Assembly (NCBI GenBank): GCA_038046605.1 | Contig: JBBSVW010000090.1 | Coordinates: 1 to 16,819 of the forward strand | Origin: Candidatus Micrarchaeota archaeon | GTDB taxonomy: Archaea; Micrarchaeota; Micrarchaeia; Norongarragalinales; SBBD01 | DNA length: 16,819 nucleotides | Direction of reading: 5' to 3' | Position numbers and translations under genes: made by a program | Part shown: piece by piece, positions 1-16,819 of the stretch | Layout: every line of letters starts with the position of its first letter | Position numbering within the stretch: the first letter of the stretch is position 1 | The notes under the pieces: model-generated | Told to the model about the DNA's origin: nothing | Databases searched by the model: none | The model's input: only the letters and a program-made list of their open reading frames with translations

Positions 1-691
1 TAAGATCGACCACGAATTCGGGGATTGCTATCCCCAAAGAGAGTATGGTAAAGCCCATGATGATGGGGTTTATCTTGAAATCCTTGACAATTGCTATCGC
101 AGAATCCACTATGAAATTTGAAGCCAGGTAAGCAATTGCCAGGAGCAGGAGCATTTGGCCAAGGGCCGCCCAAAGGCTCCTGACCTTAAGGCCTTGCATG
201 AAAACGGCATGCGTAGTTTCCTCCTCGCGCTTTGCAAGCGCCTCCTGCTCCTTGATGTTGTAAATGTACATCAGGTAAACAACCATTAGAAGCAGGCCCT
301 CGATTGCCGAGAGCTTTCCATCAAATAATAGGAAGAAGGGGATTGCCAATACAAAAAATAGCCAGCCGAAATTCTCAATGATGGTCGTTTCCCTGACCTG
401 GAAATTGCCCTTGATTATTGTGACAAGACCAAGGACCAGGCATATGACGATGATGTTTGCGCCAAGAAGGGTTGAGATCATAAGCTCAGCTTGCTGCTGC
501 GATGCCGCCTGCGTGCTGACAAAAAGGTCCGGAAGGGATGTGCCAAGCCCCAATACTACAAAGCTTAAAAGGAATTTTGGCAGCCTTAACCTGGTGGATA
601 TTCCCGTAAGCAGATTGACGACCCTATTGCTCGTTGCGCCCAGTATGATAAGGGAAATGAGAAGGGTGGTAACGCTTGCCGTAAATCCCAT
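1..691 (-). CDS. Ca2+/cation (Na+/Ca2+) antiporter, CaCA/YrbG family; 3' end runs off the window
   Basis: Not in the ORF track because there is no stop in the window. Hand translation from ATG 691 gives MGFTASVTTLLISLIILG...VVLGLGTSLPDLFVS...LLGANII...LSLGIAIPEFVVDL, with many TM segments plus alpha-1 (GTSLPD...GAN) and alpha-2 (GIAIPE) repeats. GGAG SD lies upstream. Confidence 0.88.
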   Translation of the reverse strand, partial: MGFTASVTTLLISLIILGATSNRVVNLLTGISTRLRLPKFLLSFVVLGLGTSLPDLFVSTQAASQQQAELMISTLLGANIIVICLVLGLVTIIKGNFQVRETTIIENFGWLFFVLAIPFFLLFDGKLSAIEGLLLMVVYLMYIYNIKEQEALAKREEETTHAVFMQGLKVRSLWAALGQMLLLLAIAYLASNFIVDSAIAIVKDFKINPIIMGFTILSLGIAIPEFVVDL

Positions 692-845
692 TTTATATCT
701 CCTGCGAATGTGGCTAGGTAAGCAAAGCCCGCGGTAGTTTAAAATTATAACCATTTTGCGGGGATGGCTTTTTCCAATGGGGGATTGCAACTGCCTAGGG
801 GGGAATGACAGGCAAATAAGCTTTAAACCGCCCAGTTATCCATTG

Positions 846-857
846 ACCCAATTGGGT
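846..857. promoter_or_regulatory. Perfect 12-bp palindrome ACCCAATTGGGT in a divergent intergenic region; possible operator
   Basis: The sequence is self-complementary and lies between divergently transcribed genes. Function is inferred. Confidence 0.3.
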
Positions 858-872
858 TTTACCTTGAAGTGC

Positions 873-914
873 AATAATTGTTCCGAATCGAATAATAGTT
901 CCGATTCGAATACG
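873..914. repeat. 18-bp imperfect tandem repeat, 2 copies plus a partial third, directly upstream of a TATA-like box
   Basis: AATAATTGTTCCGAATCG (873-890), AATAATAGTTCCGATTCG (891-908), AATAC. The two full copies differ at 2 positions. Confidence 0.7.
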
Positions 915-922
915 TTTAAATA
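915..922 (+). promoter_or_regulatory. Putative archaeal TATA box (TTTAAATA) for the 974 gene
   Basis: Matches TTTAWATA about 50 nt upstream of ATG 974. GAGGT SD at 962-966. Confidence 0.5.
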
Positions 923-973
923 GCTTATTTCCGTTTAATTACCAAACGCAAAACTCATTCTGAGGTAGATTAT

Positions 974-1375
974 ATGGGCATATTCGATTTGTTTGGATCC
1001 AAAGAAGTACCACTTGACAAAATGTTCACTTTGCACACCGAATTCCACCCCTTCAAGCTGGCGGCAAACCATGCCGATTCAGTTGATTTGGAAATCAAAT
1101 TGACCAACAATTTGGACAAGGAAGTGCTCACATCAGTCGTGGTGCAGGTTCCCAAGCCGTTGGGGCTGGATAAAAGCGCATTCATGCAGCAGCGGGAATT
1201 ACGGCTAGGCGCCCTCCAGGCGCATGAGACTAAAGATGTAAAGGTGCAGATTTATTCCGGCCAGCGCGTGCAGAAGGGCACGTATCCGGTCATGATTTAT
1301 GCGATCTCCCATTACCGCGACTACAGCTACATCCTGAATGAGATGAGGAAAAAAATGGAGCTTAGGGTCGTATAG
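974..1375 (+). CDS. Hypothetical protein, probable Ig-like beta-sandwich (CARDB/COG1470-like)
   Basis: 133 aa with GAGGT SD. Alternating beta pattern plus LEIKLTN, LGALQAHETKDVKVQI and GTYPVMI segments typical of Ig-like domains. Confidence 0.65.
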   Translation: MGIFDLFGSKEVPLDKMFTLHTEFHPFKLAANHADSVDLEIKLTNNLDKEVLTSVVVQVPKPLGLDKSAFMQQRELRLGALQAHETKDVKVQIYSGQRVQKGTYPVMIYAISHYRDYSYILNEMRKKMELRVV

Positions 1376-1376
1376 T

Positions 1377-1757
1377 TTATTTTATCTCCGCCAATTTTTC
1401 AAGGATTAGCTGCTGCCACCTTGGGGAAAACGCCGTCCGCTGCTTTGGCATCCTCGGAGTGTCCCAAACCTTCATCGCATTCCAATAGCCGGGATCGTGG
1501 CAAAGCGCCCGATCGACAAGTGCCATAAGGCGGACATCACTAAGCCCATTGGCCCTGCCCGGAACTGCCAGGCGTTTTGAAAGACTGCCCATAATTTCCC
1601 TTGGGTGCTTGATTGAGGGCACAATTAGGGAATGCCGGAATAACAGGTTTATTTTTTCAACGTATTTTGGGGGGACGCCGTGCCTATTTGCCTCCTCCAA
1701 AAGGCTCGCGCTCAAAGATTTATGCACAACATCCCAGGAGGGCAATTCCTCTGCCAT
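1377..1757 (-). CDS. Hypothetical protein
   Basis: 126-aa ATG ORF that starts 10 nt after the PRC-barrel gene and ends 1 nt from the convergent gene. No recognisable motif. Confidence 0.6.
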   Translation of the reverse strand: MAEELPSWDVVHKSLSASLLEEANRHGVPPKYVEKINLLFRHSLIVPSIKHPREIMGSLSKRLAVPGRANGLSDVRLMALVDRALCHDPGYWNAMKVWDTPRMPKQRTAFSPRWQQLILEKLAEIK

Positions 1758-1767
1758 AAGAATTAGC

Positions 1768-2091
1768 TTACTTCCTGTACCTATACGAATAGGGCATCGG
1801 CTTTTCCGGCGCCGCGGGCTTATCTTCCTCTAAATCCGAAGCCGATGGCATTGCATTGGAAGTGGTAACAATAATGATCTTCTCAACCGCCTTCACGGAG
1901 CGGTACATGATGGTCTTGTCACGGAAAACCCGCTTTGCCTCGTCCTTGGAAGCAACCTTGATTGGCTCAAGCGTTAGGCGCACAACCTCCCCCTTCTGGA
2001 GGTCCAAAATCACATCATAGACCTTTCCAACGAACTGCGCGTTGTCCGTGTAAATATCCATTCCAATCAGTTGAGAGAGCTTTACTGTCAT
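1768..2091 (-). CDS. PRC-barrel domain protein (archaeal CdpB-like)
   Basis: LSQLIGMDIYTDNAQFVGKVYDVILDLQKGEVVRL is the PRC-barrel signature. ATG 2091 is preceded by an AGGTGG SD; the track start at 2100 lies in the SD. Confidence 0.88.
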   Translation of the reverse strand: MTVKLSQLIGMDIYTDNAQFVGKVYDVILDLQKGEVVRLTLEPIKVASKDEAKRVFRDKTIMYRSVKAVEKIIIVTTSNAMPSASDLEEDKPAAPEKPMPYSYRYRK

Positions 2092-2513
2092 TTTTACCAC
2101 CTAGGAAGCGTAATTATGTTATCTGTACCAATAACATATTTAAAAAGGTATTCTCGATGCCCCTTGAGGTAAATTAGCAAACGCTGCTGGAAATGCGGGG
2201 GAAAATAATTGCCGGATTGCACCCCCTCTATTTTTAATAATTCCAAACCAAATCATTGAGTTTATGCGATTGTGTTTCAGTGGCAGAATTCTAGCTTCCC
2301 ATTGAGCCAATTTCTTTCCCATTGATCGAAAATGGTTCAGCAAAAAGCTGGAGACCCGGGTCCGATGCACTAAAGCGACTTCGCTGCAAAAGAAAACTAT
2401 TATTGATTCGCAAATCATAAGCGTTTCTTGGCGGCGGAGCCGTTCGCCACCTTCTTTTTGAAAGAAGGGGGCAAGGCGTGGAAATCCCGGCAATCGCACT
2501 TTTTTGTGGTAGA

Positions 2514-2813
2514 ATGGATGAAATTGAGGAAAGGCTCCATAAGCTCCTTCGCACGCAGATATCCTCAGAGCTGGATAGGATGGATAAGCCCTCCGATGCG
2601 AATATGCTTATCCACAAGGACACCGGGGTTAGGGAAATCCACATACCCACTAAAGCATGGCAAAAAGAGGAGGTTAGGGATCTGATCCAAAGCGTCACCC
2701 GCTGGTGGATTTCAAGCAGCAGGGGGAGGATGCTTGCAATAAGGAAACTGCCATCGAAGGGGGCGATCAAATTCTTTATCCATAGGAATGAGCATGATTT
2801 GCCCGAGGAGTAA
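2514..2813 (+). CDS. Hypothetical protein
   Basis: ORF from ATG 2514 (MDEIEERL...) with a GTGGT SD-like element, co-oriented with rpoK. No motif. Confidence 0.55.
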   Translation: MDEIEERLHKLLRTQISSELDRMDKPSDANMLIHKDTGVREIHIPTKAWQKEEVRDLIQSVTRWWISSSRGRMLAIRKLPSKGAIKFFIHRNEHDLPEE

Positions 2814-2891
2814 CCTTTAAAAATAAGCTTTTGGATAAAGAATGACGCATTTTTACTAGTTATACGTGTGCGTGAAGCAGGTGTGGAGGTT

Positions 2892-3086
2892 ATGGCAAAG
2901 CAAGAAAAGATCATCCTAACGAAATATGAAAAGGCAAGGCTAATTGGCGCAAGGGCCTTGCAGCTTGCAATGGGCGCACCATGCCTTGTAAAATCCCATA
3001 AGGGAGTTTTCAATGCGGTGAAGCTCGCATTATTTGAACTCGAAAAAGACGCCCTTCCCTTGCAGGTTGTAAGGCAGGGCCTATAA
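2892..3086 (+). CDS. rpoK: DNA-directed RNA polymerase subunit K (Rpo6)
   Basis: LTKYEKARLIGARALQLAMGAP signature. GGAGGT SD before ATG 2892. Confidence 0.97.
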   Translation: MAKQEKIILTKYEKARLIGARALQLAMGAPCLVKSHKGVFNAVKLALFELEKDALPLQVVRQGL

Positions 3087-3096
3087 GGTGCTAAAT

Positions 3097-3366
3097 ATGG
3101 AAATCAAGGTACAAAAGGACGAAGACGATTATCTCGAAGTCATGCTAGTAGGCGAGGATGTTGGCTTCACCAACCTGATTGCCGAAAAATTGCTCGAAAG
3201 CAAGGGAGTCGAATTTGCCGCAAGCGCATATGAGCATCCACTGCGGGGAAACCCAATTCTTAGGATAAAGGCCAAATCGCCCCACAAGGAATTGAAAACG
3301 GCGCTTAAGGAAGTTATAAGTTCCCTGGACGATTTTGAAAAGGCGCTTAAGAAGGAATTGAAGTAA
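3097..3366 (+). CDS. rpoL: DNA-directed RNA polymerase subunit L (Rpo11)
   Basis: GEDVGFTNLIAEKL...VEFAASAYEHPL...PILRIK matches the RpoL/RPB11 pattern. AAGGTG SD. Confidence 0.93.
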   Translation: MEIKVQKDEDDYLEVMLVGEDVGFTNLIAEKLLESKGVEFAASAYEHPLRGNPILRIKAKSPHKELKTALKEVISSLDDFEKALKKELK

Positions 3367-3419
3367 CTCCATTTGATAAATATTTTATTAGACCCTTAGA
3401 TTGATCTCTTTTACCCTAA

Positions 3420-4265
3420 CTAAACTATTTCGTGGGGCAAATTTACTTCCTTCAAAATTGAAATCAATTTATCCCTAGTCGCCGCATTCATGCTCTTCTT
3501 CTCTATCAACGCTACCTCCAGCTTTTCCGCGCTCTTTTCCATCGCCTGCTTCACGATTTCCGGAGTTACCTCATCCAGATTGTGCTTTGAGCACACGTAA
3601 GCGAACTCGTAATTTTGTTCCAGCATCAATCTGGAGAATTTAGAGCAATAATGCGTTCCCCCAAAGCCGATTGCGGTTTTAGCTTCTGGACTAGCCTTTT
3701 GCCCCTTTTTCCATTTATTGCAAACTTCCATAATGCAATCGGAAAACAGGTCTCCGGCTACTTCATTTGCGAACTCCTTATCCGTACTGCCAATTTCCAC
3801 GAAAAGGATTGGCGCTTTGAGGGGCGTTGGTCCGTGGTGGGTTGCCTCCATTGAAAACGGGAAACCCTCAAGCGGATGGGAAGATAGGTAATTGGAAGCA
3901 ATTTTCAGAGCTGATGCGGATGAATGCGCCAACTCATTGGGATTACCGCCCAATTTGTTTCCAGCTCCGAAATTGCCGCACGTGTGCGCCGTCACCGCCG
4001 GAGAATTGGTTTCGCTCTTATGGGTTGATGCAACAATCAGGAGGTCGGCATCATTGAACAGAGGATAATCCTTCAAATAATCCGAAAAAATGTGCAAGGT
4101 GGTTAGTTCGACGAGCTTCAATCCGTTTTTTTCCCAGCTGCGCCATTCGTATTTCCCATCTCCACTCTTTATATGGGGCTTTTCCAAAAAGCCATGCTTT
4201 CCAATAAGGGATTTTGCAATCGTCTCCCCGGCAAGGTTCCCTTTGCTGAATGCAATAAGAGGCAT
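3420..4265 (-). CDS. dtdA: D-aminoacyl-tRNA deacylase (archaeal DTD2/DtdA)
   Basis: Motifs STHKS, HTCGNFG, EATHHGP, FVEIGST and GFGGTHY. The start is most likely ATG 4265 (MPLIAFS), because the track's upstream extension overlaps E1. Confidence 0.95.
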   Translation of the reverse strand: MPLIAFSKGNLAGETIAKSLIGKHGFLEKPHIKSGDGKYEWRSWEKNGLKLVELTTLHIFSDYLKDYPLFNDADLLIVASTHKSETNSPAVTAHTCGNFGAGNKLGGNPNELAHSSASALKIASNYLSSHPLEGFPFSMEATHHGPTPLKAPILFVEIGSTDKEFANEVAGDLFSDCIMEVCNKWKKGQKASPEAKTAIGFGGTHYCSKFSRLMLEQNYEFAYVCSKHNLDEVTPEIVKQAMEKSAEKLEVALIEKKSMNAATRDKLISILKEVNLPHEIV

Positions 4266-4316
4266 GGAATAATTGAAATGGGAGAGATTAAAAAATTCCA
4301 GCGCTTGCATATTTCC

Positions 4317-5087
4317 ATGGAAATCGACTCCGATCCATTCGATAGGCAAAAACGGATACCAAGCTGGGAGCAGGGGCCAATCACGGATGCAAATGTGCTT
4401 GTGGTGGGTGCTGGCGCCCTTGGGAACGAAGTTGTGAAATCGCTTTGCCAATTAGGTGTTGGCAAGATCACGCTTGTTGATTACGATATTGTAGTTAAGG
4501 CTAATTTGAACCGCTGCTTATTTTTCACGCCGGAAGATGCAGAAAACAAGATGCTAAAGGCGGAAGCTATTGCCGAAAGGGCACAAAAGCAATATCCCGA
4601 AACTAAAATTTCATACATAATCCGGAAAGTGGAGGAGCTGAAGGAGGAATTCTATTCCGAATTCGATTGCGCATTTTCCTGTCTTGACAATTTGAATGCC
4701 AGATTGCATTTGAATGCGCAATGCTATGGCAAAATCCCCCTAATTGACGGCGGCACAACCGGCTTTTTGGGCAAAGTGCAAGTTGTCAAATCCCCCTCCA
4801 GCTGCATCGAATGCGCGATGAGCAAAAATGACTACAAGCTTTTGTGGCAAAAATACAGCTGCGTCGGGGAGGTGCTGGATTTCATCGATCCCAAGATGCC
4901 GGCTCTCTCAACAACCAACAGCATCATCGCAGCCCTGCAGGTAAATGAATTTCTTAAATTGAGAATGGATTCCCTGAAAAACGAAAACAACCTGGTCGGG
5001 AAATACCTGCTTTTTGACGGGAGGAAAAACGGCTTCCGGATTTTCGAGGTTCAAAAGAGGAAGGAGTGCCCGGTGCATTTATTATGA
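4317..5087 (+). CDS. Ubiquitin-activating enzyme E1-like (ThiF/UBA fold, UBA3-like)
   Basis: VLVVGAGALG nucleotide-binding motif, DYD..V..NLNR, CLDN..AR, PLIDGGTTGFLG, CIEC and C-terminal CPVH zinc ligands, and a candidate catalytic Cys in KYSCVG (codon 4860-4862). Start is 4317 or 4278. Confidence 0.93.
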   Translation: MEIDSDPFDRQKRIPSWEQGPITDANVLVVGAGALGNEVVKSLCQLGVGKITLVDYDIVVKANLNRCLFFTPEDAENKMLKAEAIAERAQKQYPETKISYIIRKVEELKEEFYSEFDCAFSCLDNLNARLHLNAQCYGKIPLIDGGTTGFLGKVQVVKSPSSCIECAMSKNDYKLLWQKYSCVGEVLDFIDPKMPALSTTNSIIAALQVNEFLKLRMDSLKNENNLVGKYLLFDGRKNGFRIFEVQKRKECPVHLL

Positions 5088-5962
5088 AAATACTCGCAAT
5101 TTCAGACCTAGGAAGCTGGGAAGGTTTAAAATCTATATTCGATAAGACAAAACCCGATGTGGTGGCACTCGCTGGCGATTTAATATCAGACGGTTTTGCT
5201 GAATTTCGGGCAAGTGTATTCGAGAAAATTCCGAAATTCAAACAAGAGAGAAAAATACTCATGAAAAGATTCGGAGTTACGCTCTCAAAAACCGGTTCTT
5301 ACTGTCTTAATGGCAATAACTTTAGTGTATGGGCTGACGCACTTGATTCACTAGAAGATAAATATGAAGCAAGCTCGGAGTTTGAAAAAATTAGGAAAAC
5401 TATTCATACAGATAAGTTTTACGATTTTCTAAGATATGCTGGAAAAAAATCATCGGTTATTGTTGTTAAAGGCGATCACGATGAAGATTTTAAAAATGAA
5501 TACAATTTAGAATTAATTAACAGCATCCGAAAGTGCGCGGAAATTTCAGGGAAATTATTGAATATCGATGGAATGAATTTCTTAGGCTTAGGCTTTAACG
5601 AAACACACTACTTTCGAGTTCTTCGACCTTTAGTAAAAAAATACCAAAATAAGGTAGACGTTCTTGTAACTCATGCTGAACAGGAAAGAATGCCCATTTT
5701 AAGCCAATTTAGCCCAAAATTAATCATTCGGGGACATTTTGGCTCTGGAAAATACTACGTGAACAATATTCCGTCTGTCTTCACAGCTGATGCTTATTAC
5801 TCAACTATTAATATTGGCTTCAATGGAATTATCGATATTATCCAATATGCCAAAAACCATGATAAGAAAATAACTATTTTAGAAAAAGGAAGCTGCGCTC
5901 CTTGGTTTTCTAACAAATCTGAATTCGAAATATATAGTTGGCTTAAACCATATTCAGAATGA
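5084..5962 (+). CDS. Calcineurin-like metallophosphoesterase with degenerate motifs
   Basis: MKILAISD, PDVVALAGDL, VKGDHD, LVTH and IIRGH. The start overlaps the E1 stop (ATGA at 5084-5087). Confidence 0.85.
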   Translation: MKILAISDLGSWEGLKSIFDKTKPDVVALAGDLISDGFAEFRASVFEKIPKFKQERKILMKRFGVTLSKTGSYCLNGNNFSVWADALDSLEDKYEASSEFEKIRKTIHTDKFYDFLRYAGKKSSVIVVKGDHDEDFKNEYNLELINSIRKCAEISGKLLNIDGMNFLGLGFNETHYFRVLRPLVKKYQNKVDVLVTHAEQERMPILSQFSPKLIIRGHFGSGKYYVNNIPSVFTADAYYSTINIGFNGIIDIIQYAKNHDKKITILEKGSCAPWFSNKSEFEIYSWLKPYSE

Positions 5963-7048
5963 GATATCCGTTATCTGCTTGAATGCCTCCTCGACCTTGA
6001 AATCGCCCATTGCCCCCCCGCCGCCAAGCCTTCTTCCGCAGCGCACGCATTTGGTATCGCCCGAAATTATCGCTTCAAAGCAATCCTTATGGTAAGGGGC
6101 GCCGCAAAAGCAATGGCCGTACTTTGGGTTGTGCTCTTCTTGCTTGACGGAAATCATGAATCCGGTTTTGCATAGCTCGCATTTCTCATCGTTTGAGGAG
6201 ATTTCGGCTGCTTTGGATGACATTTCTGAAATTGCCCGATTGTAAAAAGGCTTAGCAATGTCTGAATTGGGCTTGGAAGCATTTTTGGATGGGGAATTTC
6301 GTTTTTCTGAATTTGGCGATTGCTTATCAATGGTATCATCTGCTTTTGCATCAAAATCCTTCCCATCTTTTTTGACTATATGCCGCTCAACGAAGGGCGA
6401 AGTTTTCTTCAAGAGGCGCTTTTGCTCATCAGTTGGACCAAACCTTCGCATGAGGTCCATTATGTCAATTGTTTCTTCCGAACGCTTCTCCTCCGGAAGC
6501 TCCTGTATCTGCACATGGCGCTGCTCTATTGCCTTCCAGAGGATTTCAACAGGCAGTTTTGCCTGGATTGTATGGGAAAAATCAATAGGCTTGTTATCGG
6601 TTGGGTGTTGGTTTTGGCTATCAATAGCCGATACAGCCCCATTCCCCTCAGGTTTAGCCTTAATTTTTTTCTCCTTCCTCCCAAGCCATGCATCGGCAGC
6701 TTTTTTCCATTTCTCAGAATAATCATTGACACCCTTCATGCTAAGGAAAATGGATTTGGAATCGCCGGAAAATGAGATGTAGCCGCCCTCGCCAAGGGAT
6801 TTGAGCCTTTCGAGGAATTCTGCTTCACCGACATTGAAAATGGCGCGCATTTCGGAAGCATCGCTTTTACCCTCCTTCAATAATTGCAATAGGATGAAAT
6901 CGAACTTCTCCAGCCTAAGCTTTGGCCCTGCCTTCAATGGCACGGCTATTGCCCGCTTTTTCCTTGGGCCTTTTTGCTTCTTTTCGGGTATTCGCGCATC
7001 TATTGCCGGCTCCATTTCCACAATGATCCTCTCCTGGATTTCGTCCAT
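5954..7048 (-). CDS. Winged-helix + C-terminal C4HC3 RING-type zinc finger protein; putative E3 ligase
   Basis: wHTH-like segment LEKFDFILLQLLKEG...LERLKSLGEGGYI...LSMKG (about 6720-6920), a low-complexity linker, then C-x2-C-x19-C-x-C-x4-H-x2-C-x10-C-x2-C (6038-6181). The CGAPYHKDC core resembles prokaryotic RING family 1. ATG 7048; GTG 7057 is an alternative. Confidence 0.75.
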   Translation of the reverse strand: MDEIQERIIVEMEPAIDARIPEKKQKGPRKKRAIAVPLKAGPKLRLEKFDFILLQLLKEGKSDASEMRAIFNVGEAEFLERLKSLGEGGYISFSGDSKSIFLSMKGVNDYSEKWKKAADAWLGRKEKKIKAKPEGNGAVSAIDSQNQHPTDNKPIDFSHTIQAKLPVEILWKAIEQRHVQIQELPEEKRSEETIDIMDLMRRFGPTDEQKRLLKKTSPFVERHIVKKDGKDFDAKADDTIDKQSPNSEKRNSPSKNASKPNSDIAKPFYNRAISEMSSKAAEISSNDEKCELCKTGFMISVKQEEHNPKYGHCFCGAPYHKDCFEAIISGDTKCVRCGRRLGGGGAMGDFKVEEAFKQITDISF

Positions 7049-7140
7049 AACAACCACAATTGCGGATTGTGAAAGGCATTTACGAACGAATCAATTTCCA
7101 TTATTCATGTTTTAGACAAATTTTCTAATTCCACTTGGTT

Positions 7141-7623
7141 TTACTTCTTATCAATAACAGCAAAGCTTACCTCATAATAAGCATTTCCCTCAACACGAAA
7201 AATCCGCTCCTGCATCCTGCCGCCCTCCTTTTTCAGGGGATCAACCACCATTGCAATATTGAAGGGAGCGGAAAAATACTTGTTTTGCGTTGCAACATCG
7301 GTTGCCGAAAGCCAGCAGCCGTACGATGGGTGCGAATGGATCCAGCCAACTATCAGCTTCTTTTCCTTGAAATGCTTGCTGAAAGCCTGTGTGAGCTCTG
7401 CGAATGCCAATTTGTTGAATTTGACAGAAACCGCAGTTGAGCTGTTGCTGGCGGTTATGAAATGATCCACCACCACATATTCAAATCCCTTCCATTGGAA
7501 AATATCCCCCACCAGCAGCCCCAGCGCCTCTTTTCCATGCCTTGCGGCATCCTCCATGATCCGCTCCGCCTTTTGAAGGGCCGGATTTGAGATGTAAACA
7601 TCAAATGGATGCAAAGAATCCAT
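7141..7623 (-). CDS. JAB1/MPN+ (JAMM) metalloprotease, Rpn11/CSN5-like
   Basis: EALGLLVG...IVGWIHSHPSYGCWLSATD...AMVVDP gives the full E...HSH-x7-S-x2-D JAMM motif. GGTGA SD before ATG 7623. Confidence 0.95.
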   Translation of the reverse strand: MDSLHPFDVYISNPALQKAERIMEDAARHGKEALGLLVGDIFQWKGFEYVVVDHFITASNSSTAVSVKFNKLAFAELTQAFSKHFKEKKLIVGWIHSHPSYGCWLSATDVATQNKYFSAPFNIAMVVDPLKKEGGRMQERIFRVEGNAYYEVSFAVIDKK

Positions 7624-7701
7624 GGAGTTCACCAAAATTAAATGAATAAAGACTAGGGGGAAAAGGGCTAAAACGCATCAACCAAACATATTCCAAATCG
7701 C

Positions 7702-8037
7702 CTAGTCCAAACCAATTATTTTCTTTATCTTTTTCCCTAAATCATGCCTTTTCTTGCGATCCTCAGTGATGCGCTTTTGGAGCTCGCCATGCTCAAGCGG
7801 GGGCGAAACCGGGGTTATATCCGAAAGCATGTCCTCCCGCAGGCGGTCCCTTGCCGTATCAACTGATTCGTACCGCTCAATTTTGCGCTTTCCAAGGATC
7901 AGATTGTCGGGCTCGTCGTTTTCAAGGAGCATGGAATAGTCCCGCTCCTCAACAACTTTTGGCTTTTTGGATGCGCTGTGCTTTTTTTCCTCAATGTGCT
8001 TCTTTTCCCTAACTTCGACAACACGCGGCTTGCCCAT
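7702..8037 (-). CDS. Hypothetical charged protein in the ubiquitin locus, with two KP[KR]VV motifs
   Basis: ATG 8037 with GGGGGAG SD. Sequence begins MGKPRVVEVREKK...SKKPKVVEE. Co-oriented with JAB and RING. Confidence 0.7.
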   Translation of the reverse strand: MGKPRVVEVREKKHIEEKKHSASKKPKVVEERDYSMLLENDEPDNLILGKRKIERYESVDTARDRLREDMLSDITPVSPPLEHGELQKRITEDRKKRHDLGKKIKKIIGLD

Positions 8038-8148
8038 AACACTCCCCCATATTGTTTGCCCAATTTGCAACAAAAAAGCTTAAGGGGCGAAGGCATTAAT
8101 ATACTTTCTAGCGTCATCTAATTAACCTAAAAAAACTGGGTGACCCAC
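8038..8148. promoter_or_regulatory. Divergent promoter region for the JAB/RING arm and the Ubl/E2/nurA arm
   Basis: 111-bp AT-rich gap between divergent genes. ATTAATATA TATA-like element near 8095-8103; GGGTGA SD at 8138-8143. Confidence 0.45.
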
Positions 8149-8391
8149 ATGGCAGAATTCAACATTACGGTTTCGCACACAACAAGCGGGAAGGAGACGG
8201 TTCTTGCAGTTGAGCCCGAATTCACGGTTTCTTCCGTGCTTGAGGTTTTGACGGAATCACTCCAGCTAAAGGACCGCTTTGTTTTGGCAACGGAGGACAA
8301 TAAAATCCTCAATCCGGAGACCTCGCTTCTGGAGGCTGGAATAAAGGAGAACGATACGCTATTGCTGATGCCCGACCCGACGGGGGGATAG
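8149..8391 (+). CDS. Ubiquitin-like protein (beta-grasp), 80 aa, ending in Gly-Gly
   Basis: TTSGKETVLAVEPEFTV resembles ubiquitin TLTGKTITLEVEPSDTI. KILNPETSLLEAGIKENDTLLLMPDPTGG* resembles [35 protein letters not shown] SD. Confidence 0.92.
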   Translation: MAEFNITVSHTTSGKETVLAVEPEFTVSSVLEVLTESLQLKDRFVLATEDNKILNPETSLLEAGIKENDTLLLMPDPTGG

Positions 8392-8393
8392 GC

Positions 8394-8765
8394 ATGCCCG
8401 AAAGGAATGAGAAAAGGGGAAAGGTTCCGCAGGTTAATGCAGGCGAAGGCGAGCATAAACTTGTTGAATTTATTCGCGCCACCAATTTGCAAGCGCCAAG
8501 CAATAGTGGAAAGCACTTAATCCGGGGCTATATGACGGGAAACAAGCTTTGGCTGCAAGCCCAGGGCGGAATAGATAATGCGCTCGAACAAAAGCTTAGG
8601 GAACTGGGAATAGAGCACACAAAGCACCGGATTTCGATACCACATACCCCAAGGGCATTTTCTATTGATGAGACCCATCTTACCGGCGATTTATTCCGTA
8701 GGATCAAGCTTTATTTCGATGCCCATAAGGAGGCACATATTGTGTTTTCGGCCGATCAACAATAG
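8394..8765 (+). CDS. Hypothetical protein between Ubl and E2
   Basis: 123-aa ATG ORF starting 2 nt after the Ubl stop. No recognisable family. Confidence 0.7.
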   Translation: MPERNEKRGKVPQVNAGEGEHKLVEFIRATNLQAPSNSGKHLIRGYMTGNKLWLQAQGGIDNALEQKLRELGIEHTKHRISIPHTPRAFSIDETHLTGDLFRRIKLYFDAHKEAHIVFSADQQ

Positions 8766-8868
8766 CAAATGAGTGCCCAACCAGGGACGCATTTGACTCG
8801 CAACACCCGAAGCCATCCGTGCTGGCATTAATATTCCTTGCCCATCAATTTTACTTACGTGAAAAAAT

Positions 8869-9357
8869 ATGCCCCAGCTTCCGGATGCGGTGTTCCAAAG
8901 AAGGCTTTCAGCTGAGTTTGATGGCATGCAAAAGGCTGGCTTTCGGTTCAGCGCCGACCCCTCAAAAATCAGCTACGAAGTCGAATTGAAGGCAAAGGCT
9001 TTGCAACGGATTGGAAGCTCAATTTCAGTTCGAAACAACCACAAATTCAGGATTTCGTTAAAGCGCTCATACCCCTATGCCGGCGGCTTTGATGTTGTCT
9101 GGCTAACACCTATTTTCCACCCTAACATCAATGACAAGGATGGGAAGGTATGCATCCATATCCTGACCGATTGGGCAGCCTCGCAAACGCTTGCGGGCTT
9201 AGTCAAGGGCATCGAGCACATGCTGACACACCCAAATGTTAAGAGCCCCCTCAATGTGGATGCCGGCGAATACTTCTATTTCCACCCCGAACTGATTGAT
9301 AATAAGTTCGACAATTTGGAAAAAACAAGCAAACCAAAAATTGTTTTGCAGAAATGA
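8869..9357 (+). CDS. Ubiquitin-conjugating enzyme E2 (UBC fold)
   Basis: RRLSAEF N-terminal helix, YPY, TPIFHPNI...GKVCIHIL..W (H84-P85-N86, catalytic C95 at codon 9151-9153), and L.HPN..SPLN..A. Confidence 0.95.
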   Translation: MPQLPDAVFQRRLSAEFDGMQKAGFRFSADPSKISYEVELKAKALQRIGSSISVRNNHKFRISLKRSYPYAGGFDVVWLTPIFHPNINDKDGKVCIHILTDWAASQTLAGLVKGIEHMLTHPNVKSPLNVDAGEYFYFHPELIDNKFDNLEKTSKPKIVLQK

Positions 9358-9389
9358 TTGTGATTTCAAACAACAAGTGAGCAAAAACC

Positions 9390-9509
9390 ATGGTTCTTGC
9401 AAAAAAGCCCAAAATAGTTTCAATCAAGGAAAGGAAGAGCAAGGAAAAAGAGCCGCCAAGCCATAAGACGCATAAATTTGTCCACACATACATGCCAAAA
9501 AAAGAGTAG
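9390..9509 (+). CDS. Unannotated 39-aa basic micro-protein MVLAKKPKIVSIKERKSKEKEPPSHKTHKFVHTYMPKKE
   Basis: Hand translation from ATG 9390 to TAG 9507-9509. It fills the E2-nurA gap on the same strand with a weak AGTGAG SD. Its N-terminus resembles that of the 8037 protein. Confidence 0.6.
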   Translation: MVLAKKPKIVSIKERKSKEKEPPSHKTHKFVHTYMPKKE

Positions 9510-9588
9510 GAATTGAATCATCATATGATTTGGCAAAATGGATCGGCATCCATCCCCTTTTTCAACCCAAAACCAGCACGATAAAGTT

Positions 9589-10662
9589 ATGATCAACGAA
9601 TCCGCAATCAAAAACGCTGTTGAGCAGATCCAGGCAGGCGAGAGCGCGCAAAAACGCATCGCGGAAAAAATGCGTGCGGAAAAGGGGGAAATAGCCTTTA
9701 GGGAATCACTAGAGAAAAAGCTGATCAATGAAATTCCGGATATCGAAGTAAATGGGAAAGTTGCCGCAGTCGATGGGGGCCTTCTTGCCGAGGAGCTGCA
9801 TTCAATTGACATCGTCTTGGTGAGGGCTGCCGCCGTGATTTTCGAATATGAAAACTCCAAACTCAAAAAGCACCACTACCACCCTTCGTCATTCCCGGAT
9901 TACGAGGTTTACACCCCATCGGCACTGGACGCCCACGAGGCGATTTGGTTTAGGAATATTGCGCGTCTGGAAAAGGAAATCAGCTGCGCAATCGAGGCAA
10001 TTGAAAAATACGCCCCAAAAGCGCTTTTCCTGGACGGCTCGATTGTGCCGCAGGTATCGGATAAGCCCGCCAAGGAATCTGAAATTTACCCCCACTATGA
10101 GAATCTAGTGGAAAAATACAAGAAACTCTTTTCAATTTCGGAAAAAAGCAATTGCCTGCTTGTGGGCATAATCAAGGACTCAAGGGGAAAGCAGTTCCTC
10201 AATTTGGCGCAGAGGCATTTGGGGCTTGGGGTAGCGGATGATATGGTTTTGAAGAAAACAAATGATTCGGCTTTCCTGTTCAATTTGCTAAATGAAAAGG
10301 AGCGGACGTTTGCATTCAAGTATGCAAGCATAACAGAGCACCCAATCCTTAGGGATTTGCACGAATACGCAGACCGGATTTCCTCATTCTACCTAAAAGC
10401 CGTGAAATACGATAGGCCCCTTCGGATTGATTTCCTGCTTCCGGAGGGCGATGGCAAGCGAATTGAGGAGACCGCATCCTTAATCTACTCATTAAGCAAG
10501 CACAACTCACAATATGCTTATCCGGCAATCCTAATTGAAGCTGATTTGAGGGCGGCAATGGACCCAAAGGAGCTTGAAATTGTGTATGGAAGGATATTCT
10601 CATCGCTCGGTAGGCAATCCAGCATATTCAAATTGAGAAGGAATACAAGGCCGTTCAGGTAG
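9589..10662 (+). CDS. nurA: NurA 5'-3' DNA double-strand-break repair nuclease
   Basis: AAVDGG, FLDGS, GIIKDS and YPAILIEADLRA motifs. Start is ATG 9589 or 9538. Confidence 0.92.
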   Translation: MINESAIKNAVEQIQAGESAQKRIAEKMRAEKGEIAFRESLEKKLINEIPDIEVNGKVAAVDGGLLAEELHSIDIVLVRAAAVIFEYENSKLKKHHYHPSSFPDYEVYTPSALDAHEAIWFRNIARLEKEISCAIEAIEKYAPKALFLDGSIVPQVSDKPAKESEIYPHYENLVEKYKKLFSISEKSNCLLVGIIKDSRGKQFLNLAQRHLGLGVADDMVLKKTNDSAFLFNLLNEKERTFAFKYASITEHPILRDLHEYADRISSFYLKAVKYDRPLRIDFLLPEGDGKRIEETASLIYSLSKHNSQYAYPAILIEADLRAAMDPKELEIVYGRIFSSLGRQSSIFKLRRNTRPFR

Positions 10663-10664
10663 AT

Positions 10665-10685
10665 AGGAAAAATAAAAAGGAAAAC
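10665..10685 (-). terminator. Oligo-T archaeal terminator-like tract after the PEGA gene
   Basis: The minus strand reads GTTTTCCTTTTTATTTTTCCT just after the stop. Confidence 0.45.
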
Positions 10686-10690
10686 GGCAC

Positions 10691-11452
10691 CTATTCAATC
10701 GTAGTATTTGTCGAATTTGTGGTTAGGTTAGACGAAATATAGGTCGTTTGGCCGGATGTTATTGAAAACATCTGGAAATCCGGATTATAACCAGTCTTGC
10801 GGAATTCAAGGACATAGCTATTTGGATATAGGGAAAGCGTCAAGGGCGAAACGCCCCTAAATGGGTATGGGTACGACGAACCCGATATTCCAACGTAAAC
10901 ATTAGCTCCTGATGGCGTTGTCCCCGCCATTAATGTTCCATTTGCCGGCGGCACGGATGGTGAGGGGGTTGGTGTGCTCGCATTTACCGTAGGCGTTGGC
11001 GATGATGCATTGACAGTAGGTGTTGGTGAGGTCGCATTAACAGTCGGATAAACGCTTGGAGATGGCGTAGTCGCATTTACTGTCGGAGTTGGGGACGATG
11101 CGTTTATGGTTGGTGTGGGCGAAGTTGCGTTCACTGTGGGGATAATGGTCGGGGTTGGAGTTAACGAAACAGTTGCCCACGGCGTTGCTGTTGAATTAGC
11201 CTTTTTAACGCACGTGAGTGCATCCCCGCACGAATAACCGGTTGGACAGCCGCATTTTAGGCAATTTTGTACGGTAAAGCCACCCTGGCAATAATATGGT
11301 TTTGTTGCAAGGCATTGCCCATTTTGGCTAGCTGAACATTTTAATGGCCCGATTGCCTCGCCGACCGGTGAGGACAGGCTAGGAACAACATAAAATAGAA
11401 TTACGCCAAGAATAACAAGCGCCGCAATACCATACAGAATCTTATTGTCCAT
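10691..11452 (-). CDS. Membrane-anchored or secreted surface glycoprotein: TM helix, Cys-rich domain, Pro/Thr-rich repeats, PEGA domain
   Basis: N-terminal ILYGIAALVILGVILFYVV helix, an 8-Cys segment, PTVNATSPT repeats, and a PEGA-like C-terminus GTL...TTPSGANVYV...G.SPL.....PNSYVLEFRKTGY. ATG 11452; 11464 is an alternative. Confidence 0.85.
   Translation of the reverse strand: MDNKILYGIAALVILGVILFYVVPSLSSPVGEAIGPLKCSASQNGQCLATKPYYCQGGFTVQNCLKCGCPTGYSCGDALTCVKKANSTATPWATVSLTPTPTIIPTVNATSPTPTINASSPTPTVNATTPSPSVYPTVNATSPTPTVNASSPTPTVNASTPTPSPSVPPANGTLMAGTTPSGANVYVGISGSSYPYPFRGVSPLTLSLYPNSYVLEFRKTGYNPDFQMFSITSGQTTYISSNLTTNSTNTTIE
10967..11140 (-). repeat. Intragenic 27-bp / 9-aa tandem repeats PT[VI]NA[TS][ST]P[TS], 6 copies
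   Basis: PTVNATSPT PTINASSPT PTVNATTPS (PSVY) PTVNATSPT PTVNASSPT PTVNASTPT, with synonymous DNA divergence between copies. Confidence 0.85.
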
Positions 11453-11555
11453 TTGTACCACCATAAATTATTACGTTTAAAGAGTAAAGCAATATTTTTA
11501 AACTAATTATATCCCTATTGGGCGGAAGTGCTTGAAATATGTGGGGCAAAAATAG

Positions 11556-11933
11556 CTATTTTTGAATTAAATCATCAAATTTTATCCCCGAATTCAACTC
11601 CTTATCACTTAGGGTAAACGCCTTTTCCGTCTCCTTCATCGTGATGAGCGGAAAGAACCTCCACTCCTCGCGGCTCACCTTCCAGGCGATGTAAAAAGGG
11701 ATAGCCGTGCGGGCTTCGAATTCCTTCATCGCAGCCATCCGGTCCTTTTCGATCCAAAGGTTCCCGGAATTCCAAGCCTTGCATTCTATTGCAAATTTCT
11801 TGGTGGAACTAAGAACAATCAGATCCGGAGAAGTTGAATCGTGAGCGCTCCCTGCTGCGCGCACAACGAAAAAACCCCTCCCCTCGAACATCTTCTTTAG
11901 CTGGCGTTCGTAGTTGGCGCCCTTTGTGGACAT
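11556..11933 (-). CDS. hjc: Holliday junction resolvase Hjc
   Basis: KGANYERQL...GFFVVRAAGS....PDLI.......AIECK is the Hjc PD-(D/E)xK signature. Confidence 0.95.
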   Translation of the reverse strand: MSTKGANYERQLKKMFEGRGFFVVRAAGSAHDSTSPDLIVLSSTKKFAIECKAWNSGNLWIEKDRMAAMKEFEARTAIPFYIAWKVSREEWRFFPLITMKETEKAFTLSDKELNSGIKFDDLIQK

Positions 11934-11980
11934 GTTTTAAATCAGGCTAAGGAGTAATAATAAGCAAACGGGAGGATACG

Positions 11981-12754
11981 ATGGCAATGAAAAAAGGGCT
12001 CATACAACAATACGGGATCACGGGAAAATTCAAGGGATGGCATACCGCAGGGCAGGCACTTGTAGATTTGAAAGGATACCATCCGGAGCTTCCACATTCC
12101 CTAAATGTCCTAAGGGAGCACTTACCTATGTTATGGCCCAAACATTTTGAAATAACAAAGGGGAAAAAAAGGCTTAATTTGTTCAGACCGCTGACCATGC
12201 AGGAAGCATCGGATGTAGCCGCTAAAATCAAGGCAGCGATCCCATATGGCGGCAGCACAAATTTGCCAAAGGATGAACGGGTTTTCCTAAACAGGAACGA
12301 TTTGCTTCAATCCGTTTACGATATTGCTGGCCAAATAGGTGAAATCGAACCTAGCGAGCTAAAAAGAAGGCAGAGGGATGCAGGCTTGGCGATAGCAAAA
12401 AAGAAGGCGGGAAAAATACCTTCAACTCCGGATTACTATTCAGCAGCAACTGATGTCCGCCCCAAATTGGTGTTTGAGGAAGATTTGAAAAATGCGCATT
12501 ACCTGCACTTGAAGCCAAATGGGCTCACAGGAAGGGAAGCCGAAATATACCTGCTTTCAAGAATTCCAAGGCACGATTTCACGCCGGTAGAAATTGCCAA
12601 ACATTTTGGCGTAAGCCCGCAGCACATAAGACAAACAATTCGGGAAGTCGATGAAAGGATAAATGGACCGTTGCGAAGGCAGGAGAGGGAAATTAGGGAA
12701 AAAATGGAAAGGGAATTCAGGGATAGGGAAATGCGCACAAGGAAAGCGGCATGA
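11981..12754 (+). CDS. Hypothetical protein with C-terminal sigma70-region-4/LuxR-like HTH
   Basis: GLTGREAEIYLLS....FTPVEIAKHFGVSPQHIRQTIREV. GGAGG SD. N-terminal 180 aa not recognised. Confidence 0.7.
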   Translation: MAMKKGLIQQYGITGKFKGWHTAGQALVDLKGYHPELPHSLNVLREHLPMLWPKHFEITKGKKRLNLFRPLTMQEASDVAAKIKAAIPYGGSTNLPKDERVFLNRNDLLQSVYDIAGQIGEIEPSELKRRQRDAGLAIAKKKAGKIPSTPDYYSAATDVRPKLVFEEDLKNAHYLHLKPNGLTGREAEIYLLSRIPRHDFTPVEIAKHFGVSPQHIRQTIREVDERINGPLRRQEREIREKMEREFRDREMRTRKAA

Positions 12755-12784
12755 TAATGATAGGATTGATTTGGCGGAGCATAT

Positions 12785-12901
12785 ATGAAAAACAAGAAAT
12801 TTACATTCAAGGACCACAAGGCCGACACGATTGACACCGCCAGGGGGCTAAGCCCCCTACGCGTGTCGCCCCTACCCCCTTATTTTGAGGAGCTAATATG
12901 A
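12785..12901 (+). pseudogene. Duplicated, diverged 5' fragment of archease (38-aa ORF) interrupted by a GC-rich hairpin
   Basis: MKNKKFTFKDHKAD versus archease MKSKRFIFKDHKAD (11/14 identical), each preceded by GGAGC. The ORF ends at an ATGA overlap with the archease start. Confidence 0.7.
12833..12873. repeat. GC-rich inverted repeat / REP-like element
   Basis: AGGGGGC-TAA-GCCCCCT perfect stem (12842-12858), extended by GACAC/GTGTC (12833-12867). The minus strand reads GTAGGGGCGACAC. Confidence 0.6.
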
Positions 12902-13326
12902 AAAGCAAGAGATTCATTTTTAAAGATCATAAAGCGGACATGTTCATAGAAGCCTACGGCAAAAGCTATCCGGAGGCATTGGAAAATTGCGCCGCGGGCC
13001 TATTTGAAACGATTTGCGATGCCTCCAAATTGAAGGAAAGGAAGAAACTCTTGGTGAAGGAAAAAGCATCCACACTTGAGCAGCTCACAACTTTCCTCCT
13101 TAATAAAATCGTTTCCGAGGGGGACGCTAGGGAAATGATGTACAAGCGCATGAAGGTAATTAAATTCGAGGAAAAGAAAGGGATGTATTCCGTGAAAGCG
13201 CAGGTTTTTGGCCAGGAAGCGGTGCACAAACTTGGGCGAATGTATGTGAAGGCGGTAACGCACCATGAAGCAACGGTTGAAAAGAAGGGAAAAAATTGGC
13301 TCATTAGGGTATTGCCGGATATTTGA
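12898..13326 (+). CDS. Archease (RtcB tRNA-ligase cofactor)
   Basis: DHKAD (for DHTAD), IEAYGKS...ALEN.A.GLF, VKAVTHH and a terminal DI. GAGGAG SD. Confidence 0.93.
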   Translation: MKSKRFIFKDHKADMFIEAYGKSYPEALENCAAGLFETICDASKLKERKKLLVKEKASTLEQLTTFLLNKIVSEGDAREMMYKRMKVIKFEEKKGMYSVKAQVFGQEAVHKLGRMYVKAVTHHEATVEKKGKNWLIRVLPDI

Positions 13327-13327
13327 G

Positions 13328-13951
13328 ATGATTTTTATGAGGATGGTTGCAAAAGGCGCAGAGGGCGAAATATTTGAACTGGAAAAAGGCGGAAAAAAGC
13401 AGATTCTGAAGCGCCGCGTTGTGAAAAAGTACCGCATCCCAGAATTGGATAAGAAAATAAGGGAGGCACGAACCAAACGGGAGGCAAAAGTGCTTTTTGC
13501 AGCCAAATTGGCAGGAGTCAAATGCCCCTTGGTTTACGAGGTAAAAATGAAAGAAACCGAAATACTGATGGAAAAAATTGAGGGGAAAAGATTGAGGGAA
13601 TTATTGATTGAAGGCACCAAAGGCGCCAGAAAAATCCTGATTGAAGTGGGCGAAAATTTGGCTAAATTGCACAACTCCAACATCATCCACGGCGATTTTT
13701 CAACAGCGAACGTCCTGGTTACCTGGAAAGGGGAGATTGCAGTCATCGATTTCGGGCTGGCGGAAATCTCAGCATCAATTGAGGATAAGGCAACGGATGT
13801 TTTGGTGTTCAAGAAGAGCTCTAAAAAGGAGGAATTTGAAGAGTTCTGGAAGGGCTATGCAAAGGAAAGCAAGAATGCAAAAGCGGTTTTCCGGCAGCTA
13901 ATGGAAATTGAAACGCGCGGAAGGTATGTTGCTAGGGCGCAGGCGGGTTGA
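13328..13951 (+). CDS. bud32: KEOPS complex kinase/ATPase Bud32
   Basis: KGAEG, KKYRIPELDKKIR..RTKREAKVL, HGDFSTAN and IDFGLA. Start is one of 13328, 13337 or 13343. Confidence 0.95.
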   Translation: MIFMRMVAKGAEGEIFELEKGGKKQILKRRVVKKYRIPELDKKIREARTKREAKVLFAAKLAGVKCPLVYEVKMKETEILMEKIEGKRLRELLIEGTKGARKILIEVGENLAKLHNSNIIHGDFSTANVLVTWKGEIAVIDFGLAEISASIEDKATDVLVFKKSSKKEEFEEFWKGYAKESKNAKAVFRQLMEIETRGRYVARAQAG

Positions 13952-14071
13952 TTATAAATTCAAAATTGGCAAATGCGAAATGTCAAAGTTTTTTACTAAT
14001 GCCCACCTAAGCTTTAAATAAAAATTTGCTATTACGAATTGAAACAATACCAATTATCGCTAGAGCTAGGA

Positions 14072-14093
14072 TTGAAAAAATAAAGGAAAAAAG
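14072..14093 (-). terminator. Oligo-T terminator-like tract after uS7
   Basis: The minus strand reads CTTTTTTCCTTTATTTTTTCAA just after the stop. The neighbouring gene bud32 is convergent. Confidence 0.55.
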
Positions 14094-14097
14094 CGCC

Positions 14098-14703
14098 TTA
14101 TCTTGCCGACCTTGCAACCCGCTCAATTTCGTTCTTCCTCTTGACGGAAAACGATGCCGGATCGTTTGATGCGGCAAGCGTAATCTCGTTAACAAGCGCG
14201 CCCTCGAGCGTAAGCTTCTTGTCGAATGCCGCGGAAATTGCTGCAAGGACTATGTTCCTTAACGCAAGATCAAGGCGCCTTTGCGCTGAAATGTCAACCG
14301 CAATCTGGTAGCTCATGCCCCCAAACCTGACCCTTGTCGTATCTTCCCTGGGAGCGGAATTTTCAAGGGCGCGGATGAGAACCTGGATTGGATTTTGCTT
14401 GGTTCGCTTTTGCACTTCTGCAAATGCGTTCCTAACCATCTTGATTGCTTTTGTTTTCTTTCCCTGAAGCTTCCCATGGGTCCGGATGATCTTTCCCCCC
14501 ATCTTTTCACCGGTGCCCCCACGAAGCAGCTTGTTTATGAGCCGCTCAACAATGTTCACTTTGGATTTTGCAAACTGCATGTTGGCATGCTTTGCAAAGG
14601 AATGCGGGTAAATCATGGGCTTTAGTGAAATATGCTGGGCAAGGCTCAAATCCTTGACTTCCAAACCAGTGTAGTCATACAGGCCAAACAATTTTGTTTC
14701 CAT
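14098..14703 (-). CDS. rps7: 30S ribosomal protein uS7 (archaeal S7)
   Basis: KLFGLYD, IVERLINKL, NPIQVLIRALENSAPREDTTR, AVDISAQRRLDLALR, EIERVARSAR. ATG 14703 with GGTGA SD. Confidence 0.97.
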   Translation of the reverse strand: METKLFGLYDYTGLEVKDLSLAQHISLKPMIYPHSFAKHANMQFAKSKVNIVERLINKLLRGGTGEKMGGKIIRTHGKLQGKKTKAIKMVRNAFAEVQKRTKQNPIQVLIRALENSAPREDTTRVRFGGMSYQIAVDISAQRRLDLALRNIVLAAISAAFDKKLTLEGALVNEITLAASNDPASFSVKRKNEIERVARSAR

Positions 14704-14829
14704 AATGTTTTCACCAACAATTTCTTCCATGATGGAAAATTCCAAATATTTCCCAAAGAGTGAAAGCTTCCAAAAGCCAATTTCCCTAATTTTCCAATAA
14801 ATTTTTCCCAAAAAGGGAAAAGAAAAAAT

Positions 14830-15258
14830 CTACCTCTTCGGCTTTTCCTTCTTCTTTAATCTTAGCTGATCGAGGTTGATCCCATTGACCGCAACGACCT
14901 TGTAGCGGATGCCGGGGATCGAGCCCATCTGCCCGCGCTGGGAGCCTCCAAGGCCCGCAATTGTGACCTCGTCGTGCTCATCAATCTGCAAGATGGCCTT
15001 ATCCTTAGGCGCGTGGGCACCGACCTTCTTTCCATTCTTGATGAGTTGAACCCTCACGATCTTGATGATCCCCGAGTGTGGCTGCTTTTGCTCAGCGCCT
15101 TCCTTCTTGAGGACGATTCCCTTGGCAAGGGGAGCCCCTTCAAGGGGATCGTATTTGGCCTTCAAGCCCAGGGCCTTGCGTTTCCATGGCTTTTTGAGCC
15201 ACCGCTTGGCCTGCCTATCGCGCCTAAGTTTCCTTCCAGCAAACAAGCCACGTGCCAT
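14830..15258 (-). CDS. rps12: 30S ribosomal protein uS12 (archaeal S12/S23)
   Basis: GLFAGRKL, DPLEGAPLAKGIVL, KQP, VRVQLIKNGKKV, IDEHDEV, IPGIRYKVV, KKEKPKR. Confidence 0.97.
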   Translation of the reverse strand: MARGLFAGRKLRRDRQAKRWLKKPWKRKALGLKAKYDPLEGAPLAKGIVLKKEGAEQKQPHSGIIKIVRVQLIKNGKKVGAHAPKDKAILQIDEHDEVTIAGLGGSQRGQMGSIPGIRYKVVAVNGINLDQLRLKKKEKPKR

Positions 15259-15375
15259 AAATTTTCACCAAATAATTGATTTTCGAATTGGCTCCAAATT
15301 GGGCCAATTTTTTCATCCATTAATAAATTTTCAAACCTTCAACGCCATCCATCCAAACCCAGATTTTTCCCTTAA

Positions 15376-15819
15376 TTAAAAACGCCTATATTCGCCTTTT
15401 GTCACAATCCTGACATCATCAAAATCAAAATACCTCTTTCCCAGGAGTTTGGCGCGCTTGATTTTCTCGCCATTCCTCCCGATTGCAAGTCCCCTGTCGG
15501 CATTTTCCACCAGCACCTCAAGTGCGCGTTTGCCGTTCTCATCCTTTTCCGCAAGTCCTTTAATGACCGCGGGATGGAGGAGCGAACCAAAAAACTGCTC
15601 CTTGCTGTTTGGGCTTTTCACGATTTCAACATGCTTGTTGAATGCCCGCTCAAGCCTTGAAATGTTTGCCCCCTGCTTTCCTACAGCCCTTCCGAATTCC
15701 GAATCCGGAACGGCAAAAATCAAACTTTCGGTTTCCGAAATGACATCATTTGCCCTAGCGCCGGTCATCTGCTCGAGAAGGTTCATCAACTGGAGATCCT
15801 CCATCGTGAGCTTTTGCAT
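15376..15819 (-). CDS. nusA: Archaeal NusA (two KH domains)
   Basis: GRAVGKQGANISRL and GLAIGRNGEKIKRAK KH motifs. Canonical position between L30e and uS12. Confidence 0.95.
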   Translation of the reverse strand: MQKLTMEDLQLMNLLEQMTGARANDVISETESLIFAVPDSEFGRAVGKQGANISRLERAFNKHVEIVKSPNSKEQFFGSLLHPAVIKGLAEKDENGKRALEVLVENADRGLAIGRNGEKIKRAKLLGKRYFDFDDVRIVTKGEYRRF

Positions 15820-16128
15820 CTAATTCTTTGCACCGCTTGCCGCATCCAATATTTCCGAATTGCCGGCCTCAATTATGCTTATGACTGAAACGGGAAATGG
15901 CTTTCCGCAAATCGTGCCAAGTTCAAGGCTAGTGCCATCAAATTCAATTACCGGCACATTTGAAAGCTTGGAATAATGCTCAATATCGCGAACCGTGTTT
16001 TTTGGGATGTTTTTAGCCAGGACAATGATTTTAGCGCTCCCCATGAGTGCCATCTTCCTTGCCTTGTCCGTTCCAAGTTCCACTTTTCCGGTATCAACCG
16101 CGCGCCGGATTGCCTTGTTTAGATCCAT
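15820..16128 (-). CDS. rpl30e: 50S ribosomal protein L30e (eL30)
   Basis: AVDTGKVELG...LAKN.P...GTSLELGTICGKPFPVSVISIIEAGNSEIL. ATG 16128 with GGTG SD. Confidence 0.96.
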   Translation of the reverse strand: MDLNKAIRRAVDTGKVELGTDKARKMALMGSAKIIVLAKNIPKNTVRDIEHYSKLSNVPVIEFDGTSLELGTICGKPFPVSVISIIEAGNSEILDAASGAKN

Positions 16129-16308
16129 AAATTTTGCACCAAATGAATGATTGTTTTTTATTGAAAGGTTGCCCCAAAAGGCATTAACCCTCAACTCGCA
16201 TAACCCCTATTGAACATGGGAAAAGAAATCTCAGAAATGAGTTGGTTCTCAATCCACTGAGCTGCAGCGGATTACTCCCCGTTTGGAGATTTAATGTGAG
16301 GATTCTCG

Positions 16309-16316
16309 TTTATAAG
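16309..16316 (-). promoter_or_regulatory. Putative TATA box (CTTATAAA) for the L30e-nusA-uS12-uS7 operon
   Basis: TATA-like element on the minus strand about 180 nt upstream of the L30e start. No upstream rpoA gene in this region. Confidence 0.4.
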
Positions 16317-16440
16317 GGTTGCGATTAGAAAGAAAAAAGTAGGGCATTTCTGCCCATAGGTTTTTATACGAAAACGTCTCAATAAAATGGCTCAAACAAG
16401 TTATAGAGAGAAAAATGTTTTCCGGATTTTCCAGTTTTTT

Positions 16441-16512
16441 TTATTTCATTGTTGCTCCTAGCATAAATGCTAAAACAGCAATTATTGCTATTGCGAGGAC
16501 TATTGTCCGCAT
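16441..16512 (-). CDS. Unannotated 23-aa single-TM micro-protein MRTIVLAIAIIAVLAFMLGATMK
   Basis: Strong SD GGGGTGA 6 nt upstream of ATG 16512, a continuous hydrophobic helix, and TAA at 16441-16443. Confidence 0.55.
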   Translation of the reverse strand: MRTIVLAIAIIAVLAFMLGATMK

Positions 16513-16706
16513 ATTTTTTCACCCCTTTTTTTCAATATTTCCTTTTCAGAAAATAAGCTTGATAAGTGCATCACGTGTCGCACGTTCCCACATATATGCG
16601 CAAAGCTACTATCCAACGAAATCACCCTCAAATTCCCACGGATTCGTTATATCAATACAATATCGATACAAATAACTTGTATTTAAATATATCGAATGGA
16701 AAATTG

Positions 16707-16819
16707 ATGAAAATGGGATTCGTTGATTGGATCCTAACTGGATTCCGAAGAAAAAGGTACTTGAAATCGCCATACCTAATCGAAATTAGGCTTTCTGGAC
16801 CGGTAAAATTTTACACTAA
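16707..16819 (+). CDS. 5' end of a probable CDS running off the window (MKMGFVDWILTGFRRKRYLKSPYLIEIRLSGPVKFYT...)
   Basis: Open frame to the window end with TTTAAATA at 16682-16689 upstream. Too short to assign a family. Confidence 0.45.
   Translation, partial: MKMGFVDWILTGFRRKRYLKSPYLIEIRLSGPVKFYT

Follow-up and report, generated by a model that had tools for sequence, protein, structure and literature searches.

The window, i.e. the whole stretch of 16,819 nucleotides that was analysed, carries between positions 4317 and 9509 a complete, eukaryote-style set of genes for ubiquitin-type tagging (Table 1). It consists of a minimal E1, a large winged-helix protein with a RING-like domain (candidate E3), a JAB protease, a ubiquitin-fold modifier (Ubl) ending in Gly-Gly, and an E2, and it is organized in two divergent transcription units. 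The preliminary description had placed these five components here with intact motifs, and this was borne out by the ORFs, Pfam searches, alignments and structural models. Its span was also accurate. The longer E1 ORF starts at 4173, the orthologous E1s begin at the Met at 4317, and a genuine ORF of 39 codons, which is conserved, stops at 9509.

Table 1. Features of the tagging locus and its neighbours, numbered from the first nucleotide of the window.
Feature	Position	Strand	Remarks
D-aminoacyl-tRNA deacylase	3420..4262	-	tRNA_deacylase 8.9e-60; conserved divergent neighbour of E1
Minimal E1 (Ubl-activating enzyme), 256 aa	4317..5087	+	Pfam ThiF 4.7e-47
Calcineurin-like metallophosphoesterase (MPE)	5066..5962	+	Metallophos 2.1e-9; between the convergent E1 and RING genes
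Candidate E3, winged-helix and C4HC3 RING-like	5954..7057	-	Probable start Met 7048
Predicted Rpn11/CSN5-type JAB (MPN+) isopeptidase	7141..7635	-	Pfam JAB 2.5e-14
orfA, conserved disordered protein 5′ of JAB	7702..8037	-	ORF reaches 8073; probable start Met 8037
Ubiquitin-fold modifier (Ubl)	8140..8391	+	Ends PDPTGG-stop; 83 aa from GTG 8140 or 80 aa from Met 8149
orfB, 123 aa	8394..8765	+	Between Ubl and E2
UBC-fold E2	8869..9357	+	Pfam UQ_con 1.8e-16; HPN, catalytic Cys95, C-terminal KPRIV-type tail
Conserved microprotein, 39 aa	9390..9509	+	N-terminal KPRIV-type motif, then EPPSE-like block
NurA nuclease	9538..10662	+	NurA 8.4e-15; 3′ of E2

All 19 E1 orthologues that were aligned keep GxGxxG, DRQ, NLNRC, the CLDN Asp, CxxC and CxxH, together with loop Cys195 (counted from a start at 4278), without change; the crossover loop holds the candidate catalytic Cys. 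When the E1 profile was searched against PDB sequences, UBA6, UBA1, UBA3 and SAE2 matched best (1e-33 to 1e-29), and MoeB (5e-23) and ThiF (4e-21) were weaker. The enzyme has neither an inserted Cys domain nor a C-terminal ubiquitin-fold domain. Canonical E1s use these two domains to hand the modifier over to E2, which makes the E1-to-E2 step the least secure of the cascade. In the E2 alignment, HPN and Cys95 were invariant, and the profile matched UBE2H best (8.8e-18), with UBE2A/B and UBE2C near. The Ubl gave weak Ubl matches only in Pfam. Its AlphaFold2 model is a beta-grasp (pLDDT 83.9), for which Foldseek found Caldiarchaeum ubiquitin (TM 0.83), ubiquitin (TM 0.81-0.87 at 28% identity) and also SUMO. 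Its reading frame stops right after the Gly-Gly, so that the mature form is encoded directly, as in 18 of 21 orthologues. The JAMM residues E36, H100, H102, S110 and D113 were invariant in aligned JAB orthologues; the JAB profile matched Rpn11 (5e-23), CSN5 (3e-21), the Caldiarchaeum Rpn11-like protein (1e-19) and AMSH (1e-9) in PDB, and the NCBIfam desampylase model scored 21 bits against a cut-off of 130. E1, E2, JAB and Ubl each match eukaryote-type families better than those of the SAMP/UbaA or MoeB/ThiF types, in agreement with the eukaryote-type cascade that had been proposed.

Three parts make up the candidate E3: an Lrp/AsnC-like winged helix at the N-terminus (approximately residues 45-125), a RING-like domain of C4HC3 type at the C-terminus (residues 293-340) and, between them, a long linker of low complexity. 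The whole protein had no match in Pfam or NCBIfam, and with its profile the HTH alone was matched in PDB (3.8e-4). Within the last 85 residues, the pattern C-x2-C-x18-19-C-x-C-x4-H-x2-C-x10-11-C-x2-C was kept in 21/21 orthologues, one of them with His at the third position, and a hydrophobic residue sits between the first two Cys. These domains matched the Pfam families Prok-RING_1 (21/21, best E 3.9e-4) and zf-RING_2 (17/21), all under curated cut-offs; that of the window reached 18.1 bits for Prok-RING_1 (PF14446), where the cut-off is 29.1. Among 1.84 billion proteins, the family forms 72 representative clusters, and HMMER found no detectable relative beyond them. The ten best family-bearing neighbours in the Atlas all belong to the RING clan, which is a lead only. 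Modelled alone with AlphaFold2, which includes no zinc, the domain folded poorly (pLDDT 51.3). The modelled complex of E2, RING domain and two Zn scored 0.66, against 0.19 for the best of three controls, and passed a mark that was attained in 58 of 80 cases for solved complexes and in 2 of 110 for mismatched pairs; since RING-E2 complexes have already been solved, this pass shows likeness, not binding. The runs agreed in 100% of contacts with a partner pLDDT of at least 78, and the predicted interface comprises E2 residues 2-16, 69 and 103-107 with the zinc loops and central helix of the RING. Based on the ligand pattern, the sub-threshold Pfam matches and the modelled complex, we regard the domain as a candidate RING. 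The large winged-helix RING protein, noted earlier as a distinctive feature and here a putative ligase, is real and lineage-specific.

It could be argued that conjugation is the work of E1, E2, Ubl and JAB, that the winged-helix and zinc-finger protein is the DNA-binding transcription regulator of this system, and that no E3 is involved, as in SAMPylation or E2-only systems. We consider this unlikely. The Lrp/AsnC-like N-terminal domain, the RING matches under cut-offs and the poor model of the isolated domain would suit a regulator, as would the related Methanomassiliicoccales operons, where the winged-helix RING protein occurs in 0/32 loci. Against it, the eight zinc ligands are invariant in RING order with the hydrophobic residue between the first two Cys, the modelled complex outscores its controls and makes use of the canonical surface of E2, and the Atlas neighbours point, as a lead, to the RING clan. 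Moreover, the roles of regulator and E3 are not mutually exclusive.

The host belongs to the order Norongarragalinales of the Micrarchaeota (Archaea; Nanobdellati; Microcaldota; Micrarchaeia). This lineage lies in DPANN, as the preliminary description had suspected of a host that is neither Asgard nor TACK. It is a tiny archaeon from groundwater. Its genome encodes the alpha and beta subunits of the 20S proteasome. Among 41 related genomes, the E2, the RING protein and the JAB were each detected in 40, the Ubl in 38 (44-95% identity) and the E1 in 37 at 1e-10, of which 36 are orthologues with at least 42% identity. None of the five proteins had a match in G015, a genome of the order that is 79% complete and 0.7 Mb in size. 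The Pfam E2 family was present in 35/35 sampled Norongarragalinales genomes and in 0/266 Micrarchaeota-phylum genomes outside this order. As the system was detected in a single order of the phylum only, it is not a general DPANN trait; an acquired accessory module and a core function would be equally in keeping with this distribution. The order RING-JAB-Ubl-E2 was retained in 20/20 fetched loci, and the genes co-occur and stay syntenic across Norongarragalinales, so the coherence claimed for the locus held, and a lack of co-occurrence in relatives was not seen. In aligned orthologues, identity to the window proteins was 68-94% for Ubl, 40-83% for E2, 54-81% for E1, 40-75% for JAB and 23-72% for the RING protein, which makes Ubl, by sequence identity, the most conserved protein of the locus. 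The core-gene setting described before is also confirmed: the flanking genes are housekeeping genes, and the window contains no integrase or transposase. D-aminoacyl-tRNA deacylase adjoins E1 in 15/20 fetched loci; it is a conserved neighbour not known to belong to the tagging system. NurA is adjacent in 5/20, all of family f1, the window's own, which is the only one where it lies downstream of E2.

The several accessory genes noted earlier fall into two kinds. OrfA and the microprotein are two further conserved members of the locus. OrfA has two KPRIV-type motifs near its N-terminus and a basic-hydrophobic C-terminal tail, and it matches no family in Pfam or NCBIfam. By blastp it was found in 5/20 fetched loci; most relatives have a same-strand ORF in the JAB-Ubl gap, with KP[RK][IVL][IVL] in 28/41 distinct ones. 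A small motif-bearing ORF lies 3′ of E2 in 31/47 distinct Micrarchaeota loci, and 34 distinct homologues of the microprotein were alignable. In the six-frame translation of the host genome, the microprotein HMM found its own ORF (1.4e-13) and orfA only, the latter at 3e-3 and on both ends. The KPRIV-type linear motif is thus common to orfA, the microprotein and the Lys-rich E2 tail, where it occurs in 46/47 Micrarchaeota E2s and 22/32 other archaeal E2s. OrfB, which had no significant family match, was rejected as a conserved member: it is a genus-level insertion found in the closest relative only, at 40% identity (L012, L031). The MPE, part of the layout given before, was rejected as a member of the system, being a species-specific insertion present in 1/41 genomes (the window's own); it was found in 0/20 fetched loci and 0/80 related loci, and the E1 and RING genes abut in relatives. 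The GC content is 0.361 in positions 5001-6000, the MPE region, and 0.44-0.50 elsewhere.

We consider it likely that the locus encodes a Ubl conjugation system of eukaryote type, located on the chromosome and passed on vertically, that belongs to one Micrarchaeota order. From the gene content, motifs, folds, conservation and synteny, we propose how it may work. The Ubl would be ready for use as made, since it ends at Gly-Gly. The minimal E1 would adenylate the C-terminus of the Ubl, bind the Ubl in thioester linkage to the crossover-loop Cys and hand it to Cys95 of E2. The C4HC3 RING-like domain would contact helix 1 and loops 4 and 7 of E2 and promote transfer to lysines of targets picked by the winged-helix domain or the linker. 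The Rpn11-type JAB would take the tag off and also trim the Ubl extension in the few relatives that have one. Through the KPRIV-type motif that they share, the E2 tail, orfA and the microprotein most likely all bind the same partner.

It is very improbable that the locus is a mobile module for antiviral defence, akin to bacterial Bil/Bub or CBASS Cap2/Cap3, that landed here by chance. Such systems have the same Ubl, E2, JAB and E1 content, restriction to one order implies acquisition at some point, and PADLOC 'E1-E2' and 'JAB' models match E1 at 6e-18 and JAB at 2.8e-8. However, the E1 matches span the adenylation domain only, and E2, Ubl and RING have no PADLOC match (2023 release, which may lack Bil models). 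Presence in all 35 sampled genomes of the order, the single syntenic housekeeping position beside D-aminoacyl-tRNA deacylase and the window's freedom from integrases and transposases also argue against it. In addition, the E1 tree parts 34 Micrarchaeota rows (SH-aLRT 91) cleanly from 26 Thermoplasmata rows (SH-aLRT 100), save one long-branch Micrarchaeota row (L059) outside its clade. A sulfur-carrier or tRNA-thiolation system of the MoaD/ThiS/Urm1-SAMP type can practically be dismissed: the E1 is MoeB-sized with MoeB-like zinc motifs and has ThiF, MoeB and UbaA among its NCBIfam matches, but these are far under cut-offs (UbaA 81 bits vs 450), a more typical ThiF protein is encoded on another contig of the host genome, the Ubl matches ubiquitin and SUMO, and the locus always has a UBC E2, an Rpn11-type JAB and a RING-like protein, with no sulfurtransferase.

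The conjugation system proposed here widens the range of archaea in which ubiquitin-type tagging can be studied; no description of the Norongarragalinales locus was found in the searchable literature. Archaeal sampylation (SAMP/UbaA/JAMM1) operates without E2 or E3. Like our locus, it has a JAMM protease, an E1 of MoeB size and a beta-grasp modifier with Gly-Gly at its end; here, in contrast, E2 and a candidate E3 are present, and the UbaA and desampylase equivalog cut-offs are not reached. Burroughs, Iyer and Aravind reportedly described in 2011 prokaryotic E1/E2/JAB/Ubl neighbourhoods with Prok-RING fingers, and Prok-RING_1 is the family matched below cut-off by the RING domains here. Those systems are characterised as mobile in the accessible text of PMC3417536, whereas the Micrarchaeota locus is syntenic across its order.

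E1-Ubl-E2-JAB operons also occur in Methanomassiliicoccales and other Thermoplasmata (L079-L109); the available part of PMC4453063 mentions an Rpn11-like protein in Methanomassiliicoccus luminyensis. They have the same minimal E1 (~36-45% identity), E2s of 27-37% identity, 22/32 of which carry a PKVV/PRIV-type C-terminal tail, and the same JAB type. They differ in that their four genes are co-directional, the winged-helix RING protein is lacking from all 32 loci, and their Ubl is just 22-43% identical; the microprotein HMM had no clear match in these loci. As in Asgard ubiquitin systems, E1, E2, RING and Ub genes are clustered in an archaeal chromosome (accessible portions of 10.1101/2020.10.19.343400 and PMC5654768). 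According to the former, linkage to ESCRT genes is frequent among Asgard clusters; the neighbours here are D-aminoacyl-tRNA deacylase and, in one family, NurA.

The ubiquitylation operon of Caldiarchaeum subterraneum comprises Ub, E1-like, E2-like, the small RING finger protein srfp and Rpn11-like proteins, as given in the accessible text of Hennell James et al. 2017 (PMC5654768) and Fuchs et al. 2018 (PMC6043591). All five of these protein types are found here as well, with the Ubl resembling the solved ubiquitin and the JAB the solved Rpn11-like protein in the searches above. The predicted contact of E2 loops 4 and 7 with the RING involves the surfaces mutated in the accessible experiments of PMC5654768, where the Caldiarchaeum E2 is auto-modified at a C-terminal Lys; the Micrarchaeota E2 tail is also conserved and Lys-rich. 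The differences are that the host is DPANN and not Aigarchaeota, and that two divergent units replace the one operon with Rpn11 set beside it (Fig. 1 legend, PMC5654768). The candidate E3 is a 240-420 aa protein with winged helix, linker and C4HC3 domain, in contrast to the small RING-H2 srfp, and the Ubl is mostly encoded in mature form, where Caldiarchaeum has a precursor that is nine residues longer. Finally, the Micrarchaeota system has a minimal E1 without the C-terminal Ubl domain and two extra KPRIV-motif proteins.

The window covers a complete contig of 16.8 kb from a genome of 1.64 Mb that is 90.7% complete. The preliminary description placed all five components of a ubiquitylation cascade (E1, RING-type E3, JAB, a Ubl ending in Gly-Gly, and E2) in one locus, and the ORF, Pfam, profile, and fold evidence agrees with this, the E3 being a candidate. 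None of the NCBIfam models matched the E2, the Ubl, or the 367 aa protein, and the E1 falls far under every NCBIfam equivalog cut-off. The layout first proposed was partly retained: the order of the RING, JAB, Ubl, E2, and E1 genes stands, and the metallophosphoesterase and orfB (a 123 aa ORF between Ubl and E2) were removed from the system as lineage-limited insertions.

Genes and ORFs of the locus, with window coordinates, strand, and database evidence
Feature	Position	Strand	Evidence
E1	4317-5087	+	Pfam ThiF 4.7e-47
Metallophosphoesterase	5066-5962	+	Pfam Metallophos 2.1e-9
367 aa RING-like protein (candidate E3)	5954-7057	-	no Pfam match for whole protein
JAB	7141-7635	-	Pfam JAB 2.5e-14
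orfA	7702-8073	-	no Pfam match
Ubl, 83 aa	8140-8391	+	weak Pfam Ubl matches
orfB	8394-8765	+	no Pfam match
E2	8869-9357	+	Pfam UQ_con 1.8e-16
microORF, 39 codons	9390-9509	+	ORF list

The catalytic motifs had been described as intact, and in the orthologue alignments HPN and Cys95 of the E2, the JAMM residues, and the E1 motifs are all invariant. The E1 alignment (n = 19) retains the nucleotide loop, DRQ, NLNRC, the Asp of CLDN, a zinc site composed of CxxC and CxxH, and one loop Cys, which, assigned from its position only, is the candidate thioester residue. In 19 of 19 orthologues, the protein ends 1-8 residues past the CxxH motif. Because it stops right behind the zinc site, the E1 has neither a Cys-domain insert nor a C-terminal Ubl domain. 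It differs in this respect (19/19) from some archaeal clusters, for which the available text of PMC5654768 reports a C-terminal ubiquitin-like domain on E1. Among PDB sequences, the E1 profile matched UBA6, UBA1, UBA3, and SAE2 at 1e-33 to 1e-29, and MoeB (5e-23) and ThiF (4e-21) ranked below these eukaryotic E1s. The E2 scored 60.5 bits with UQ_con (cut-off 27). Its residues H84, P85, N86, and C95 do not vary in 20/20 sequences, Trp102 and a PNxxSPLN-like block are also kept in the alignment, and eukaryotic E2s were matched by the E2 profile at about 1e-17. The JAB domain reached 53.5 bits against a cut-off of 22.5. Its E..HxH..S..D (JAMM) motif is the same in all aligned orthologues, and its profile matched Rpn11 (5e-23), CSN5 (3e-21), the solved Caldiarchaeum Rpn11-like protein (1e-19), and AMSH (1e-9).

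No protein of the locus is better conserved than the Ubl, whose identity to the copy in the window is 68-94% throughout the order. The respective ranges are 54-81% for E1, 40-83% for E2, 40-75% for JAB, and 23-72% for the RING protein; the E2 of locus L031 is 83% identical to that of the window (among the matches listed). The window's Ubl terminates in PDPTGG followed by the stop codon, and Gly-Gly is the exact C-terminus in 18 of the 21 orthologues. The other three extend past it by 26 (L015:4335-4661), 8 (L026:2978-3247), and 2 residues (L020:5350-5595) and, by analogy with the Caldiarchaeum precursor, would need trimming, presumably by the JAB. The structural model of the Ubl is a beta-grasp fold with a pLDDT of 83.9. 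A Foldseek search with this model found ubiquitin, SUMO, and Caldiarchaeum ubiquitin at an E-value of about 1e-5 and TM scores of 0.76-0.87. The ranking was SUMO2/3, Caldiarchaeum ubiquitin (TM 0.83, 22% identity), ubiquitin (TM 0.81-0.87, 28%), ISG15, and NEDD8. With the sequence profile, mono-ubiquitin was matched weakly (E 0.03-0.16), and the poly-ubiquitin value of 6e-21 results from adding up its repeats. In the profile alignment, the invariant Lys18 of the Ubl pairs with ubiquitin Lys11 and the common Lys55 with Lys48, and the formation of Ubl chains is conceivable.

The candidate E3 had been described as a large wHTH-RING protein rather than a small RING. This was borne out: a winged helix, a linker, and a C4HC3 RING-like domain are found, and the E3 role is a prediction. 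The N-terminal part matches Lrp/AsnC winged helices at the profile level (3.8e-4), and among single sequences, HTH_24 matches just 1 of 21 RING proteins. A variable low-complexity linker connects it with the RING-like domain. In the last 85 residues, nine Cys/His positions are kept, and eight of them follow the RING cross-brace order, C4HC3, in 21/21 sequences; an invariant Leu295 lies between the first two Cys. When the RING-like domains were scanned alone, Prok-RING_1, which is said to originate from Burroughs et al. 2011, matched 21/21 and zf-RING_2 17/21, all below the curated cut-offs. For the window's domain, the Prok-RING_1 (PF14446) score was 18.1 bits (E 0.0027) with a cut-off of 29.1, and the best E-value among the 21 orthologues was 3.9e-4. 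The AlphaFold2 model of the domain alone had a pLDDT of 51.3, and its Atlas neighbours, with scores of 0.84-0.89, serve as leads only. An HMM built from the RING domain found a match in every Micrarchaeota locus covering the region (57 matches) and in 0/32 loci of other archaea, in both cases among the matches listed. Searched against 1.84 billion representative proteins, it returned 72 at E 1e-10 or better, the next match coming only at 2e-5; 68 of the 72 are 173-422 aa long and have the domain at the extreme C-terminus. Judged by these matches, the candidate E3 family is small and has sharp limits and a single architecture. The E2 was also modelled together with the RING domain and two zinc ions. 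The complex scored 0.66, compared with 0.19 for the best of three controls, and passed a mark that was attained in 58 of 80 complexes with known structure and in 2 of 110 mismatched pairs. Contact agreement across runs was 100%, and partner pLDDT was at least 78. In the model, helix 1, Pro69, and residues 103-107 of the E2 face the two zinc loops and the central helix of the RING domain, and these predicted contacts are those of the canonical RING-E2 interface. Since RING-E2 complexes have already been solved, the pass signifies likeness to them and not binding of this pair.

Conservation was determined in the window's genome and 40 relatives, which together represent 11 families of one order. 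Matches to the E2, the RING-like protein, and the JAB were obtained in 40/41 genomes each and to the Ubl in 38/41. The E1 was matched in 37/41 at 1e-10; because one of these matches (27% identity) is a paralogue, the number of E1 orthologues is 36. The sole genome without any of the five proteins, G015, is 79% complete and 0.7 Mb in size. By blastp, the relative order of RING, JAB, Ubl, and E2 genes is identical in 20/20 fetched loci. The E1 gene adjoins the RING gene in 18 of them and lies elsewhere in the genome in the other two. A failure of the genes to co-occur in relatives had been set beforehand as evidence against a coherent locus; this outcome did not occur, since each of the genes was found in 38-40 of 41 genomes (E1 in 36), with RING-JAB-Ubl-E2 synteny in 20/20. 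The Pfam E2 family was detected in 35/35 sampled genomes of the order, in 0/266 genomes from 20 other families of the phylum, and in 0/14 control genomes. The system is therefore an order-wide and not a phylum-wide trait. The locus is a real, coherent system.

The metallophosphoesterase was rejected as a member of this system, since it occurs in 1/41 genomes, the window's own, and in 0/20 fetched and 0/80 listed related loci. Its gene stretch has a GC content of 36% versus 44-50% elsewhere and is placed between convergent genes, where the E1 and RING genes abut in relatives. Contigs from a second sample of the same study contain identical pieces that bridge both junctions, and no variant without the insertion was present among the contigs of the three DNA runs examined. 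The phosphoesterase also has a weak match (1e-7) to the PADLOC candidate family PDC-S10. Membership of orfB was ruled out as well, because it is confined to the closest relative among the 20 fetched loci and the 80 loci from the matches listed.

The setting among core genes was confirmed. The flanks encode housekeeping proteins (RpoL, D-aminoacyl-tRNA deacylase, NurA, Hjc, archease, Bud32/RIO-type kinase, uS7, uS12, NusA-KH), and no integrase or transposase is present among the window ORFs scanned. The host, which had been described as DPANN-like and probably neither Asgard nor TACK, was assigned accordingly (Archaea; Nanobdellati; Microcaldota; Micrarchaeia). The deacylase gene (3420-4262) is the divergent neighbour of the E1 gene in 15/20 fetched loci and in most named loci. 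This linkage is maintained between families of the order and may reflect either simple synteny or a functional connection. NurA (9538-10662) follows the E2 and microprotein genes without adjacent HerA, Mre11, or Rad50, and this position is kept only within the window's own family (5/20 loci). The Hjc resolvase (11556-11933) is located 0.9 kb beyond it. Between them, the product of ORF 10691-11464 is secreted or resides in the membrane. Its N-terminal part is rich in Cys, it contains about seven 'SPTPTVNA'-like repeats rich in Pro and Thr, and it matches the PEGA domain weakly (4e-4). The 257 aa protein at 11981-12754 has a weak C-terminal match to sigma-70 region 4/HTH (1e-3) and a Lys/Arg/Glu-rich tail. 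A small PRC-barrel protein (1.1e-10) is encoded at 1768-2100; archaeal PRC-barrel proteins have been tied to cell division in the text available for 10.1101/2023.03.28.534520.

The C-terminal tail of the E2 carries a short linear motif, KPRIV, of the form [KRG]-P-[RK]-[IVL]-[IVL], in which Pro156 is invariant (20/20). Among the matches listed, 46 of the 47 distinct Micrarchaeota E2s and 22 of the 32 E2s from other archaea have it. The same motif occurs twice near the N-terminus of orfA, the disordered protein upstream of JAB; in relatives, it is carried by 28 of the 41 distinct ORFs that occupy the gap between JAB and Ubl. It is also found at the N-terminus of the 39 aa microORF product, and a motif-bearing small ORF lies downstream of E2 in 31/47 distinct loci (among the matches listed). 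This microprotein has 34 distinct homologues alignable over about 35 residues. In a six-frame translation of the genome, its HMM detected only the microORF (1.4e-13) and orfA (3e-3, both ends); an Atlas search with orfA gave no usable match. Ten occurrences of the motif were counted in the 2362 ORFs of the genome, with about 11 expected. Three of the 10 occurrences are in the locus, and the microORF adds a fourth. The scan of these ORFs gave no set of likely clients; the terminal matches outside the locus belong to a Na+/H+ exchanger, a Rossmann N-terminus, and a signal peptide. We interpret KPRIV as a probable docking peptide that binds a single shared partner.

A basic, hydrophobic C-terminal tail was noticed by eye in many copies of orfA and the microprotein, and we take these tails to resemble MinD-type membrane-targeting helices. 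Both observations can be joined in a reading that we regard as improbable, namely that a docking peptide of the E2 family was copied to orfA and the microprotein and serves tagging at the membrane. The KPRIV motif would then be specific to the E2 family and would substitute for the ubiquitin-fold domain that is absent from the minimal E1; alternatively, it would bind the Ubl non-covalently, by analogy with SUMO-interacting motifs. The orfA protein and the microprotein would be associated with the membrane and dedicated to the cascade, in the role of adaptors, competitors, or first substrates. The basic amphipathic tail that ends many of their copies would provide the membrane contact, its membrane character being an impression from sequence. 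If the docking-and-membrane reading were true, proteins would be tagged or recruited at the membrane of an ultra-small, probably host-attached archaeon, and the proteasome would not be the main outlet. The genome carries genes for the 20S proteasome alpha and beta subunits, and tagging for degradation is possible. Non-proteolytic roles are suggested at least equally by the candidate winged-helix E3 and by the membrane-type tails of orfA and the microprotein.

We found no description of this system in the searchable full texts on ubiquitin in DPANN, Micrarchaeota, or Methanomassiliicoccales. The word ubiquitin is absent from the main text of two Micrarchaeota genome papers (PMC12892359, PMC8561730). 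The list of Grau-Bove et al. 2015, in the text available, names only Crenarchaeota, a marine group II euryarchaeote, and Aigarchaeota (PMC4327156). The screen of Hennell James et al. 2017 (PMC5654768) covered every archaeal assembly at NCBI in February 2017, and Clusters I-III are given in a supplementary figure. It is new here that the system is distributed throughout an order, that the phosphoesterase and orfB fall outside it, that its E1 is minimal, that the candidate E3s form a sharply delimited family, and that the KPRIV motif is shared by the E2 tail, orfA, and a conserved microprotein. The system stands out by a modifier conserved nearly as strictly as eukaryotic ubiquitin, a core-only E1, a two-domain candidate E3, and a linear motif that joins the E2 to two tiny partner proteins. 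It offers a minimal, probably tractable case for studying how an E1 without the ubiquitin-fold domain would recognise its E2, and it bears on how archaeal RING ligases choose targets and what purpose ubiquitin-type tagging has in tiny cells.

The defence-system models of PADLOC (2023 release, which may lack Bil models) matched the adenylation part of the E1 (6e-18) and the JAB (2.8e-8) and gave no match to the E2, Ubl, or RING protein. In CBASS Cap2, E1 and E2 are fused, whereas here they are separate genes, and antiviral Ubl systems are variable and island-like, whereas this one is present at one syntenic site in 35/35 genomes of the order. Membership in CBASS Cap2/Cap3 or Bil-like systems was rejected on these three grounds. 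In the case of SAMP/UbaA sampylation, the NCBIfam scores are far from the equivalog values (UbaA 81.1 bits versus 450, desampylase 21.2 versus 130). Sampylation has no E2 or E3, whereas E2 and RING-like genes consistently accompany the locus here (each 40/41).

Related loci were revealed by a pattern-limited scan of a genome collection, the results of which came from Micrarchaeota, Thermoplasmata, and a few others. At least 527 of the 599 pattern matches listed encode an E2 relative, and 80 loci were kept. Among these matches, 32 of the 80 loci are from outside Micrarchaeota, mostly from Methanomassiliicoccales and other Thermoplasmata, in addition to Methanofastidiosia and Desulfurococcales. 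E1, Ubl, E2, and JAB genes occur together in 24 of these 32 (e.g., L079:4891-7208), in the order E1-Ubl-E2-JAB in 23 of the 24, with L088 being different (again among the matches listed). The Methanomassiliicoccales/Thermoplasmata loci (L079-L109) share the minimal E1 and often a PKVV-type E2 tail, but within 6 kb they have no gene for a winged-helix RING protein. The E1 tree, with 62 rows from the matches listed, was rooted on the second, ordinary ThiF protein of the genome. In it, 26 Thermoplasmata-type rows form a clade (SH-aLRT 100), as do 34 Micrarchaeota rows (SH-aLRT 91), and a single Micrarchaeota row on a long branch falls outside the latter. The separation in this sequence tree argues against recent exchange. 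A locus of an uncultured archaeon (L078:5414-6519) encodes two tandem E2 paralogues that are 32% and 33% identical to the E2 of the window, and blastp found no E1, Ubl, or JAB match in the 12.5 kb of this locus.

Discussion of complete archaeal cascades (E1, E2, RING protein, and deubiquitinase) as precursors of the eukaryotic system has usually centred on Aigarchaeota and Asgard archaea. The E1-E2-Ubl-JAB set described here has, as predicted from the genes, the composition of the Caldiarchaeum/Asgard-type cascade: a modifier, an E1, an E2, and an Rpn11-like isopeptidase. The same kind of cascade is a fixed, order-wide trait of genome-reduced DPANN archaea (0.7-1.6 Mb), and the Methanomassiliicoccales operons indicate that such cascades are more widespread among archaea than the searched main texts state.

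Follow-up and report, generated by a model that had tools for sequence, protein, structure and literature searches.

In the accessible text of two earlier studies, the RING E3s of archaeal ubiquitin operons are described as tiny stand-alone fingers from Aigarchaeota and Asgard archaea (PMC5654768; PMC6043591). One of these is srfp, the small RING finger protein of the Caldiarchaeum subterraneum ubiquitin operon, in which the residues I30, W58, and R69 are needed for RING E3 activity (Hennell James et al. 2017, PMC5654768). The available portion of Fuchs et al. (2018, PMC6043591) credits RING E3s only to the Caldiarchaeum and Asgard operons. Our literature search found no paper on a Micrarchaeota/DPANN ubiquitin system, and the word "ubiquitin" is absent from the two genomics papers on the order studied here; the supplementary "Cluster III" of PMC5654768 may include such operons. 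We analyzed a 16,819-nucleotide stretch of DNA (hereafter, the window) from a member of this order, Norongarragalinales, a lineage proposed in the available text of PMC12892359 to be the least host-dependent. A previously unannotated protein encoded in the window combines a winged helix-turn-helix (wHTH) with a RING-like zinc domain. On balance, we slightly favor the reading that this wHTH-RING protein serves a compact ubiquitin-like modifier (Ubl) system of eukaryote-like type as its RING-type E3 and that its winged helix targets it, likely to nucleic acid.

The coding sequence of the wHTH-RING protein lies on the minus strand at 5954..7048, running for 364 aa from an ATG at 7048 to a stop codon at 5954-5956. 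The ORF extends upstream to a GTG at 7057 (5954..7057, minus strand), giving 367 aa. Given that relatives of the protein start at the position of the ATG (MDEIQE...) and that a database protein 100% identical to the product has 364 aa, matching the ATG start, we consider 5954-7048 to be the ATG-to-stop coding sequence. Residue numbers in this text follow the 367-aa GTG frame; those of the ATG frame are lower by 3. A plus-strand reading of 5954-7048 was ruled out by its many stops.

The gene belongs to a conserved cluster that comprises the genes for a Ubl ending in GG, an E2, a small charged protein, a JAMM protease, the wHTH-RING protein, and an E1. Directly upstream in the same operon is the JAMM/JAB metalloprotease (7141..7635, minus strand; Pfam JAB E=2.5e-14), whose translation shows an H-S-H...S-A-T-D motif; the first-pass annotation, which had placed the protein directly downstream of JAB, was correct in this on the minus strand. 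The minus-strand operon begins with the gene for the small charged protein (7702..8037, minus strand, probable ATG at 8037), which lacks a Pfam match and has KP[RK][IV]V motifs in common with the E2 tail; at 36 of 39 loci, an iterated HMM located it between the genes for the Ubl and JAB. The Ubl (8149..8391, plus strand; ATG at 8149, ORF from a GTG at 8140) ends in ...PDPTGG-stop. It is highly conserved, and it is exactly GG-terminal in 31 of 38 complete copies, with short extensions in the other 7; the Pfam ubiquitin model matches it at E=0.28 only. The E2, with a UBC fold (8869..9357, plus strand; Pfam UQ_con E=1.8e-16), carries HPN...C95 and an invariant loop-4 P69-Y70 and is the sole E2 in the window's genome. 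The E1-like ThiF-family adenylating enzyme (4173..5087, plus strand; Pfam ThiF E=4.7e-47) is encoded convergently with the wHTH-RING gene.

Across 44 loci, the wHTH-RING gene is accompanied by JAB in 42 (adjoining), E1 in 40, Ubl in 39, and E2 in 35. DNA-repair neighbors are poorly conserved (NurA in 6 of the 44 loci, Hjc in 1, and a metallophosphoesterase in 0), and in the six NurA loci, which belong to the closest relatives only, NurA adjoins E2. Because these neighbors are not conserved across the 44 loci, we dropped the DNA-repair neighborhood as support for DNA targeting. Among the genes of the window's genome are those for a histone and for the two subunits of the 20S proteasome.

Among 1.84 billion proteins, the wHTH-RING family comprises 72 representatives at E<1e-10, beyond which there is a gap until 2e-4. 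The full-length hit at 2e-4 was rejected as a zinc-ribbon repeat protein unrelated to the family; the second match at this level is a fragment of 35 residues, which the profile of the family itself recognizes. All named family members are "hypothetical" Micrarchaeota proteins, none at a Pfam threshold, and a search for E2 homologues likewise returned Micrarchaeota proteins only. The RING and the E2 gave the same tally in the sampled genomes of the phylum (35 of 301): both were present, in single copy, in 34 of 34 genomes of the window's order, representing 10 families, and in 0 of 266 outside it. The Ubl system is kept as a single-copy operon by one order of Micrarchaeota (DPANN archaea). In the window's genome, the zf-RING_2 model matched nothing at E<=0.1, and outside the wHTH-RING gene Prok-RING_1 gave only two weak matches. 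Given that the wHTH-RING fusion lies in a complete, order-wide Ubl operon, the protein is probably the system's sole RING-type E3.

The winged helix-turn-helix spans residues 51-125 (6683..6907, minus strand) and ends in a basic C-terminal helix (K116, K118, K119). AlphaFold2 modeled residues 50-125 at pLDDT ~95 with helix-helix-helix-strand-strand topology. The top Foldseek matches of the full model were all wHTH regulators (MarR/PadR/ArsR-type); nothing was found for the full model at E<=0.001, and the weaker matches covered the wHTH only. Structural alignment with VIA-align gave Z scores of about 9-10 and an rmsd of 1.6-2.6 A over 65-75 residues to MarR-type domains, and the N-terminal wHTH proposed in the first-pass annotation is borne out by these results. 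In a PDB profile search with residues 47-120, the closest sequence profiles were those of the Lrp/AsnC proteins PH0140 (E=2e-4), PH1519 (1.5e-3), and LrpA (3.6e-3). The window's wHTH matched no Pfam family at E<=1; among 43 members, Pfam matches to this domain included wHTH-PRTase_assc in 14, HTH_24 in 5 (best 9.4e-6), and MarR_2 in 5. The wHTH-RING fusion is fixed in the family: of 103 family proteins, 93 have the wHTH, as do 42 of the 44 loci, and contig ends truncate the two loci that lack it. The winged helix is preceded by a basic N-terminal tail (residues 24-50; 6908..6988, minus strand; PEKKQKGPRKKR...KLRLE). Across 92 family proteins, this tail has a median net charge of +6, and the conserved basic columns are 46, 48, 51, and 54.

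Several other leads in the N-terminal region were followed and set aside. AT-hook-like cores occur in 8 of 92 relatives; we rejected the AT-hook idea, given that canonical-like cores are limited to these 8 and are absent from the window's protein. A weak PDB profile match to ribosomal protein eS25 (E=0.23) spanned the basic tail and the wHTH. The Ribosomal_S25 model had no match genome-wide at E<=0.1, the wHTH-RING ORF included, and eS25 was absent among the best 60 matches of a deeper N-terminal profile. Matches of the N-terminal profile to the ClpC N-domain covered short partial stretches, none of which passed alone, and were treated as noise.

The first-pass annotation held that the protein brings ubiquitylation to DNA or chromatin. 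The part of this claim that stands is a DNA-binding-type fold with basic flanks, which makes putative DNA targeting by the wHTH plausible; features of the wing tip and recognition helix weigh on the other side and fit a RING E3 whose winged helix binds protein, as a substrate receptor, dimerizer, or docking site, rather than nucleic acid. The wing tip (97-100) is acidic, the net charge of the domain is only about +2, and the exposed positions of the recognition helix (helix 3) vary among relatives; this helix has a conserved acidic residue at 80, and its only conserved basic residue, R84, may be paired with the invariant D53. Winged helices that bind protein are found in cullin WH-B, ESCRT-II, and Nse1. 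The N-terminal profile had partial matches to cullin-4 WH-B (E=6e-4 to 3e-3), which are either noise or a weak protein-binding lead, but these were short, about 30 residues, and no stretch passed alone. In addition, Cullin_Nedd8 matched 2 of 43 members, and the operon's conserved small charged protein could be a partner of such a domain. However, the best full-domain matches in both sequence and structure are the DNA-binding Lrp/AsnC and MarR regulators, and K/R clusters are conserved on both flanks of the domain. We consider a protein-binding winged helix fairly unlikely. A more specific form of the nucleic-acid reading is possible, and we put it forward tentatively: a single E3 tethered to chromosomal DNA by the winged helix, with basic or AT-hook-like tails, would mainly tag chromatin or DNA-repair proteins, with the histone, NurA/Mre11-type nucleases, and replication factors as candidate targets.

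The second domain is a C4HC3 RING-like binuclear zinc domain (C293...C340; 6038..6181, minus strand), assigned from ligand conservation, RING profile matches, and a model of its E2 face. In the translation, the motif reads C293-x2-C296-x19-C316-x-C318-x4-H323-x2-C326-x10-C337-x2-C340, exactly as the first-pass annotation gave it. This is not a chance cluster of cysteines: all eight zinc ligands are invariant in 45 of 45 sequences whose domains are 36-90% identical to the window's. Only two loop lengths differ among them (x17-23 and x10-16), and the ligand order and spacing of a binuclear cross-brace finger, C-x2-C-x17-23-C-x-C-x4-H-x2-C-x10-16-C-x2-C, were found in every one. The domain is predicted from these ligands to bind zinc.

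The zinc finger is the best-conserved part of the protein, and by sequence it matches RINGs. The closest Pfam family by score for all 45 members is Prok-RING_1 (PF14446), on the C-G-A-x-Y-H-x-x-C core; the similarity to this family claimed in the first-pass annotation holds for the core, but every match is below the gathering cut-off (best E=3.3e-4). No Pfam RING model reached its gathering score, and the best for the window's protein was 17.3 bits against a cut-off of 29.1 (Prok-RING_1), a match that covers about 12 of 54 profile positions and makes the protein a non-member by Pfam's rule. Sub-threshold matches to zf-RING_2 were found in 35 of the 45 members (best E=1.1e-3). In a PDB profile search, the nearest solved sequences were RING-H2 domains, those of AMFR (E=0.012) and RCHY1 (0.11). 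In the alignment to these, H323, C326, C337, and C340 correspond to ligands 5-8, and the conserved Trp is matched by residue 330. Ala320 occupies the canonical ligand-4 position, the third and fourth ligands being two residues upstream of canonical; Gly341 is at the canonical linchpin position, with a basic residue one position later (342). The canonical E2-contact positions are kept, with L295 in 45 of 45 sequences, an aliphatic residue 330 in 44 of 45, and R/K342 in 45 of 45. As a separate observation, look-alikes in the ESM Atlas were RING clusters from Nitrososphaerota, Asgard archaea, Bacillota, and giant viruses; their scores were all <0.9, and we treat them as leads only.

The domain might instead be another kind of binuclear finger (a PHD-like reader, a C1-like finger, or a Ubl-binding finger), in which case the protein would act in the Ubl system as a receptor or regulator and not as a ligase. 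The usual RING spacing between ligands 4 and 5 is x2-3, and the x4 of this family is longer; together with the C4HC3 order, this spacing before the histidine resembles PHD. Weak matches to C1_1 (26 of 45 members), Rubicon-homology (34 of 45), and NSD-type PHD variants (4-6 of 45) point the same way. AlphaFold2 modeled the zinc domain at pLDDT 49-74 in the whole protein and 48 alone (45-row alignment), and because this fold is of low confidence, the choice between a RING and another binuclear finger draws on sequence and on the complex model described below. The first-pass annotation had called for RING to be weighed against PHD, and at the level of sequence profiles the comparison favors RING: the PHD model PF00628 has no match in the wHTH-RING ORF at E<=1, and RING models match more members, and with better E-values, than the others. 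The RING-H2 matches in the PDB search, the conserved E2-contact hydrophobics, and a complex model that uses the canonical E2 face also argue against a non-E3 finger, and without the wHTH-RING protein the operon would have no E3. A finger of another kind is, in our judgment, distinctly unlikely.

We modeled the zinc domain with the E2 encoded at 8869 and two Zn, the pairing that the first-pass annotation had proposed. The zinc domain was placed on the helix-1/loop-4/loop-7 face of the E2, which is the canonical RING-binding face, with an interface between E2 residues 2-16, 69, and 103-107 and RING residues 292-298, 320-329, 333-334, and 338-339. The complex scored 0.66 versus 0.45 for the best control, a narrow margin of +0.21 where +0.20 is required, and the zinc domain itself scored 0.45 with an unrelated protein. 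Three runs agreed in 100% of contacts, with partner pLDDT >=72. Of 80 solved complexes, 58 reach the pass mark, as do 2 of 110 mismatched pairs, although the complex job differed from these calibration runs in using custom alignments and a riding ligand. RING-E2 is a textbook pair, and the pass may come from likeness to solved complexes. The reading of the protein as an E3, already made in the first-pass annotation, is well supported by the operon, co-occurrence with the E2, the RING neighbors in profile searches, the E2-contact residues, and this narrow pass; the predicted E3 activity thus draws on context and modeling.

We also considered whether the protein could be a sequence-specific transcription factor, such as an autoregulator of the Ubl operon, with a zinc domain for dimerization or sensing and a purely regulatory link to the Ubl. 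The wHTH is closest to the Lrp/AsnC and MarR transcription factors, and the gene adjoins a divergent promoter region. Against this, no inverted repeats >=8 nt were found in the four intergenic regions of the operon, the sole exception being a 9-nt palindrome that covers the GTG at 7057, and the recognition-helix variation noted above occurs across an order-wide single-copy family. Given also that the best-conserved part of the protein is a zinc domain that matches RINGs, and that the protein co-occurs perfectly with the E2, a transcription factor is very unlikely.

In eukaryotic Nse1 (SMC5/6), a C4HC3 RING-like finger lies C-terminal to a winged helix, and the likeness of the wHTH-RING protein to it consists of domain order and C4HC3 ligand order only. 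That the protein is a true Nse1 homologue, with a KITE winged helix and a variant RING working with an SMC-kleisin complex, is extremely improbable, even with sub-threshold matches to zf-RING-like (PF08746) in 14 of 45 members (best E=2.8e-3): SMC_Nse1 (PF07574) has no match in the ORF at E<=1 in a whole-genome scan, PF08746 scores at noise level there (12.8 bits, E=0.3, cut-off 26.6, with three unrelated places in the genome scoring alike), the model has one winged helix where Nse1 has a tandem pair, no Nse1/KITE chain was among the 50 best structural matches, and the neighbors in the 44 loci are Ubl, E2, JAB, E1, and DTD, not SMC, kleisin, or Nse3. The first-pass annotation had raised the Nse1 similarity with the caveat that it may be convergent, and the caveat is the better reading.

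The region between the two domains (about 126-285), called a long charged linker in the first-pass annotation, is partly a linker, but it also holds a conserved helical region at residues 160-226 (6380..6580, minus strand), identified from conservation, pLDDT, and HMM matches. AlphaFold2 modeled residues 170-226 as helical at pLDDT ~80, and an HMM of the middle region matches most family members. Within it is the motif [ILV]-D-L-x-[DE]-L-x-x-K-Y-G-P (D198..P208; 6434-6466, minus strand), seen in the conservation of 25 sequences, in which D198 is invariant and P208 is at least 90% conserved; a regular expression for the motif was found in 43-52 of 81 family proteins. After the zinc domain comes a C-terminal helix, assigned from the model and conservation to residues 352-367 (5957..6004, minus strand). 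The helix spans 352-366 in the AlphaFold2 model, E356 and A358 are at least 90% conserved, and the C-terminus is hydrophobic-[FY]-X in 27 of 45 sequences.

In the mechanism that we propose for a nucleic-acid-targeted E3, the ThiF-type E1 would adenylate the Ubl at its C-terminal GG and hand it to Cys95 of the single E2. The C4HC3 domain would form a cross-brace RING, with site one made of C293/C296 and H323/C326 and site two of C316/C318 and C337/C340. This RING is predicted to contact the E2 at helix 1, loop 4 (P69-Y70), and loop 7, docking there through L295, the aliphatic residue 330, and the C337-V-R-C340 loop, and to promote discharge of the Ubl onto lysines. The winged helix and its K/R-rich flanks would serve as a targeting module, acting most likely on nucleic acid, either non-specific DNA or chromatin. 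A ligase held there would modify nearby DNA-bound proteins. The middle motif and the C-terminal helix may be further docking or dimerization sites, and the JAMM protease encoded just upstream would both mature the Ubl and remove it.

Databases label the wHTH-RING protein "hypothetical" because its finger escapes every curated RING model. The full Ubl/E1/E2/E3/JAMM set is retained across a whole DPANN order, and a Ubl system with a single E2 and a single E3 in each genome would be unusually simple. The modular design of eukaryotic ligases would already be present in this E3: a RING predicted to be catalytic, a targeting domain distinct from it, and linear motifs. The system may be useful for studying the origin of substrate targeting in ubiquitylation, including the question of whether the earliest targets included proteins bound to DNA. 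To our knowledge, DNA-templated ubiquitylation has been regarded as a eukaryotic invention. If the E3 is indeed DNA-tethered, it would provide an archaeal precedent for this process and a minimal system for reconstitution.

Among known systems, the proposed design has a parallel in Rad18 and UHRF1, eukaryotic RING E3s with DNA-binding modules of their own (a SAP domain and an SRA domain, respectively). The principle in common is a RING joined to a nucleic-acid-binding module that confines conjugation to DNA-bound substrates; the DNA-binding folds of Rad18 and UHRF1 differ from the wHTH, whose DNA binding is putative, and no homology is implied. The Lrp/AsnC and MarR-type regulators have the closest wHTH sequence profiles and structures. 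Unlike them, the wHTH-RING protein lacks their effector/dimerization domains, has an acidic wing and a weakly conserved recognition helix, and is fused to a RING.

Among the closest described E3s is srfp, which, in the accessible text of PMC5654768, resembles the wHTH-RING protein in being an archaeal RING-type E3 encoded with Ub/Ubl, E1, E2, and an Rpn11/JAMM protease. In both, the E2-contact residues that follow ligand 1 and lie in the central helix are hydrophobic, and the last ligand is followed by a basic residue, such that L295, residue 330, and R/K342 correspond to I30, W58, and R69 of srfp (PMC5654768). The available text also reports the third and fourth ligands of srfp to be two residues out of register, and the E2 loop-4 Pro-Tyr, which is P69-Y70 in the Micrarchaeota E2, is common to both systems (PMC5654768). 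We draw no direct sequence link to srfp, because, searched against 1.84 billion representatives, the RING profile had no relatives beyond its own family. As described in the accessible part of PMC5654768, srfp is a small stand-alone RING-H2 (C3H2C3), whereas the wHTH-RING protein, from a Micrarchaeota (DPANN) lineage, is a C4HC3 protein of 364 aa with three conserved regions, in which the finger is accompanied by a winged helix, by basic tails, and by the conserved motif of the middle region.

The gene for the candidate E3 lies on the minus strand, where an open reading frame at 5954..7057 encodes 367 amino acids from a GTG codon; the plus strand of 5954-7048 contains stops throughout. Because relatives start at an ATG at 7048 and a 100%-identical database protein has 364 amino acids, the coding sequence corresponds to 5954-7048, as in the first-pass annotation. 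Residue numbers below follow the 367-residue frame. The zinc motif, C293-x2-C296-x19-C316-x-C318-x4-H323-x2-C326-x10-C337-x2-C340, is exactly the C4HC3 pattern described there, and the observation of a winged helix combined with this motif is confirmed. Compared with Pfam, the whole protein matched no family at E<=0.1 and the N-terminal piece alone had no match, while the C-terminal piece alone aligned with Prok-RING_1 along about 12 residues (E=0.0047; 17.3 bits against a cut-off of 29.1). Under Pfam rules, the protein does not belong to Prok-RING_1, zf-RING_2, PHD or Nse1, each being sub-threshold or unmatched.

A word-indexed search returned 44 relatives, all named "hypothetical protein" and, where the source was given, from Micrarchaeota or Norongarragalinales MAGs. 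In an alignment of 25 sequences, the invariant columns were F52, G63, D198 and the core of the zinc domain, which comprises all eight ligands plus G314-H315. Because Asn replaces H315 in one divergent family member, this residue is probably not a ligand. In species-representative genomes we found 44 related loci, every one in a Micrarchaeota record, with the zinc domain intact in all 44 and the N-terminal domain present at 42, the remaining two being truncated by contig ends. Searching a zinc-domain profile (45 sequences, 85 positions) against 1.84 billion representative proteins gave 72 proteins at E<1e-10, followed by only two weak matches at 2-3e-4. One of these is an unrelated zinc-ribbon repeat protein, and the other, a fragment of 35 residues, fits the family's own C-terminal profile; given the gap and the nature of these two matches, the family is sharply bounded. 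The N-terminal and zinc domains occur together in 93/103 family proteins. Nine of the ten proteins lacking the N-terminal domain have <=223 amino acids; on visual inspection, the tenth carries a divergent HTH.

We scanned the zinc domain of each of the 45 members singly against Pfam, and all scores were sub-threshold. RING models led, with Prok-RING_1 matching 45/45 (best E=3.3e-4) and zf-RING_2 35/45, accompanied by Vps41 RING (19/45) and zf-RING-like (14/45). A different kind of finger would find its support in weak matches to Rubicon-homology (34/45) and C1 (26/45); the PHD profile had no match in the reading frame. Among solved structures, the profile matched RING-H2 domains best, those of AMFR (E=0.012) and RCHY1 (0.11). 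In the RING-H2 alignment, H323, C326, C337 and C340 are ligands 5-8 and C318 falls on the Cys of ligand 3. The invariant Ala320 sits at the position of the ligand-4 His, and the C316-x-C318 pair is therefore displaced two residues upstream. Ligands 3 and 4 are likewise shifted by two residues in the experimentally active srfp, the small RING finger protein of Caldiarchaeum, whose activity needed I30, W58 and R69, according to excerpts of PMC5654768. The counterparts of these three residues are L295 (45/45), residue 330 (aliphatic in 44/45) and R/K342 (45/45); residue 330 takes the conserved Trp position of the RING-H2 alignment, and R/K342 follows Gly341 at the linchpin position. AlphaFold2 did not fold the zinc domain confidently.

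We modeled the zinc domain (45 alignment rows) and two zinc ions in complex with the operon's E2 (34 rows), a pairing that the first-pass annotation had put forward. The model placed the finger on the canonical face of the E2 with a score of 0.66, compared to 0.45 for the best of three controls, a narrow margin (+0.21) just past the rule; the finger paired with an unrelated protein also scored 0.45. Three runs shared 100% of contacts, with a partner pLDDT of at least 72. On the E2, the modeled contacts fall in helix 1 (residues 2-16), on residue 69, which is the invariant Pro of the loop-4 pair P69-Y70, and in loop 7 (103-107); on the finger they involve residues 292-298, 320-329, 333-334 and 338-339. 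As modeled, this interface is the canonical RING-E2 mode, and a Pro-Tyr of the corresponding face was needed in the Caldiarchaeum E2, as excerpts of PMC5654768 describe. The score mark was attained by 58/80 solved complexes versus 2/110 mismatched pairs, in a calibration from whose conditions our own alignments and the riding ligand depart. RING-E2 is also a textbook pair, which could pass such modeling through likeness.

The genomic setting is that of a ubiquitin-like protein (Ubl) operon. On the plus strand, the Ubl (8149-8391), which ends in PDPTGG-stop, precedes the E2 (8869-9357), with an HPN motif and Cys95, and a ThiF-type E1 (4173-5087) is convergent with the E3 candidate; a JAMM protease (7141-7635) and a small charged protein (7702-8037) are on the minus strand. 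Using tblastn over the 44 loci, we recovered JAB at 42, E1 at 40, Ubl at 39, E2 at 35 and a D-aminoacyl-tRNA deacylase at 32; many loci are truncated at contig ends, which explains part of the misses. The Ubl terminates exactly at GG in 31/38 complete copies and has a short C-terminal extension in 7/38, a pattern compatible with processing by the JAMM protease. In a sample of 301 genomes from the phylum, the zinc-domain and E2 profiles gave identical tallies (35 each); within the window's order both occurred as single copies in 34/34 genomes, drawn from 10 families, and outside it in 0/266. One E2, one histone and both 20S proteasome subunits are encoded in the window's genome (90.7% complete), where a second RING was not found at the thresholds used. 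We judge that the protein is probably the E3 of the Ubl system, a conclusion to which the RING matches, the E2 model, the operon and the co-occurrence all point.

The Pfam ubiquitin model matched the window's Ubl at only E=0.28, and the Ubl would therefore escape standard annotation. The family of the small charged protein lies between Ubl and JAB in 36/39 loci; a KP[RK][IV]V motif is found in 32/36 of its members (at least two copies in 18) and in the C-terminal tail of 33/34 E2 sequences, the window's version being KPKIV (9316-9357, plus strand), which suggests a common binding partner. A 123-amino-acid ORF between Ubl and E2 (8394-8765, plus strand; weak XRN_N, E=0.0024, below cut-off) has a tblastn match at 1/44 loci (L002), and elsewhere E2 directly follows Ubl. 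The D-aminoacyl-tRNA deacylase (3420-4451, minus strand) and E1 are divergent neighbors with a 5'-end overlap between their longest ORFs, a pairing seen in 32/44 loci. A 257-amino-acid protein (10691-11464, minus strand), likely a glycosylated surface protein, combines a hydrophobic segment at its N-terminus with a Cys-rich stretch and numerous Thr/Pro/Ser repeats that contain N-A-S/T sequons (TPTPTVNAS...). HbYX tails dock into 20S proteasome alpha rings, and the C-terminal ends of the E3 candidate's family recall them: most relatives end in small-hydrophobic-Phe-Asp/Glu, 27/45 have hydrophobic-[FY]-X, and the window's protein ends in I-S-F (5957-5965, minus strand).

Using the family alignment, AlphaFold2 modeled residues 50-125 at pLDDT ~95 as helix-helix-helix-strand-strand plus one more helix. 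The proposed winged helix was recovered by Foldseek, whose best PDB matches were all wHTH regulators (among them PadR, MotA, MarR and MexR; E 3e-3 to 4e-2). VIA-align, comparing 48,161 chains, found MarR-family domains at Z 9-10 (rmsd 1.6-2.6 Å over 65-75 residues), and nearly all of its best 50 were DNA-binding wHTH proteins. A 43-sequence profile matched archaeal Lrp/AsnC HTH domains (PH0140, E=2e-4; PH1519, 1.5e-3; LrpA, 3.6e-3), and Pfam gave scattered wHTH families among relatives and none for the window's own domain. Homology with Nse1 is unsupported, since Pfam membership fails and Nse1 is absent from the best 50 VIA-align chains.

The sequence evidence for DNA binding by this domain is mixed. 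In favor are conserved basic columns on its flanks (46, 48, 51, 54; 116, 118, 119, 128), a median net charge of +6 for the N-terminal tail, and AT-hook-like cores in the tail of 8/92 relatives. Against binding stand an acidic wing tip (97-100) and a helix 3 whose conserved charged residues are an acidic one at 80 and, as the sole basic one, R84, and whose exposed positions vary; the operon's intergenic regions contain no palindromes either. Potential DNA-repair neighbors that could support a DNA link are not conserved: the NurA-domain nuclease directly after E2 (9538-10662, plus strand) is kept in 6/44 loci only, the closest relatives, and Hjc is at 1/44. The calcineurin-like metallophosphoesterase gene (5066-5962, plus strand), which overlaps the 3' ends of E1 and the E3 candidate, looks like a lineage-specific insertion because it is in 0/44 related loci, where the latter two directly adjoin. 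No HerA was noticed beside NurA. The AT-hook-like cores, RGRP or RGRKP, occur in some distant relatives (loci L021, L028 and L036; family proteins P0020, P0044, P0084, P0087 and P0090) within the basic tail that precedes the winged helix, where the window's protein has GPRKKR instead. We read the domain as having non-specific nucleic-acid affinity at best, rather than as a conserved reader of operators, and it may instead be a protein-binding module. We rate nucleic-acid binding by the module as an even prospect. The first-pass idea of an E3 bringing ubiquitylation to DNA is partly supported: it is likely as to the E3, with mixed evidence as to DNA.

The reading we favor, by slightly better than even chances because its wording allows "most likely" for the nucleic-acid part, is a RING E3 with a winged helix as targeting module, most likely on nucleic acid. 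E1 would activate Ubl and load the sole E2; the C-terminal finger, as a RING, would bind E2~Ubl and promote transfer. The winged helix and its basic flanks would choose the place or partner. Further docking or dimerization may fall to the C-terminal helix and to a conserved motif in the middle of the protein (D198-P208), [ILV]-D-L-x-[DE]-L-x-x-K-Y-G-P. The JAMM protease would mature and recycle Ubl.

NCBI annotation in Norongarragalinales and Micrarchaeota MAGs already names the E2 and leaves the E3 candidate unnamed. Literature matching Micrarchaeota or DPANN with ubiquitin concerns other subjects by title and abstract, the supplementary "Cluster III" of PMC5654768 lying outside this scope, and the word ubiquitin has zero occurrences in two genomics papers on Norongarragalinales. 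Two of the papers on other subjects mention both terms without connecting them. In excerpts of Fuchs et al. 2018 (PMC6043591), E3-like RING proteins complete such operons in Caldiarchaeum and Asgard archaea only. Our protein resembles Nse1 in domain order alone. It would work like the operon-encoded RING E3s of Caldiarchaeum and Asgard archaea, but it differs from them in its C4HC3 ligands, its size and its dedicated targeting domain, and the profile search of 1.84 billion representatives detected no sequence link between them.

Follow-up and report, generated by a model that had tools for sequence, protein, structure and literature searches.

The gene at 8149..8391 on the plus strand of a Micrarchaeota archaeon probably codes for a true protein modifier of the ubiquitin type, which would work together with the E1, E2, candidate E3 and JAMM proteins of its own gene cluster. 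The window, that is, the whole stretch of DNA that was analysed, is 16,819 nt long, and the gene, hereafter Ubl, is translated into 80 residues plus a stop codon with the C-terminal sequence PDPTGG and a free Gly-Gly. This reading is built on the fold of the product, its alignment to ubiquitin, its conserved Gly-Gly end, the eukaryote-like E1, E2 and JAMM of the cluster and an order-wide synteny, all of which were established here.

The AF2 model of Ubl (pLDDT 79.7) has the element order of a beta-grasp, with strands at residues 4-10 and 16-21, a helix at 27-38, a strand at 44-48, a helix at 60-63 and a strand at 69-75. Foldseek comparisons gave TM-scores of 0.78-0.85 against ubiquitin, SUMO, ISG15 and NEDD8, and the Caldiarchaeum ubiquitin (6fno_D) was found at rank 49 with a TM-score of 0.84. 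In VIA-align, which was run on 48,161 chains, Z ranged from 13.3 to 11.1 over the best 50 rows and was 12-13 for ubiquitin chains, with 74-78 residues aligned. The 48 Foldseek rows and 50 VIA-align rows listed consist of ubiquitin, SUMO, ISG15, NEDD8 and UBL domains, the sole exception being a pore chain of the ESX-5 type VII secretion system (VIA-align rank 49, Z 11.1), and none of these rows is a ThiS, MoaD, SAMP or Urm1 protein. The structure comparison thus groups Ubl with ubiquitin-type folds and shows no clustering with ThiS, MoaD or SAMP, and the model supports an assignment to the ubiquitin-type rather than to the ThiS/MoaD/SAMP-type beta-grasp.

Profile searches place the protein less sharply. 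The Pfam ubiquitin family PF00240 scores 14.7 bits on Ubl at a cut-off of 25.4, so that Ubl belongs to the ubiquitin-like superfamily and lies outside PF00240 itself, and in a PDB search single ubiquitin domains matched the profile of the Ubl family only at E-values of 0.1-0.7. Among 49 family members, matches at E<=0.01 were obtained to Rad60-SLD in 43, YukD in 34, DUF2604 in 31 and ubiquitin in 25. The frequent YukD matches, together with the ESX-5 chain among the structural matches, would suit an adaptor, YukD-like or else a free-standing UBL domain, that is not conjugated and does nothing except bind partners. Against this, YukD scores only 15.5 bits on Ubl itself at a cut-off of 27, no type VII secretion gene was matched by Pfam among the 16 window ORFs scanned, the gene is in tight synteny with those for E1, E2 and JAMM, and the C-terminus is conserved: PDPTGG is invariant in 121/121 family members and the protein ends exactly at Gly-Gly in 95 of them, the other 26 carrying extensions of 1-21 residues beyond it. 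We therefore regard the adaptor as exceedingly improbable and retain a conjugated modifier. In the family, 174 of 175 candidates were accepted at E<=0.001, and identity is 68-96% among the 120 relatives listed; in the 25 of these rows whose NCBI source name gives an organism, it is in every case Micrarchaeota/Micrarchaeia or Norongarragalinales. Proteins in which Ubl is fused to an E2 are present among the distant relatives (P0146, P0151 and P0170).

To align Ubl with eukaryotic ubiquitin, residues 1-76 of the polyubiquitin P0152, which has five identical repeats of 76 aa and scores 1594 bits against the PDB chain 8q7r_U ('Ubiquitin'), were taken as the reference. The earlier note on this DNA had aligned the two proteins by hand at an offset of +4 and counted 18/76 identities, and the reference ubiquitin gave the same count and the identical list of residues, namely T7, G10, K11, L15, V17, E18, P19, T22, V26, K48, L50, L56, I61, T66, L67, L69, G75 and G76. 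The remaining offsets from -3 to +8 gave 1-11 identities each, and a shuffled query gave 5.3 on average (sd 2.2) and reached 18 in 0/20,000 trials, both at a fixed offset and with the best of five offsets. The claim that the alignment runs without gaps holds from T11 to G80, as is indicated alike by the structure model, by structural alignment and by a multiple alignment with bridging sequences (MAFFT with 17 of them placed no gap between these residues, and VIA-align laid 4..80 of the model onto 1..76 of ubiquitin with 75 residues aligned, the rmsd being 2.0 with 7eao_A). It does not hold for strand 1, which is shifted by one residue to a register of +3 (F4 to M1, I6 to I3, V8 to V5) with H10 inserted, and this shift raises the best alignment to 20/76 identities. 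Pairwise aligners that use sequence only (Needleman-Wunsch, HMMER and hhalign) introduced two compensating 3-residue gaps at about residues 41-51, which find no support in VIA-align, in the AF2 model or in the bridged MAFFT alignment. The conflict was decided indirectly, from the structural and bridged alignments, and because the three sequence-only aligners disagree here, the I44 position corresponds to T48 or, less likely, to V45. Compared with eukaryotic ubiquitin, Ubl has the same element order and loop lengths, shares the Gly-Gly end and keeps the core hydrophobics I3, V5, L15, V17, V26, L50, L56, I61, L67 and L69.

The surface by which ubiquitin is recognised is, in contrast, different, as the note had supposed. 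In the alignment PDPTGG does stand in place of LRLRGG, so that the eukaryotic tail L71-R72-L73-R74 becomes P-D-P-T in Ubl, and the position of R72 is occupied by Asp (D76) in 121/121 family members. R72 of ubiquitin is a main determinant of its recognition by E1, and the invariant acidic and proline-rich P75-D76-P77-T78 in place of L-R-L-R points to a recognition code unlike that of eukaryotic E1s and deubiquitinases. The L8/I44 patch had also been described as altered; both residues are indeed replaced by Thr (T12 at the L8 position in 120/121 members and T48 at the I44 position in 99/121), yet 'altered' says too much, as in the gap-free alignment the face of the sheet is still hydrophobic through L46, L72 and M74. 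Some of these features recur in the ubiquitin of Candidatus Caldiarchaeum subterraneum: it also has Thr at the I44 position (T46; PMC5654768), and a lysine in the turn between strands 3 and 4 lies near K48 in both proteins (K53 in Caldiarchaeum and K52 in Ubl), whereas its tail ends in TVGG and that of Ubl in PDPTGG.

The enzymes that such a modifier would need are encoded close by, and the Pfam matches of E1, E2 and JAMM all lie above threshold. The E1-like adenylating enzyme (4173..5087, plus strand) matches Pfam ThiF at 4.7e-47 over residues 65-301, and its true start is probably internal since the ORF overlaps that of DtdA on the opposite strand. Its best PDB matches are 9qgg_B ('E1 ubiquitin-activating enzyme'), UBA6, the catalytic subunit of NEDD8-E1, UBA1 and SAE2 (4e-24 to 1e-20), and those to ThiF and MoeB are weaker (5e-17 and 6e-14). 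The E2 (8869..9357, plus strand) has the UBC fold, with a match to Pfam UQ_con at 1.8e-16, an HPN motif and the catalytic Cys within 'GKVCIHIL'; the HPN and the Cys align with those of its best PDB match, UBE2C (1.3e-10), and the genome has no other UQ_con match. The Rpn11-like JAMM/MPN+ metalloprotease (7141..7635, minus strand) matches Pfam JAB at 2.5e-14 and contains the motif H-x-H-x7-S-x2-D; its best PDB matches are Rpn11 (4e-15), CSN5 and then the Caldiarchaeum Rpn11-like protein (6e-11). It is probably the deconjugating enzyme and, in the relatives with C-terminal extensions, the processing enzyme as well. A 367-aa zinc-finger protein (5954..7057, minus strand) ends in the pattern C-x2-C...H-C-x-C-x4-H-x2-C...C-x2-C, the eight Cys/His ligands of which (C4HC3) are invariant in 33 aligned homologues. 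It had no Pfam, PADLOC or NCBIfam match, and an AF2 model of the finger domain from the 33-row alignment was unusable (pLDDT 48.5); the ligand pattern and the synteny suggest that it may be a RING-like E3.

These neighbours bear directly on whether Ubl could instead be a sulfur carrier of the ThiS/MoaD/SAMP/Urm1 type, served by the E1 only, with or without SAMP-like conjugation, and surrounded by an unrelated E2, JAMM and zinc finger. The cluster E1 has the ThiF domain only, with no additional C-terminal domain in Pfam, and the NCBIfam models that come first on it are those of ThiF, MoeB and UbaA, although all score far below their cut-offs. Moreover, four of the 120 listed relatives are named 'molybdopterin converting factor small subunit', and 1/49 family members touches Pfam ThiS (E 0.0017). 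Ubl itself, however, has no match to Pfam ThiS (PF02597) at E<=0.1, its listed structural matches are ubiquitin and UBL proteins apart from the ESX-5 chain, and the fusions of Ubl with E2, like the conserved synteny of E2 and JAMM described below, argue that the E2 and JAMM are not chance neighbours. No MoaE, ThiG or tRNA-thiolation gene was matched by Pfam among the 16 window ORFs scanned, and elsewhere the genome has a second ThiF that scores better (198 bits), as well as an ORF of the ThiS family on contig C58; judged from their families, these two can cover sulfur transfer. A sulfur carrier is thus highly improbable, and a protein modifier that uses the whole cluster accounts better for the gene set.

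The gene set is also stable across the order. In 57 loci from Micrarchaeota species, JAMM is found in 53, E2, downstream of Ubl, in 52, the zinc-finger protein in 49 and E1 in 45, and DtdA adjoins E1 in 35. Within the order, each of the 24 genomes sampled has Ubl, in single copy, and none of 176 sampled from other Micrarchaeota orders does. The host is a tiny archaeon from groundwater that belongs to the order Norongarragalinales in the Micrarchaeota, a DPANN lineage; the sequencing runs listed for it are six DNA runs from two studies, with no RNA run among them. Between Ubl and E2, 2 nt past the Ubl stop codon, lies a lineage-specific ORF of 123 aa (8394..8765, plus strand) that had no significant match in Pfam, PADLOC or NCBIfam and whose sole homologue, with 40% identity, is in one related locus (L002); in several other genomes, variable and unrelated genes occupy this slot.

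Such variable genes are what one might expect if Ubl belonged to an anti-virus module similar to Bil or to CBASS with Cap2, tagging proteins of the invader rather than of the host. The set of Ubl, E2, E1 and JAMM equals that of Bil operons, Foldseek rank 38 is taken by 8tyx_A, an entry for a bacterial Ubl-deubiquitinase, and in PADLOC E1 touches the 'E1-E2' (Cap2) models, the strongest match being at 8e-18, while JAMM touches 'JAB'. However, the PADLOC matches of E1 and JAMM span generic domains only, and Ubl and E2 match none of its families, the release used (PADLOC-DB 2.0.0, 2023) possibly lacking Bil models. In the PDB sequence search E1, E2 and JAMM are all closest to eukaryotic enzymes, and the single copy in 24/24 genomes and the DtdA neighbour kept in 35/57 loci indicate a vertically inherited core system and not a patchy defence island. 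We consider a defence role very unlikely. The likeness to Bil (ISG15-like) and to CBASS Cap2/Cap3 lies in a compact prokaryotic Ubl/E2/E1/JAMM set and in a Ubl that has the beta-grasp fold and Gly at its C-terminus; the Ubl cluster differs from both in being order-wide and syntenic with housekeeping genes, in having enzymes nearer to eukaryotic E1, E2 and Rpn11, and in having an extra zinc-finger E3 candidate.

For the modifier reading we infer the catalytic steps, the role of the E3 and the existence of targets as follows. Ubl would be synthesised in mature form, with its Gly-Gly already free. The ThiF-type E1 of the cluster would adenylate G80 and then form a thioester, and the single UBC-type E2 would receive Ubl on its catalytic Cys. 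From the E2 Ubl would pass to lysines of target proteins, with the C4HC3 zinc-finger protein assisting as a RING-like E3. The Rpn11-like JAMM would remove Ubl again and, in about a fifth of the relatives, would trim the C-terminal extensions.

Archaeal eukaryote-like ubiquitin systems are documented in Aigarchaeota and Asgard and have been used to argue about the origin of the eukaryotic system, and the present system belongs among them. Its nearest counterparts, the Caldiarchaeum system and the related Asgard clusters (PMC5654768), show the same combination of a ubiquitin fold with Gly-Gly, a eukaryote-like E1, a UBC E2 and a zinc-finger E3 candidate that are encoded together, and in both the Caldiarchaeum and the Ubl clusters an Rpn11-like protease lies on the opposite strand. 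In Caldiarchaeum the ubiquitin needs trimming by Rpn11 and the E3 is a small RING protein (PMC5654768), whereas Ubl is encoded mature and the E3 candidate here is a multi-domain protein of 367 aa. The two systems also differ in that no C-terminal domain past ThiF was detected in the E1 of the Ubl cluster, in that the genes of the cluster are arranged as two divergent units with E1 in addition, and in that the host is a DPANN archaeon instead of a member of Aigarchaeota or Asgard. With the SAMPs of Haloferax and ThiS/MoaD with UbaA, Ubl has in common an archaeal beta-grasp, a Gly-Gly end and a ThiF-family E1; unlike SAMP, ThiS and MoaD, it stands outside the Pfam ThiS family and adjoins an E2, and SAMP systems are not known to have an E2 or an E3. 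Unlike eukaryotic ubiquitin, Ubl is encoded by a single-copy gene, with no polyubiquitin or ribosomal-fusion genes.

Full-text literature searches listed no paper that reports such a system from Micrarchaeota or from any other DPANN archaeon; further archaeal lineages may be listed in Supplementary Fig. 1 of PMC5654768 ('Cluster III'). The word 'ubiquitin' does not occur in the main text of two Norongarragalinales genomics papers (PMC8561730 and PMC12892359) or in the first 300,000 of the 769,434 characters of PMC7203096, and PMC6222260, PMC6514570 and PMC4571572 contain the relevant terms in unrelated passages only. An order-wide and highly conserved system in Micrarchaeota extends the distribution of archaeal eukaryote-like ubiquitin to DPANN. 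Moreover, Ubl aligns to ubiquitin nearly without gaps and has a lysine where ubiquitin has K11 and another where it has K48, yet its tail is wholly different and its recognition face altered. It thereby lends itself to asking which features of ubiquitin are ancient, with the fold, the loop lengths and the K11 and K48 positions as candidates, and which are eukaryotic refinements, with the tail LRLRGG, the L8/I44 pair and the remaining five lysines as candidates.

Whether Ubl forms chains was approached through its four lysines, K15, K41, K52 and K66, the last of which is followed by no further Lys or Arg. The positional equivalences drawn in the earlier note, K15 with K11 and K52 with K48, are correct both at offset +4 and in the refined alignment, and K66 does lie one residue before K63. 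The set of lysines that had been singled out needs revision, in that the K11 and K48 equivalents are conserved (K15 in 120 and K52 in 109 of the 121 family members) but K66 is poorly so (73), and K41, which is invariant (121) and stands at the position of P37 in ubiquitin, had been overlooked. Relative to eukaryotic ubiquitin, K41 is an additional lysine, and K6, K27, K29, K33 and K63 are absent. That two of the four Ubl lysines fall on two of the seven lysine positions of ubiquitin by chance is only mildly unlikely (hypergeometric P = 0.040). K52 is replaced in 12/121 members (Q in 6 and R in 6), and among the 17 rows of the bridged alignment, three have R at this position and one has D; these replacements by Q, R or D mean that an electrostatic or structural role would fit K52 as well as that of an acceptor. 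No substitution by Arg was seen at positions 15 and 41 in the 121 members, and with their conservation this indicates that K15 and K41 are under the strictest constraint. However, 35/80 positions of Ubl are conserved at >=90%, and with so much of the protein conserved, the conservation of lysines is by itself weak evidence for chains.

The Caldiarchaeum ubiquitin provides the closest parallel, since its E1/E2/RING cascade is functional in vitro and Ub-Ub linkages at K4, K53 and K68 were found by mass spectrometry (PMC5654768). By analogy with it, chain building and orthogonality to eukaryotic enzymes, as the earlier note had proposed, are plausible for Ubl, although we hold the actual building of Ubl-Ubl chains by this system to be a tentative proposal that is somewhat more likely to fail than to hold. 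The system is hence a candidate orthogonal tagging system in which chain building stays a hypothesis. If chains form, the likeliest acceptors, judged from conservation, would be K15 and K41, with K52 in addition, and K66 would be an unlikely one. The genome encodes the alpha and beta subunits of a 20S proteasome. A fuller version, in which K15 (K11-like), K52 (K48-like) and lineage-specific K41 chains would be read by the proteasome or an AAA unfoldase in a DPANN archaeon distant from the Asgard/TACK stem, is doubtful. If it were true, a lysine-linkage code with both key acceptor positions would be older than eukaryotes or would have moved between archaeal phyla, and a system with one E1, E2, E3 and deubiquitinase would offer the simplest natural setting for the choice of linkage.

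A Shine-Dalgarno-like motif, GGTGA (8139..8143, plus strand), whose function is suggested by its position 5 nt upstream of the ATG at 8149, favours this ATG over a GTG at 8140 as the start codon, and in the family alignment M occupies the aligned start position in 89/121 members. A small Lys/Glu-rich ORF (7702..8073, minus strand), which had no family match in Pfam, PADLOC or NCBIfam and was found by tblastn in 12/57 related loci, heads the JAMM/zinc-finger transcription unit that diverges from Ubl. The divergent intergenic region between the two is 75 nt long and contains TTAATATA (8096..8103, plus strand), which may be a TATA-box-like element.

The Ubl gene (8149–8391, + strand) comprises 80 codons that end in PDPTGG and are followed by a stop codon. 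Because GGTGA is present at 8139–8143 and Met occupies the aligned start position in 89 of 121 family members, we assigned the start to the ATG at 8149 rather than the GTG at 8140. As ubiquitin reference we used the first 76 residues of P0152, from the polyubiquitins recovered by profile search of 1.84 billion representatives; this protein opens with five identical 76-residue repeats and is matched by the PDB chain 8q7r_U ‘Ubiquitin’ at 1594 bits. At offset +4 the two sequences share 18 of 76 residues, exactly those listed in the earlier note from a gap-free hand alignment, and the remaining offsets between −3 and +8 gave 1–11 identities. Shuffled Ubl queries gave a mean of 5.3 identities (sd 2.2) and none of 20,000 reached 18, even with the best of five offsets; the gap-free BLOSUM62 score was 35 against −39 (sd 13) for shuffled queries, none of which reached 35 in 5,000 shuffles. 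The equivalence of K15 with K11 and of K52 with K48, the position of K66 beside K63, and PDPTGG in place of the LRLRGG tail, all proposed in that reading, were also correct in the alignment to P0152.

The absence of gaps, also claimed there, held for most of the protein. Sequence-only Needleman–Wunsch, HMMER with the family profile and hhalign introduced two compensating 3-residue gaps near Ubl residues 41–51, and hhalign gave its gapped alignment a probability of 38%. The AF2 model (49-row alignment, pLDDT 79.7) has strands at 4–10, 16–21, 44–48 and 69–75 and helices at 27–38 and 60–63, an element order which we take to be the ubiquitin (1UBQ) pattern displaced by four. VIA-align superposed model residues 4–80 on ubiquitin 1–76 (7eao_A) with 75 residues aligned, and residues 1–80 on 79 residues of chains 5b83_A and 3q3f_A with 78 aligned; two 3-residue gaps are incompatible with these counts, which argues against such gaps near residues 41–51. 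With distant relatives as bridges, MAFFT (L-INS-i and G-INS-i, 17 sequences) aligned ubiquitin and Ubl without a gap from T11=T7 to G80=G76. Hence AF2, VIA-align and bridged MAFFT support a gap-free T11–G80, but all three also place strand 1 at +3 (F4=M1, I6=I3, V8=V5), with H10 inserted as a single extra residue. Refinement in this way gives 20 of 76 identities, which fits the Foldseek identity of 27–29% over 73–75 columns. K52 was paired with K48 in four of five alignments, the gap being placed differently in the HMMER profile alignment only.

Foldseek returned at least 500 PDB matches to the model, and those listed (ranks 1–49, one rank absent; TM 0.78–0.85) are ubiquitin, SUMO, ISG15, NEDD8 and designed ubiquitins, together with a bacterial Ubl at rank 38 (8tyx_A) and Caldiarchaeum ubiquitin at rank 49 (6fno_D). 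The best 50 VIA-align matches among 48,161 representative chains (Z 13.3–11.1) are all ubiquitin or UBL domains except rank 49, a pore chain of the ESX-5 type VII secretion system, and no ThiS, MoaD, SAMP or Urm1 chain stands among these matches of either search. Ubl is a member of the ubiquitin-like superfamily with ubiquitin's own geometry. The curated score places it outside PF00240: the Pfam ubiquitin model gave 14.7 bits against a cut-off of 25.4, and UBL_UBAC1, Rad60-SLD, DUF2604 and YukD also stayed below threshold. Across 49 family members, Pfam matches were to Rad60-SLD (43), YukD (34), DUF2604 (31), ubiquitin (25) and ThiS (1).

By Pfam and PDB sequence search, the neighbouring genes encode a ThiF-type E1 (4173–5087), a UBC-type E2 (8869–9357) whose HPN and catalytic Cys align to UBE2C, and an Rpn11/CSN5-like JAMM protein (7141–7635) with the motif H-x-H-x7-S-x2-D. 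The best PDB matches of E1 were the ‘E1 ubiquitin-activating enzyme’ chain 9qgg_B, UBA6, the NEDD8-E1 catalytic subunit, UBA1 and SAE2 (4e-24 to 1e-20), with ThiF and MoeB ranking behind them. A 367-aa zinc-finger protein (5954–7057, − strand) has eight conserved Cys/His ligands at its C-terminus and no family match in Pfam, PADLOC or NCBIfam. In 57 related loci from 57 species genomes, nearly all titled Micrarchaeota, Micrarchaeia or Norongarragalinales, tblastn found JAMM in 53, E2 in 52, the zinc-finger protein in 49 and E1 in 45, with order and orientation unchanged; a contig end interrupts the locus in several of the misses, and only a distant JAMM is left in L041 and L054. Of 201 genomes sampled across the phylum, one being the source genome, the 24 others from its order all carry Ubl as a single copy, and none of the 176 from other orders has it. 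This order-wide, single-copy, syntenic distribution, together with the lack of a PADLOC match (2023 library) for Ubl and E2, makes a Bil-like defence module improbable. The source genome carries one Ubl, one E2 and proteasome alpha and beta subunits, and also a second ThiF-family E1 (contig C105, 9256–9942; 198 bits, outscoring the cluster E1) and a ThiS-family small ORF (contig C58, 60–236), which are likely to form a SAMP/sulfur-carrier pair separate from the ubiquitin-type system. That Ubl itself is a sulfur carrier is very improbable given this separate ThiS and ThiF, the synteny with E2 and JAMM, and the fold matches.

We consider it probable that Ubl and its neighbours form a working ubiquitin-type conjugation system. 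Its fold, ubiquitin alignment, Gly-Gly terminus, enzyme families and synteny are observed here, and its chemistry we infer throughout from the reconstituted Caldiarchaeum cascade (PMC5654768, main text). By this analogy, E1 would adenylate and then thioester G80, Ubl would be handed to E2, the zinc-finger protein may act as a RING-like E3, and JAMM would undo conjugation and, in relatives, trim extended precursors. Systems of this kind are already known from Caldiarchaeum and Asgard archaea; a full-text literature search, which included main-text passages of PMC5654768, found no published report of one in Micrarchaeota or DPANN.

A word-indexed search gave 175 candidates, of which 174 were family proteins at E ≤ 0.001. 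Identity is 68–96% for the 120 relatives listed, and the NCBI source names that name an organism (25 of the 120 rows, most being nameless) are all Micrarchaeota/Micrarchaeia or Norongarragalinales. Over these and the query (121 sequences), PDPTGG is invariant, and the chain ends at Gly-Gly in 95 and carries 1–21 extra residues in 26. Such an invariant Gly-Gly speaks against a non-conjugated adaptor, the least probable of the alternatives. Ubl has exactly four lysines: K41, missing from the earlier note's lysine list, is present in 121/121, K15 in 120 (N once), K52 in 109 (Q 6, R 6) and K66 in 73; Arg never occurs at K15 or K41. Their conservation ranks among the 80 positions are 10th (K41), 16th (K15), 34th (K52) and 62nd (K66). 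Because conservation reaches 90% or more at 35 of the 80 positions, a conserved lysine is not specifically proven to be an acceptor. Across the 17 rows of the bridged alignment, the K48 column has K 13, R 3 and D 1 and the K11 column K 12; the chance that two of four lysines coincide with two of the seven lysine positions in ubiquitin is P = 0.040. Chain building by Ubl is somewhat doubtful, and if chains form, the best acceptor candidates are K15 and K41, then K52, and not K66.

In the refined alignment, ubiquitin L8 and I44 correspond to T12 (120/121) and T48 (99/121), and I36, R42, H68 and V70 to L40 (121/121), L46 (119/121), L72 (95/121) and M74 (88/121). The hydrophobic patch was therefore altered as suggested at its two best-known residues, but the sheet face stays largely hydrophobic. 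The I44 position is likewise occupied by a threonine in Caldiarchaeum ubiquitin (T46; PMC5654768, main text). Ubiquitin L71-R72-L73-R74 becomes P75-D76-P77-T78, each in 121/121, with an Asp at the R72 position; judged from this tail, orthogonality to eukaryotic enzymes is plausible.

Beyond the family, profile search recovered polyubiquitins and unnamed archaeal or metagenomic Ubls sharing a PDPxGG tail, one from a Methanofastidiosia MAG. Three of these distant relatives (P0146, P0151 and P0170) are natural Ubl–E2 fusions whose UBC domain directly follows PDPxGG, and release of Ubl would need cleavage after Gly-Gly; the set of these and P0135 includes a tandem di-Ubl joined to a hydrophobic C-terminal region. 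As separate genes, Ubl and E2 have an empty slot between them in most relatives (E2 start ∼250–290 nt past the Ubl start) and a wider gap in the window (8394–8765, + strand) and eight loci (L002, L003, L017, L023, L032, L047, L055 and L056). Seven of these eight have ORFs of at least 129 aa, mutually unrelated save the pair L017/L023 (31% identity); the only other homologous pair is window/L002 (40%), and the slot is a variable cargo position.

Other genes lie in and around the cluster. DtdA, a D-aminoacyl-tRNA deacylase (3420–4451, − strand), lies next to E1 in 35 of 57 loci; the long ORFs of the two, on opposite strands, overlap by ∼280 nt (4173–4451), and their true starts are probably internal because the Pfam matches begin at residue 65 (E1) and residue 133 (DtdA). 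Further housekeeping neighbours are the NurA nuclease (9538–10662, +), next to E2 in 8 of 57 loci, Hjc resolvase (11556–11933, −), archease (12898–13326, +) and a RIO/Bud32-type kinase (13265–13951, +). A small Lys/Glu-rich ORF without a family match (7702–8073, −) heads the JAMM/zinc-finger unit and is found in 12 of 57 loci. The product of 10691–11464 (−) is a probable secreted or surface protein: its N-terminal segment is hydrophobic, another segment is rich in Cys, and it has ‘PTPTVNA[ST]’ repeats rich in Thr and Pro as well as a PEGA domain of marginal score (20.6 against 20.8 bits). Between E1 and the zinc-finger gene lies a calcineurin-like metallophosphoesterase gene (5066–5962, +), found by tblastn in none of the 57 related loci; its region has 36% GC against 44–50% in the remaining 1-kb windows, and the gene seems to have been inserted there recently.
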